Origin: an uncultured Acidobacteriota bacterium | GTDB lineage: Bacteria; Acidobacteriota; UBA6911 | Assembly (NCBI GenBank): GCA_963827655.1 | Contig: CAWHCF010000035.1 | Span: 1 to 64,000 of the forward strand | DNA: 64,000 nucleotides | Direction of reading: 5' to 3' | Shown: positions 1 through 64,000 of the stretch, in pieces | Numbering within the stretch: the first letter of the stretch is position 1 | How the letters are laid out: each line of letters starts with the position of its first letter | Translations under genes and position numbers: made by a program | Notes under the pieces: model-generated | What the model saw: the letters and a program-made list of their open reading frames with translations, nothing else | Database searches by the model: none | Told to the model about the DNA's origin: nothing

Positions 1-242
1 TCTCCCGCTCCACACAAGTAGAATAAACAATGCGCATCCGGCCAAAACAGCGAGGGCATTCCAAAACGTCCAGAGCGAACACTCGGCTGCACCTGCCCTT
101 TGTAGAAACTCTCGACGCGACTGTCGCTCAAGCATCTTCTCCCTCGCCGCAGATGAAACGCTTCCTCAAACAACACTGGCGGCGCGTGAACGCCGCTGGG
201 CTCTTGCGTCCTGCACCGCTGTGACAACTGGCTCTCGCCCTA

Positions 243-994
243 TCACTTCAGGGCTTCTGTCGCTTGTTGATCCTGTGCCTTTTGGTAGCTCTCCATTACT
301 GCCCCGTAGTTCGGCGCCGCAATCGCGTACAGTTTTGCGAGTTCGGCGGCTTCGGGACGATTCCACGTCCGGTGGATTTCGCAGATCACGACATTAGCGT
401 TCGTCGGGATGACGCCCGCTTGCGTGAAGCGAGCGCGTGTTGTTCGGGACACCATTTCACTCGGGTCGCCGGAGGCATCGATCACTGCGTACACCTTGAA
501 CCCTGCCGCTCTTCATCCAGCGCCGGGAACATGACGCAGACGCTGGTCCATACACCGGCCATGATCAACGTCTTTTTTCCGGTCGCGCGAACGGCCTTGA
601 CGAAGTCTTCGTTATCCCACGCGTTGACTTCACCTTTGCGAGGAACGAAGACAGCATGCGGAGCATACTGATTGATTTCCGGCATAAGCGGACCGTTGGG
701 CCCATTGGGCTCTGATGCTGTCGTGATGACCGGTATTTTCAGCAACGTCGCCAGCTTGGCAAGCGCCGTTACATTTGCCCGCAGCTCGGCCACACCTATG
801 TCTTTCACGGTCTGAAAGAGACCCGACTGGTGGTCGAGTAGCAAGAGAACTGTATCCGAAGGATCGAGCAAGGCTTGGCCTCCGCCAGTGCTCAACACGC
901 TCGACCGCGCTGTGCCGGGATCCTGGCGCGGCTGTGCCATCGTGATTTGCTGGTAACCAAATAGACTGATCAACAACAACTCAAGCAGCAGCAT
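243..994 (-). CDS. Isochorismatase/YcaC-like cysteine hydrolase (one frameshift near 490-510)
   Basis: ORFs 482..1564 (distal part) and 243..494 join. Motifs [45 protein letters not shown]. Start is uncertain. Confidence 0.85.
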
Positions 995-1285
995 TCTTGC
1001 GAAAGAGTCGGGAAATGCAATATCCCTGAGACACAATGACGCTGCCATGATCTGTTTTCCACGGTCGGTTACTCTCCACCTCCGAGTGCGCGGTATCTTG
1101 GCAATCAATTTGTGTGCATGAAAGCGGTTCAAGATTCGGCTGACCTTTGCGCTTTGCTTCTTGGGATTAAGGGCGAGATCCCGTAGATGTGGGGAGTCTT
1201 CAAGGGAGGCGCGTATATCCGAGTTGGTGAGTCCTCGGATATGATGATGGCCCGCCATCACTGCCTTGAACAGTTGAATATCGTC
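995..1285 (-). pseudogene. C-terminal remnant of a transposase-like protein ending in a winged-HTH
   Basis: GLTNSDIR...[33 protein letters not shown] resembles, from memory, the C-terminus of a mobile-element-associated protein family. No N-terminus is present. Confidence 0.55.
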
Positions 1286-1297
1286 CCGGGAAAGCGG

Positions 1298-1784
1298 ATG
1301 GACCCACTCCTCTGCACCTGTGGGGCTGAGATGAAGATCGTCTCTTTCATCACTGATACGCGAGTGGTCGACCGGATTCTCAGACATCTGAAGAGTCAAG
1401 AGTGCCGCGCGCAGGACCCGTTCGAGCCGCGTGCACCCCCGGAGGCAGGCGGCAACATTTTGCACTGATCTCCAACCAAGGCGGCACGCTCGAGCCTCGG
1501 CGAATGGCTCCCCAAGGCTCCGACACTCGACGTGTGCCCGAGCAGTGCGCTCGATGTCGCGCATCTTTCCGGATAGAGAAGGATATTTTCAGCGGTGAGT
1601 TGGCCGGATCGGTTTTGGCCCCCGAAGTTCCGTCCCACGGGCCCATCGACCCGCAAGGAGCTGAATTTGCCTTGAGCCGTACCCGGCCATGGGCCAGTGG
1701 GACCGAATTTTCGCTGCCGATGATCCATCTCAATTGCACTGCCTCCCGAGAATCTCACGTCGTGATCAAGATAGAATTCCCTAT
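1298..1784 (+). mobile_element. IS91/ISCR-family remnant: transposase C-terminus plus oriIS-like end
   Basis: [30 protein letters not shown]...PRAPP (1298..1468) is a typical IS91-family C-terminus. GAATTCCCTAT at 1774-1784 resembles the oriIS terminus. Confidence 0.7.
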
Positions 1785-1800
1785 AAATTCATGTGAGCAC

Positions 1801-2219
1801 CTATGAGGGGTAGCGACGCCTGACTTCGGCGATCGAGCCGGCAATTACTTTCTCGAGCACGCGGGCATCGACGTCCTCGAGTTTGCGGATGTACAGGCAA
1901 GCCTTCCCCATCTTGTGCTTTCCGAGTTTCTTGAGCAGCGTCTCTCTCTCTGGAAACAACGGAAACAGGTAGATGGTAAGGTCCGACTTTCGCGATGCGA
2001 ACGCGGCGATGCACATATCGCCCTCGTGCCCGCTATCATACTTGTAGTGATACTTGCCGAAGCCGACGATGTCGGGCCCCACATCTTCGGCTTCGCTTTG
2101 GTGATCTTTTCCATCATCTTCGCGAGTGTCTTGCAGTCCTGTCGTCTGGCGTCGTCTTCAATCTTCGCAATGTAGCCTGCGACACTCTCCTTCGTGGCTT
2201 TCGTCTTGATCTCGGCCAT
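1801..2219 (-). CDS. DUF1801 (YdhG-like) protein, frameshift near 2080
   Basis: MAEIKTKATKESVAGYI...PKMWG joins GPDIVGFGKYHYKYDSGHEGD...LGKHKMGKACLYIRKLEDVD. Confidence 0.85.
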
Positions 2220-2293
2220 TTCGATGTCCTTTCTCTCGCCGGTTACGCCCTTTCAGGGGTTTGTTGACCCGGGCGTTCAGAGAACATTAGGCT

Positions 2294-3112
2294 TCAAGCT
2301 CGTCGCTGGCAAGGACACGTCAATCGGCTTACCGAGCGCGCACATCGTCGCGGTGCTGGACTGGTTCGAGGAGTTGCGCGCCACGGTTCCACAACAGAAC
2401 GTATGGCACGCCCATCGAGGGGTTGACGAAGGGATTGAATCCTCCGGGTCCGTAGTGGCTTTCGACAGTACCTACCAATCGTTCCCATCCAATATTCATG
2501 AGCACCAGGATCGTGACTGCGATCAGCCCCACGCTCATTACGATGAACTGGAATCGGTAATGAGCACCGAGAGCACCCCCCCATGACTGGTGTACACGGC
2601 GACGCCAACCAGCAGCGCCGTCATCATCATTTCCAGATACCCTGCGTCGAGACCGGAAACCGTCACCAGAAACTCGCCGCCCGTCCGGAGGAAGACCCCC
2701 ATATTCAGCAGCCCGCCCAGCACAATCACAACCCCGGAAGGCCTGCCGTATCCGAGGCCCGAACTGTCTGTCCAATCAGGCTCGGGAATTGTGATGACGC
2801 CCGACTCGCGCAGGGGTTTTATGCAGAAACCGGTGAGACCCACGATCAGCATGGCGAGCGCCATCAGAATGCCGGGCGTCGCCCCGGCGAAACCCTTCTC
2901 AAACCATTTTGCGCGGCATACATGCAGGTGATAATGCCGAACTCCGTGGCGGCGAGCGATGCGATCCCGAGATAGAGATCTACTTCGCGTCCGGCTACCA
3001 GAAAATGATCAACATTCTTTGCATACCTCCGAACCATCACGCCTGCTGCCATTGTCACCAGCAGGTAAGTACGCACGATGGTGCCATCGAGCATCCAATT
3101 GAATTCCGACAT
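2294..3112 (-). pseudogene. Sodium:solute symporter, N-terminal part only, fragmented
   Basis: DHFLVAGRE, LGIASLAATEFG, GVITIPE, GGVLSVLITD spread over 3-4 frames. Much shorter than a full SSS transporter. Confidence 0.75.
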
Positions 3113-3232
3113 GCAGGCCGCATTCTCCTTGTAGAAGGGAATTGATGGTGTATGGTCACGATCCGGAAAGACTCGGACGCTGCTGCGAGTTTGGGGACGA
3201 CGTTGGGTATGGCGTCGCTGCCGATGAACCTG

Positions 3233-4874
3233 TTATCTCGCCAGGACCGGGTCGATCTCGACGATGCGCCCTTCGATCCGGGCGCCCACAGTACCGCTTC
3301 TGGCCGCGTAGCCGTAAAGCGCCATCAGGAAAGAGATCTCCGTAGTCCGGTATTCGATCCGTCCGAATCGTCCCGCAAGCTTGATGCTCTCCTCTTCCAT
3401 CGTCTGTCCTTCAAGCGCGATACTGTAGGTTCGGTAGGGATCGAGGTCGCTCCAGACGATTCGCTTCCCGGGCGGTTGCCGCCGATCAAAGGAATAACGC
3501 GCGCCGGAAATCTGAATCACACTGTCGGGCTCGCCCGTCATCCGAGTGGGCACGTTGGCATCGAGAATCTCGAGCAGGTCACGCCCCGTGATCCGGGTAG
3601 TCACGAGTAACATGTCCCAGGGACGGCTGCATGCGATCAGGTCTCCGATGTCCACCGTGCCGGCCGGATCGGAGTGCTTCGCGCCGGGGAATACAGCGCG
3701 ATGTCGGCGCCGGTGGCATCCCGCATGGCGTCGGTGATCCAGTTTCCGAGCCGGGCTTCCATTCCCGCCAGGCCCACGGCTTCGGGAGCGCGTGCCACCG
3801 GGTGTGTGCGCCAAGCGTGAAGGACTGGGGCTCGACGTGGCTCGAGCTTGGCTTCCCAGCGCTCCGGTCCCCGTCTGACGCGAAGCTGCTGGTCTGGAGC
3901 GAAAGGGGCGGAGAAGATCGCGACCTTGTTGACCAGCACCTTGAGAGGCCGGGATAAGTCGAAAACCTCGGCATCGGGAGTGAAAACAAACTCGGCAATA
4001 TTCTCCGTATCGAAGTGAGCCCGGTATCGGTCTTCGGCGTTGGCGCGGATAATGGCCTTTCTGCCGGGTCGTCCCAGGACTTCCACCCGGGTCCAGTACG
4101 CCTTGCCGTGCAGCGGTGTATCGATCTCGAAGGTGTATTCACGGGGGTGAGCGACGCGTCGGTGCTCGACCAGCCAGCCAAAGATGCGATCGAAATCTTT
4201 TACCGGTCCGAAGTGCCCCTCGCCCGCCAGGAAATCGGCTCGGCTGGCCGAACCGAGCCGCACCATGCGCCCGAAACCGACGGCCACGGCAGCTCGGTAT
4301 TTCGGGTGATCGTCCGTGCCTGAAATCCACCAGAACGGCACCAGCCGGGCATTGGCCGCAAGCCAGGGATAGCTGATCGCAGCCGCAAGCGGCGCTGCCG
4401 CTGCGAACAGGTCCGGATAGTGAAGCGCCAGGTACGCGGAGCCGCTGCCGCCCATCGAGTGCCCTGTAACGTAGATCCGATTTTCGTCGATTCGGTAGCG
4501 CTTTCTTACCTCTTCAAGAACGCAGAAGACGTCGTGCTCTCCGATGTCGCGGTACTCGAAGGCTCCTCGTCCAAAGGGGCTCACGAGAAGAGTTCGATAC
4601 TTCTCGGCCACGTTCTTGATGATGCCGTTGCCGTAACGGGCATCGTCGAATACGGTCGATTCATTTCCGCTGGTTCCGTGCAGGAATAAGACCAGCGGGA
4701 ATCTCGTGCTCCCGTATAGGAAGAAGGAACATAGAGGCGATAGGGTTGGTCCGTGCCGTCCACCGGAGACCGGTAGCTGAGCTTGAGATCCTGACCCGCG
4801 GCTCGAACCGCGGGTGCTTCAGCCTGCGCGAGGGCGGCGGCCGCCGCAGTGATGAGCAGAAGAAATCGCGTCAC
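3233..4874 (-). CDS. Secreted esterase/peptidase (GHSMGG) fused to a 5'-nucleotidase C-terminal-like domain; several frameshifts
   Basis: Signal peptide MTRFLLLITAAAAALAQA; YRSPVDGTDQPYRLYVP; IDENRIYVTGHSMGG; then LGNWITDAMRDATGADIAL and QISGARYSFDRRQPPGKRI. Confidence 0.75.
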
Positions 4875-5292
4875 GTTGTCTCGACTCCTTTTCTGTCAGG
4901 TGCGCCACGAATGCTGACGCCGAAGCCGGCGAAACGAACCACGGACCGGTTTCGATGGAGGCTTGCGGCAGGCTGGATTGTACATCAAGCGTTGAAATAC
5001 AGGCGAGCGACCTGAGATTCCGCTCATCCAGATGGTCCATCGCTTGCTTGCGCCTTGTTTTCGCGGCAGCTTACGGCCGCGGCCGCCACAGAGAGCGCGT
5101 ATCGGCCGTTCCCAGCGGCTTCAGGCCGCGACGTGTCGGAAAGTCAGTCACGTGGTGAAGTTCGCCTGATAACCAACTCCGCCTCCCGATACGGAACTTA
5201 CTCACGTTCTAATTACACCGTTGTAAAAACAAGAGAGTATAATGTCTTCTGGTCGGCATGCTGCCGAGCACTCTGAGCAAGCTAGGGATGTT

Positions 5293-5430
5293 CGGCTAGT
5301 TGTCGACACGATTCCCCCCTTGGCACGGACCAGTCGTCCAGTTGGCTCCGCCGAATTCTTCAATCAGCGCTGGCTGGACTATACGGGCAATACTCTTGAG
5401 GAGCTGAACGACTGGGCCACACCTTACATC
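5293..5430 (+). pseudogene. PAS-domain fragment
   Basis: RLVVDTIP...GSAEFFNQRWLDYTG...LEEL..W, with no remainder of the gene. Confidence 0.6.
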
Positions 5431-5536
5431 CCGATGATCTCCCCCTCCTGCGTACCCTGTGTTGCTGTCGGATATTGAGAACCGTAAGCTTTGAAGCCGC
5501 GGGAGGCCACTCAAGGGCACAAACGAAAGGAGAACG

Positions 5537-5929
5537 ATGAAGAACATAAGCTCAATTGTGGTTCTGCTGTGTCTCATGGCGGGCACGCTGATGGCTCAGG
5601 AGCCTAAGGTCACCCCGCTCATGACGAAAGATCTGGCGGACATTCCCGGCAGGGAGGTGCTGATGATGATAGTGGAGTATCCCCCCGGCGGGGCAGATCC
5701 CATCCACCGACACAATGCACATGGATTCATCTACGTGCTGGAGGGCTCCGTTGTGATGCAGGTGAAGGGTGGAAAACCAGTAACCCTGACACCAGGACAG
5801 ACCTTCTATGAAGGACGCGACGATGTTCATGTCGTCGGCAGGAACGCGAGTAGTACGAAGCCGGCAAAATTTCTCGTGTTCCTGGTCAAGGACAAGGGCG
5901 CCCCACCGCTAGTGCCAGTTGCGAAATGA
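5537..5929 (+). CDS. Secreted cupin-domain protein
   Basis: Signal peptide, HRHNAHGFIYVLEG and H(VVGRNAS) cupin motifs, GGAG RBS. Confidence 0.9.
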   Translation: MKNISSIVVLLCLMAGTLMAQEPKVTPLMTKDLADIPGREVLMMIVEYPPGGADPIHRHNAHGFIYVLEGSVVMQVKGGKPVTLTPGQTFYEGRDDVHVVGRNASSTKPAKFLVFLVKDKGAPPLVPVAK

Positions 5930-6087
5930 CGGGCGAGCAAAGCCCCGATGAGAAGTGAAATTCGACACAACTCGGATGTGTCTCAACCCGTTACTCGTCG
6001 GAATTGCAGACGACGAATGAAAGCTCATAGCTACTCGGAATACATATTTAGAAACTTAACCGTCTCACGACGGGCGAGGAGGGTCGT

Positions 6088-7203
6088 ATGAAAATCGTGG
6101 TTATTGGCGGAAGCGGACTTATTGGGTCAAAGCTTGTAACCAAGCTCAGTGCGCAGGGCCACGAGGCCGTGCCAGCGTCACCAAATTCGGGCGTCAACAC
6201 TCTCACTGGGGAGGGACTGGCGGAAATCCTTGTGGGCGCCTCCGTGGTCGTCGACGTGTCGAACTCTCCCTCTTTTGAGGACGCGGCAGTGCTGAAGTTC
6301 TTCGAGACGTCAACGCGCAACCTGCTAACGTATGAAGCAGCCGCCGGCGTCCACCATCACGTAGCGTTATCAGTTGTGGGAACCGACCGTCTTTCCCAGA
6401 GCGGCTACTTCCGCGCGAAGATCGCACAGGAGAAGCTGATCAAGGAATCCTCGATCCCCTACTCGATCGTCCACGCGACGCAGTTCTTCGAGTTCGTAAA
6501 AAGCATCTCAGACGCCGCCACCAGCGGCAATACGGTTCGCCTTCCACCTGTGCTCTTCCAGCCGATGGCGGCTGACGATGTCGCCGGTGAGGTGGGTAAG
6601 GTCGCGTTGGGGACGCCATTGAAAGGCAGCATTGAAATAGCGGGGCCCGAACAGTTTCGGTTCGACGAATTTTTCCGCCGTGCCCTGCGCGCACGCAACG
6701 ATCCGCGCGAGGTTGTCGCGGACCCGCACGCACGTTATTTCGGAGCAGAGCTGAGCGAGAGCACACTTGTTCCGGGCGATGGCTCGCGACTCGGTGAAAC
6801 GCGTTTCGAAGACTGGCTCCGGCGCTCCACGTCTCAGATAGCGACTACGAATCCACATCCAGCGGTTGCAGCGGCTCCGATCGAGCGAGCGGCACTCAAA
6901 GACAACGAATTTCGGATCAGCCAAGTGGCGCCTGGATCGGCCTTACTGGTAGGGAGTGTCGTCGTGTATAACGTCGCGGGAAGCTTCTGTGCCACGCAGG
7001 ATAAATGCACGCACAGGCAAGGTCCGCTGAGCCAAGGTAAACTCGACGGATCAACCTTGACGTGCCCGCTTCATGGTGCGCAATTCAACGTCTGCACCGG
7101 CGCCGTGCTGCGTGGCCCGGCCAGGGATCCGCTCAAGACCTACCGCGTGATTGTGGATGGCGAGATCGGGCGGATCGAGGCGGTCCAGTCGCAGCAGAGC
7201 TAA
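6088..7203 (+). CDS. NmrA-like/atypical SDR fused to a C-terminal Rieske [2Fe-2S] ferredoxin
   Basis: MKIVVIGGSGLIG, GYFRAKIAQE; C-terminal CTH and CPLH Rieske ligands. Confidence 0.9.
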   Translation: MKIVVIGGSGLIGSKLVTKLSAQGHEAVPASPNSGVNTLTGEGLAEILVGASVVVDVSNSPSFEDAAVLKFFETSTRNLLTYEAAAGVHHHVALSVVGTDRLSQSGYFRAKIAQEKLIKESSIPYSIVHATQFFEFVKSISDAATSGNTVRLPPVLFQPMAADDVAGEVGKVALGTPLKGSIEIAGPEQFRFDEFFRRALRARNDPREVVADPHARYFGAELSESTLVPGDGSRLGETRFEDWLRRSTSQIATTNPHPAVAAAPIERAALKDNEFRISQVAPGSALLVGSVVVYNVAGSFCATQDKCTHRQGPLSQGKLDGSTLTCPLHGAQFNVCTGAVLRGPARDPLKTYRVIVDGEIGRIEAVQSQQS

Positions 7204-7352
7204 AGGCGATGCGTGAGGGCCGAGACACCTCAGGACGACATCGTTCTTCGGTGGCAATCTATAAAGACTGTGAAGGCATCAGCCGCTTTCGCTCACGCGG
7301 AGCGGATTCTGGTTACGCGTGACCATCAGGATCTCGCAGAAGGGAGGTTGGA

Positions 7353-8015
7353 ATGAAGGATAAGATTCGTCACTATGCCGATGACAAGATCGACATAAGC
7401 TATGACGCGGGGCGCTGTATCCACGTGGCAGAATGCGTGCGCGGCCTGCCTGGGGTATTCGACACCACCCGCCGGCCGTGGATTTTGACCACCGCCGCCA
7501 GCCCCGACGCAATCGCTGCGGTAATCGCGAAATGCCCGAGCGGAGCCTTGCACTATACGCGGCGCGATGGGGGCGAGGCGGAGACGTCGTCCGACGAAAC
7601 GACGATCGTGCCGACGCCGGCCGGCCCGCTTTACGTACGCGGGCGGGTTCAACTACGGTCGGCCGATGGCGAGGTAATCATTGACGACGTGCGACTGGCG
7701 CTTTGCCGCTGTGGACAGTCGCACAACAAGCCGTTTTGCGATAACAGCCATCGCAATGCGGGCTTTGAGGATCCAGGCGCTGTCACAGCCGGGGGCGCGC
7801 GGGCTGAAACCAGCAATGGCCTGTCGATCACGGCCTCGGCGAATGGGCCGCTGCAGGTGGAGGGTGCATTTGTGCTGCGAGGCGCAGACGGACTGGGCCA
7901 GTATGAAGGCACTGAGGCCGAACTGTGCCGCTGCGGCGCCTCGCGCAACAAACCATTCTGCGATGGAACGCACCAGGAGATCGGCTTCCGAACTGAAGAT
8001 ACTGTTGACGCCTGA
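7353..8015 (+). CDS. Divergent 4Fe-4S (Fer4_19-like) domain plus two CDGSH Fe-S domains
   Basis: CIHVAECVRGLP...CPSGAL; LCRCGQSHNKPFCDNSH; LCRCGASRNKPFCDGTH. Confidence 0.9.
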   Translation: MKDKIRHYADDKIDISYDAGRCIHVAECVRGLPGVFDTTRRPWILTTAASPDAIAAVIAKCPSGALHYTRRDGGEAETSSDETTIVPTPAGPLYVRGRVQLRSADGEVIIDDVRLALCRCGQSHNKPFCDNSHRNAGFEDPGAVTAGGARAETSNGLSITASANGPLQVEGAFVLRGADGLGQYEGTEAELCRCGASRNKPFCDGTHQEIGFRTEDTVDA

Positions 8016-8265
8016 CGGCATAGCTAAACGAGCAGTACCAGGCCGGCAAGATTCCTGGTGTTCTGGGCAATGACAAGCGCATTCGGGCGGTTGTGTCCGC
8101 AGGGCGACTTGTCGGAATGACCGCCAAAGCAACACCTAAATGAGAAGTAGCAGTTCAAAACAATTCTAAGTGTCTCGAACAACATTCATCCGAATGGCGG
8201 ACAGCGAAAGCAACGTCAATGTGACTAAAGAAAGCTCGGTTATAGCGAGTAACAGTTCGTCCGTT

Positions 8266-8420
8266 ATGCGGTGCGTCCCGTCGTTAAGGCGCATCGCCAC
8301 GGTCGAGAGCCTACGGGAGCACCTGCAGTGGGCGATTGAGCTCGAGCACTTCACCCTGCCCGCCCTATCTGTGTGCGCTGTACTCGCTTGACCCAGACCG
8401 CAACCCGGACGCCACCAAAG
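8266..8420 (+). pseudogene. Ferritin-like (VioB-related) domain, N-terminal fragment
   Basis: SLREHLQWAIELEHFTLPA, then YLCALYSLDP in another frame. Truncated. Confidence 0.65.
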
Positions 8421-8600
8421 CGATTCTTCTCATACGGTACCTCCTTCAAGTATGCGGTAATTGAACGCATGCGTAATCTGCAATCACGAATCAGCGTTCA
8501 GAACAAGCGTTATGTCTCCTCTCTATGAAAAATTCTGCCAGCCGAAGGCTATCCGCCGTACCCTTCGAGTCCGCTATGCGCTGGCGCTGTGCTTGTCGCG

Positions 8601-9602
8601 CTACGGTTGCAGATGTCTCTTCAGCTCCGCGGCTGCATGCTCAAACAGAGAACGAACCGCCGGCTCTTCCGCCAACCCATTCAGCAACCCGAAATCGTGG
8701 ATCATGCCGTCGTAACGCGCCGTGGTGACTTTGACTCCAGCCTCGTCGAGCTTGCGCCCGTACGCTTCGCCCTCGTCGCGCAGGATGTCGCTTTCGGCGA
8801 CCTGTATCAGCGCCGGAGGCAATCCCTTAAGCTGTTCGACCGTTGCCTGCAAGGGCGATGCATAGATTTCTTTGCGTTGGTTAGGGTCAGTAGTGTAGAG
8901 ATCCCACATCCACTTTATCAGAGGCGTGGTGAGGAAACGCTTCTCGCCGAACTGTTTATATGACTCGGTCTCGAAATTAGCGTCCGTGACCGGCCACATC
9001 ATGATATGAAGTTTGATGTTCGGGCCACCCTTCTCTCTGGCCCTGAGCGCGGTCACGGCCGTCATATTGCCGCCGACGCTGTTACCGACAACCGCCAGGT
9101 TTTTCCCGTCAACATCAATCTCGGCGCCGTGCTCAGCCACCCAACGAGTGGCGGCATAGATTTCGTTGATAGCTTGTGGATACCTGGCATCGGGGGTGCG
9201 CGTGTAATTGACGAAGACCCCGCCACAGCCGGTAAGAACGACGAGGTCACGCACCATCCGCTTGTGCGTCGGGTAATCGCCTAGAACCCAGCCGCCGCCG
9301 TGTATGAAGATGAAGACCGGAAGCTTGCCTTTAACGCCCTCGGGGCGCACGACGTTTAGTTTGATCGTGTAGCCATCGGCCGCGATAGTTTTGTCCGACT
9401 CTTCGATACCTGAAAGATCAACTGGAACTGATGCTTGCGCATTGACCAGCACCTCGCGCGCTTCAAGTGGAGGTAAGGTTTCAAGCGGCGGCCCGCCGGA
9501 AGAATTCAACACTTTCAAAAATGCCTTCACGCCACGTGAAAGGCGCGGATCGACTGCAATCTCTATCGGTTTTTCACGCTCTGTTTTTGCTCTAGTGCTC
9601 AT
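8601..9602 (-). CDS. Alpha/beta hydrolase (HSL-family esterase/lipase)
   Basis: HGGGWVLG, GNSVGG, DILRDEGEAY, GMIHDF. ATG at 9602 follows AGGAGA. Confidence 0.92.
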   Translation of the reverse strand: MSTRAKTEREKPIEIAVDPRLSRGVKAFLKVLNSSGGPPLETLPPLEAREVLVNAQASVPVDLSGIEESDKTIAADGYTIKLNVVRPEGVKGKLPVFIFIHGGGWVLGDYPTHKRMVRDLVVLTGCGGVFVNYTRTPDARYPQAINEIYAATRWVAEHGAEIDVDGKNLAVVGNSVGGNMTAVTALRAREKGGPNIKLHIMMWPVTDANFETESYKQFGEKRFLTTPLIKWMWDLYTTDPNQRKEIYASPLQATVEQLKGLPPALIQVAESDILRDEGEAYGRKLDEAGVKVTTARYDGMIHDFGLLNGLAEEPAVRSLFEHAAAELKRHLQP

Positions 9603-10311
9603 CTTCTCTCTCCTTTTCTGTGAACGAGTTCGTCTTTTCCACCCTATCATTGCGTTCTGAGCGCTCCGGTTCCAAAGAACGATTTATTAACAGACCTAAT
9701 GCGTTGCTGAAAACCGCCCCCTGATCCCAGAAGCTTGCGCAATCCGTCTTTGAACAGCTGTCCCAATCGGGTCAGAAGATAAGTCTTTTATCCGTGACTT
9801 CGTTGCATTTTACGAAGAAATATTATGCAGCGATTGTGGAATAAGCCATGGGCAAATCGTGATCGCGAAGGTAGAGGGCGGCATTATCAACGTACCGCAA
9901 TCATCACTCCTGACACGCGGGCACAGCGGGAGCCAGCGGGGAAGGCAAAGTCTTCCGAGTCGATCCCCGCGCCCACCCTTGTCACACGCCGGCCAGTCGC
10001 GATCCGCCCAGATACCGAAGTTCCGTAGAGTTCGGCAAGCAGCGGGCGGGCGTTGGCCTTCAGAGAAATTTTCTCAGCGAGGCTGCTTTTCGTGGCGTCA
10101 GAGAATGTCCTTCTTGTACTCTTTAGCTTAGTTCGGCCGGTCAGTTTCCCGGTTCGGAGTCTGCCCTTTGCGGCCTAGCAACATTTGATGACGGAAGCAC
10201 CGGGAGTTGTGAGAGTAATGGCGATTTATCGCCAGTTGTCCAAAAATTGGGTCGAGATTCTATGCACAAAGGCTGGAACGCGGCTTGCCCCGTTTATCCG
10301 GCGCTTGGGTA

Positions 10312-12480
10312 TTATTCAGACGAATCCGTGAAATCCTTGAGTCCAACCTTACGCAGACCCTGTAAAAGCTGTTCCACAATCGACGTGTCCGCGAACCATT
10401 TTTCAGCATCTTCGCGGTAGTATTTCAGGTCGAGATATAGCGGTTGGTGCTTACGCACCAATTCGATGGCCGCGCGCGCCATTTCTTGGTGATTGAGCTG
10501 GCCACAGGCCGCGGCAATCCCCATTTGCGGCCAAGGGTCCTCGGGCATATTGATTTTCTTTACGACTTGTAACGCTGCTTGGTATTCGCCTTTGCGATAG
10601 TGATTGTAGAAATAAGGCAGATAACACCAGTCAGGGTAATGAGGGTTGAGTGCCATGGCACGCTGCACGAGGGCTAGGCCGCGCTCCCATTCGCCGGAGA
10701 AAGCGATCAGCAAACCCAAATACGCTCGAGTGTGGCTGTTGCGGGGATTGAGCGCCATCGCGCGCTCGGCGGCGTCACCAAACGCGGTATAGTCCTTTGC
10801 AAAGAAGTGCGCCTCAGCAAGCTGTTGCCATCCCAACTGACAGGCGGGATCGATGGTTACGGCACGCCAGGCAGCTTCGAGAGCGCGCTCCATTGGTCTT
10901 TCCAACGGATTTAGACGGTGCACATATTCCCAGCAGAATAGGTTGGAAAGGCACGCCCAGGCGTCTGCATGGTTGGGTTGGCGGTCGAGTACGCGCTCGA
11001 AGGCCGCACGGAGCCTGGCGTGCTCCTCAGCTTTGAGTTGCAAGACGTATGTGAACCACCGCGATACTAATTGCGATGCGCTCGCCTCTTCCAAGGGTTT
11101 TTCCCGGGTGGCAGTCGCCATGGTGCGGGCGATTACGCCGTGCCCACCCGCGACCGTCGCTACAATTCGGTCCGTCACATCGTCCAGGGTTTCAAATGGA
11201 CCGCCCGCACCGAGTTCGCGGTTGTAAGTCTCAGCCCAAAGCTGGACTCCGCTCGCGGCGTCCACGAGTTGCGCGTTGATGCGAAGAGCGCGTCCCCCTT
11301 TGCGAATGCTCCCTTCGACCACGTAGCGTGCGCCCAGTTCGCGGCCGACGGCACGAATATCTGTCGATCGGCTTTTGTAGGTCATCGCGGAGTTGTAGGC
11401 CACGACCCGGAGATACGGAAAGCGCGAGAGCGCGGCCGTTACGTCTTCGGTTAGCCCGTCCGCGAGCGATTCCAATTCCTTGTCGGACGCGGTGACCTTG
11501 AACGGTAAGACAGCAACCCAGAGCCCTTCTTCAGCGCGAGCGGCTTCCGCATCAGTAGTAGGGACGCCCCGTGGAGGGGAAGAGACTTGCCCCGTACCGA
11601 CGCTACGTTTGTACGCCAGCAAATCTGCGCGGATGCCTGCTGTGCTTTGATAGCGAAGATTGCGATCTTTCTGGAGTGCCAAGTTTACGATGCGTTCGAG
11701 TTCTAAGCCATCATACTCAACTAGGTGACGCAAAGGTTCTGGTGCACGGTTCAGGATTGCTTCCGCGACGACGCCGCTAGTGGCTCCTTTGAACGCCAAC
11801 TGACCAGTCGCCATTTCATAAAGAACTAGGCCAAACGAGAAGATGTCGGTTCGGGCATCCAAAACTTCTCCACGCACTTGCTCGGGTGACATGTAAGCCT
11901 TTGTGCCCATCACGACGCCAGGCATGGTGAGTTCGATTTCCGTTGGTCCACCAGTAGCATCGGCCGTTACCGTGACCTCATCGACCGGCTTCGGATTCAA
12001 TTTGGCCAGACCGAAATCCAAAATCTTGGCGTGGCCACGCTTAGTAACGAAAATATTCGCAGGCTTGATGTCGCGGTGCACGATTCCGAGCTGGTGTGCG
12101 GCATCCAAACCATCGGCGATCTCGGCACCCAAGTCCAAGACCTGCGCCAAAGAGAGCGGACCCCTGGCGATGCAGTCCTTCAACATGTGTCCGTCCAAAA
12201 ACTCCATGGCGATGAAGGGCCGGCTGTTTTCCTCGCCGATGTCGTAGATGGTGCAGATGTTCGGATGATTTAGAGCCGAAGCCGCCTCGGCTTCTCGGCG
12301 AAACCGTTCTAAGGCCGCCGGATCATGGGCTAACGCACCAGAGAGAAACTTAAGCGCCACCAAGCGGCGCAACCGGATGTCCTCCGCCTTGTGCACCACG
12401 CCCATGCCACCCCTGCCCAATTTCTCAAGGATGCGGTAGTGCGAAATCGTAACCCCGAGGAGCGCGTCAGGTCCTGCCAT
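10312..12480 (-). CDS. Hanks-type Ser/Thr kinase with TolB-like and TPR domains
   Basis: [33 protein letters not shown]; VAVLPF...YVVEGSIR; TPR-like C-terminus. Confidence 0.95.
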
Positions 12481-12575
12481 ATTTCAGCCAGCTATTTCCC
12501 TTGACAGCTCTGCCCGGCCTGTTCCGCCACCATGTACGCGGCGTACCAGTCGGGCCGATTCTTGTAGTGTTTGAT

Positions 12576-12971
12576 TTAGTTCGCCGGCACTAATATGGGA
12601 GCGCCTTTGTCTTTCACGAAGAACACGACGAGTTTAGCCGGTTTGGTTTGGCTCGCGTTCCGCCCAACGACGTGAACATCAGAGGGACCTTCATAGAAGG
12701 TCTGACCGGGTGTCAGAGTCACTTCCTTCCCGCCCCTCACCTGCATCACGACCGAGCCTTCCAGCACATAAATGAACCCATGTGCATTGTGGCGATGTAC
12801 TGGATCCGTGTTGCCCGGCGGATACTCCACGGTGATCATCACACCTTCCTTGCCAGGAAACTCCGTCAGGTCTTTCGACAGCAGCGGCGTCACCTTCGCC
12901 TCTTTAGTCTCCTGCGGGATGGACACAAGACATACCAGCATCACGACCAGTTTTGTAATCGTCATAAGCAA
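12576..12971 (-). CDS. Cupin-domain protein (paralog of 5537..5929)
   Basis: Near-identical HRHNAHGFIYVLEGSVVMQV...LTPGQTFYEG. Confidence 0.9.
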   Translation of the reverse strand: MLMTITKLVVMLVCLVSIPQETKEAKVTPLLSKDLTEFPGKEGVMITVEYPPGNTDPVHRHNAHGFIYVLEGSVVMQVRGGKEVTLTPGQTFYEGPSDVHVVGRNASQTKPAKLVVFFVKDKGAPILVPAN

Positions 12972-13067
12972 ACCTTTCGTTTGAACGGGACCACTAAGAT
13001 TTCATTGCTTATATGAGTCAGCTTCAGTTACGCGTAGCAGCCCAACCGGTCTCTGTTTACAACTCCA

Positions 13068-13838
13068 CTAGTGAGCGGCTGCCTCCATTTTCGCTGCGGG
13101 CTGAGTGAGCCAGGTTTCGAAACGCGTTTCGCCAAGTCGCGCACCCTTGCCGGGGACTAGCGTTCGCTCATCGACCTGCACGCCGGAGTATCGCGCGTTC
13201 GGGTCGGTGATGACCTCCCGAGGGTCATTGAGCTGGGCCAAGCGCCGGCGTATCAGTTCATCCAGGCGAAACGGTTCCGGCCCTGCAATTTCGACCGTGC
13301 CATTCACCGGCGCTTCTACTGCGACTCTGCCCACGGCACTCGCCACATCGTCGGCCGCCATCGGCTGGAAAGGCATGGGCGGCAAATGCACCTTGCCGCC
13401 CTTCATGGAAATGTCGGCAATGCCCTTGAGGAATTCAAAGAACTGCGTCGCCTGGACGATGGAGTAAGGAATCGTTGAATTCTTGATCAGCTTCTCCTGC
13501 GCGATCTTCGCGCGGAAATAGCCGCTTTCGTACAGCCGTTCAGTGCCGACCACCGATAATGCGACGAAGTGCTTTACGCCTGCGGCCGCGCCGTACTTGA
13601 GGAGATTGCGGGTCGACGTTTCAAAGAAACTTAGTGCCGCCGAATCTTCCCAAGAGGGAGAGTTCGATACGTCGACGACCACCGAAGCACCTTCCAGAAC
13701 TTCGGCCAGTCCCTCGCCCGTGAGGGTGTTTACGCCGGATTTGGGGGATGCTGCGATTGCTTCGTGGCCGTGCTCGCGCAACTTGGGTACGAGCTTTGAC
13801 CCGATGAATCCACTGCCACCGATCACTACGATTTTCAT
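13068..13838 (-). CDS. NmrA-like/atypical SDR (paralog of 6088..7203, no Rieske domain)
   Basis: MKIVVIGGSGFIGSKLV, GYFRAKIAQEKLIK. GAGG RBS before ATG at 13838. Confidence 0.9.
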   Translation of the reverse strand: MKIVVIGGSGFIGSKLVPKLREHGHEAIAASPKSGVNTLTGEGLAEVLEGASVVVDVSNSPSWEDSAALSFFETSTRNLLKYGAAAGVKHFVALSVVGTERLYESGYFRAKIAQEKLIKNSTIPYSIVQATQFFEFLKGIADISMKGGKVHLPPMPFQPMAADDVASAVGRVAVEAPVNGTVEIAGPEPFRLDELIRRRLAQLNDPREVITDPNARYSGVQVDERTLVPGKGARLGETRFETWLTQPAAKMEAAAH

Positions 13839-14157
13839 GGTTGCCACCTCTGTTTTCCATGTACCTCCCTTCGTGTCTTCTGTCAAGCGAACAAATACGA
13901 TACGAACAAATACGATTCCTTAAAGTCCTGGTAAGTCCGCTAACCGGACAAGTGCCCTCGCTGGTCGGAAACGTGGTTGCGCGAAGCGAAATACAAGGCT
14001 CTGGATGTATTGTCGGCTAACCGGACACGATCCCGGTACACATCGCGGTCGACTTCCGGTCATTCGCTCGCGATGGGGTGAGGCTCTCGGTTTTCCACCA
14101 CTTTCTGGTAACGCGTATCCCATCTCATTCGCGTCTGCCACAGACCGCGGCATAGTC

Positions 14158-14405
14158 TCAGCGTTTAAATTTGCGCGGAACCACGGAGTTCCCTTGGAGA
14201 ATCTCGTCCCAGTCCAGCGACCTGCCGCCCGGCGGACGCGTACAGCATCGCAAGCGCCGATCCTCCTGCTTGAAATAATCCGGGTCGAGATAGATGTTCG
14301 GATCGACAGGCGATTGTGTCAACGTCTCTGGCGGCCCGAGGTAGAGGATCGCATCGGCGTCCTCTCCGGATGCCATGCTGATCAGTCCGTGGATCAGTTC
14401 GGCTA
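14158..14405 (-). pseudogene. C-terminal fragment of an uncharacterised protein
   Basis: DADAILYLGPPETLTQSPVDPNIYLDPDYF reads as protein-like. The 5' part is replaced by IS91-like DNA. Confidence 0.4.
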
Positions 14406-14484
14406 CTGAAGCAACCCCGGAGGCATTGCTGTGACTGGCGTCGCCTTCATTCTCTCGATCTGCTCTGGGTGGATAAGCGCCCGG

Positions 14485-14635
14485 GAGTGCGGCGTGCCGG
14501 GTGGACGCACCGGCAGCGTCACCGTGATGCAGCGCGCAGGCAGCGGGTGAACGTGAACCTGCACTCTCACACCCTCGCGCTGGACGGGGTGTCTCACCGA
14601 AGACCCCGGCGGCGCGCTGGCGTTTCATCCGACCG
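14485..14635 (+). mobile_element. IS91-family transposase internal fragment (HUH motif region)
   Basis: GRTGSVTVMQRAGSG followed, after a frameshift, by NVNLHSHTLALDGV. Matches the family pattern G-x-V-T-x-I-Q-R-F-G-S...N-x-H-x-H...DGV. Confidence 0.75.
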
Positions 14636-14695
14636 GGGCCGCTTTGCGACCCCGGTCTGGTGCGGCGCCTGGTTCGGCCCTAACCCAACAAGCGG

Positions 14696-15607
14696 TCAGT
14701 GCTCCCAGTCGGCCGGTACAAAACGAAAGACGTTGCCGGCGACCGCCACCCGGCCGACGGACGGGAACGACAGGTGAGCGGCCGCCAGCGGCTCGCCGGT
14801 CGCCGCCAGCTCCCGCAAGAGACGGACCCGGACGCGGACCGCCTCCTCGGGGTCGTGGTCGAAAGCGTTGTACCAGTCGGGGCGGTCGAAATGGTCCGGG
14901 AACACGGCATCGCCGAGGAACGTCAGCCGGTCGCCGCCGGACGCCAGCCGGACCACGCTGTGCCCGGGGGTGTGGCCGCCGGCGCGATAGACGACCACCC
15001 CCGGCGCCACCTCGTGCTCCGCCTCGAACAGCCGCAGCTGGCTGCGGTACTTGTCCACGAACCGCTCTTCGGCCGACCGAAGCACGTCCGGCATCCCCGC
15101 AAAAGAGTTGCGGGAGAAATCGGGCGACGCCCAGAACTCGACCTCGGCGGCCGCCAGGTGGATCGGCACGTCCGGACGCAGCCGGCCCCTCAGCCCGTCG
15201 GCGAGCAGCCCGCCAACGTGGTCCACGTGCATGTGGGTAATCACCACGTCGGTCACGGATGCGGGATCGATGCCGGCGGCGTCCAGTCGCATGGCCAACC
15301 GCCCGACCTGCGGGAAGTTCGGGAACTCCGCCCCTACCCCAGCGTCGATGAGTACGGTCCGGCCGCCGCTACGCACCACGACCACGTTCAGCGGCCACTT
15401 GTACACGTCCGGCGGCTGGAGCCTGTCGTCCAGCCAGGCCGCCAGTTCGGCCGGGTCGGCATTGGTGGCCAACGTCGTGGCTGGCAGCGGAAACACCCCA
15501 TCGCTGATCACCAGCACGTCAATCTCGCCGACCCGCAGCGCGTAGCGCGACGGAACCAACTCGTCGGTCCCCGGTCTAACGGGGTGTGAGGTCTTGTCCA
15601 AGCTCAT
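14696..15607 (-). CDS. MBL-fold metallo-hydrolase (methyl-parathion hydrolase/AHL-lactonase-like)
   Basis: THMHVDHVGG, GHTPGH, GDA, AHLSFP. AGGAGA RBS before ATG at 15607. Confidence 0.92.
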   Translation of the reverse strand: MSLDKTSHPVRPGTDELVPSRYALRVGEIDVLVISDGVFPLPATTLATNADPAELAAWLDDRLQPPDVYKWPLNVVVVRSGGRTVLIDAGVGAEFPNFPQVGRLAMRLDAAGIDPASVTDVVITHMHVDHVGGLLADGLRGRLRPDVPIHLAAAEVEFWASPDFSRNSFAGMPDVLRSAEERFVDKYRSQLRLFEAEHEVAPGVVVYRAGGHTPGHSVVRLASGGDRLTFLGDAVFPDHFDRPDWYNAFDHDPEEAVRVRVRLLRELAATGEPLAAAHLSFPSVGRVAVAGNVFRFVPADWEH

Positions 15608-16517
15608 GGTTGTCTCCTTCTCCTGACCGCTGTTGGTGATCACGATATTCCTTCCGCTTCGCGGGAGGGGAGAGGCGCACCGCCTCGGCTTCGTCTGACC
15701 AGTCCGTAGCTCTCGGGCACCGACGGTGCCGAGCACAGCGCGTTGACGTGAGCGGCAGACGGAGTCATAGAAGCCCTCCGGTCGAGCACACCCTTCCACG
15801 AGGGCAGCGACCTGTCAAGTGGGATAAGAGAAACAAGCGGCCGTGGACGGCTCGGGGTTGCCGACCCGGGAGACGTTTCCAATGCACGGGCGTATAATCC
15901 GCAGAGTCGGACTCATCCAGGACCGAGGAACATCGCGCAAAGTTAACATAAAGAAGACTTCGTCAAGGCCGTTCGCGCGACCGAGAAAACGGCACTGGCC
16001 CAGCGCGGCTGGCGGGTGCTTCTGCTCACCCCCGGAGCGCTCGAGGACTCCTTCTACCGAATCCAGGATGGGTTCGAGCACGATCGATCCACGGATCTCC
16101 TCTGGGGCTTGGAGGAGGGTGGATTCCTCCATGCATTGCTGGCCACCGAGGAGCGGCCCTCAGTGGTGCGGCTTCAACCGGGGATCCAGGTGGTCCTTCC
16201 CTGCCACCGCCTGGGACTCTACGGCCCGGGTCCCGACTGGGAACGGGAGCTTCGGCGGGAATTTTCGACACCTCCGCGCGAAGGCGCTGACGGTCTCCTT
16301 GTTCTGCTCTGGCGTGGGCATGCACGCCTCCTCACTCTCGGCGCCGGCACTTAGCGCGGGCACCCGAGCGTACCCGGGTGCCGAACGACGCGTCCAAGTC
16401 GGCGCTGCCACACTCGGGCACCACGGCAGGTCCCTCATGCTCGGCGGACGTTGACGCCGCTCGTCGAGGTTTGGGCTGGCGTTGCCAGCGGGTCGGTCAG
16501 CCCGGCTTGCTTGCTGG

Positions 16518-17810
16518 TCAGGTCGAGACCGTAGAAGGGGGTGGGCGGAGGTCGGCGGGTACGTGGGCGGCAATGGTGGCGGTGATCGTGGCCGCGCGCT
16601 GGTGGGCTTGGTGCACGGCCTCGGGGGCGCCGTGGGTGATCTCGGCGCACCGTTGCGTGAGGAGCGCCATTCGTTCGTGGAGCAGGGCCCATGCGGGTTC
16701 GCGCCAGGGAACCATGTTGCCCAGGACGTAGTAGACCTCGAAGGTGAACCCTGCCGTGCTGCCTTGATGGGGCGGTCCGGCGGGCAGGGTGGTGAGCGTG
16801 GTCGCCAGCGGCCGCAGCACCCCGCCCATCATGCTGATCGCCGCGCCGATGAGCGTGGACAGCTGCTGTTCGGTCTCGTCGGTGTGGGTGAAGAACCGGT
16901 TCAGCAGCAGCAGCACCAGTTCGTAGGCCATCGCCGCCAGTTCGGCCACCTGGTGGGTCAGCGGATCGGTGATGATCGGCTGGGGCGCAGCGATGCCGAA
17001 GGGCTGGCGGGTGTAGACGGGCAGGACCGGGCGGGCAGGCTCGAACGACGGATCACGCTGCCGCAGGTCGTGGTACTCCTGCCACATGGTGAGGAACCTG
17101 CCGTAGTGCGCCGTGCGCCAGTCCCCCCGCGCACCCTCCCCCTGTTCGATGATCTCCTCCACAGCCGCCAGCGCCGAGGCCAGATCGGTGACCGCGATCA
17201 GCTGCGGCCAGTGGAGCAGTTCCGGGGTGGCCTGGGCGCGAGGCGACCCGACGAACACCGCCCGCTCCCCCACTCTGGCGGTCAGGCCGCGCAGGCCATC
17301 GGCGATGCCCCGGTACAGGTGGCCGATGGTGGCGAACTCCTGCCCGCGAGGCAGCGCCTCATCGGCTTGCACCGGCTCACGCGGCGGCGCGACCGGCACG
17401 AAGCCCTGCGCGTCCTGGAGTTCCATGCCCTCGGGACGCTCCAGGTAGAGGAAGTGGCGCAGCGCCTGCTCCCCGAACGGCAGCAGGTCCAGCAGCACCC
17501 CAGAGGGAAAGTACCCAGACCGTTGCGGGAAGTTGGGCCGGCCGAAGACCGGGGCCGCGCCGATCGCCGTCATCAGGTTTGCCACCAGCGTCAGGTGCAG
17601 CATCTCCTCCACCGCGATGCCGTGGAGCGTCTTGCGCCACCGCGTGACTGCCTCGGCCTGCTCGGCGGTCAAGCCATCGCTCGTGCCGTTCTTGAGGCTG
17701 AACTCCGCGAACAGGTACTGACACATGATCATGTGTTCGAGCTGCGCGGCCTCGGCGAGCAGCCACCACAGGTGCTCCCGATGCGCCACCACGATCCTGG
17801 GTTCGGTCAT
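16518..17810 (-). CDS. Ferritin-like domain protein (VioB-related ferritin-like family)
   Basis: EAAQLEHMIMCQYLFA, IAVEEMLHL, FATIGHLY, IIEQGEG, AHYGRF. Confidence 0.85.
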   Translation of the reverse strand: MTEPRIVVAHREHLWWLLAEAAQLEHMIMCQYLFAEFSLKNGTSDGLTAEQAEAVTRWRKTLHGIAVEEMLHLTLVANLMTAIGAAPVFGRPNFPQRSGYFPSGVLLDLLPFGEQALRHFLYLERPEGMELQDAQGFVPVAPPREPVQADEALPRGQEFATIGHLYRGIADGLRGLTARVGERAVFVGSPRAQATPELLHWPQLIAVTDLASALAAVEEIIEQGEGARGDWRTAHYGRFLTMWQEYHDLRQRDPSFEPARPVLPVYTRQPFGIAAPQPIITDPLTHQVAELAAMAYELVLLLLNRFFTHTDETEQQLSTLIGAAISMMGGVLRPLATTLTTLPAGPPHQGSTAGFTFEVYYVLGNMVPWREPAWALLHERMALLTQRCAEITHGAPEAVHQAHQRAATITATIAAHVPADLRPPPSTVST

Positions 17811-18344
17811 GCACCCACTCTCCGACAGATGCGTGGATGGTGACAAGCTTGGCTTTCTTCCGGCCAGCAGCTTGACCTTTGACCCGCAAGAGCGCACCCT
17901 GAACGACGCCTGCTCGGTCCCTGAGACCGTCGAAGAGCTGGGCCCATCAGGATCAGGGCCTGGAAAGCCGCAGCCAAGCCCAGTGATAAAGAACTCCCTT
18001 TATGGACGCGCACAAGCTAGAGAGACAAGCGCTTCGTGTCAAGGCAAAAGAGACCACAGGATACGGCGGTTACGGGAAAGGAACTCCAAGATATGAGGGT
18101 GGGAGGAGATGGGCGTCCGGAGGGTAATAGGAGCCGTCGGCGGAGGGTAGCTCTCAGGGTGTGGCAGCGGACGTCCCAGCCGTACTTCCGAACTGCGCGA
18201 GTGGGAGCCGAGGCGGCTGCTCGCCTGGCTGCGCCGCGCGGGACGACCGGCGCCGCCGGAGCCGGAAATCCCCGGGTGGTCTTCGCGTTTCTTTGTCTCA
18301 CTCTTCGTGCCCCTGGTGGTGGCCGCTGTACCAACCAGGACTCG

Positions 18345-18570
18345 TTTTATGTACCAGTGCGCCTTCCTCAGCGGCGGCACGAATCTTTTCGTTGGCCGTG
18401 TTTCCTACGACGTTAATCCAAGGCTCCGAGTCGGCACCATTCTAACCAACGGAAGTCCTGACGGCATTCGCCGGAACAGGTTTGCCGGGTTCGACGGCGT
18501 CTGGCGTACTTCAGAGTTCCTCGGCGACAAGAATTTTCTGGTTGGGGCCTGGAGCGCCTTCAGCGCTGGT
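18345..18570 (+). pseudogene. Internal fragment of a DUF5916-like outer-membrane protein
   Basis: NLFVGRVSYDV...RVGTILTNGSPDG...FDGVWRTSEFLGDKNF, with no start or end. Confidence 0.5.
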
Positions 18571-18767
18571 TGCAGTACGATAACGAATCACAGGACATCG
18601 GCAATAATATGCGCCTGCGCTGGACCTTTCGCAAGTAGTCAGGTTTCGTGTAGGAACTGTAGCGAAAAGTTCATAACCGAACATGTTGTCGTTCAGAACG
18701 GGCCTTCGTTCGGGGCGAAGTCCGCCTCGAACGAATCTTAGTGTCTTTCGAGTCTTGGTGGTATTTG

Positions 18768-20340
18768 TTAGAAGCCGGCCGCGCTTGATTCCGGCGTCGT
18801 GTTGGGCGCGAACTCGGTGAGTTCCAAGTCCTGCGGCTGATTCTCACGTAACGGCAGGGTGATGGTGAACTCGGCCCCTTTGCCTTCTCCCTCGCTATGG
18901 GCGCGAATTGTCCCTCCGTGGAGTTCGACCAGATGCCGCACGATTGCCAATCCCAGACCCAGGCCGCTCCGAAACGAAGATCCGTCGCCTTGGCGAAACG
19001 CCTCGAAGAGGTGTGGCAGCAACTTCGGAGAGATTCCCTTTCCTGTATCACTTACCCGAATCTCGACGGTGGAAGATATCTGCCGGGCATTGAGGACGAC
19101 GCGCCCTCCGGCCGGGGTGAATTTGATCGAGTTTCCCAACAGGTTGCAGATCACCTGGTGGAGACGCTGCCCGTCACCTGAGACTAGCGGCAGTTCGGCG
19201 TCGAGCTGAAGCTCGAGCGCAACACCTTTTGCTTCTGCTGCCAGCCGAAGACTTTCAACCGCAGTGGCGACAACGTGCGGAATGTGCACCGACTCGGTCT
19301 CGAGCCTGAGCTTGCCGCTGACTATTCGTGACAAGTCGATCAGATCGTCAATGAGCTTTGCCTGATGTCTTCGCATTCCGCTCAACGATTTCGAGGGCTC
19401 GTCGAGTGGCCGAAGGGTCGCGCTGCGCGATCCGCGCCCATCCCAGGATGGCGTTCAGCGGGGTGCGCAGCTCGTGCGACACCATGGCCAGGAATTCATC
19501 CTTCGCCCGGTCGGCCTCCTTTAGCAGCTCTTCCTGCCGCTTGCGCTCGGTGATGTCGCGCGCCACCTTTGACGCCCCGATGATCTGCCCCGCGGCGTTC
19601 TTGATGGGCGAGACCGTAAGTGAGATGTTGATCATCCGCCCATCCTTCGTCTTCCGTACTGTTTCAAAGTGATCGACTTTCTCGCCGCGGCCAACCCGGG
19701 CGAGAACTTCGTCTTCTTCACCTCGTCGTTCGGGCGGGATTATAAAGGTGATATGCTGTCCCACCGCCTCCGCTGCCTTGTACCCGAATATCTCCTCCGC
19801 GCCCCGATTCCAGGCCGTGATGATGCCGTCCAGCGTCTTGGCCACAATCGCGTCGTCGGATGACTCAACGATCGCCGCCAGCCGGGCCGACGCTTCCTCG
19901 CGCCGCTTGCTGTCGCTGATGTCGATAACGACGTTTACCGCCCCGAGAAGCTCACCCGAGTCGTTGTGGATCGGGGTTACGTGGACGAGCACCGTCATGC
20001 GCTTTCCGTCCGGACGCTCGACCACGATCTCGTACCCGTTGTATTCCGAATCCGTCTGCAGGGCCCGCGCCATCCAACATTGATCGTGGGGTATCGGCGA
20101 ACCGTCGGGGGAAAAAAGCTTGAACGAGCCACAGAACCGGTCCGCAGGATCATTCAGTCTCGGTGCACGCCCCCAAAGTTCGACGGCGTGCTGGTTGAAG
20201 TAAGTGATCAGTCCTTCGGCATCACAGATGTAGGCTCCGGCGGGGAGCCTCTCCAGCAAGTGCTGGAACTTCGCTTCAGCCCTCTTCTGGGCTGATTCGT
20301 CCTGCGCTTCCTTCGCTGAAGGTCTTCTTTTGTGCGCACG
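18768..20340 (-). CDS. PAS-PAS sensor histidine kinase (frameshifts near 19370 and 20280)
   Basis: Two PAS domains, KDEFLAMVSHELRTPLNAI, NLLGNSIKFT, DTGKGI, GLGLGL, GKGAEF. Confidence 0.9.
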
Positions 20341-20794
20341 TCACCCCGCTTTTCTGTCCGATAGTTTTTTCTGCCGTTATGGCGTTTGAAGATGTTCGAG
20401 CGCGGGAATCATCGCGGCGGAGCGATTGAGCTCTCGGCGTTCGATCATCCAAGCCGGCGCACTGCTTCTGATCAGCGCCCGCTTTCCCTGAGGGGCAGGC
20501 AAAGTATAAGGGGGGTTCGGGACGAAAGCAACCGATGGTCTGCCGAAGGTTCCTGGAGTGCGAGCTAGCTTGCGTACGGCGGCTTGCTACCGCCCTCAGG
20601 AAACGGACCTTGATTGACGAAATTCGGCTTCTGTATTGGAGAATTAAGCCAAATTGTGAACTTCCTGTGCATGATTTCCGTTTGTCTACCAAGTTCCGTT
20701 CATCGGATAGCTGATGAAGCCAAAAATGAACTTCGTCGCATGACGTTCGTTTAGTAATACGGTTTCTCTCATCGGATCGCATGAGGAGAAAGAA

Positions 20795-21586
20795 ATGAAG
20801 ATTAAGCGTCTGGCTTCTCTCTGGTTTTTGACTCTCAGTGGTTGCCTGGTCTCGTCGGCTGCGGAGACGCTGCTGACGAAACGTGAGACCTTCGCTGCCG
20901 CCGGAGTTACGAACGCTCGGATCGAGGCAGGGGCGGGAAGCCTGACGATTACGGGGCGTCAGGGGGCTTCGACGATCGAAGTCGTGGCGGACTATAAAGG
21001 TCCGGCTGCTTCCGAACAGAGGAAACGCGAGATCATCGATAATCTGAGACTGTCGATGGAGGTTCGCAACGGAACCTTTCATCTCAAGAGCGAGAATGTA
21101 CAGACATCCAACTGGATGAATCACGCCTGGATCGACCTTCACATAACAGTCCCCGCCGAGCTCTCCCTGAAAATCGACGACGGTTCCGGTTCGATGTCTG
21201 TCACCGGAATCGGCGGAGACGTGACGATCGATGACGGTTCGGGAGAAATCGAGGCCGAGCGCATCCAGGGCAACCTTAGTATTGAGGATGGCTCCGGCTC
21301 TATTCGGGTTCGCGAGGTAGGAAGAAACCTCCAGATCAGGGACGGTTCAGGCGGGATCAGCGTCGAACATGTGGGCGGGGACGTGCAGATCCACGACGGC
21401 TCGGGGTCTATCGAGGTTATGGATGTGACTGGAAGTCTTATTGTGCCCGAGCACGGGTCCGGCTCGCTTCACCACCAACAAGTCCGGGGAAGCGTCCAGG
21501 TGCCCTCGCGACGGGGCAGATCATGGCTTGGTGTCTTCTTCGTGTTCTTCGCGTCTTCGTGGTATCTGTTGCTAGAAGCACGGTGA
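20795..21586 (+). CDS. DUF4097-like beta-strand repeat exported protein
   Basis: Signal peptide and repeated I-x-DGSGSI units. Confidence 0.85.
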   Translation: MKIKRLASLWFLTLSGCLVSSAAETLLTKRETFAAAGVTNARIEAGAGSLTITGRQGASTIEVVADYKGPAASEQRKREIIDNLRLSMEVRNGTFHLKSENVQTSNWMNHAWIDLHITVPAELSLKIDDGSGSMSVTGIGGDVTIDDGSGEIEAERIQGNLSIEDGSGSIRVREVGRNLQIRDGSGGISVEHVGGDVQIHDGSGSIEVMDVTGSLIVPEHGSGSLHHQQVRGSVQVPSRRGRSWLGVFFVFFASSWYLLLEAR

Positions 21587-21693
21587 TCGAACGACATGTT
21601 GTCTTCAAGGGGCACTTCGTTCGGGGAGCCCCGATGGAACCTTAGCGTCTGGCGTAGGTTAGTGTCATTTGATGGTGTCTTAGAGGTTAGGCG

Positions 21694-22584
21694 TTACCGA
21701 AGACGGTCGAGAAATTCGCCAACCACTGCCCGCATGTCGCGACGCTCCCCCTCCACGGCAAGGTTCAGGCGGCGCATATCTGTGTCGGAGATCTTCCCGC
21801 CCAGCGCAGCCAGAGCTTGACGCAACCCGGCATGTCGATCCAGGCTCTGGCTGCGCACAAAGGGGACCGCCTCGTAGGGCGGGAAATAGCCTTTGTCATC
21901 CTTCAGGATAAACAGATCCAAAGAATCAATCAGCCCGCCGGTAGCGTCGCCGGCGATGAGGTCAATCTTTCCTTCGGCAAGGGCCCGGTAGCTGAGCCCG
22001 AGATCCATGACCCGCGGAGGCTCGGCGAACTTCAAGTTATAGGTTGAGGAGAGCCCGCGAAACCCGTCTTCCCGCTCGATAAATTCGCTTCCGAACCCAG
22101 CCTTCCATTGGGGCGTAAAAGCCGCCGCCTCGCTCAGCGTGGTTAATTTCAACCGGCGCGCTGTCTCGCCGCGGATGAGAATGACGAATTTGTTGTCGAA
22201 GCCGAGGGGCTCCGTCAATTCGACGCCAAACCGTGAACGATACGCGTCCCGCGTCTGGCGGTAAACCTCCCCTGGATCGCTGATCGGTTTGCTTTTGAGA
22301 ATGGCCGTATAGGCCGTGCCCGTGTACTCGACATAGAGGTCGATTCCGCCTGCCACCAGCGCGCTGTGGCAGATCAGGGTGCCTCCCAAGTACAGCTTGC
22401 GATCGACCGCGAAGCCCGATCGTTCCAGGTGCTGTGCCAGCAGCTCGCCCAGGATGCTCTGCTCGGTGAAATTCTTGGAGCCGACGATTATTTTTCTCGA
22501 CTGGCTTGTGGCGCAGCCTCCGAGCGCGAAAAGGAGCGCAATTACGCCGAGAGACGCCAGGGATATTCGCGCTGGAACTTTCAT
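21694..22584 (-). CDS. Osmoprotectant ABC transporter substrate-binding lipoprotein
   Basis: LGGC lipobox, IVGSKNFTEQSILGEL, YVEYTGT, FPPYEA. Confidence 0.93.
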   Translation of the reverse strand: MKVPARISLASLGVIALLFALGGCATSQSRKIIVGSKNFTEQSILGELLAQHLERSGFAVDRKLYLGGTLICHSALVAGGIDLYVEYTGTAYTAILKSKPISDPGEVYRQTRDAYRSRFGVELTEPLGFDNKFVILIRGETARRLKLTTLSEAAAFTPQWKAGFGSEFIEREDGFRGLSSTYNLKFAEPPRVMDLGLSYRALAEGKIDLIAGDATGGLIDSLDLFILKDDKGYFPPYEAVPFVRSQSLDRHAGLRQALAALGGKISDTDMRRLNLAVEGERRDMRAVVGEFLDRLR

Positions 22585-23228
22585 TTAGCTCGGACACCTT
22601 TGGGTGAAAGCCAGTGTTCGGCAAGCCCCAGGAGGAAGTCGGCCAGTAGAGCCAGGACTGCCGCCGGAATGGCGCCCGCCAGAATGAGCTGATTGTCCAC
22701 CATCGAGACGCCTCGAAGGATGTACATGCCCAGGCCGCCAGCGCCGATGGTGGCGGCGATCGTGGCCACGCCTACCGCAATCACGGTCGCGACGCGCAAT
22801 CCGGCCATTATCACGCCGAGCGCCAGCGGCAGCTCCACCTGGGTCAGGAGCTGCCAGTCGGTCATTCCCATCCCCCGCCCGGCCTCGCGGATCGCCGGAT
22901 CGACGCCGACAATCCCCGTATGCGTATTGCGAATGATCGGAAGGAGGGAGTAAAGGATCAAGGCGACGATCGCGGTTTGCGCCCCGATTCCGCCCAGGAA
23001 AGGAAGCGGGATCAGAAAGCCGAAGAGCGCCAGGCTCGGGATCGTCTGAACGACGTTCGCGACGCCAAGAACCCACCGGCTCCAGCGTGGACGCCGGGTA
23101 AGGAGAATTCCGAGCGGAATTCCGATGACGGCCGCGACCAGGGTTGAAACCACGACCAGAAAGAGGTGTTCTCCGGTCAACTGCAGCACTTCCTCCGGAT
23201 GCGACACGATGTAGCGGAAAGGATTCAT
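22581..23228 (-). CDS. Osmoprotectant ABC transporter permease
   Basis: QTIPSLALFG, EAGRGMGMT, VELPLALGVI. Confidence 0.93.
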   Translation of the reverse strand: MNPFRYIVSHPEEVLQLTGEHLFLVVVSTLVAAVIGIPLGILLTRRPRWSRWVLGVANVVQTIPSLALFGFLIPLPFLGGIGAQTAIVALILYSLLPIIRNTHTGIVGVDPAIREAGRGMGMTDWQLLTQVELPLALGVIMAGLRVATVIAVGVATIAATIGAGGLGMYILRGVSMVDNQLILAGAIPAAVLALLADFLLGLAEHWLSPKGVRAK

Positions 23229-23935
23229 AGAGCTTCCAGGCTCTTTCGGTATGCGGAGACTTCGGGGTCGTCGCTGCCGAGAAAGTCTCGAGCCGCGGAT
23301 ATCCTCGCCAGAACGCCGTCGCGCACTAACCCGATGCGGTCGCCGAGAATGAGAGCTTCGCGGACGTCGTGGGTCACGAAGATCATGGTCTTCTTCAGCC
23401 TCTGCTTCAAGGAGCGAAACTCAACCTGGATCTCCGACCGCGTGAGCGGATCCAGGGCGCCGAAAGGCTCGTCCAGCAGCATCAGCGGCGGGTCGGCTGC
23501 GAGGGCGCGCGCCACGCCCACGCGCTGGCGCTGCCCTCCGGAAAGCTGGCTCGGGTAGCGTCGCAGGAACCGCTCCGGATCGAGGCCTACAAGCTCCAGC
23601 ATTTCCCGGCTGCGCGCCTGAATTCTATCTTCTTGCCATCCCTCCAGCCGGGGAACCAATCCGACGTTGGCCTCCACCGTGAAATGCGGGAACAGCCCGA
23701 CCTCCTGGATCACATAGCCGATCTTCCGCCGCAGGCTGATGGGATCCCACTCCCTGCTTCGCTTTCCCAGAACCTCAATTTCTCCAGAGGTCGCCGCCAG
23801 GAGGGCGTTGATCAACTTGAGTATCGTTGTCTTGCCCGACCCGCTCCTTCCTACGAGCACCAGAGTCTCACCCGCGGCGAGTTCCAGATCGATGTCGTTG
23901 ACCAGCCGATGCCCGTCGGGAAGCTGGTAGCTCAC
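23225..23935 (-). CDS. Osmoprotectant ABC transporter ATPase; the true start may be ATG 24000 if one base is missing
   Basis: GRSGSGKT, LSGGQRQR, LLDEPFGALDP, VTHD. Confidence 0.93.
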   Translation of the reverse strand: MSYQLPDGHRLVNDIDLELAAGETLVLVGRSGSGKTTILKLINALLAATSGEIEVLGKRSREWDPISLRRKIGYVIQEVGLFPHFTVEANVGLVPRLEGWQEDRIQARSREMLELVGLDPERFLRRYPSQLSGGQRQRVGVARALAADPPLMLLDEPFGALDPLTRSEIQVEFRSLKQRLKKTMIFVTHDVREALILGDRIGLVRDGVLARISAARDFLGSDDPEVSAYRKSLEAL

Positions 23936-23952
23936 CCGGCTCAGCCGGACTG

Positions 23953-24066
23953 CCGATTGCGGATTTCGGATTGCGGATTTGCGGATTTAGCGGATGGCAT
24001 GAGTGGACTATCACCGATTCTCAAACTCCGACAATCCGCAATCCGCAATCCGCAATCCGCAATCGG
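23953..24066. repeat. Inverted pair of 7-bp tandem arrays (GATTGCG / CAATCCG)
   Basis: ccgattgcggatttcggattgcggatt from 23953 and caatccgcaatccgcaatccgcaatccgcaatcgg at 24032-24066. Confidence 0.9.
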
Positions 24067-24067
24067 A

Positions 24068-26171
24068 TTATTTGGTGTAGTGGTCGATCCAATCCAGGAC
24101 GGTTTTGTACCAGAGTTCGCTGTTCTGAGGCTTCAGCACCCAGTGTCCCTCGTCAGGAAAGTAGAGAAACTTGGAGGGAACGTTTTGCCGCTGTAAAGCC
24201 GTGAAGAGCTGGAGACTCTCGGCCACCGGGACCCTGAAGTCCAGCTCGCCATGAATTATCAGCATCGGTGTCTTGAACCTCGTGACGTAGTTCGACGGCG
24301 ACCACCGGGCATAGAGTTCGGGGTTCTGCCACGGAGTGCCGCGGAATTCCCATTCCGGAAACCACAATTCCTCGGTGGCGCCGTAGAAGCTCGCGGTATT
24401 GTAGACCCCGTCGTGACTGACCAGGCAGCGGAATCGATCGGTGCGACCCTCGATCCAGTTGATCATGTAACCGCCGTAGCTGGCCCCCGCGGCCGAAACC
24501 CGGCCGGGGTCGACGTAGGGAAGCTTGGTCAGGTAATCGACACCTTTCATGATGTCTTCGAATACGCGGCCTCCCCAGTCGCCCGAGATCTGGTCGGTGA
24601 ACGTCTGGCCGAATCCGGTGCTTCCCCGCGGGTTCGGGGCGAACACGACATAGCCGCGGGCGGCAAACATGTGCAGGTTCCAGCGGAAAGAAAAAGCGTC
24701 GTTCCAGGCGCTCTGGGGACCTCCATGGATCAGCACAATTGCAGGCCACTTCTGATCGGGATTGAATTGCGGAGGCTTGACCAGCCAGGCCTGGATTCTG
24801 GTATCTTCCGCTCCCTGGTACCGGATGTTTTCGACCGCACCGAACCCTATCTTCGCCAGCGCAGCCTCGTTGGTGCGGGTGATGGGAGTGATATCCCGGC
24901 CGTCCGCCCCGCAGCGGTACAACTCCACGGGCTGCGAAATGGTCTGCCGGGTGAACACCAGGCTGCCATCCGGCGAGACTTTGACGTCGTCGTTGGTAGT
25001 TCCCTCCACAATCCGCACCGCTCTTTCGCCGCCGATGCCCAGCCGGAAGATTGAAGAATTGCCTTCGTCCTCCGCGCTGAACACTAGGGACTTGCTGTCG
25101 GGCGCCCAGGCCATGCCCGAGACCGACCGGTCCAGCCGCGAGTTGATCGCTTTTGAGCTGCCGTCGCGCCGGTCGTACAGCGTGAGTTCGAAGCGGTCCG
25201 ATTCGAACCCCGGGCGCCGCTGGGTCCGGTACGCGATGTAATTGCCATCGGGCGAGTAGAGCGGGGATCCATCATAGGCGGGATTACTGGTAATCTGTTT
25301 GGGCGTGCCGCCGCTGGTAGAAACCGTCCAGAGATCGGCATTCGTGCTAGCGGCTTCCATCGGGTCCGTGTTGCGAGCGAAGCAGAGCTCTTTCCCGTCG
25401 GGGGCGAAATCGTAGTCGAGCGGGCCGCCGAGCGAGAACGGGGGCGCGTCGTAGTCTCCGGGCGTGAGGTCCTGCGGCGCCCCTCCCTGGGCGGGAACCA
25501 CAAAGACGTGGGTCCTTTTTCCGTCCTTCCACGAATCCCAGTGGCGGAAGAGGAGTCGCTCGAAGATTTTGGCTTTGACTTTCGAGGACTCCGCTCGTTC
25601 GGAGCGCGCTTTATTGCAGGGATCGTCTTTACAGTCCGGATAGACTTCGGAAGTAAAAGCAAGATAGCGGCCGTCGCTCGACCAAATCACGCCGTCCGCT
25701 CCGCTTGAAATGTTCGTGTGCTTGCGCGTTTCACCGCTGGCGACGTCGGCAATCCAGACCTGAGTTCCCCCTTCCCGGCCCGAGATGAAGGCAATCTTCT
25801 TCCCGTCATGCGACCAGCGAGGATTGTTGTCGCGCTTTTCGTCATGCGTGAGCTGACGCGGTTCTCCTCCCGCCGATGGGACGATCCAGATGTCGCTGTT
25901 GCCGGTGTTTTTTTCTTTGTCGTAGCGCGTAACCACGTACGCTACCGACTTGCCGTCGGGAGAGATTTGAGGATCTGCGACTCGTCCCAGGGCCATCAGG
26001 TCGTCGAAAGTGATCGGACTTACGATTCGATTGAGTCGATTGACGATTTACGATTGACGATTGACGATTGGGAGCCTCCGGTGGTTGTTCACTCCAGGCA
26101 ATCACGGGCACGGAGAGAAGAAACAGGCCCAGGATCATCGACAAAACTAATGACTCCCTCCGTCTCATCAT
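24068..26171 (-). CDS. S9 family peptidase (DPP5-like), frameshift near 26015
   Basis: Propeller repeats, IHGGPQ, GASYGG, HGELDFRV, DEGHW. The signal peptide MMRRRESLVLSMILGLFLL lies in the adjacent frame. Confidence 0.93.
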
Positions 26172-26234
26172 GCATTCTCCATCCAATGACGATCGAACCT
26201 GCTTTTCAATCGTCAAATCGTCAATCGTCAATCG
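26037..26234. repeat. Inverted pair of 7-bp tandem arrays (CGATTGA / TCAATCG)
   Basis: cgattgacgatttacgattgacgattgacgattg at 26037-26070 and caatcgtcaaatcgtcaatcgtcaatcg at 26207-26234. Confidence 0.9.
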
Positions 26235-26439
26235 CTAGATTGCTCCTCGCGATTCATTGCCAATTGTCAATGGTCGAGAGTCGATTTGTCAATTGGGGTT
26301 CTAACCCCTTGGCTCAGCCCAAGCCGTCAGAATACCGCCACAAAGACGCGGCACTTCACTACGTGATAATTTGTCATTTTTCTTGTTGCCCCAAATTGGA
26401 TCGACTATCATTACCACCAGATTCGCTGGGAGAACCTGC

Positions 26440-27669
26440 ATGGTAAACCAATTATCGAAGCGGTTTCTGACACTCGCCGTCGGACTGTTTGCCTTGGCCG
26501 GCGCCGCGTGGGCGGCGGAAAGCGCCAAAGTCACTTTCACCCGCGACGTCGCGCCCATTCTCTACAATCGATGTGTGGAATGTCACCGTCCGGGCGAAAT
26601 TGCGCCGATGTCTTTCCTGACTTACCAGGAAGTGCGTCCCTGGGCCAAGTCGATCAGAGACAAAGTTGTCGACCGCACCATGCCTCCCTGGCTGGCCGAT
26701 CCTCAATATGGACATTTTGCGAACGATCGCCGCTTATCCAAAAAAGAGATCGACACAATCGTCGCCTGGGTCAACGCCGATGCGCCCAAGGGGGACGACA
26801 AGGATATGCCTCGCGCGCCCAAATTCGTCGAAGGATGGACCCTGGGCCAGCCGGATGTCGTCCTGACGATGAAGGAGGAGTTTTCGGTTCCCGCCGACGG
26901 GGTCGTGCCGTACAAGTATTTTACGGTCCCAACCGACTTCACCGAGGACAAGTGGATTCAGGCTGTGGAACTGCGGCCCGGAAATCGCCGCGTGGTTCAC
27001 CACATTATCGCGTTTGTCCAGGAACCCGGTCAGAAAACGAGCGGCTCGGGAGGAACCAACAATATGCTGGGCGGAACAGCTCCCGGAGACCCGCCGAACA
27101 AGTTCCCCGCCGGCACCGGCAAGCTGGTCAAGGCGGGCTCGAACCTGATACTGCAAATGCACTACACCCCGAATGGCGAGGCCGCAAAAGATCGCTCCAG
27201 CGTTGGACTGTTCTTTGCGAAGGAGCCGGTCCAAAAGACGTCGATGACCGGGATGGCCCTTAACGCGCAATTTGTCATTCCGCCCGGCGATCCGAATTTC
27301 GAGGTGAAATCGAGCTGGGTGGCCCGGGAGGATGTGCGCCTGGTTTCGCTCATGCCTCACATGCACGTTCGCGGCAAAGACTTTGTCTACACGCTGGTGT
27401 ATCCCGACGGCCGGTCGGAAGTCATCCTTCGGGTGCCGAAGTATGATTTCAACTGGCAGCTCAGCTACAAGTTCACCACGCCAATCCCGCTGCCGAAGGG
27501 AACGCGAGTCGAATGCGTGGCCCATTTCGATAATTCGACCAACAACAAGTTCAATCCCGACCCCGCCAAGGAAGTGCGCTGGGGAGATCAAACCTGGGAA
27601 GAGATGATGATCGGTTGGTTCGGCTACACACGCGACAGCGAGCAGGTCAAAACAACGGTTTCCCAGTGA
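26440..27669 (+). CDS. Exported heme c plus copper type II monooxygenase-like protein
   Basis: Signal peptide, CVECH, VVHHII, LQMHY, PHMHVRG, DFNWQ, EEM. Confidence 0.8.
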
Positions 27670-28634
27670 AGGCAATTCAAGTCCATGAAACCGGTGGACC
27701 GGAGAAGCTGAACTACGAAGACGTTCCGGTTCCCGAACCCGGTCCCGGCCAGGCGCGGATCAAAGTCCATGCCATCGGGCTTAACTTCATCGATGTTTAT
27801 TTCCGGACCGGCCTCTACAAGACTCCCCTTCCCTTCATCCCTGGAATGGAAGCCGCCGGTGTGGTGGACTCTGCCGGCGAAGGCGTAACATCGGTATCAC
27901 CGGGCGATCGCGTCGCTTACGCAATGAATCTCGGAGCGTATGCCGAGTATGCGCTGGTCAACGCGGGGCAACTGGTAAAGCTTCCGGCTGGCGTGGAGTT
28001 CAAGACCGGCGCGGCTGCCCTCCTGCAGGGCATGACCGCACACTACCTCACCCACTCGACCTTTCCACTGCAGAGCGGACAAACGGCTCTGGTTCATGCC
28101 GCGGCCGGTGGCGCCGGCCTCCTGGTTGTGCAGATGGCCAAGATGATCGGCGCTCGTGTCATCGGTACAGTCTCTACGGAAGAAAAAGCCGGCCTGGCGC
28201 GCGCCGCCGGGGCCGACCATGTGATCCTCTACGAACAGGTTGATTTTGAATCAGAGGTTAAGAAGATTACCGGTGGCCAGGGTGTGGAAGTGGTTTACGA
28301 TTCTGTCGGACGCAATACCTTCGACAAAGGACTGAACTGTCTGCGCCGGCGCGGGATGATGGTTCTGTTCGGGCAGTCGAGTGGCCCCGTTCCTCCGGTG
28401 GATCCGAATATTCTCAATCCCAAAGGGTCGATTTATCTGACCCGTCCCAGTCTGGGACATTACACCGCCCTCCCTGATGAACTCCAATGGCGCGCGGGCG
28501 ACGTCTTGAAGTGGATTGAATCAGGCAAGCTCAAACTCCGTATCGACCAGTCCTTTCCCTTGAGGGATGCCGCATCGGCTCACCGCGCCCTGGAAGGGCG
28601 CCAGACCAAGGGAAAAGTGCTCCTTCAACCGTAG
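27666..28634 (+). CDS. qor: NADPH:quinone oxidoreductase (zeta-crystallin type)
   Basis: GTG start overlaps the upstream [41 protein letters not shown]. Confidence 0.92.
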
Positions 28635-28724
28635 CGGCCCGGTCAACCTAATACCTGAACTGATCCTAGTTAAATTACCATATCCACATCTTTTTAGGCG
28701 TCCTCTGATAGGCGACGTTAACAC

Positions 28725-29381
28725 TTGGCGGTTGTCCGGCGTCTTGTGCTGCTGGAAGGTGTTGATGTGGAGGCATCTCTCGGCCAAGGATTCGTGGTGG
28801 AACCAGGTATTGACCTTTTCAGTCTGACGACTCAAGGCCTGTCTGTGGGTTCGCTTCCGGATACTGAAATTTCCAGTGATGCTTTTCTAGCGAGTGCCGC
28901 TCGAAACGGCAATCGTGAGGCCTTCGGATTGCTCTACCACCGGTACTCTCGCCTGGTGCACGGCATCATGCTGGCGCGGGTGCCGCGGTCCGAGGTCGAT
29001 GATCTGGTTCAAGATGTCTTCCTGCTTGCGCTGCGCCGGGTCGAGACGCTGCGGGACACAACCGCTTTTGGAGCGTGGCTCAGCATGATCGCGCGCAATC
29101 GGGCGAACGATTATCACCGGCGGTCACCGGAGACGGTGGATCTGCCGGAGGAGATAGCCGGCGCGGATTCACCCAGGGCCGAGGCTCTGGCCGTCCTGAC
29201 TGTGATTCGCAGTCTGCCGGACGCCTACCGTGAAACCCTTGTGTTCCGCCTGGTCGAGGGGATGACGGGCCCGGAGATTGCTGTGCGTACAGGCCTCACT
29301 CCGGCATCCGTGCGGGTTAATCTGCATCGCGGCATGAAACTGCTTCGGGAAAGACTTGATAGGAAAGGTGCTCATGACTGA
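28725..29381 (+). CDS. ECF sigma-70 factor (start uncertain)
   Basis: EAFGLLY, DDLVQDVF, AWLSMIARN, LPDAYRE, SVRVNLHRG. Confidence 0.9.
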   Translation: MAVVRRLVLLEGVDVEASLGQGFVVEPGIDLFSLTTQGLSVGSLPDTEISSDAFLASAARNGNREAFGLLYHRYSRLVHGIMLARVPRSEVDDLVQDVFLLALRRVETLRDTTAFGAWLSMIARNRANDYHRRSPETVDLPEEIAGADSPRAEALAVLTVIRSLPDAYRETLVFRLVEGMTGPEIAVRTGLTPASVRVNLHRGMKLLRERLDRKGAHD

Positions 29382-30447
29382 CGACTATCTGTGGGACGGC
29401 TCGGGTGAGCCCGACCCCGAGGTGGAACGTCTGGAGCGCCTCCTGGGCGAGTTTCGCTCCAGCCGGCCGGCGCCCGAACTCCCTTCAGGCCGGCTGGAAC
29501 ATCACGCATCGGAACCGGCCGATTCGACTTTCGAGCAACCGGGACGCATTCTGCAGATACTTCCGCGCCTGAAAAAGCGCTACCTGCCATGGATTGGCGT
29601 CGCTGCCGCGGCCGCCATCGCGCTCGCCCTGGTGGGAAACTGGCTGGTCCAGCGCCACGATAAGGGCGCCTGGGATGTCGTCGCGTTGGAGGGAGCCCCC
29701 AAGGTAGGCTCGGCCCCTATCCGCGAAAGCGGCCGTCTCGAGGTGGGCGACTGGCTCGAGACCGACGCCTCATCGCGCGCGAGGATCAATGTCGGGCTCA
29801 TCGGCGAAGCGCAAATTGAACCGAATTCTCGAGTCCGGCTCCTGAAGGCGCGCGCCGACGAGCACCGTCTCGGATTGGTCCGAGGTACCATGCACGCCCT
29901 GATTTACGCTCCTGAACGGCTCTTCTTCGTGGATACGCCTTCGGCCGTCGCGGTCGATCTGGGCTGCACGTATACGCTGCAAGTGGACGATACCGGCGCC
30001 AGCCTCCTGCACGTTACTTCCGGACTGGTTGCGTTCGAATTCCGCGGGCGCGAATCCTTTGTCCCCACGGACGCCTTCTGCATCACCCGGCCTGGAATCG
30101 GGCCTGGCACACCCTACTACAGCACGGCCTCCGAGGCATTCCGCACCGCTCTTACGAGACTCGATTTTGAGTTGAGCGATCCTGCGCAGCGGGCGCCGAT
30201 TCTTGACCTGTTGTTCGCCGAATCCCGCAGGGACGACGCCTTCACCTTGTGGCACCTGCTGGGACGCGTGAGCGACGCCGAGCTCAGGCGCGTTTACGAT
30301 CGTCTCGCGGCATATGTCCCCCCGCCGGCCGGCGTGACCCGCGCCGGCGTGGAACGACGGAACAAGGAAATGCTCGACCTCTGGTGGAACGAGCTTGGCC
30401 CCGAGAATGCCTACTGGTATCACTTCTGGAAGGGTTCTGTTAAGTAG
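29374..30447 (+). CDS. FecR-like anti-sigma factor
   Basis: Overlaps the sigma stop; one TM segment; FFVDTPSAVAVDLGC. Confidence 0.8.
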   Translation: MTDDYLWDGSGEPDPEVERLERLLGEFRSSRPAPELPSGRLEHHASEPADSTFEQPGRILQILPRLKKRYLPWIGVAAAAAIALALVGNWLVQRHDKGAWDVVALEGAPKVGSAPIRESGRLEVGDWLETDASSRARINVGLIGEAQIEPNSRVRLLKARADEHRLGLVRGTMHALIYAPERLFFVDTPSAVAVDLGCTYTLQVDDTGASLLHVTSGLVAFEFRGRESFVPTDAFCITRPGIGPGTPYYSTASEAFRTALTRLDFELSDPAQRAPILDLLFAESRRDDAFTLWHLLGRVSDAELRRVYDRLAAYVPPPAGVTRAGVERRNKEMLDLWWNELGPENAYWYHFWKGSVK

Positions 30448-30501
30448 CCGCCGCGATTTTTTACCGCTAAGACACGGAGAGCACGAACCAGTAATATAGG
30501 C

Positions 30502-32931
30502 TTGATGGATAAGCGTACCTTCAAGTCTCTGGACCTCGACTCTCTGATCGGCTTGCTTGAGCGCTGCACTTCATCTCCCCTGGGGCGCAGGCGAGTCCTG
30601 GCGCTCTTTCCCTCAACCGATCGGCTCGAGATAGAAACGGCGCTCGATCGAACTACCGAGTGCGCCGACTATCTCGCGTCCGGCGAGCAATTCGGATTAT
30701 CCGGAATCGCGGATCCCGAAGCCGCTTTCGCCCAGCTTCAGATAGAGGCAACCAGCCTCGATCCTCATCAGATCCTGGTACTGGAGCGTCTGATCGCGAT
30801 TGGGATGGGCCTTCGCGCCCACTTCAGCGACCCGGCCGCCCGCGACCGCTACCCGCGGCTTGGATCACTGATCGCTCGAATTCCTGATCTGCGCCGGGTT
30901 CTTTCAAGTATCGGCGGAAAGATTTTGCCGGGGGGCGAGATCGACGACAATGCGAGTCCTGAGCTGCGCGCCGTTCGCCGTGAGATCCAGGGAGGACGTA
31001 ACCGGATACATCGGGCGCTGGAATCGATCATGCGAGGGCAGGGTCGCGCGGTGCAAGAAGAGGTCGTAACCTTTCGCAACGGCCGATTCGTGATACCTGT
31101 CCGGACCGATGCGCGCGCCCAGGTTCCCGGCGTCATGCACGGGCTGTCTTCGAGCGGCCAGACCACCTTTGTCGAGCCCCTGACCGTCATCGAACAGAAC
31201 AACGAACTCGTTCGCCTGCGCGAACAGGAAGAGATCGAGATTGCGCGCATACTCCTTGCCATCAGCGATTCGCTCAGAATCCACCTGCCGGCGATCCGAG
31301 AGATCACCGATGTCATCGGAGAGATCGATTTTGCTCAGGCCAAGGCCAGACTGTCGGTGGAGCTCAGGTGCGTGCGGCCCCAGATTGTGGACCGACAAAC
31401 GCTCAGGTTGCGGGATGCCCGGCACCTTTTGCTCGACCGGTCGCTCCGGGCGTCCGGGCAGGAGGCAGTCCCGATTTCGCTCGACCTGGACGAAAGCCAG
31501 CGGATCATGATCATCAGCGGGCCTAACGCCGGCGGCAAGACCGTTGTCCTCAAGACCGCGGGTTTGATTGCGCTGGCGGCTCAGATGGGACTCCACGTCC
31601 CGGCGCGCGAAGCAAGCTTGCCGGTATTTTCTCAGATCCTGGCGGATATTGGGGACCAGCAGTCGATCGCGGCCAATCTATCGACGTTCACCGCCCACAT
31701 GTTGAATATTTCTCAGATCGCCGAATGCGCGGCTCCTCCCGCGCTCCTGCTGCTCGACGAGGTCGGGACCGGCACGGATCCCGACGAAGGCGCCGCCTTG
31801 GCGGTGGCTATCGTGGATTACTTCCGGCAAGCAGGTGTGCTCACGATCGCCACGACGCACTACAATCCGCTCAAGATCTGGGCGTCGCAAGTTAACGGTG
31901 TGCTCAACTCCTCGGTCGAGTTCGACGAGAAAACACTCCGCCCGACTTACCGGTTGATTACCGGAGTCGCCGGGGCTTCATCCGGCCTTGAAATCGCCCG
32001 GCGGATGAATGTTCCCGCGGGGATACTGGACGCAGCCCGTGAACGCGTCCAGCCGGAGCAGTTGCAGGCCAGTCAATATTTGAAAAGGCTGAAGGCGCTG
32101 GTTGACGAACAAGAGTCGCTTCGGGCGGCACTGGAAGAAGAACGGCGGGTCACGGCGGAAAAATTCGAGCAACTCAATCTTCAGTTTGATCGACGAGAGG
32201 CGCTCCGGCGCGAAGAATTCGCTCGCGAGCTGGAACGAGTGATTCGCGAATTCAGCGCGGAAGGAGAACGGTTGATCGGCGGCCTCAAAGACCGCGCCGA
32301 AGCGGCGCGGCTCAGGAAAACGGCCGGAGGGCGCGCGGCTGAACTGCGGCGGGCCGCCCGGACCCGGCTCGAGGAAGTTGTTCCGGCCGCCAGGAAGGCC
32401 GACAAAGCCGGAGCCGAGCGAGCCAAGGCTTCAGCCTTGCCCGCCGAAGATCTCGCCGCAACAGAAAAAGAGATTGGAGAAGGCGATCGGGTCAGGATCC
32501 GATCCATTGATCGAGAGGGGGTGGTCGAGTCGATCTCAGGGGACACCTGCACGGTAATGGTCGGGATCCTCAAGTTCAGGGCCAGGCGGGATGAGCTGCA
32601 GGCTCTGGGGCCGTCCCCAACACCGCCGGCAAGTCGAGCCGAGATCTCAGCCGGAATCGGTCCCGGGCCGGACGCGGATCAGGACTTCTCGAACGAGCTC
32701 AAGATCATCGGATTGACCGCGGATGAGGCCAGGGAACGCGTCGACAAATTTCTGGACCAGGCTTACTTGAGCGGAGTCGAAAGCGTTCGCATCATCCATG
32801 GACATGGTAAGGGGATTCTCCGCCGCGCCGTCGCCGACCTTCTCACCGGCCACCGCCAGGTGGAAAGCTTCGAACCGGCGCCGTCCAATCAAGGGGGGGC
32901 GGGAGCGACCATCGTTACAATGCGAAAATAG
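30502..32931 (+). CDS. mutS2: MutS2 (ATPase plus Smr domain)
   Basis: SSSGQTTFVEP, GPNAGGKT, DIGDQQSI, LDEVGTGTDPDEG, IIHGHGKGILR. Confidence 0.96.
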   Translation: MMDKRTFKSLDLDSLIGLLERCTSSPLGRRRVLALFPSTDRLEIETALDRTTECADYLASGEQFGLSGIADPEAAFAQLQIEATSLDPHQILVLERLIAIGMGLRAHFSDPAARDRYPRLGSLIARIPDLRRVLSSIGGKILPGGEIDDNASPELRAVRREIQGGRNRIHRALESIMRGQGRAVQEEVVTFRNGRFVIPVRTDARAQVPGVMHGLSSSGQTTFVEPLTVIEQNNELVRLREQEEIEIARILLAISDSLRIHLPAIREITDVIGEIDFAQAKARLSVELRCVRPQIVDRQTLRLRDARHLLLDRSLRASGQEAVPISLDLDESQRIMIISGPNAGGKTVVLKTAGLIALAAQMGLHVPAREASLPVFSQILADIGDQQSIAANLSTFTAHMLNISQIAECAAPPALLLLDEVGTGTDPDEGAALAVAIVDYFRQAGVLTIATTHYNPLKIWASQVNGVLNSSVEFDEKTLRPTYRLITGVAGASSGLEIARRMNVPAGILDAARERVQPEQLQASQYLKRLKALVDEQESLRAALEEERRVTAEKFEQLNLQFDRREALRREEFARELERVIREFSAEGERLIGGLKDRAEAARLRKTAGGRAAELRRAARTRLEEVVPAARKADKAGAERAKASALPAEDLAATEKEIGEGDRVRIRSIDREGVVESISGDTCTVMVGILKFRARRDELQALGPSPTPPASRAEISAGIGPGPDADQDFSNELKIIGLTADEARERVDKFLDQAYLSGVESVRIIHGHGKGILRRAVADLLTGHRQVESFEPAPSNQGGAGATIVTMRK

Positions 32932-33150
32932 GGACATTCACACGCATCTGACTCATTGACGTCAATGGTCATTTTTCATTTGTCAGTCTAAGTGGCTCGA
33001 GTCCTTTCATCGTTACCAGGCGTGTACTTCCGAACGGTGAATTCCAGGAATGACAATTGAATGGATCGATCCAATGAAAGATGACAATATGGTAAGTGTC
33101 ACCCGTGAACCTGGCAGACGCTGGAGAGCGCGAGGATCGGCGGCGCGGAA

Positions 33151-35675
33151 TCAGGGGGATCTACCGTCGCTCGGAACCTGCGTGGGCTTTTCTTCTTCTT
33201 TGTTCTTGCCTGCCATGAATCCGAAAATACGGCGCAGCAGACTCTTTCGGTTTCCTTCGCCGGAGGATATTTCCGTCAGCCCCTGGCCGCCATGCAGCGA
33301 GCAGGGTTCTGTGGGCTCGGTTCCGCTCACGAAGACCTCATCGTACTGATCGGGACATGAGCCAGTGGAAAGCTGCTGAGTCTGCGGATCGATCGCAACA
33401 CTGGCAATCCCTTCCGGAGCCGCAAAGGGCTTCGCGTCGCGAAATCCCGGAACCAGGACGGCACGCTTCATGAATTCCGTCCAGATAGGCGCCGCGGATG
33501 CAGCTCCGGAGAGTCCGAGTTGCCGGTTATCGTCGAAACCGATCCAGGTAACGCAGAGCAGGTTCGAGGTGTAGCCGGCGAACCATCCGTCATGGGATGT
33601 TCCCGTCTTCCCAGCCGCGGGGGCCCTGAAGCCGCGGGAGCGCACTCCTGCGCCAGTGCCTCGGTTGATCACATCCTCGAGGAGATTTGTCACCAGGTAC
33701 GCCACCCTTTTGTCGAGAACGGCCCGCGCACTGGGGCGCGGATTCCTCGAGGAGAAGACCCGGTGGGACCCACGAGCTTGTAGATAGACATGGGTTCGGT
33801 TCGAGTTCCCCCCGTGGCAAAAACCGTGTAACCGGCGGCGACTTCGAGCGGAGTCATTTCATAAGCGCCCAGCGCCATGGCCGGTGTCGGCTGAATACTA
33901 GGGTCCAGTCCCAGCCCTCGCGCCATCTGCACCACGCGCCGGAAGCCGACCATCTCAGCGACTTTCACGGTCGCGACATTCAATGAGCGAGTCAACGCAT
34001 CGCGGATCGTGACGTTACCGTAGAAGTCCTGGCCGTAGTTGTCCGGGGTGTACTCCTCGCCGTTGAAAAAGAAAGTCGTCGGCTCATCCACCACGGTCGT
34101 TGCCGGCGTAATCAGAGGCTGGCTGCCATCGGCGCCGCTGGCCAGAGCTGCGGCGTAGACGAAGGGTTTGAATACCGAGCCGGGCTGGCGTCGCGCCAGA
34201 ACGTGGTTGAGCTGGCTCTTGCCGTAATCGCGGCCGCCGACCAGGGCTTTGATTGCGCCCGTTCGCGGATCCAGCGCGACGAAGGCCACCTGAGGAAGCG
34301 GGACGTCCTCACCTTTTTTCCGCAAGCGCGCATTGCGTTTCGCGAGCTGGGCGTCCACGTTTTTCATGCCGGCTTCGACGGCGTCGACGGCCGCTCGTTG
34401 CAGAGCTGCGTCCAGCGTGACGTAGATGCGGTGACTCTCGGAATTGAGTTGCTCTTCCGAGAATCGGTCAAGCAGCTCATCTTTGACCATATCTACGAAG
34501 TAGCCGGAGAGGTTGGTTCCCAATCTCGCGTTTACCAGGCGCATGGGATTCTTCTTTGCCGCTTCCGCCACTTCGGGCTTTATCGCCTGGCTTTCGACCA
34601 TTATCGCCAGGACTCGGTCTCGCGCCTCGATCGCCCGCTCCGGTCTTCGTTCCACTGAAGAGTAGCGGTTCGGCGCGCGAATGATCCCTGCCAGAAAAGC
34701 CGCTTCGCCCAGATTCAGTTCACGGATGTCCTTTCCCAAATAGGCTTGCGAGCCTTCGCCGAATCCGTGGATGGCGAAACTCCCGCGATTGCCCAGATAG
34801 ATCTGATTGGCGTAGAGTTCGAAGATCTCCTGTTTGGTGAATCGATGCTCGAGCAGCAAGGCCATGTAGGTCTCGGCCAGTTTGCGGCCCCACTCCCGGC
34901 GTGTGGTAAAGAAGAAACTGCGCGCCACCTGCATGGTTATGGTGCTGGCCCCCTGCGCTTTTGAGCCGCGCCGAACGTCGGCCCAGGCCGCTCCGAAGAT
35001 GCGGATAGGATCGAACCCTGGGTGATCGAAAAACCTCTTGTCTTCGGCTGCGAGGACCGACTTGACCAGGACGTCCGGTAAATCAGAAAAGCGCACCAGC
35101 CGGCGCTTTTCGCGCGAGCGGTCGAAAAGGTTGGTCAGGAGTTCGGGCTCGATCTCAGCCACGGAGAGCACGGATTTTGTCTCCAGTGAGCGGATGCGCG
35201 AGATCCTGGGACCGCTGAACTCGACCCGCAAGGAGTTGCGTCCTCCGAAGTAGGAGTGGGGCGAGGGATAAATCTCGATTGCCCCGCCGGATGGACGGAA
35301 AATCCCGGGCGCATCGGGAGCCGCGGATTCCCCATAACCGGCGGCCTGGAGGAAACTCCGGAGCTGGGCGGGCGACATTACCTCTCCGACTGCGATCCGT
35401 CGCGGCGCCGTGAAGATACGCGAGGTAGTCTGATAGAGATAGCCTCCCTCGATCTCGTCGATCATCCGTGAAAAGCGGACGTAATAGTAGGTAAGCACGC
35501 CGAGAGGGATGACGACAGCCAGACAGGCTCCCACCACCAGGATCCGCCCGCGGCGCGAGGACCAGAGTTTCGCGAGCTCAGCCCACGTTGAAATTGCAAG
35601 TCCCCGCACGAAGCGGATCGCCAACGAAATCTTTGAAGGGGAATTGTCTGGATCGATGTCTGGAGGTTTATTCAC
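33151..35675 (-). CDS. Class A penicillin-binding protein (PBP1b-like), frameshifts near 33700-33760
   Basis: EDKRFFDH, GASTITMQ, RKLAE; RQPGSVFKP, SLN, AGKTGT. Confidence 0.93.
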
Positions 35676-35875
35676 GCGCCTTGGCCAAATCCTTCTACGG
35701 CGTGGTGTCCGGGCATATCAATCAGGCGACGTGTCTTCACTCGAAAATTCTAGCATCCGCGGGAAGCGCTGTCGATCAGTGGTTTCGGGGCTTGCGAGGC
35801 AGACCTTTGAGTCCAGAAGCTACCACTTTGGTTGGGCGATGAAACTGTTGACTAAGCTATGCCGACAGTCTGTCG

Positions 35876-36326
35876 CTAGGGTTTGAGATCGATCGCCGCT
35901 TTGAAGCTGCCGTCCATGTAGAAAGGCACGGATTCATGCGAATGGGTTATCATCCACCTGTCATCGATCCTGCGAAGGCAGATTGTCGCCCGCAGCCACA
36001 TGTCGAATTGCTCTCCGCTTGTGTTCCTTCCACTGAGGCGGTTGAGGCTGTGGCAGAAGGCCACGTTATCGCCGGCGGTGATGCTCAGGTCGTGGATCTC
36101 GTAGCCAAGGGAGCCCTGGAACGTGGAGAACCACTCATCGAGGGCCTTCTTATTGCGCGCATTCGCTCCAGCGTATTTAAGCGGCGGCGCCAGAGCGAAA
36201 TGGACGAGATCGGCCGCATAGTGGGAGAGGAAGCCGTCTGGTATCCTTGCTTCGGAGGGCTTACCCAATCATCGAGCAACCTACGAATCTGAGCTTCATG
36301 ATTTGCCTTGGTGTTTGAGTCGTCAT
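35876..36326 (-). CDS. SnoaL/NTF2-like (YybH-type) protein, frameshifted at the 5' end
   Basis: EAQIRRLLDDW, GDNVAFCHSL, WLRATIC, WMITHSHESVPFYMDGS. Confidence 0.8.
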
Positions 36327-36910
36327 GTTCTACGCTGAAAATCTCCGCGTTCAATGGATGATCGTTCGAGGGCACGATTCTACGGGCTCGACTCTTCGTC
36401 ATATGACGGACCGGAAAGGCGTGAAATCACAGTCCTAAGGTCGATGGGACTCGATGCACCCCATGTATGCGAGAGTGAGAACCGCGACCAGAGTGACCCC
36501 GTTGCTTGCCGACGAGCGAGCGCCATAGCGCAAATCCTGAATCAAGGTTTCCATTCCGGGCCTCCCATCACTAACGGAGCCGGTCCAGGCATATAAATCC
36601 GTGGCTTATTAGACGCTGGAGTGTAGCGATAAGTTTGGCAAATAGAAAGCGCTAACCACGAAGACGCGAGGGCACGACTAAACGCCAAGTATATTAACGG
36701 TCCGAAAATCCTACAGCGGCGGAGTCTTTTAGCGTAGAATCGCGAACTGCGGGATTGTCTGGGATGCGCAGAACGCCCAGCGTGGTTGAACATGATCCCC
36801 GAGCACGGAATGCTCACGTCCGATTCCCGGTGCTGCTTGCTTCACCCCCTTCCGCGCATCGACGCTTCCGCATCAATAAAGGTAAGCAGACACCGGAAAA
36901 GGAAGAGCAC

Positions 36911-39900
36911 GTGCGCCCGATCAAGGCTCGCCGGGTGATTCCCGTCGCGGTTTCACTCTTCGTCGTCAGTGCCACTCTCTACGCCGCGTCGTTCCGCGGC
37001 CCCGAGCTTTCGCCCCAGCAGCAAAAGACGTTGCGCGACAACTTCGCGCTCTGTGTGAGCAAGCTCAAAGGACCGTATACCGAGAACGTCTGCGTGTGCC
37101 CTGACGGGCGTAAGATTCCCGTCCGGGGCGCGAGCGGGCAGGTCGGAATCGGCTGCAAGAACGCCGTCTTCTGCGCCGCGTACCGCGCGCCGTGGGCCGA
37201 AGCGCTGGCGAAGCAAGGCGTGTACATCGGCAACATCTTCTCGCGCGATCTCTACCTCTGGGATACATTTCCCGACCACAACAACCTGGTGCGCGGATAC
37301 ATCCTGGAGAACTACTTCGTCGAGACCAACCCGCGCCACAAGCTCAGCCAGCTGCGGGCCTTCGGCGGCCTCTCCGGCGCCGAATACGAAGTCGCCGCGT
37401 CCCCGCGCTTCTTCGAGCGCTATCTGGCCGCTCCCGAGTTCAGCGAGACACGCCATTTCCTTCTCGCCTACGAGCTGCAGAAGCGCTTCTTCGTTCGCGA
37501 AGATGTGGGTCAGATCCAGAAGGTCCGCGTCCTGGCCGTGCGCATTCACGCGGCCGATCCCAAGTTCAAGCCGCTGCGCGATGCGGTCCACAACCAGATC
37601 TCCGCCGGCCTTCTCCCCAAGCTCGAGGCCTACCGGAACGGCTTGCCGCAGGGTGCGGCGCGCACGCAGACGGACGAGTTGATCGCCGAGATCCTCAAGC
37701 TGACCGCGGTCGACGGGCGCGCGCTGCAGAGTCAGGTGGCCGAAATCCAGGACGCCGCGGTGCGCGCCGAACTCAGCGCGCTGCTGCCACAGACCGCCGA
37801 CCCGGTTGATGCCATGGTCTCCTTGGGCCGGTTCATGGCGCTGGCGCGCCAGCGCGTTGCTGCACGCAAATTGTCCGGCGCAGACTCGCGTCGCCTCATC
37901 GACCTCGTCATCACGGCCGCGACGGATGTGCAGCGACGCGGGAGCGCGCTGGTGGAAAGCCGCACGCCGCTCAGCGCAAAGCGGAACCTGCAGCTGCTCG
38001 GCGCGCTGACCGACGCCACGTACGGCGTCGGCTTGCTTGGCAGGCGCGAGTGCGATGCCGCCGGCACGGCCCTGCGCGAGCTTGCTTGCCGCGCCCAGCC
38101 AGTCACGCACGGCCTTTACCGACAAACTGAAGGAGGCACGAGCGCGTCATGGAGTGGGCGCAGGCCAACGCCATGCTCCCCTTTGCCGAGGTGCTGCCGG
38201 CCTGGGAGCTGGTGCTGCCGCAGACGGCCGGCATCCGCGACGACATCCTGCGCGGCTCGCCGCTTCTGCTCTACGCCCAGGTATCGCGCAACCTGGACGA
38301 CTTCGCGCAGGGCAGGCAGCGCATCCGCCACAACCTGTTCGGCGCCGAGGTCGATACCGGCCTGCGCGCCCTCAACCCGGGTCTGGCAATGGGACGGCTG
38401 CGCGTGGCGCCCAAGGCGGGCGGCTTCACGCGCGAAGAGATCGTCGTCTTGTCGGAAACGCCCGCCGACCTCGACCCTGCCGCCGGCATTCTCACTCAGG
38501 GTGAGGGCAACATGCTGTCGCACGTGCAGCTCCTGGCGCGCGCGCTCGGCATCCCGAACGTCGTACTCGGGCCGGACGCCTACGCCAAGATCAAGCCGCA
38601 CGACGGACAGCAGGTCTTCTTTATCGCGACGCCGGGTGGACGAGTGATTCTCAAGGAAGCCGCGGCGATGACGGCTACGGACCGCGCCGTGTACGAGGAG
38701 TACACGCGTAACGAGGCGCGCGCCGCGGACGGCAGCCTGACGGGCGGCAGACCGCGGCTGCATATCGACCGCGCCAAGGTCGACCTGAGCAAGACGATGC
38801 CGATCGATCTGAGACAGGTGCGCCGCAAGGACTCGGGCCGCTTCTGCGGCCCCAAGGCGGCCTATCTCGGCGAACTGAAGCACGTCTTTCCCGATCGCGT
38901 CTCGCGCGGCCTGGTGATCCCGTTCGGCGCCTACTACACGCACTACCAGAGCACTAAGGTCGCCGTGCCCGACAAGCTCCGCGCCCTGAACCTGGCGACG
39001 CCAGGCGAGCCGCTGCCGGCCTTCGTCGAGCGAACCTACAAGCAGTTCTTCGGCGGGATGGTAGCGGCCAAGACCGGCGAGCAGGAGCTGTCCGCCTGGA
39101 TCATGCCGCGCCTCGACATCATCCGCCACTCCATCCGCCAGGCGCCGCTTTCGGCCGAGCTGAAGACGGCGATTCACAAAGGACTCGAAGCGAACGGGCT
39201 GATGACCGGCGCGGACCAGACGCTCCGGCTGCTTCGTGCGCAGCGACACCAACGTCGAGGATCTCGACAACTTCAACGGCGCCGGACTCAACCTGACTCT
39301 ATTCAACATGAAGTCGCTCAACGACATCTACGAGGGCCTGAAGGAGGTCTGGGCCTCGCCGTTCCAGTTCCGCTCCTTCTCCTGGCGCCAGACGCTGATC
39401 GACGACCCGCTGTGGGTGCTGGCCTCGGTCGTCATCCTCGAGTCGGTTCCGAACGACAAGTCGGGCGTCCTGGTGACGGCGGATCCCAACTCGGGAAGTC
39501 CGGACCGGATGCTGGTGGCGACGTCGGAAGGTATCGGCGGCGCCGTGGACGGGACCTCCGCCGAGACGCTGGTGTGGTCGCCCAAGCGCGTCGAACTGAT
39601 CACTCTGTTCAAATCGCCCTGGCGGAACCAGCTCCTGCCCGGCGGCGGCAGCGCGATCGTCCCGGCGTCCGGGACTGACACGGTGCTGGCTCCCGCCGAT
39701 CTGCAGGCGATCATCGACGCCGGCCAGAAGATCAGCAAGAATTTCCAGCCTGTGAAGGATCCCGCCGGAAAGCCGCGGCCCTGGGACATCGAGTTCGGAT
39801 TTGCCGCCGGCAAGCTGTGGCTGTTTCAGTGCCGACCGTTTCTCGGCAACGACCAGCTCAAGAACGTCCCCGCCCTCGCGCCACTGGAATGGAAGACCAG

Positions 39901-39946
39901 CGCGAAAGGCAGTGACATGCTCTCGCTCGAGGAGAGGATCGGATGA
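36911..39946 (+). CDS. Exported PEP-synthase/dikinase-like protein of about 1000 aa, with the His-swivel domain before the ATP-grasp domain; frameshifts near 38090, 38140 and 39225
   Basis: GTG after AAGGAAG; signal-like N-terminus; GILTQGEGNMLSHVQLLARALGIPNV; GPKAAYLGEL; VRSDTNVEDL..FNGAGL; SGVLVTADP; WDIEFG...LFQCRP. Confidence 0.8.
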
Positions 39947-39980
39947 ACTCGATATCTTTCTTGTCATGGAGGGTGACAGA

Positions 39981-41683
39981 ATGGACAGGCCGGCAGGCGC
40001 TCTGCGGCACGTCCTTTGCTCGCGTTGCTCATCTGCCTGCTGGCGTGGACCACGCCCGCGCCATCCATCGCCATCGCGGCGCCGCAAGCGGCCGAGAAAG
40101 CCTGGGACGGGAGCGCGCCGCCGCAGGGCATCTACTTTCACTGGTACGAGCCGTCTTTCTACACGGGCTTTGCGCCGGGTTCGCAGGATCCGAGCCGCGT
40201 CCACATAGAGCTGTCGCGCGGCAACCAGGTCCGCTTCACGCTCGTGCTGGGCGACGCCGAGCTGGACCACTACCTCGACGATCTCGCGGCGCGCCGCACG
40301 ATCTACCAGGAGCTGATCGACGCCAAGGTAATCGAGCTCACGACCAACAAGGAGTACGAGCGCTTCATCGAGGCGCTCGACCGCGCCCGCGTAGCCGACG
40401 CGCGAGCGAACCGGACCGGTTCGGGCCCGGAGGGCTACCGGCAAAAGAGCGTCGAGATCATGAGCCTGCTCAATCCAGGCCGCATCTTCCGCATACGAAT
40501 CAGGCTCGATCGCGTGCTCGCCGCCTGGCATGCGCAGCTCGCTGCAGCCGACCTGGCCTCGGACGCCGGCCGGCTCGACGCTGCTAATGCCATCCTGCCC
40601 GGGCGCGTGGACCTCTACGAGTTGAAGCCGGAGCTTGTCTCGGCGCTCGGCAAGGCCGCGGAGACAGCGCGGGCCGGCAAGGCGGACGACCCGGCGTTCC
40701 GCGACCAGGCCCTGGCCTTCCTCGACAAGGCCACGCAGGGACGCTACCGCGTGCGCGACGGCTTCGTCGACGCGATAGAGTTCACCGCCATCTACCCGGC
40801 CGGCACGATCGCGGCCACGACCAGTTACAAGGGCGAGACTCTGCCCCAGTTCGGGGTCACCGGGGTCTGGCCACTCATCGCGCGCACGCAGGGGCGCGGG
40901 CTCGTCGGCATGGTCGACTACATCTCGTCCAATCCCGGCTACGGCTTCATAACAATGTTGCCCTACCAGCACGCCGGCGGCATCGAGTACAACGCCTTCC
41001 ACAACGCCGGCGTGCGGTGTGCCCTCGATTCGACGCCGTTCCTCCCGTCGGAGTGGCGGAAAGCGGTGAGCTCGCGCGACGGCAAGAAGCCATATCAGAA
41101 CCTCTGGATCGCCAGCCGCGGGCCTGCCTCGCACGGCTGCACGCGGCTCGGCTCCGGCCATATGACCGAGCTGCGCAACAGCTTGCCGTCCAGCTCGAAG
41201 GCGCTGGAGCAAGTGGATACGTTCCGCAACCTGGTGCAGTGTTACGACGTGTTCGACGTCGACGGCAGCGGCTCGCCCCGGGTGATGGGGGTACAGTACT
41301 ATCTGGCCTTCAAGGACAGCGGCCACACACCGGTCGCTGCCCATGTGACCAACAAGCGCGAACCCTTCTACAAATGGCTCTACGGCAACAACGTCGAGCT
41401 CGCGCCGGTCGGCCAGGCCAAGCTGAAAGAAGTGCCCACCTGCTGCTTCGTCGGCAAGAAGAAGGCCCGGGAGGCGCAGGTCTATAAGAACCTGCCCCTC
41501 TACGAAGCCGAATGGGCCGCGGAGTCTATTCAGTTCTACAGGCTCAAGCCGGCTCCCTTCGACAGCGCCAAGGGGTACGAGTTCAACCGTGAGCTGCGCA
41601 AGGTGGGAGTGGGGCACACCACCGATCGAAGCAAATTGTTCCTGAAGGGGACAGGCTACTCAACTCCCGATTTCGTGAAATAG
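39981..41683 (+). CDS. Exported uncharacterised protein with an L,D-transpeptidase-like SHGCTRL motif (frameshift near 40015)
   Basis: GGAGG RBS, hydrophobic leader, 555-aa ORF, FHN...RGPASHGCTRL at 41129-41149. Confidence 0.7.
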
Positions 41684-41711
41684 ACACGGCCCGTGCGAAA
41701 CATTAATAGAG

Positions 41712-42383
41712 ATGCCACGGTGTGCTCGTGTTGTCATTCCTGGTTGCCCGCACCACGTCACCCAGCGCGGCAACCGCCGCCAGAATGTCTTCTTTTCCGA
41801 TTTGGATCGGACTGTGTATATCTCACTGCTGCGCAAGTACTTTGTCCTTTCTCATCTTCATTTGGCAGGCTACACTTTGATGACCAACCACGTCCACCAC
41901 ATTGCCATACCCGAATTTGCCACCTCCTTGGCCAAAGGATTCCGTCTCCTTCATCAGGATTTCTCCCGATGGCAAAACATCCAGCAAAACGTCACAGGTC
42001 ATTTATGGCAGAACCGCTACTTCTCCTGCCCCCTCGATGAAGACCACTTTTGGAAGGCGCTACGGTACGTCGAACTCAATCCAGTTCGTGCCGGGCTGGT
42101 AAGAGATGCATGGGAATGGCCGTGGTCAAGCGCTAGAGCACACATCACCGGAGTTGACGATTCGGGTCTGCTCGATATGGAATTGTGGAGGTCGCGCTTC
42201 GACGGAAACAGTTGGAAGGAGTTTCTGAAAGAAGATCTCGTCGCATCCGAAACAGACCTCATCCGGATCGCGACGAGCACTGGCCGTCCGTTGGGGACCG
42301 ACGACTTCGTTCGCCAACTCGAAAAACTCACAGGCAGGTCGCTGCGCCCACAAAAGCCGGGTCCGAAATCCGGGGCTCTCTAG
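41712..42383 (+). CDS. REP-associated tyrosine transposase (RAYT, Y1 HUH)
   Basis: PHHVTQRGNRRQ, LMTNHVH, HLWQNRY, RYVELNPVRAG, WPWSS. Confidence 0.92.
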   Translation: MPRCARVVIPGCPHHVTQRGNRRQNVFFSDLDRTVYISLLRKYFVLSHLHLAGYTLMTNHVHHIAIPEFATSLAKGFRLLHQDFSRWQNIQQNVTGHLWQNRYFSCPLDEDHFWKALRYVELNPVRAGLVRDAWEWPWSSARAHITGVDDSGLLDMELWRSRFDGNSWKEFLKEDLVASETDLIRIATSTGRPLGTDDFVRQLEKLTGRSLRPQKPGPKSGAL

Positions 42384-42719
42384 GTTTCCAGCTCGGCCAA
42401 ACTGAGATTTATCCCTAAGATTTGACATTGTGAGCACCCGTTGCGCAGGGGCAAGCTGTCAGCCCTCAGCGCTCAGCTTCAGCAGTCAGACCGGTAGCGG
42501 TGCGTTCGCTGCCCACGAGCAGCCTTCGGCGCATCGGATGGACGACACCCAAGCACCTCGCATCACGCGGCGAGGACACGGATGAGCTTCTGGATAGCGT
42601 CATCAGCCCTGTGATAGGCTACTTCGATCTTGGCGGGCGACTGGGCGGTTTTTTTGCGGCCGATGATGAAATAGCGAGTTTGCCAACGGGCCGCAAACAC
42701 GGGTGGGAAATAGTACGAA

Positions 42720-42800
42720 CATAGCACCATCGAGGTGAAGCGCATGCTGACCGCGCTCATCCAAAAGCTGAACGCTGACCGCTGGAGCGCTGAAAGCTCC
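42720..42800 (+). pseudogene. Four-helix-bundle (23S IVP-like) protein, C-terminal remnant
   Basis: TIEVKRMLTALIQKLNADR runs into GCTGA-type repeats whose complements lie at 42455-42490. Confidence 0.55.
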
Positions 42801-42866
42801 CGTGCCCAAGATTTCAAGTATCCTTGGCTATCGTTAGATCGGGAGTTGAGTAGCCTGTCCCCAGTT

Positions 42867-44505
42867 TCACTTTCCACCTGCCAGTTCACCCAAGAGTTTT
42901 CGCAGCAGCGGGGAGTCCGGACTGAATTCAAGGGCTTTCAGCAGCACTGCCCGCGCCTGTGTCGTATCGCCACGGTTCAAGTGCGCAATAGCGATATTGA
43001 TCCTCGCCTCTTCCAGGGCCGGGTTGCGCGAGAGCGCGTCCTGCCAAAGGTGAATCGCCTCGGCCATCCGGCCTCGCGCCCCATAGTGGTTTGCCAGATT
43101 CACGGCCGCCACCACCAGCGCCGGATTGAGCCGGAGCGCGCGCTCGTAAAGAGCTATGGCTTTATCGCGCTCGCCCGCGCGATCGTACAGGTGACCCAGA
43201 CGGTAGAAAACCTCGCTATCCGCCGATCCTTTCCTTGTAGCCTGCTCGAGCCGTTCAATAGCCTGGGCGCCTGAGGACTTACTTTCAGTACTGAGCGCCA
43301 ATTCCGCATGGGCAAGACCCACTTCCCTTTCTGTCGCGGCAGCTCCACGGAATGGAACGAGTAGAGTCGCGCTTTCAGATCTGGCTTGCGTGATTCGGGG
43401 CCTGGCAATGGTATGGTCCGTCAATACGCCGTGACCGCCGTCCACGACCCGGTTCCTGGGCATGTGGCAGGAAGCGCAGTCGTCTCCGTTCGCTCGCCGC
43501 AGCTCGACCTTCGTTTTGCAATTATTCGTCTGATGACATGTGAGGCACTTTTCCCGGAAGTAATGAACGCGCTCTGCTTCGCCGGGAAGAGAGTGAGGAT
43601 CATGGCAACTTCCACACCAGAGCCGGTCCCCGCTGGCTTTCTTGCATCGGCTCTGCCAGAGTTTTTCCACGTGGCTGGTCGCCTTGAGAGCCTGCGTCTG
43701 GACGTCAGCCGGAACGAAGGAGATAACAAAGTCGGCAAGAAGATCGCCGGGTCGAAAGCGCAGCGAGCGAGCGTCCCGCCCGGGCGATGCGAGCCTCGCC
43801 TGTGAGATGGCACTGTTCGCATATGCTGTCGCGGCGCAGCGGGTCGAGTTTTACCGGGTTTACGATTTCAGTCACGCCCGAGGCCCGCGCGAGACTCATC
43901 TTTTCGATGTGCTTTCGGCCGGGTCCATGACAGCGCTCGCAGCCAATCCCGCCTTGCAGAAAGGGGGGATCGGAAAAGCGGTTTTGTGTGCTATCGATCG
44001 CTTGAAGGTCACTGGCATGGCACTCCAGGCAGTTGGTCTCGATGGGGCGCGTGAGGTTGACGTGATCGTATCGATCGAATCCCGGCGACATGTCCCATTT
44101 CTTGAGCCGGGAATAGTAGGTGACCGGTAGCTGATAGAGAAAGCCGTCCAGCGCGAACAGATAACTGCGGCCGGCAGCGCCCGATCCAACGAAATAGTCG
44201 AGCCGCCGGCGGTCCCGAAGCTGACGCCCGGATGATTTTGAATTCGGCCGCTCGAATTCCAGAAAGTAGTCGTCAGCAGTCTTGCTGACTCGATATTGGA
44301 CGTCCGAACGCGGGTGAACGAATTTGCTCGATTCGAGATCCGCAGGAAGGGTTCCGCTTTGTACCGTCCCGCTCGAGAGCGCCATCGGAGTGGCGGAGTA
44401 ACTTCGAAAGATCCTGGAGTGGCAAGGGGCGCACGCGGAGTTCCCGACGTATCCCTCCGCGCGGGGCGAGACGAGGGCAAGCAGGAGGAGGGTCTTTTCG
44501 AACAT
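42867..44505 (-). CDS. Multiheme cytochrome c plus TPR protein (frameshifted near 43740-43770)
   Basis: Seven CxxCH motifs (CAPCH, CLECH, CERCH, CEQCH, CGSCH, CLTCH, CASCH) and C-terminal TPRs. Confidence 0.88.
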
Positions 44506-44549
44506 CGACTATGTACCGCCAGGACACGAAGGCGCAAAGATGCACCAGG

Positions 44550-45383
44550 CTAGCGCCGGAGGGTTGCGGCAGAAGCTTGAAACTTCTCAAGGTGCGCAGC
44601 CGCACGCTCGCGATTTCCCGTCCGGGCATAGGCCCGCGCCAACAGGAAGTGAATCTGCCGATCGGTCGTCCCCACGCTTATCAACTGAAGCGCTTTCTCA
44701 CCCTCCTGGACTGCCTGATCAAATTTCCCGGCTTGAAAGAGAAGCCGGCCGCGTTCGTAATGAGCATCGCGCGAGTCGGGCTCGAGAACAAGCGCCTGAT
44801 CCACCAGACCCATGGACTTGCTGTATTGGCCGAGCGTGAAAAGCAGGCGGGCGTATGCGATCAGGACATCAGTGTCCGCCTTTCCGGAAGACCCGGCCAG
44901 CGAGAGAGCCCGCTCGTACATCTGGATCGCAAGGTCGGCGTTCGCCAGGCCTTCATGAGTCAGCGCCAGGTAGAAATGCGTGCGGCTGCTGGAGGCATCG
45001 AGAGTGCGAGCGCGTTCGAGCGGCTCCAGGGCGCGCTTGAAATCATTTTCCAGATAGTAATAGAACCCGAGCATGAACTGATTGTAGGCGGAGCCTGGTT
45101 CAAGCTCGACGGCCCGCTTCAAGTCCCGGCCCGCCGGCTCCAGCCGGTCCATCGCCATCGCAAGCTTGGCGCGCAGCGTGAGGGCGGGCACAAACTCAGG
45201 ATTCTCTGCGAGCGCCTGGTTCAGCGCCGCCAGCGATTCCGCGAATTTCTTTTCCACAAAGAGCGCATTGGCGCGGGCATAGGCTTGCTGCGCCTTTTCC
45301 GAAGGGGGTGCCATCGCTTTCGCATCAGCCGGGAGGATGAGCAGCCCCATAACCAGAATGATGAGTCGGGCGCCGGGCTTCAT
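44550..45383 (-). CDS. Exported TPR protein
   Basis: Signal peptide and tandem TPR helices. Confidence 0.88.
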   Translation of the reverse strand: MKPGARLIILVMGLLILPADAKAMAPPSEKAQQAYARANALFVEKKFAESLAALNQALAENPEFVPALTLRAKLAMAMDRLEPAGRDLKRAVELEPGSAYNQFMLGFYYYLENDFKRALEPLERARTLDASSSRTHFYLALTHEGLANADLAIQMYERALSLAGSSGKADTDVLIAYARLLFTLGQYSKSMGLVDQALVLEPDSRDAHYERGRLLFQAGKFDQAVQEGEKALQLISVGTTDRQIHFLLARAYARTGNRERAAAHLEKFQASAATLRR

Positions 45384-47029
45384 CGCAATCCTTGTCCTTC
45401 CCGTAACGTGTAATACCGGTCACCGGCGACGTTTTCGAAACGGTCCACACGCTTGCTCGGCGCCGGCCAGCGAACCTCGACCCAGTCGGCCTTACTCTCG
45501 CGGCCCAGTCCCAGGACCAGACGAGGATCGTTTGAAGATAGATAGCTCCCGCCTGCATTCTTCAAGTAAGTCCGCCTCGTGCCTCCCGTGGACCAGGCGA
45601 TGCTCGCGCCAACGGCATCGCGGTTCGCGGTCTCGCCGATCAGCCTCAGGCCCAGCCAGTGATTTCCGCTCTCTCCGGTGTTGTAGAGAATCAGCGGCGG
45701 TTCCCCATTGTTCGCAACCACCACGTCCTGGCGTCCGTCATTGTTCAAATCTCCAACGGCCAGGCCGCGGCCGGGATAGTGTTTGCCAAAGACTTCGCCT
45801 GCGCGCTCGCCAAGGTTGTGAAAACGACCGGCGCCGTTCACGAACAGGAGCAGAGGTTCTTTGTGAGTCAGGGTGGTGGAGATCTGCTCGATCAGATCGT
45901 CCGGGTGGCCATTGGTGACAATCAGATCCTGGTCTCCATCATGATCGAAGTCAAAGAACTTTACCCCCCAGCCGCTGTACATGTGGGTTGCCATTCCAAT
46001 CCCGGTCGGTCCCGCTTCATCGCTGAACACCCTGTTTCCCAGATTGCGATAGATCGAAAACTTCTCCCGGTTGAAATTGCAAACGAAAAGATCCTGCCGT
46101 CCGTCGTCATCGTAATCGGCCGCGTCCACTCCCATTCCAGATCTTGCTGCGCCGTCCGAGTTGTAGGCGACCTCTGCCGGAATCCCGATTTCGTCGAAGC
46201 GGCCCTGCCCGCGGTTCCAGAACAGAAAGTTTGCCACCGAATCGTTAGCCACGAAGAGGTCGAGCCGGCCATCAAGATCGATATCGGTAGCGACTGCGCC
46301 GAAGGCCTTTCCCAGGTGCTTGCCGATGCCCGATGCGGCGCTCACGTCCTCGAAGCCATTCCCGTTGTTGTGAAACAGGCGGCTGGCCCAGGGCTCGTAA
46401 GCTAGCGGATAGCAGTAGTGCCGGGTTCCCCCCTCCAGACATTTCTTTTCCAGATTCTTGTTGTACCGGACGAAATGCCCCACGTAGAGGTCAAGCTTGC
46501 CGTCTCCATCGTAGTCGAACCACACCGCCGCGGTGTTGAGGCCAGGCGCCTCCAGGCCGGACTTTGAAGCGACGTCGGAGAAAGTGGCGTCCCCGTTATT
46601 ACGGTAGAGAGTATTGCTGCCGTAGTTGGTCAGGTAGAGGTCGGTCCACCCATCGCCGTCGAAATCGGCGGCGAAAACCCCGATACCGAATTTCCCGCCC
46701 GCCACGCCAGCCGGTTCGGTTACGTCGGAGAAAGTACCGTCCTTGTTGTTTCGATAGAGCGCGTTCCTGAGAGGCCTTGAAGGAGTGTAGAAATCACACG
46801 GACCGCTGTTGACGAAGTAGAGATCCATCCAGCCATCATTGTTGAAGTCGAAAATCGCGGCGCCTGGGCCCATGGATTCGGGAAGGTAGCGTTCGGGCGA
46901 GAGTGCGTTATCGTGGGTCCACCGGATGCCGCTCTTGTCGGCCGGCACCGCCTCAAACCGAGGCGAAGAAGTGGTCGCGTCCCAAGTCAGGATCGTAAGA
47001 GTTGTGAGCAGAATTCCGGCCTTGATCAT
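45380..47029 (-). CDS. CRTAC1/ASPIC-UnbV family FG-GAP repeat protein
   Basis: DFNNDGWMDLY, DFDGDGWTDLY, GRGLAVGDLNNDG, GGSYLSS, VEVRWP. Confidence 0.93.
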   Translation of the reverse strand: MIKAGILLTTLTILTWDATTSSPRFEAVPADKSGIRWTHDNALSPERYLPESMGPGAAIFDFNNDGWMDLYFVNSGPCDFYTPSRPLRNALYRNNKDGTFSDVTEPAGVAGGKFGIGVFAADFDGDGWTDLYLTNYGSNTLYRNNGDATFSDVASKSGLEAPGLNTAAVWFDYDGDGKLDLYVGHFVRYNKNLEKKCLEGGTRHYCYPLAYEPWASRLFHNNGNGFEDVSAASGIGKHLGKAFGAVATDIDLDGRLDLFVANDSVANFLFWNRGQGRFDEIGIPAEVAYNSDGAARSGMGVDAADYDDDGRQDLFVCNFNREKFSIYRNLGNRVFSDEAGPTGIGMATHMYSGWGVKFFDFDHDGDQDLIVTNGHPDDLIEQISTTLTHKEPLLLFVNGAGRFHNLGERAGEVFGKHYPGRGLAVGDLNNDGRQDVVVANNGEPPLILYNTGESGNHWLGLRLIGETANRDAVGASIAWSTGGTRRTYLKNAGGSYLSSNDPRLVLGLGRESKADWVEVRWPAPSKRVDRFENVAGDRYYTLREGQGLR

Positions 47030-47072
47030 GAAGGCACTTTAGCGTGACGTCTTCTCGCTGAGTCCCGGCCGT

Positions 47073-50000
47073 CTAGAATCGAAAGCGGAGCGCGATCTGG
47101 CCGCTTCTGGGCAGACTTCTGGTGTTGCTGCCGTCGACGCGACCGAAACCTCCTTGAGGCACGCCGGCGGCATTGCGCCGCTGGGTCGCCAGCGCATTGC
47201 CCGATTCGGGATTATTCAGCGCCACCCGGTTGAAGACGTTGAAGAACTCCAGCCGGATCTCCAGGCTGTAAGATTCGCCGAATCGCGTCACCTTGCCGAA
47301 ACTCATATCTTCACTGGTCAAACGCGAGGTTCGATAGTCGGTCTGGTAGACGTTCGTGCTGCCGAAAGTTCCTGGGGCCGGGTCGGCCCAGGCGGCCGGG
47401 TTCAGCACGAAGTCCTGGTTCGGATCGATGCAGCCGCAGTTGAGATCCTTCAGGAACAGGGGCTGCCCGGGTACTCGGTTGGCAAAAGTGCTCCGGAACA
47501 GGAGCGAGCCCAGATTGTTCTGGGCCGTGGGAACCTGAATCGGCTCGCCGCTGGAATAGCGGAAGATGCCGCTGACGTTCCATCCGTCAAGCAGCGCGCG
47601 GGCGAAGGAGTTCGTTCGGGCCAGCCCGAATCCTGGCACTTCGTAGCGGAAGGCGCTCACGAAGATGTGCGGCTGGTCGTTGGGAGAGAGCGTCTTGAAG
47701 GACCTGGAGTCGAACAGATTATTCACCGGGACCGTGGCTCCTCCCTGTTCGCTCACGGTTGCCAGATTCTTCGACCAGGTATAGGAGAGGACGAAGTCGA
47801 GGCCGTAGGACAGGCGTTTGGTGGCCTTGACCTGGAGCGAGTCATACCAGGTATTCCCCAGCGGAGACAGGTCTATGCCCACGGAGCCGAATTGCGGGAA
47901 AGGGCGCAGACTCTGGGCGACCGTGGAGCTGAGAGGAAAGCCCGAATAAGGAGCCGCGAAACCGCGGGCCTGAGCTTGGGGCGAATCAAGCCGTGACGTT
48001 AGCAGGGCGCGGTCGTCCGCGTTCAGGATATTGAGGCCGCGAGTAGCAATGCGCTCGGGTGGAAGAGCATTGAGATCCACGAGGCCGACGGCTTCGTACC
48101 AGACGCCGCGGTTGCCGACGTAAGCCATCTCCAGCACCAGGTCCCTGGAGAGTTCACGCTGGATGTTCAGAACCCAGTTGTTGATCCTGAGGGGGCCTTC
48201 CTCCATTCCGGTCAATGTGGGCAGGGGGATTGTTAAGCTGTCCGGGAGAGGGGCGGATTCCTGCGTTGATGTTCTGGGCATAAAGATCCGCCGGGTTGTA
48301 AACCAGGCCATCGCGGAACCGGAGAGCCGATTCGCCAAAGGCCGGGTTACTGAAGGGTATCGTGTTGAAGCCGAATCCGAGGGAGTTGCCGGCCCCTATG
48401 TAGTTGAATCCCCCGAGTGCGCCGTACGTGACGCCCCAGCCCCCGCGGATCACGGTCTTGGTGTTGAAGGCATAGGCAAACCCGAAGCGCGGTCCGAACG
48501 CCCAGGGATAGGTTTTGGTCAGATCGCAGTCGCAGCGCCCTGGCCCTTCGCCGGCGAAGAGCGTCGCGCCGGGAAGATTGCCTGCGGCGGGATTGGGAAG
48601 GTCGGGCGCAAACATCGACGTCCGGTAGTGAAGTTCGTGCAAGGCATTCTGAACATCGTAACGAAGCCCAAGCTCCAGGGTAAGCTTGGGTGTGACCTTC
48701 CAGCTGTCCTGGACGAACGCGGCCCAGGACGAACGACGAAATCCAACCGACGTGGGATTGTTGATGCTCGCATTGTTGGTCAGGCCGAGCAGAAAGGACG
48801 CGTAGCTATGCCCGATCGTGCCCCCGCCGAGGTTCTGTCCCTCGGTGGAAGGTTGCCCGGTCTGGGCAGGCGCGAAATTATAGGTTCCGGTGGCGCCGTT
48901 GTTGGCGAGATTGTTGAAGGTGTCGATGCGGTACTCGCCGCCGAACTTGAAGGTGTGATTCTTTCGCACCCAGGAGAAGGTCTCAACTACCGTGGGCTTG
49001 TCTTGAGTGTAAAGCTGGTAGTTCGTCGGTCCGAGATTGTCGCTGGCAACCGGGGCGTTAAAGGTAATGCGTGGAAAACCCCCAACCACCGCGCCTCTCA
49101 ATCCCAGTTCGCTGGCCGAATCGTAATCGGTGATCGGGGTCGTATCCGGGTTGTAGTATCGCTGATAGCCGATTCCGAAGTGGTTAATCATCGTGGGGGT
49201 TAAGAAATAGTCGTGATTCACCCGGATCGTCTTGCTGGTAATCGGCTGGTCGCGCCGCTGAGAGATCGGGTCGGGCAATCCGTCCTGGCCGTTGTCTTTG
49301 CGCGTGCGCTGCATGCCGAAGTAAAAGGCGATCTTGGAGTTCGTGCTGAAGCTGTGGTCGACCTTCCACGTGGGGATCTGCTCGATCCTGCGGTACTGGA
49401 ACCGTCTTTCGAAATTGTTGTTCAGTCGGTCTGCATACTGGGGGTCGGGAGGCGGCATCATGCTTTGAATATTCGCCGCGATCGGATCGAAGCGGCTGGT
49501 CGGTATGATGTTGTTGGGAAAGGGATCGCGCACCACCCGTCCATTCACCACACGGCCGGTCGTCGGGTCGAAGAGGGAGCCCTCCAGGATGTCGCGACCG
49601 AGCGGGTCCTGCGCGAGGACGCGCCCGGTCAGAAGGTTGCTGAAATCGCCGTTGCGGTAGGCCGCGTTGGGCAAATTTCCAAAGCCTCCGAAGCGCTCCT
49701 CACGCTGGTGGTAAACCTCGAGATTGAAAAAGAAGAAGGTGCGATTGCTTCCGTCGTAGATCTTCGGGATTTTGACCGGACCGCCGAAGGTTCCGCCGAA
49801 ATCGTGCTGCCGGATGCGGGTCTTGGTTTTTTCCCCATCCGGCCCGATCGGAGCGAACGCCGGCGCCGCATTCAGTGCCTCGTTGTTTATGTATTCGTAG
49901 ACCGTGCCGTGGAAACCATTGCTTCCCGAACGCGCGCTGAAATTGACCAGGCCGCCGCCCACCTGGCCGAACTCGGCCGCGAAGTTGGTACTCTGGAGCG

Positions 50001-50643
50001 TGAACTCCTCAACGCCGTCGATCGAAGGCTGCGACTCGTTAAAGAGACGAGGATTGAGCGCGCTGGTCGCGTCCTGACCTTCGAAGATGACGCGAAACGT
50101 TCCTCGAGGGCTGCCGTTCACGCGGATATCATTCCACGCGCCGACGCTTGTTCCCGGGGCCAGCTGAAGAAACACCAGCGGGTTCCGCACGCCGTTGTTG
50201 GCAAAATTCAAGGGAAGCTGGTTGACCTTGTCGCCGCTCAAGACCGTGCTCTGTTCAGCAGACTCAGTTCTCAATAACGGCGCATCGGCGCTCACGGTGA
50301 CCAGATTGTCCGCCGCGCCGACCTCCAGTACCACGTCAAGGCGGGCGGTCTGGGCCACCTGCACGGTGATGCCGGTCTGGACAAATTTCCGGAAGCCCGG
50401 CTGTTCGACCGTCAGGCTATAAGCTCCCGGCGGGATGGCGGGAATGGTGTAGTGGCCGGTTTCGGTCGTCACGGTTCGGAGCTCCTGGTTGGTGGCCAGG
50501 TTCGTGGCCACGACCGAGACGCCGGGTACGATGCCTCCTCCCTGGTCGGTAACGGTCCCGGTAATCGCTCCACGATCGCTTTGCGCCAGCGCGGGAATCA
50601 AACCGAAAAGAACGAATAGCAGCAGTGCCAGACCCTTTCTCAT
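47073..50643 (-). CDS. TonB-dependent receptor (Oar-like), frameshift near 48195
   Basis: Signal peptide, GAITGTVTD, RSGSNGFHG, FVQDSWKVTPKLTLELGLRYD, C-terminal QIALRFRF. Confidence 0.93.
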
Positions 50644-51051
50644 ACCGTTCTCCTTTGCCAGGCCGGATTAGCTTAAGCTTCGGGCAGAAGGTCTAAGTAA
50701 AACTTTGGAAGACCGTTGTGCGCGCGTTGAATCGATGACCGGGGCCCTCAGCCAGCCGACGGCTGCAGTTGCTCGCATGGATTCTCGAATCGAATGGGCC
50801 GAGGATATGCTTTTCCGCACCCACTTTCAATGAAGTATTTGCGTTGCGTCGTGGATCCGGATAAGAAGAGCGGCCCGAAGGCTGGGCATGGCATATCTTT
50901 AAGAAATTTGCGGTTGGTATCTAATCGCGTATTTTGCCGTGGTAGTTGTTTCTGGTGCCCTAACCACGAAGACTTGACGGAAGACGGCCGAGAAGGCGCT
51001 GACGATTGACTTGAGCTCATTCCGAAACCGAAGCCGCGCGGCCACGTCATC

Positions 51052-51252
51052 GTGAAGAACAAGCGTGTAAACATCCGACTTTCGGCAGCCGACCTGATGG
51101 ATCTTCAAGCTCGCGCTTATGAGGAAGGAGTTCCTTATCAGACTCTGATCGCGAGCGTGCTGCATAAGTACGTTTCGGGACGTTTGCGCGAGACGAAGTC
51201 ACGGCTAACACTCGCTCCAGGGATTGAGGTGAACCGGGTCCAGAGTGCCTAG
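51052..51252 (+). pseudogene. CopG/RHH antitoxin, C-terminal part; no toxin seen
   Basis: KNKRVNIRLSAADL...AYEEGVPYQTLIASVLHKYVSGRL. Confidence 0.7.
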
Positions 51253-51666
51253 CTATGACCGGGGTCCAAGGTTTTATCCAGGACGCTCCGTCCAACCACG
51301 GTCCATGAGGGCGCTCGACATATCGGCGAGCTGCAGGCCTGGGACCTGGATCGAGGAGAGAAAGTCTGGAACTCAGACTTTCACGACGCATGTTCCGCCC
51401 GCAATTGTGGGCCGCGCCCTGAGGCGCCGGGTCGACGGAGGGTTCAAGAAACGCCCGATCCTCGATCGTGGGGTGCTTCCGCTGTCAATTGCTGCTGTTA
51501 TTCTTGATGCAGATCGTCTTGAGCTGAAAAGGATCAATGCCTGCTGCTGCCGAAGTTTGTTTCCATTCCGAGGCGTGTCCTGAATTTTTACAAATTAGAC
51601 TCCCGGCAGTTCTTTGATTTCAACAGGACGAAGACTGTGGCGCTTGATTATTGGTGACGGACAGGG

Positions 51667-52752
51667 TCAGAACCGATGCGTGACGGCGGCGATGATCAGG
51701 AAATTTGCAAACGCTCCGGCACCGTGGCCACCAAATTGATGATCGTATACATTGCGAGTCCGGTTTTGATAGACCGCTATAGGAGCGAAGATGCTGTACG
51801 TATAGGCGCCACGCGAGACCGCCATGCCTGGCTCGATGTAGACGGCCATGCCTGGCCGCCGAAACCCGTCGCTGCCGCCGAACACGTCGCCGCTCGGGAT
51901 TCCGTCGATCCTGCCGCCGAAACTGGCCGAGATGCCCTTCTGCGGCGAAAGCGCAAAGTTCAACCCTACGCGGCCCATGTACTGGTCGGGAACGGACAAG
52001 TTGCGGTACTCGCCGTAGACAGGAAGGGTCGTCACCGCGCCGTTTTTCTCGCGCGGATTGAACAGATAGAAGCCGGAACCATAGGCGAAGACGTTTGTGA
52101 AGAGCTTCTGGTAGGCCACCGTCTCCACGACCATGCCCCAGCCACCGTCGCCGGGTTGGACCGCGATGTCGACCGGTATCCGTACCTGCCCAGTGGGACG
52201 ATAAGCGATATCGTGCGCCCTTGAACGTCCGGTCGGCGCTTTCATACCAAAGCTCACGGAAATGTTCCCATCCATGTGCTTGTCCGGATCGAACAGCCAG
52301 GCGTTTCCGAGCAACCTGGCATCGCCCAGACCGGAGGCGCTCATCGTGTGCCGATGGATGCCATCATTTTCGTGATCTCGGAAACTGGAGACACCTCCAC
52401 TAACGAACGGCACAGTAAGGGTCATGCTGTACCGGCTGGTGAAAGCGTACGTGGTCTGGAGGTCGACCGAATGAATGTTGATCCTGGCGCCGATCGTCCT
52501 TGCATACGCCGGATCGAAGCGGTCACCCACGTATCCGTCTTCGGCATGCAGAAACCGATAGGCCGCAGTCGTCTGCCACCGGCCCCCTTCAAGGTGGTCA
52601 ACACCTTCGGCGCTCAGACTGAGCGTCATGAATCGGGCCGGCACTCAGCCCTGCCCGGAGGCCTCAGGGGGCGAAACAAGCAGGAGACCCAGCACCAACA
52701 TGAGGACGTGCAGGACACCGTTAAGTCGTAAAGCGTATCGGGAATCGCGCAT
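51667..52752 (-). CDS. Outer-membrane beta-barrel (transporter-like) protein with an in-frame TGA at codon 36; candidate selenoprotein
   Basis: GGAAGG RBS, ATG 52752, 35 codons ending ASGQG, TGA 52647-52645, then 325 aa in frame with GLGD, KAPTG, QPGDG, GFRRPG and a terminal F. Confidence 0.8.
52611..52625 (-). promoter_or_regulatory. Putative bacterial SECIS hairpin
   Basis: mRNA CGCUCA-GUC-UGAGCG; the loop G is at position +26 after the UGA. Confidence 0.6.
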
Positions 52753-53234
52753 TGGCTACCTTCCCTGGAGTGAGGTCGATTGGCTCACGTTACTATCAGT
52801 CATGCAAGCGATCAATTGAAATGTCCGGCGCCGTTCGGCAGCCGAAGCTAGCTGGGGATCCTCTGTGAGAAGATTTCCTCGTCGCCGTTAGGGGGATGAT
52901 CGGCCACAGGGCGCTGCCTTTCGCGCTGCGCGGCTTCAACGCGAATCCGATATGCCTGGCGCTGTCGCCTCGACACCGGCTCCGCCTGGGGAAAAAAACA
53001 TGTCTAATTGAGGTGTCCATCTATTAATAACGAAACGGGGATCCAAAAACTGTAACGTCCTCGAAAAAATCTCTCTTCGACCAGGCTGAGTGAATCAGGT
53101 GTAAACCACACTTGATCGTGGCGGGAGTCCTTTCGATTCGGCTGTTCCCGGGTGGCACGAAGGAGGCCGCAATCCGCCGCCGGCCCGAATGGCGCGAGTC
53201 AGACCCGCGCCTGGAGATTGGTCATTTCGCGGGT

Positions 53235-53290
53235 GCGGCAGCAAGCTTACGCACTCCAAAGCATGCCCTGGAGTTCGTGGCTTACTACCG
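53235..53290. repeat. Degenerate REP-like inverted repeat
   Basis: gcggcagcaagcttacgcactcca and tggagttcgtggcttactaccg. Confidence 0.5.
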
Positions 53291-53494
53291 GCCTTAGATC
53301 GGGACGAAGCAAACGCAAACCCTGAGCGCACAAGGCGCGACACTTGCGTGTAAGGTAGAGCCGGGAGATCCGCCTGACCGGTTAAGAGTGAGGGGGAGCC
53401 GAACTCAATTACCCTATCAAGGGCCCGGTGACGGTGCCGGGTCAGATTCAAGGTGATATAATAGGCGGCACGCCAAAAGGGAAAATGATCTGGA

Positions 53495-54064
53495 ATGACG
53501 ACACCAGCGCCGCATGAAGTAACACGATTACTTCTCGCCTGGAGCAAAGGAGATCAAGCCGCTCGCGACCAGCTGATGCCCCTGGTTTATGAGGAACTAC
53601 GGCGGATCGCTAAGCGCCATATGGACCGTCAGAAACCTGACCATACGCTGCAGACCACGGCCCTTATCCATGAGGCATACCTGCGATTGGTAGATCAGAA
53701 AGAAGCGCGCTGGCAAAATCGCGCTCATTTCTTCGCAGTAGCTGCTCAGGCAATGCGGCAGATCCTGGTTGACTACGCGCGAACCCGTCACGCAGCCAAG
53801 CGTGGAGGTGAAGCATCCGCGGTCTCGCTTGACGAAGCGGCGGTCGTCTCAAGACAAAGGTCTGGGGAGCTAGTGGCGCTCGATGACGCGCTACAGAGTC
53901 TGGCGGCCTTTGACCGGAGAAAAAGTCAGGTCGTGGAGCTTAGATACTTTGGCGGGTTGAGCGTAGAGGAGACGGCCAAGGTTTTGAAAGTCTCGTCTGA
54001 GACTGTGCTGCGCGACTGGCGTTTGGCCAAGACCTGGCTGCTACGCGAACTCTCAACGCAGTGA
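53495..54064 (+). CDS. ECF sigma factor, kinase-associated (TIGR02999-like)
   Basis: VTRLLLAWSKGD, VYEELRRIA, HTLQTTALIHEAYLRL, VELRYFGGLS, RDWRLAKTWL. Confidence 0.93.
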   Translation: MTTPAPHEVTRLLLAWSKGDQAARDQLMPLVYEELRRIAKRHMDRQKPDHTLQTTALIHEAYLRLVDQKEARWQNRAHFFAVAAQAMRQILVDYARTRHAAKRGGEASAVSLDEAAVVSRQRSGELVALDDALQSLAAFDRRKSQVVELRYFGGLSVEETAKVLKVSSETVLRDWRLAKTWLLRELSTQ

Positions 54065-54198
54065 CGAGTGACGAGCGTCAAGTGGAGAGCCAATGATCTA
54101 CGGAACTTCTTCGCAAATCGCAAAGAAGTCACGGACAAAGAATCTATCCGCCTCATCCCCCTCGTCATCAATTGGGCGGACTTGAACCTGTAAGCAGG

Positions 54199-57161
54199 AT
54201 GAAGCCCGAACGGTGGCAACAAATCGAACAACTCTATCACGCCGCGTTGGAGCGAGCGCCCGACGCGCGCGCGGCCTTTCTGGACCAGGCCTCCGATGGT
54301 GACCAGGCCCTGAGGCAGGAGGTCGAGTCGCTGCTCGCTTATGATGAGCCAGCGCAGCGCTTCATCGAGAAGCTGCCGGATGAGTTGGCGGCAGAGTTCC
54401 TGGCCGAGGAACAGGCTCCCTCTTTGATCGGCAGCAGGTTCAATCACTACCAGATTCTTTCACGTTTGGGGCGAGGCGGGATGGGCGAGGTCTACCTCGC
54501 CACTGACACACGGCTTGACCGCAAGGTTGCAATCAAGCTTCTGCCGGCTGAGTTCATCTCTGATCCAGATCGCGTGGGGCGATTCAAACAGGAAGCACGA
54601 GCGGCGTCCGCCCTCAATCATCCGAACATTCTGACCATCTACGAGATCGGGCAAACCGATAGCCTCCACTTCATCGCCACTGAGTTCGTCGGCGGTGTGA
54701 CCCTGCGCGAGCGGATGACTAGCGCGACCATGAGCGTCGGGGAGACGCTCGCAGTGGCCATACAAGTCGCAAGCGCTTTGGCAGCGGCGCACGAAGCCGG
54801 GATCATACACCGCGACATCAAGCCCGAAAACGTCATGTTGCGGCCTGACGGGTTGGTCAAAGTCCTCGACTTTGGTGTGGCCAAGCTCACCGAGAGGCCC
54901 GCGGCCAGCTCAGCGTCAGAGGCCGATTCGCGAGCGCCGGCCACAGCCCCGCTGAGCACGCAACCAGGCGGGGTGATGGGGACGGTCAATTATATGTCGC
55001 CGGAACAGGCGTGCGGACAGAAGATTGATGCGCGCAGCGACATCTTCTCACTCGGCGTGATGCTGTATGAAATGCTCGCCGGGCACAGGCCGTTTGAAGG
55101 CGCAACGCTGAGTGATGTGGTTACGGCCTTGTTGACGAGCAATCCTGTTCCCCTGTCACAAGCCAGACCGGACGTGCCGCCGGAGCTGGAGCGCGTCGTC
55201 AGCAGATGCCTGGAGAAGGGTCCCGACGCACGATGCGGAAGCGCAGCGGAATTGGGTGTGGAGCTGCAGCGGCTGCAGCGGAAGGTAGTGGAGGAACCGG
55301 ATGAGGCGCTCGCCACGGAAGAGGGGACCGTGGACGAGAGACAGGCCCAACGGCTGAAGACCCCCAGGACGTCTCCGGTCCAAGCCCCGGAGAGATCTCG
55401 CTGGCGCCGCTGGGGAATCGTGGCAGGCGCTACGGCCGCCGCTCCTCCTGATCGGGCTGGTCATCTTGTGGCTCCGGGAAAGCGATTATTTCTGGCAGAA
55501 CCCGCTCGACGGCGCGAGGATCGAACGGCTGACCGATTTCGAGGGGGACGAGATGGACGCGGCGATCTCGCCGGACGGAAAGTTCATCACGTTTCTCTCC
55601 GACCGCGACGGGCAGTTTGATGCGTGGGTCAGCCAGATTGGCAGCGACGATTTCGTCAACATTACCAAGGGCCGGTTTCCCTCACTATTCCCTGGCACCC
55701 CTGATCCGCAGAGTTGGTTTCTCCGGCGAGGGGGCGAAAGTCTGGTTCACAGAAGGGAAGCGCGGCGGGGCCATATGCAACATGGCTGGCGACGGCCCTG
55801 GGCGGCGATCCTTATCCCTTTCTGGCCGGCGCGATGGAACCTGATTGGTCGCCCGATGGGAGCAAGATTGTCTACCACACTTTAGGCGGCGACCCGATCT
55901 TCATCGCCGACCGGACCGGAAGCAACCCCAGACGGGTTTTTGCCGAAAAGCCGGAAGGCCACTGCCACTATCTCACCTGGTCCCCGGACAGCCGCTTCAT
56001 TTACTTCGTGAGAGGCTCTCCGACCACCGATGAGATGGATATCTGGCGAATCCCGGTTGCCGCAAGCGGGATGCCCTCCCAACCCGAACGGATTACCTAC
56101 CACAACGCGCGGATCGTCTCCCCGGCCTGGCTCGATGCGCGCACTTTGATTTACTCGGCCACGGCCGAAGATGGCTCCGGACAGTGGTTGTACAGCCTGG
56201 ATGTGGAGCGCCGCATCCCGCACCGAGTGAGTTCCGGAATCACGGAACACTATCTATCGGTCGCGGTCAGCACCACGCGCCCGCGCCGGCTGATCGCCTC
56301 TGTTGCCATTCCCAGCGCCAGCCTGTGGACTGTCCCTGTGTCGGATCACATCCAGACAGAGGCGGCGGTCAGCCGCGTTCGCGGTTCCCAATACCCGTGC
56401 TCTCGCTCCACGCCTCGCTTCTGACTATCTCCTCTTCCTTTCCTCCAGGGGCGGTGGCGATGGGTTGTGGAAGCTGGAAAAGGATGCCGCCAGGGAATTG
56501 TGGAAAGGCAGCGAGGCAGGCGTAGTGGCCCCGCCGGCCATCTCGCCCGACGGCAGCCAGATCTGTTTTTCATACCGGAAGCAGGGCCAGACGCGCCTCT
56601 CCGTCATGAACGCCGATGGCACGAATATCCGGGCTTTAGCGGAATTCTTGGATGTGCGAGGCTCTGCTGCCTGGTCTCCGGATGGGAAGTGGATCACCGT
56701 CGCGGCTAACCAAAAAGAAGGCACGCGAGTGTTCAAGGTTCCGGTGGATGGTGGCCCTTCGGTTCGCTTGCTGGACACTCCTTCCTACAACCCGCTCTGG
56801 TCCCCAGACGGCCGCTTCATTATCTATTCCGAACCGCTGCAAGGGGGAACGTTCTTAGTGAAGGCCATTACGCCGGATAAGGTGCCGGTTCCCATGCCCG
56901 ATATCCGGGTCAACTTATACCATGGCCACTCCCTATCGCTTTGTGTCTGACGGTAAGGCACTCATATTCATTAAAGATGGGAATGTACGCTCACGGAATT
57001 TTTTCTGGCTGGACCTGGAAACCGGACAGGAGCGCCAGCTGACGGACTTGAAGCCGGGTTTCGTGATCCAGAGCTTTGATGTAGCGCCTGATGGCAAGCA
57101 GATCGTGTTCGACCGGCACCGAGAGAATTCCGATATCGTGATGATGGATCTGACGCGTTGA
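54199..57161 (+). CDS. Membrane Ser/Thr kinase with a PD40/TolB propeller (frameshifts near 55445, 55700, 56380 and 56915)
   Basis: MKPERWQQIEQLY, GRGGMGEVY, HRDIKPEN, DFG, YMSPEQ, repeated WSPDG. Confidence 0.9.
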
Positions 57162-57289
57162 GCCTTTGAACCAGCAACGCCGGCAGATAATCGACGAGTT
57201 TCAGGACGCGGCTCAGGAGCGCGAGCCCGACGCACGTGAGCCTTACCTTCACGAAGCCGGCGAGTGCTGAAGCTGCGAAGCGAAGTGGC

Positions 57290-57750
57290 GTGGGTTTGAA
57301 GCGCAACTCGACGACCCGCGCCTTCCGCGGATCCATCTGCGCCAGCATGCCGAGCGCCTCATCGATGGCGACCAACTCGCGGTCCCGCGCGGACGACACG
57401 TCGGCGATCTGGTCCAGATCGACAGCCGTGGAGTGCTCCGCAAACGCAGCCCGGCCTCCGTGCTTGGCGGACTCGCGCACACGAGCTGCGTCCACCAGGA
57501 TCCGCCGCATCATCTGCGCCGCGACTGCGAAGAAATGAACGCGGTCCAGCCAGCCGACGTTCTTCACATCGACCAGCCGAAGGTAGACCTCATTGACGAG
57601 AGCCGTGGTCTGTAGCCGTGTTGCCTGCCCGTTCGTTGCGCATGTAGCGCCGCGCCAGCCGGCGCAGCTCGTCGTACGCACTTTCGAGGGCGGTATCGTC
57701 GGCGCTCCATGCCTTCAACAAACGAGTGATTTCTGTAGAAACGACCTCGG
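57290..57750 (-). pseudogene. Degenerate second TIGR02999-like ECF sigma factor
   Basis: LQTTALVNEVYLRL, FFAVAAQMMRRILVDAAR, RKARVVELRF, then breaks off. The 5' part is frameshifted. Confidence 0.8.
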
Positions 57751-57973
57751 TCATCGCTCCTCAAGAAAATCTTCAGGGCCATTGTAGTTTTTCCTTCCCG
57801 TTTTCGTTTACACGGTTGAGGCAACGCGACAGGAAGGTCACGGTGGTCGTTGCCTGAAGCGATTCTGGCGCCGGTGGCTGTAGTCGGCTCTCAACTCTGA
57901 GCTCTGTCTTCGCCCGACGGCACACGCGCCCGAAGCCCAATTCCACTTCCCCAATTCTACTTAAGGAGAAAAC

Positions 57974-59210
57974 ATGAAGAAGATGTTTGCTACGATGCTT
58001 TTTCTGTTCTGCTCGTGCGCGTACGGGCAGAACGTCGTCACCGACTGGGCGGCGATCGTTCAACCGGCGGTGAACAATCCCCCTGAAGCCGCCGGCAATC
58101 CAGATCGTACTCCGGGCCACTATTCATCTCGCCATGTATGACGCAGCCATCGCGATCCGGGCGGCTTCGAGCCCTACGGGGCGGCGATCTCGGGGCCGCC
58201 TGGTGCCAATGTCCGCGCGGCAGTCGCCACCGCGGCCTACCTCACGGCCCGCGCGCGCGTCGACCCCTCGCAGGTTCTGTACCTTGATACACAGTACGGC
58301 ACCTACATGGCAGCCATTGCGGACGGGCCTGCCAAGAGCGACGGCATCCAGGTGGGCCAGATTGCGGCTACCGTCATACTCGCTGTCCGCGCCAACGACG
58401 GGTTGAGTAACGTAGTTCTCTACCAGTGCAGCTCGAACCCACCGCCGGCCGGCGAGTTCGAGCCGGACGGCGGCTGCGGCACTCAGCCGGTCGGAGTCAA
58501 CATAGGCCAGATCACTCCCTTTACCTTCAGAAACCCGAGCCGCTTCCGCCCCGACGGTCCCAACCCGCTGACCTCGAACGCCTACACCGAGGACTTCATC
58601 GAGACTCGTGACTACGGGCGCTTCAACAGTACCTTCCGCACCGCCGAGCAGACCGACATCGCCTATTTCTGGGGGGCGGTGGACGTGCACCGGGGCTTTA
58701 TCGATCTGGCCGTCAGCCACGGACTGAACGTTCGCGACACGGCTCGGTTCTTCGCCCTTGTCTACACCGCAGCGGCCGACGCCAATATTGCCGGTTTCGA
58801 GACCAAGTATTTCTACCGGCATTGGCGGACCGCGAACGGCGATCCCCCAAGCCGACGACGACGACAATCCGGACACCGATCCCGACCCCACGTGGGTTCC
58901 GCTGCTCACGGTGAACCACCCGGAGTACCCTTCGGCCCACTCCTATTCATCTACGGCCTTTACTGACTCGATCGCGAGGTTCTTTGGCACGAACAAAGTA
59001 ACCTGGACCCTGACCGCCAGCAAAGCCATCTTTCCGCAGCTGGTTCAGACTGAGCGGACCTATAGGGACATGAACCGAATCATGCGTGAGATCGACGACG
59101 CGCGCGTCTGGGCCGGCCTGCACTGGCGGCATTCGATGCGCCACGGCGGCCAGATCGGCCGCAAGGTCGCCAAACACGTGTTCGACAATTTCTTCCGGCC
59201 AACGCCCTGA
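57974..59210 (+). CDS. Secreted vanadium-dependent haloperoxidase/PAP2 family protein (several frameshifts)
   Basis: AGGAG RBS, QNVVTDW, MYDA, KYFYRHW, HPEYPSAH, ARVWAGLHW. Confidence 0.85.
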
Positions 59211-59231
59211 CGGAGCCACGCGAGTGTGAAG

Positions 59232-59257
59232 AGAGCGCCGCCTCGGGGCGGCGCTCT
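59232..59257 (+). terminator. GC-rich hairpin after the haloperoxidase gene
   Basis: AGAGCGCCGCC-TCGG-GGCGGCGCTCT, an 11-bp stem. No U-tract. Confidence 0.5.
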
Positions 59258-59364
59258 GCTCCCCGACGATTTCAGGATGATCCCCGTGCGCTGTGCTGTT
59301 TGGACGCTCGAGCAAAGAAGTCGGGCTGTAACCATGCAGGACTCATTGGAAGGAGGAGGTCTCC

Positions 59365-60825
59365 ATGTTTTGGCAGACGATCCGGTGTCTTTTCTTGTGT
59401 TTTTGCCTTCTTGTCACGCTAGTCAGTCCGGCCGCCAGTGTACTCGGTCGCAAGAATTGAAGCGCCAGAAACGAGTGCCCAGACTCCTGGCACGTTCACG
59501 CCCACGGGCAACCTGACCACGCCTCGCTGGGGTCATACCGCCACACTGCTTCCCAACGGCAAGGTCTTGTTTGCCGGCGGCATCTCTGAATTCCCGCTGG
59601 CTCTGGCCAGCGCAGAGCTCTACGATCCTTCAACCGGGATGTTCACACCTGCGGGGGACATGACCACGCCACGCTCATTTCACACCGCAACACTGCTTCC
59701 CAATGGCAGTGTTTTGATCGTTGGCGGCAACTCTGCTTGGCTTTCAGAATTGCAACTGTACGCTGGCCAGCGCAGAGCTTTACGATCCTTCCACCGGGAC
59801 CTTCACCAGTCACGGGTTTGATGACCACGGCCAAGGCTACAGTCATGTCTGCAACACTACTCAATAGACGGCAAGGTCTTGATCACCGGCGGCTATCTCT
59901 AATCGGATTCTCGCCAACTGCGGAGTTCTACGATCCCTTCACGGGAACCTTCACGCCGTACCGGCGACATGACCAGGCCCGTGTTCCGGGGCAAGGGGAC
60001 CCTGCTCAATAACGGCAAGGTATTGATCAGCGGTGGGACAGCCGACGAGGGCATCATGGCCGAACTCTATGATCCCGACACCGGCACCTTCAGCCGGACG
60101 GGCGGGTTGGATCCACACTTGGGTGCGAACACGGCTACGTTGCTCACGAACGGCAAGGTTTTGGTTACGTTGGGCGCGGAAGAGCCGATTCGAACCGCGC
60201 AGCACTGTACGATCCCTCGACAGGAACATTCACTGCGACCGGGAACATGACCGGGTCGCGGCTTTTCCCTACAGCGACTCTGCACGCTGACGGAACAGTC
60301 CTGATCGCTGGCTCCGATTATAGAGACAACCGGTTTACGGCCGAGATCTACGATCCTGTGGCCGGCACGTTCTCGCCTACAGGGAACATGACCAGGGGCC
60401 GTCAACAAAATTACACAGCCACGCGGCTTCCCGATGGCACGGTCTTGATCGCTGGAGGGCTTGTGTGGGTGACGCCGGGCTTCCCTGGCTCTTACGCCGA
60501 CGGCAGCGCAGAGATCTTCACTCCGCCTTTGTACGTGACCTTCGATCCCAACACAGTCAGGCTCGGAGGATCGTTCACCGCCAGGTTCTCCGGTGCGAAT
60601 CTCACGGCCAACACCTATTTCGATGTCCGGTTCCGCCGCCCGGGCAGCTCGGTCGACGAAGTCGCCTTCGATTGGCAGCAAGGAACGTCGGCCCCGCATA
60701 CGATCGCGAGCGGGCTCGCATCAGGGACCTGGACCATCACGGGGGTGCGTGCGCATCAGAGCCTCGCCGACCATAGCGGCGACTTCTTTCCGGTCTTCGC
60801 GACTCTGACGGTATCGCCGTTTTGA
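59365..60825 (+). CDS. Secreted Kelch-repeat protein with a C-terminal domain of about 95 aa (frameshifted)
   Basis: Repeated [14 protein letters not shown]...AELYDP units; GGAGGAGG RBS. Confidence 0.85.
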
Positions 60826-60884
60826 AGCGGCGAGCAGGATGGGTTTCGTCTGTCGAGCTGCGTCCAAGCATTTCGGAGTCTTGA
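60536..60884 (+). repeat. Direct repeat of about 350 bp, copy 1 (C-terminal domain plus 3' flank)
   Basis: Aligns by eye with 63026-63373. Confidence 0.92.
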
Positions 60885-60945
60885 GACGAGACATGAAAAG
60901 CAAGCGGTAAGGTCTGGGGCTCGTGATCCGGACAAGGAGAGGGAA

Positions 60946-63316
60946 ATGTTGATTCGACGAGTTATCGGGCTGACGGTAATGGCCATAGTCGCCATTCAGG
61001 CGACAGGTGTGGGAACGCTCCGGGCGGCGATCAACACATGGACAAGCCTGGGACCGGAGGGTGGAGACTTTCACGTTCTAGGGGTTGACCCGCAGGATTC
61101 GAGGACCCTATACGCCGCTGGCACGGACAGCCTGTTCAAGAGCACAGATGGGGGAGCACGCTGGAAGGCGATAACCTTCACGACGTTCGGTGTCCGTTGC
61201 ATGGTTTTCGATCCGCAAAACACCCGCACGATATATGCGGGGACCTGGGAGGGCGGCATCTTCAAGAGCCGTGATGGAGGGGCGGTTTGGGAGGCAATGA
61301 GCTCCGGGCTGCCTGACCACGGTTTCGTTGATTCCCTGGTGATAGATCCACAAAACCCGAGGACACTATACGCAAGCCTGCGCTGGAATGAGCAAGGCGT
61401 TCGTAGTGGAATATTCAAGAGCACGGACGGGAGCCAGAGCTGGCGCGCGGCGATCCTCGGTCGGCAGGGCTACGTCTCTTCCCTGGCGATAGATCCACAA
61501 GACCCCAGGACATTATACGCAGCAGTACAACTTGACTACAATGGACGTGGGGGATTATCCAAGAGCACGGACGGAGGTATGAGCTGGACGCCCGTCCCGG
61601 CAATCGAGGCGATTGCGTATGGCGTGTTCGCGGTTGTAGTCGATCCACAACACCCGAACACACTCTATACGTCTGCTTGCCTGGGTTCAAATGAGGACTG
61701 TAGTGTCACTGTCCTGAAGAGCCCGGATCGAGGAACCAGTTGGACGGAGGTGAACTCCGGGCTGCCCACCCCCACTTGGGCTCCAATCGTCCTGGCGATT
61801 GACCCGCGGAACACGAACACGCTCTATACGGCGATCGGCCTTGGCCTGTTCAACAATACGCGTGGCCTGTTCAAGACTACGGATGGGGGAGCAAGCTGGA
61901 GTGCGGTGAACTTGGCGCCCGAGGAGCTTTTCCCCAACAACGTGGCGATTGATCCACAAAACACGGGCACGGTATACGCCGGCACCCGTGGCGGGGTCTT
62001 CAAGAGCACCGACGGGGGAACAAGCTGGAGTCCGGTGAACTCAGGGCTGGTCGCCACGACTGTTTTCAGCCTGGCGATCGATCCGAGTTCCCTAGTACCA
62101 TATACGCGGGAACTATTTGAGGGGGGGCTGGCGAAGAGCACGGATGCGGGAGCGAGCTGGAGTTGGTGGGCTCCGGACTCCGTTGATACATAGGGTGCCG
62201 CCGATTGGTCCCGCGATACGCATTGTATTGGCGGCGCCGGGTGCTGTGTACGCGAAGAGTCGTGGCGGGGTGTTCAAGAGCGCGGATGGAGGAGCGAGCT
62301 GGGCCGGGCTGCCGCTGCCTCTGGGCCCCCCCGAGGCGCTGGCTATTGATCCGCAAGATCCGAGGACACTCTACTACACCGCTGCCGGCTTCGGGTGGGT
62401 ATTCAAGAGCACCATGGGGGAACCAGCTGGGACCGGGTGAATACCCCGGACCCGTACGGGCTAACACACGCTACGATTTACACCCTGGCGATTGATCCGC
62501 AAAACCCAAGGACGATCTACGCGTTGGCCGGCCACTCAGAATTTCCGATATTCAAGAGTACGGATGGCGGTATGAATTTCAGTCCGGCCAGATCCGGGCT
62601 GCCGGACAGGTGCACTGTTTCCTCGCTCGTTATCGACCCGCAGCATCCGGGCACGCTCTATACAACTTTGAACGTGACGTCCTTCGCTAGTCCCCCGCCC
62701 GGGGAGCTGATCTACCGCAACCTGTTCAAGAGCACCGATGGGGGTGGATTCTGGGTGGCGGTGAACCCTGCCGGGCTGCCGAATGACCTGGGTCTTGACG
62801 AACTGGCAATTGACCCTCAGAACAGCAGGATGATGTACGGAACGAATTTCCCAGGAAGAGGCGTCTTCCGGAGCACGGACGCGGGAGCCAACTGGAGTGC
62901 GATGAACTCGGGGCTGACGTCGCTCTGGGTGACCACCCTGGCCATTGACCCATTGACGAGCACGGTATACGCCGGAACCGGCGGCGGCGGTGTGTTTGCA
63001 TACACCCCTGTGTCAGTTTCTGCGCTGACCTTCGATCCCACGACCGTCCGGCTCGGTGAATCGTTCACCGCCAGGTTCTCTGGTACGAATCTCACGGGCC
63101 AACTCTTATTTCGATGTCCGGTTCCGCCGCCCGGGCAGCTCAGTCGACGAAGTCGCCCTCGACTGGCAGCAAGGACCGTCGGCAGCGCATACGATCGCAA
63201 GCGGCATCGAAATAGGGACCTGGACCATCACGGGCGTGCGGGCGCATCAGAGCCTCGACGACCACAGCGGCGACTTCTTTCCGGTCTTCGTCACTCTGAC
63301 CGTATCGCCGTTTTGA
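60946..63316 (+). CDS. Secreted BNR/Asp-box (VPS10-like) propeller protein with the same C-terminal domain (frameshifted)
   Basis: Signal peptide and many IDPQNP.TLYA...FKSTDGG.SW repeats. Confidence 0.87.
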
Positions 63317-63373
63317 AGCGGCAGGATAGGTTTTTGTCTGTCGAGTTGCGTCCAAGCATTTCGGAGTTCTTGA
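63026..63373 (+). repeat. Direct repeat of about 350 bp, copy 2
   Basis: Aligns by eye with 60536-60884. Confidence 0.92.
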
Positions 63374-63642
63374 TTTCTGTGGAACAGATGGCCTAAGCTG
63401 CCAGCACATTTTATTGCAGGAGTCCTCCGCTGAAGTGAAGTCCCCCGGTTAAGAAACGCCTGACGTTGTCCGGCGAACTGATCTCTGAGTCTGCTGTGAA
63501 CGTTGGTCGAGAACCGCCGTCTCAGGGATTCCTATCCCGTGACCGATTCGTGCGCTCTTTTCCGCTTGTGTGGTTGAACCAGTGTAGGCGACCACACGCG
63601 AGAGCGCGTGGGTCACAGACTGCACTGCGGAAAAGAGGCCTT

Positions 63643-64000
63643 ATGAATCGGTACGTAAATCTCATGGTAGTTAGTGTTGCTGAGCGCCCCTGCGTTGAAT
63701 GCCGCCAGCCTTCCGACTGGGTTTTCCCGAAACTCAGATCGCAACCGGTCTCTTCAATCCGACCGCAGTGGCTTTGACTCCTGACGGACGGATCTTCATT
63801 TGCGAACAATGGGGAAGTCTTCGGGTTATCAAGAACGGGACCCTGCTGTCCACGCCGTTCGTGGACGTTGCGGGGAGCTCTTCCGGCGAGCGTGGTTTGC
63901 TTGGGGTCGCATTTCACCCCAATTTCACGTTCAACCAGTATGTCTACGTCTACTACACTGCGACCTCACCGGCGATCCACAACCGGATCAGCCGGTTCAC
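63643..64000 (+). CDS. PQQ-dependent sugar dehydrogenase (GSDH family), 5' partial, frameshifted
   Basis: LPTGFSETQIATGL, PDGRIFICEQ, GERGLLGVAFHPNF..NQYVYVYYT...HNRISRF. Confidence 0.85.

Follow-up and report, generated by a model that had tools for sequence, protein, structure and literature searches.

Dikinases that combine an ATP-grasp with a phospho-His swivel domain are exemplified by rifampin phosphotransferase (RPH) and PEP synthase/PPDK, cytoplasmic enzymes in which the ATP-grasp comes first; in RPH a central RIF-binding domain and a C-terminal His follow it, and in PEP synthase/PPDK the His and then a C-terminal PEP/pyruvate-binding TIM barrel. ATP-grasp and swivel-His parts also activate non-sugar substrates in the prodigiosin ligases PigC/RedH/HapC and the aromatic-ketone dikinases HpeHI/MarK, according to partial accounts of these enzymes. 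The plastid dikinases GWD and PWD carry starch-binding modules, CBM45 or CBM20, in their N-terminal part. In plant glucan,water dikinase (GWD), the catalytic His sits in the fourth domain and the ATP-binding domain is C-terminal, as described in the available excerpt of PMC13553574.

The locus described here lies in a 64-kb window (the whole stretch of DNA analysed) and comprises two neighbouring, co-oriented genes on the + strand, as are all features given below. Gene 1 (36911..39946) encodes a predicted exported dikinase-like protein of ~1010 aa once read through, here in three frames. Gene 2 (40016..41683) encodes a 555-aa protein, also predicted to be exported, whose family has no name; its N-terminal half is helical and its C-terminal half has a YkuD-like catalytic loop. 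What the analysis shows directly is the set of domains, the conservation of catalytic residues, the export-type leaders and the conserved pairing. Our preferred reading, held with moderate confidence, is that the region is a copy, gained by horizontal transfer, of an uncharacterised two-gene module that is widespread and works outside the cytoplasmic membrane.

Domain architecture of the dikinase-like protein

Pfam searches recovered PF00391 (PEP-utilizers) in the middle piece of gene 1 (E 1.1e-5; 25.4 bits vs a cut-off of 23.1) and PF01326 (PPDK_N) in its last piece (E 8.3e-21). The swivel core maps to 38464..38595, with its catalytic His in GNMLSHVQLLAR (SH at 38518..38523), and the C-terminal ATP-grasp, which holds the mapped site residues, to 38809..39943. 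The protein terminates directly past the ATP-grasp, and the PEP/pyruvate barrel (PEP-utilizers_C) was not found by Pfam, nor did the first 405 aa match any Pfam model at E <= 0.01. This N-terminal region (36992..38350), the presumed acceptor-binding part, consists of a beta unit, small and rich in Cys, and then ~20 helices; it folds confidently in the AlphaFold model of a homolog (pLDDT 88.6, mainly helical), and comparison with solved structures in the PDB gave neither a convincing match nor a clue to the substrate. Its cysteines occupy residues 48, 61, 63, 82 and 88, with C61, C63, C82 and C88 conserved among homologs. Pfam matches and residue positions thus bear out the parts listed in the first-pass annotation: an N-terminal region with five cysteines, the swivel SH and a PEP-synthase-type ATP-grasp, without a pyruvate-binding barrel.

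In alignments the swivel His motif coincides with the catalytic-His motifs of PEP synthase and RPH, and the His itself (His537 in the intact homolog) is invariant in 20/20 aligned homologs, so the expectation that homologs keep it held. The ATP-site residues are conserved as well. All 20 homologs share K648, R776 and E960, and T795 is almost invariant among them (numbering of P0001, an intact 1010-aa homolog 97% identical to gene 1). In RPH-Lm the aligned counterparts of R776, T795 and E960 are Arg117, Thr136 and Glu297, and K648 pairs with K23 of PEP synthase 8a8e, which corresponds to Lys22 in RPH/PPDK; the roles of the RPH/PPDK ATP-site residues are taken from the available part of PMC4844700. 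ATP-grasp homologs in the PDB include 8a8e (E 3.3e-15) and 5fbs (E 8.2e-10).

Gene 1 therefore shares with RPH and PEP synthase/PPDK a homologous ATP-grasp, the swivel His motif and the mapped ATP-site residues, but its parts run in the reverse order. All NCBIfam models score it far below their cut-offs: PEP synthase models reach <= 96 bits against 598–1063 (for example, 96 vs 883), the RPH model NF041857 reaches 51.4 bits against 999 with the ATP-grasp alone aligning, and the prodigiosin ligase/aromatic-ketone dikinase models reach 62 bits against 1300–1350. PigC/RedH/HapC, HpeHI and MarK, as their partial accounts describe them, further differ as cytoplasmic small-molecule enzymes with other substrate domains and another order of parts. 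The order of parts in gene 1 had been taken initially as a departure from known dikinases, a claim that falls because GWD has a matching order in the excerpt of PMC13553574. Set beside gene 1 by description, GWD/PWD likewise present an N-terminal region, a phospho-His domain and then a C-terminal PPDK-type ATP-binding domain; in the same partial description the N-terminal region binds the substrate and the acceptor is a polymer. The PEP/pyruvate barrel is absent from both. In contrast to GWD/PWD, no CBM45, CBM20 or other Pfam domain was found in the N-terminal region of gene 1, which is bacterial and carries a predicted export signal, whereas GWD acts where ATP is present.

By homology with PEP synthase, RPH and glucan,water dikinase, gene 1 would be a three-part dikinase whose C-terminal ATP-grasp splits ATP. 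The beta-phosphate would pass to the swivel His, and the swivel domain may then carry it to an acceptor bound in the N-terminal region peculiar to this family.

Pairing, neighbours and transfer of the two genes

Homology searches returned 1593 proteins for the gene 1 middle piece and 393 for gene 2 at E <= 0.001, numbers that place the gene pair far beyond chance. At 33 of the 39 loci with at least 3.1 kb of sequence upstream of gene 2, the gene immediately before it is gene 1; at 2 more, gene 1 is there in fragmented form. Of the 22 loci of a distant gene-2 branch (27–31% identical to the gene 2 family) that span at least 5 kb, 19 have gene 1 itself or a remote relative of it next door, and both gene orders are seen. 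In three gammaproteobacterial loci, no gene 1 was found within 10 kb of gene 2. The predicted co-occurrence of the two genes is thereby upheld in both branches, and so is that with cell-wall-type enzymes, as a class-A-beta-lactamase-like gene occurs at 25/52 loci. This gene and TLC-type transporter genes are frequent neighbours elsewhere, a gene-2 paralog stands beside gene 2 in most other genomes, and none of the three was found in the window. The beta-lactamase-like gene also accompanies a 32%-identical gene-1 relative that lacks gene 2; its protein carries a leader and scores 16.8 bits against the class A NCBIfam model (cut-off 200). A DsbA-like protein is encoded nearby at locus L118.

In the window's genome the pair looks horizontally acquired, given its GC content (0.66 over 36911..41683 vs 0.597 and 0.594 in the flanks, that is, about 0.595) and its occurrence in this genome only among 101 genomes of the class. 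An IS200-like (Y1) transposase gene (41712..42383; PF01797, E 1e-8) sits directly downstream, at the edge of the GC-rich insert.

The pair may act on the envelope, an antibiotic or the partner protein, as the first-pass annotation proposed. The second of these targets corresponds to an RPH-like periplasmic kinase of antibiotics or xenobiotics, in which the N-terminal region binds the drug or toxin and the beta-lactamase-like and Cys enzymes add further detoxifying steps as members of a resistance island. Gene 1 does have its His-swivel and ATP-grasp machinery in common with RPH, the beta-lactamase-like neighbour recurs, and a patchy, HGT-like distribution with a transposase adjoining the pair would suit such an island. 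Against this, the RIF-binding domain was not found in gene 1 and the RPH model is matched poorly, the N-terminal region gave no match to a known ligand-binding fold, and the beta-lactamase-like protein falls far below the class A cut-off. Moreover, both families are 60–97% identical across many phyla, a better fit for a housekeeping envelope role. We consider a small-molecule kinase unlikely.

The cysteine partner and the reading frames

The gene 2 protein contains SRGPASHGCTRL. Its SHGCTRL motif (41129..41149), noted at first reading, includes Cys375, and the segment S-R-G-x-x-S-H-G-C-T-R-L with its following helix aligns to G-R-x-x-(S/T)-H-G-C-I-R-l of YkuD/ErfK L,D-transpeptidases (PF03734), within the (S/T)HGC(I/V)R loop of canonical YkuD. 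Cys375 is nearly invariant and the loop is kept in 34/35 aligned members including paralogs; in the distant branch it reads S-x-G-C-(V/I)-R-M. A candidate catalytic His, His329 (FHNAG; 41000..41002), is invariant in 57/57 members, paralogs and distant branch included. The name 'L,D-transpeptidase-like' given earlier stands for the catalytic-loop motif only: hhalign matched gene 2 to the YkuD loop over 39 columns (46% probability, E 2.1e-4), whereas 0/57 family members reached the PF03734 cut-off, with weak matches in 11/57 (best E 0.021). The window's gene 2 has no Pfam match at E <= 0.01 and no NCBIfam family. In AlphaFold, residues 258–555 stay under pLDDT 50 nearly throughout and gave no structural match; judged by protein-language-model features, gene 2 falls closest to YkuD clusters (score 0.84), which serves as no more than a lead. 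Gene 2 resembles L,D-transpeptidases in its predicted export and in a conserved upstream His in h-H-N/G context, but belongs to a family of 550–630 aa with a large helical N-terminal half and a long His–Cys insert. His329 precedes Cys375 by 46 residues, and the spacing in canonical YkuD is far shorter.

Gene 2 may represent an exported cysteine enzyme with an L,D-transpeptidase-like loop. Under our preferred reading, both proteins would act on one shared envelope substrate, most plausibly the stem peptides of peptidoglycan or some other polymer of the periplasm, which phosphorylation would either activate or mark for the gene 2 Cys enzyme; the order of reactions is likewise conjectural. It is also conceivable that gene 2 is itself the phosphate acceptor, the swivel His passing phosphate to its conserved His or Cys in a PTS-like His-to-Cys relay, so that the two form a signalling or regulated-enzyme couple. 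The strict adjacency of the genes, co-inherited even at 21–31% identity, and the conservation of both His329 and Cys375 would accord with this, and PTS enzymes use the same swivel domain (PMC4844700, available part). The Cys loop, however, is YkuD-like and not EIIB-like, and we regard such a relay as improbable.

Gene 1 starts at GTG 36911, preceded by an AAGGA-type ribosome site, and runs through frames 2, 0, 1 and 2, so that the frameshifts mentioned in the first-pass annotation amount to three one-base insertions near 38081, 38140 and 39219–39221. Contigs from independent soil runs, mostly 95–99% alike, have exactly one base fewer than the window at 38081 (X1, X2 and X3), at 38140 (X1 and X3) and at 39219/39221 (X2 and X3). 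Other genes of the assembly are split too, namely PBP1A at about 33700 and rpoB and rpoC on contig C8. Given the near-identical soil contigs and these split genes, the three frameshifts are most likely assembly errors, so gene 1 is probably intact in the organism.

Co-orientation of the genes stands, but the 34-bp gap first assigned between them does not: ATG 39981 is out of frame with the conserved gene 2 protein. As the first in-frame start after a TGA is TTG 40016, 69 bp from gene 1, the true start of gene 2 is uncertain; its stop comes 11 codons after the position usual in homologs. Three frame-breaking insertions within 3 kb, the loss of the usual gene 2 stop, its unclear start and the non-adjacency of the usual partners (paralog, beta-lactamase-like and TLC-like genes) could alternatively mean that gene 1 is truly a pseudogene, what is left of a transferred island in decay. 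Outside the insertions, however, its protein is 91–99% identical to an intact homolog with no further stops, and the split genes PBP1A, rpoB and rpoC are essential. We consider the pseudogene explanation unlikely.

Export signals and the supply of ATP

The predicted Sec signal peptide of gene 1 (36911..36991; 27 aa, VRPIKARRVIPVAVSLFVVSATLYAAS) ends in LYAAS, and the mature protein then opens with the conserved FRGPEL; homologs have a variable leader, A-x-A and then conserved F-R-x-P-E-L. That of gene 2 (40016..40078) ends in SIAIA before APQAAEK, and those of its homologs in AFA / AL-x-A. A signal-peptide-like leader, claimed at the outset for both genes, was found in 103/103 scorable gene-1 and 109/109 scorable gene-2 homologs using our own heuristic rather than SignalP (hydrophobic core plus small-x-small site; scorable, leader of at least 15 aa). 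By eye, distant relatives within the window's own class have leaders too. A 21–22%-identical relative carries a lipoprotein-type leader (LIVSC) in place of the Sec-type one. The four Cys conserved in the N-terminal unit of gene 1 would also fit export. The host genome encodes LpxC and Omp85 and hence has a periplasm. On these grounds we infer that both proteins are exported past the cytoplasmic membrane.

In the textbook view the periplasm is free of ATP, and ATP-dependent chemistry there contradicts it. To our knowledge, all known periplasmic phosphoryl and peptidyl transfers use pre-activated donors. No ATP supplier was found in the 64-kb window. Genes for TLC/NTT-type carriers were found no further than 10 kb from gene 2 at 21/52 loci and at 0/54 distant-branch loci. 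The window's contig has no TLC match, and the genome's own matches are on contigs C9, C22, C26, C41 and C48. Of the 101 class genomes, 71 encode TLC-type carriers and 4 a gene-1 relative; in one genome that is 98% complete, a gene-1 relative is present without any TLC match. TLC/NTT-type carriers near gene 2, at loci other than the window, could supply ATP. As a precedent, an ATP-dependent enzyme with a periplasmic targeting signal is described from Gram-negative bacteria (10.64898/2026.03.22.713542, PMC10799422). Its fold and chemistry, as far as these partial sources go, are unrelated to those of gene 1, and it indicates that the ATP paradox is not unique to this family.

The paradox would vanish if free ATP were not used outside, with pyrophosphate, polyphosphate or another nucleotide as donor, or with the reaction running in reverse, as PPDK does when it forms ATP in bacteria and protozoa (PMC5371819, available part). 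All four mappable ATP-phosphate/Mg-site residues of gene 1 are conserved, however, and Pfam found no PEP/pyruvate or phosphate-donor domain in it, making another donor or direction quite improbable. Least probable is a cytoplasmic module whose leaders do not direct export, or anchor the proteins in the membrane and leave their bulk inside: this location would fit ATP use, but it is opposed by the positively charged n-region, hydrophobic core and A-x-A right before a conserved mature start, by the lipobox in one branch and by exported-type neighbours (the beta-lactamase-like protein with its leader; the DsbA-like protein in L118).

Returning to a module that works outside the membrane, a bolder version is speculative, with a small but appreciable chance of being right. 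Some diderms would run ATP-driven chemistry in the periplasm, the dikinase, fed by adjacent TLC/NTT-type carriers or another route, phosphorylating or activating peptidoglycan or another envelope polymer, and a new YkuD-like Cys family using the intermediate. If true, this would constitute a cross-linking or attachment reaction independent of a D-Ala leaving group. The gene 1 family keeps every mapped ATP-site residue intact, has a predicted export signal in all scorable members and stays tied to a cysteine enzyme of equal conservation even among deeply diverged members; together these make the question of periplasmic ATP directly testable. An enzyme that works outside would point to a new envelope modification and a new energy supply there, and one that does not would mark a limit of signal-peptide logic. 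Neither of the protein families, nor the dikinase N-terminal region, has a name, a Pfam model or a solved relative. An isolate, Microbaculum sp. FT89 (locus L039), carries the gene pair, which makes experiments possible.

Reading frames and local context of the gene pair

The two plus-strand genes at 36911..41683 form a conserved pair that encodes a dikinase-like protein (gene 1) and a cysteine-enzyme-like protein (gene 2), both apparently exported. The first-pass annotation, which had reported an exported dikinase-like gene with a partner, is confirmed in that observation, and its interpretation as an extracytoplasmic phosphotransfer system is partly supported. Literature searches turned up no publication describing an exported dikinase or the pairing of these genes.

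Gene 1 starts at a GTG (36911) preceded by an AAGGA-type ribosome site and reaches its stop at 39946 only after three frame changes, running in frame 2 to ~38081, in frame 0 (LLAAPSQSRTAFTDKLKEA) to ~38140, in frame 1 to ~39220 and then again in frame 2. Each break corresponds to one extra base. Such breaks could mark a real pseudogene in this genome, a reading that we consider improbable; the extra bases are probably assembly errors rather than biological, because a 97%-identical homolog (P0001, 1010 aa) is intact, near-identical contigs lack them, and other genes of this genome are split as well. Specifically, among contigs from four soil/rhizosphere runs aligned to the region, mostly 95–99% alike, those of three runs have exactly one base fewer at 38081, those of two runs have one fewer at 38140, and those of two runs have one fewer at 39219 or 39221. 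The PBP1A gene (transglycosylase and transpeptidase; 33151..35675, minus strand) is frameshift-split near 33700, where 33690..35675 continues in the ORF 33151..33705 with the KTG-containing C-terminal part, and rpoB and rpoC, on contig C8 of the same genome (80028..86284), are likewise broken into neighboring ORFs, of 363, 363, 571 and 824 aa. The assembly that contains the window seems to have indel errors throughout. Programmed frameshifting as the source of the compensating frames was rejected, since the three bases are absent from close relatives.

Gene 2 runs from an in-frame TTG at 40016 to 41683 (555 aa) and carries SRGPASHGCTRL. The 34-bp intergenic spacing proposed earlier did not hold: it requires an ATG at 39981 that does not share the reading frame of the conserved gene-2 protein, leaving the true start uncertain. 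At the other end (41648..41683), the gene continues for 11 codons after the terminus shared by all 19 aligned homologs (...LFLK), and it reads CCFVGKKKAREAQ locally versus CRFVGKKAxEAQ in the family; both deviations may be further small assembly errors.

The pair differs from its surroundings in composition, with a GC content of 0.66 and a GC3 of 0.85–0.87 versus 0.597 and 0.594 GC in the flanks and 0.70–0.71 GC3 in neighboring genes. Together with the IS200-like transposase gene that follows, and the status of the pair as the sole close copy among 101 sampled genomes of the window's class, this contrast is read as pointing to a horizontal acquisition. The minus strand just past the transposase gene (42867..44505) holds two ORFs that contain multiple CxxCH haem-binding motifs; one of these ORFs is also TPR-like, and no relation to the pair was seen for either.

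Domain architecture of the dikinase-like protein

Pfam searches matched both domains expected from the first-pass annotation, the swivel His domain (PEP-utilizers, E 1.1e-5), which falls in the middle piece, and the PPDK_N ATP-grasp (E 8.3e-21), which falls in the last piece of gene 1; the first 405 residues gave no match. No PEP/pyruvate barrel was found by Pfam, in agreement with the proposed lack of a pyruvate-binding barrel. The SH of GNMLSHVQLLAR indeed lies at 38518..38523, and the five cysteines occupy residues 48, 61, 63, 82 and 88. Of 7999 proteins scored with the middle piece, 1593 matched at E <= 0.001; the 120 matches listed are mostly ~1010 aa long, 64–97% identical, and annotated as PEP/pyruvate-binding or hypothetical at most. 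NCBIfam returned only far-sub-threshold ATP-grasp matches, to PEP synthase, RPH and PigC/RedH.

Catalytic residues were mapped by HMMER alignments to PDB chains, using P0001 numbering. In 20 aligned homologs, the swivel histidine H537 is invariant, as are K648, R776 and E960, and T795 is nearly so. H537 aligns opposite the catalytic His motif of both RPH and PEP synthase. K648 aligns with K23, the lysine of the GGK motif in PEP synthase 8a8e, equivalent to the Lys22 position of RPH and PPDK, and R776, T795 and E960 lie opposite Arg117, Thr136 and Glu297 of Listeria RPH. In RPH, these residues are assigned to the ATP phosphates and Mg2+ (PMC4844700). With the mapped ATP-site residues and the swivel His conserved, the machinery for the ATP-to-His half-reaction looks intact. 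The placement of the His domain before the ATP-grasp, which the first-pass annotation had set against known enzymes, is present in gene 1 but has a precedent: potato GWD1 has its catalytic His in domain four and a PPDK/PEPS-like ATP-binding domain at the C-terminus (PMC13553574), the same order as in gene 1.

The N-terminal region was predicted with confidence from 36 sequences (pLDDT 88.6, pTM 0.88) as a small β unit bearing the conserved cysteines, followed by ~20 helices. Foldseek yielded no PDB match to this model at E <= 0.001 (best 0.14), and VIA-align no convincing relative, the best scores (Z 8.5 for a designed helical cage and 8.0 for YicC) being in the range of generic helical matches. 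The sole ESM Atlas match (0.82) belongs to an unnamed cluster. The region may represent a new domain; neither the model nor its structure searches gave a hint of the acceptor. A predicted complex between this region and gene 2 scored 0.00 in both runs, which is uninformative either way.

Relationship of gene 2 to L,D-transpeptidases

Gene 2 itself has no Pfam match, and its profile found nothing below E 0.28 among PDB sequences. A search retrieved 393 proteins at E <= 0.001 among 8000 scored, and none of the 120 matches listed carries a Pfam domain or a meaningful name; NCBIfam likewise has no family for gene 2, for the paralog that adjoins it in other genomes or for a distant branch of relatives (27–31% identity). 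A full profile scan of 1.84 billion representatives recovered only 314 clusters, many of them fragments, one of which constitutes a third branch of ~600–630 aa. Gene 1 and gene 2 each belong to a large, conserved, unnamed family.

The loop S-R-G-P-x-S-H-G-C-T-R-L-x-S-G-H-x-x-E-L of gene 2 parallels the canonical YkuD motif G-R-x-x-(S/T)-H-G-C-I-R-l-x-x-x-d-x-x-x-L, and the distant branch has S-x-G-C-(V/I)-R-M. Aligning 57 family members with 17 canonical YkuD domains by hhalign gave 39 columns at this loop (46% probability, E 2.1e-4; 20% probability with 35 members). YkuD was also the sole Pfam family matched repeatedly (11 of the 57 members, best E 0.021), any other being matched by at most two, and protein-language-model features placed gene 2 nearest YkuD clusters (0.84, a lead only). 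An invariant histidine, H329 (FHNAG / GIHNP), precedes the cysteine by 46 residues. The AlphaFold model built with 20 homologs (mean pLDDT 48.2) is usable only over the helical residues ~70–255, and VIA-align over 48,161 chains returned nothing above Z 5.1. This evidence is weak, although it all points in one direction: the catalytic-loop likeness behind the earlier L,D-transpeptidase assignment stands, whereas Pfam membership and the fold were not confirmed. Gene 2 is best described as a putative YkuD-like cysteine enzyme of a new family outside PF03734.

Conservation of pairing, predicted export and gene neighborhood

Scanning one genome per species yielded 52 gene-2 loci, which record titles assign to Binatia, Myxococcota, Desulfobulbaceae and other Thermodesulfobacteriota, Gammaproteobacteria, Hyphomicrobiales and Holophagae, with a single isolate (Microbaculum sp. 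FT89). Gene 1 lies directly upstream on the same strand in 33 of the 39 loci with at least 3.1 kb of upstream DNA. Among the remaining six, it is upstream and fragmented in two (L054, L055), on the other strand 7–10 kb away in one (L047), and absent within 10 kb in three gammaproteobacterial loci (L041, L045, L046). Of the 13 loci with shorter upstream DNA, six are uninformative, and in the other seven a partial gene 1 reaches the end of the contig. In L045, gene 2 (10001..11557) has the motif SSRGSTRL, with His and Cys gone. Both L045 and L046 have a TLC-like gene upstream, and L045 has an SDF-family gene as well.

The distant branch, searched in metagenome contigs, comprised 54 loci, of which L101 and L102 are apparently one sequence filed twice. 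Among the 22 loci that span 5 kb or more, 19 have an adjacent gene-1 relative, as gene 1 at 53–59% identity upstream (10 loci) or as a gene-1-like protein at 21–28% downstream (nine); two of the other three have only ~1.2 kb of downstream DNA. One such distant gene-1 relative retains a C-terminal PPDK_N domain, a PLSHV His motif, and GxK, RSSxxxED and DIEF...QARP motifs. The co-occurrence expected earlier thus extends to both branches, and persistence through deep divergence and swapped gene order argues for a functional couple. Two distant loci showed further genes: in L118 (9822..10517 and 13396..15990), a DsbA-like thioredoxin takes the place of the dikinase after the distant gene-2 relative, and a TraG/TraC-type conjugation ATPase comes later; in L117 (12881..14932), the distant dikinase is followed by an exported protein of 683 aa that has about ten G-x-V-x(5)-G-x-x-Q-Y-x-K-x-x-Y-S-Y repeats and no Pfam family.

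Export was assessed by a heuristic with two requirements: a 10-residue window whose Kyte–Doolittle mean is 1.8 or higher and, close to the leader end, a small-x-small site. All scorable homologs passed, consistent with the signal-like leaders described for both genes: 103/103 for gene 1 (leaders of at least 15 aa in 103 of 110 full-length homologs; the other seven comprise six short start calls and one without the anchor motif) and 109/109 for gene 2 (of 120). The leaders vary in sequence and end in A-x-A directly before conserved mature starts, F-R-x-P-E-L in gene 1 and A-L-x-A-x-D-T-x-W-D-G in gene 2. Gene-1 relatives at 32–34% identity in the window's class also bear leaders, and in one at 21–22%, from a metagenome contig of low GC, the leader is of the lipoprotein type (...FLIVSC). 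The host genome encodes LpxC and Omp85, indicating a diderm with a periplasm.

The neighborhood survey called for by the first-pass annotation revealed a class-A-β-lactamase-like gene (PF13354, E 1.9e-15) in 25 of the 52 loci, and in 23 of them it sits upstream of gene 1 in opposite orientation; the window's genome has a copy elsewhere (C8:87466..88470). Genome G002 carries two such genes after its 32% gene-1 relative and has no gene 2. Of the 44 loci with sufficient downstream DNA, 29 have the gene-2 paralog (34–39% identity, SHGCTH motif) after gene 2; the window's genome lacks this paralog.

TLC-like neighbors are multi-pass membrane proteins, some with HEAT and cNMP-binding tails. They show homology (BLASTP E down to 1e-109) with proteins of other genomes that exceed the Pfam cut-off for TLC (ATP/ADP transporter). 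They occur within 10 kb of gene 2 in 21/52 loci (18/33 of those of at least 12 kb). This link is a frequent neighborhood and not a rule, since none occurs in the 54 distant-branch loci, the window's contig has no TLC match, and neither does G002 (98% complete), which has a gene-1 relative. TLC carriers were also rejected as a genome-level marker of the dikinase: across the 101 genomes of the class, a tally that includes G022 (flagged unpublished), 71 have TLC matches, four gene-1 relatives and one gene 2. On the minus strand in L013 (5..1780) and L020 (80..1735), a second gene-1-like paralog, 27–28% identical, adjoins a TLC-like gene upstream of the main cluster. In the alphaproteobacterial isolate locus L039 (4587..6662 and 11582..14982) and in L034, from a proteobacterial MAG, the genes on either side of the pair encode an M13 peptidase, an NMT1_3 binding protein and an SDF transporter with a fused SBP_bac_3 domain.
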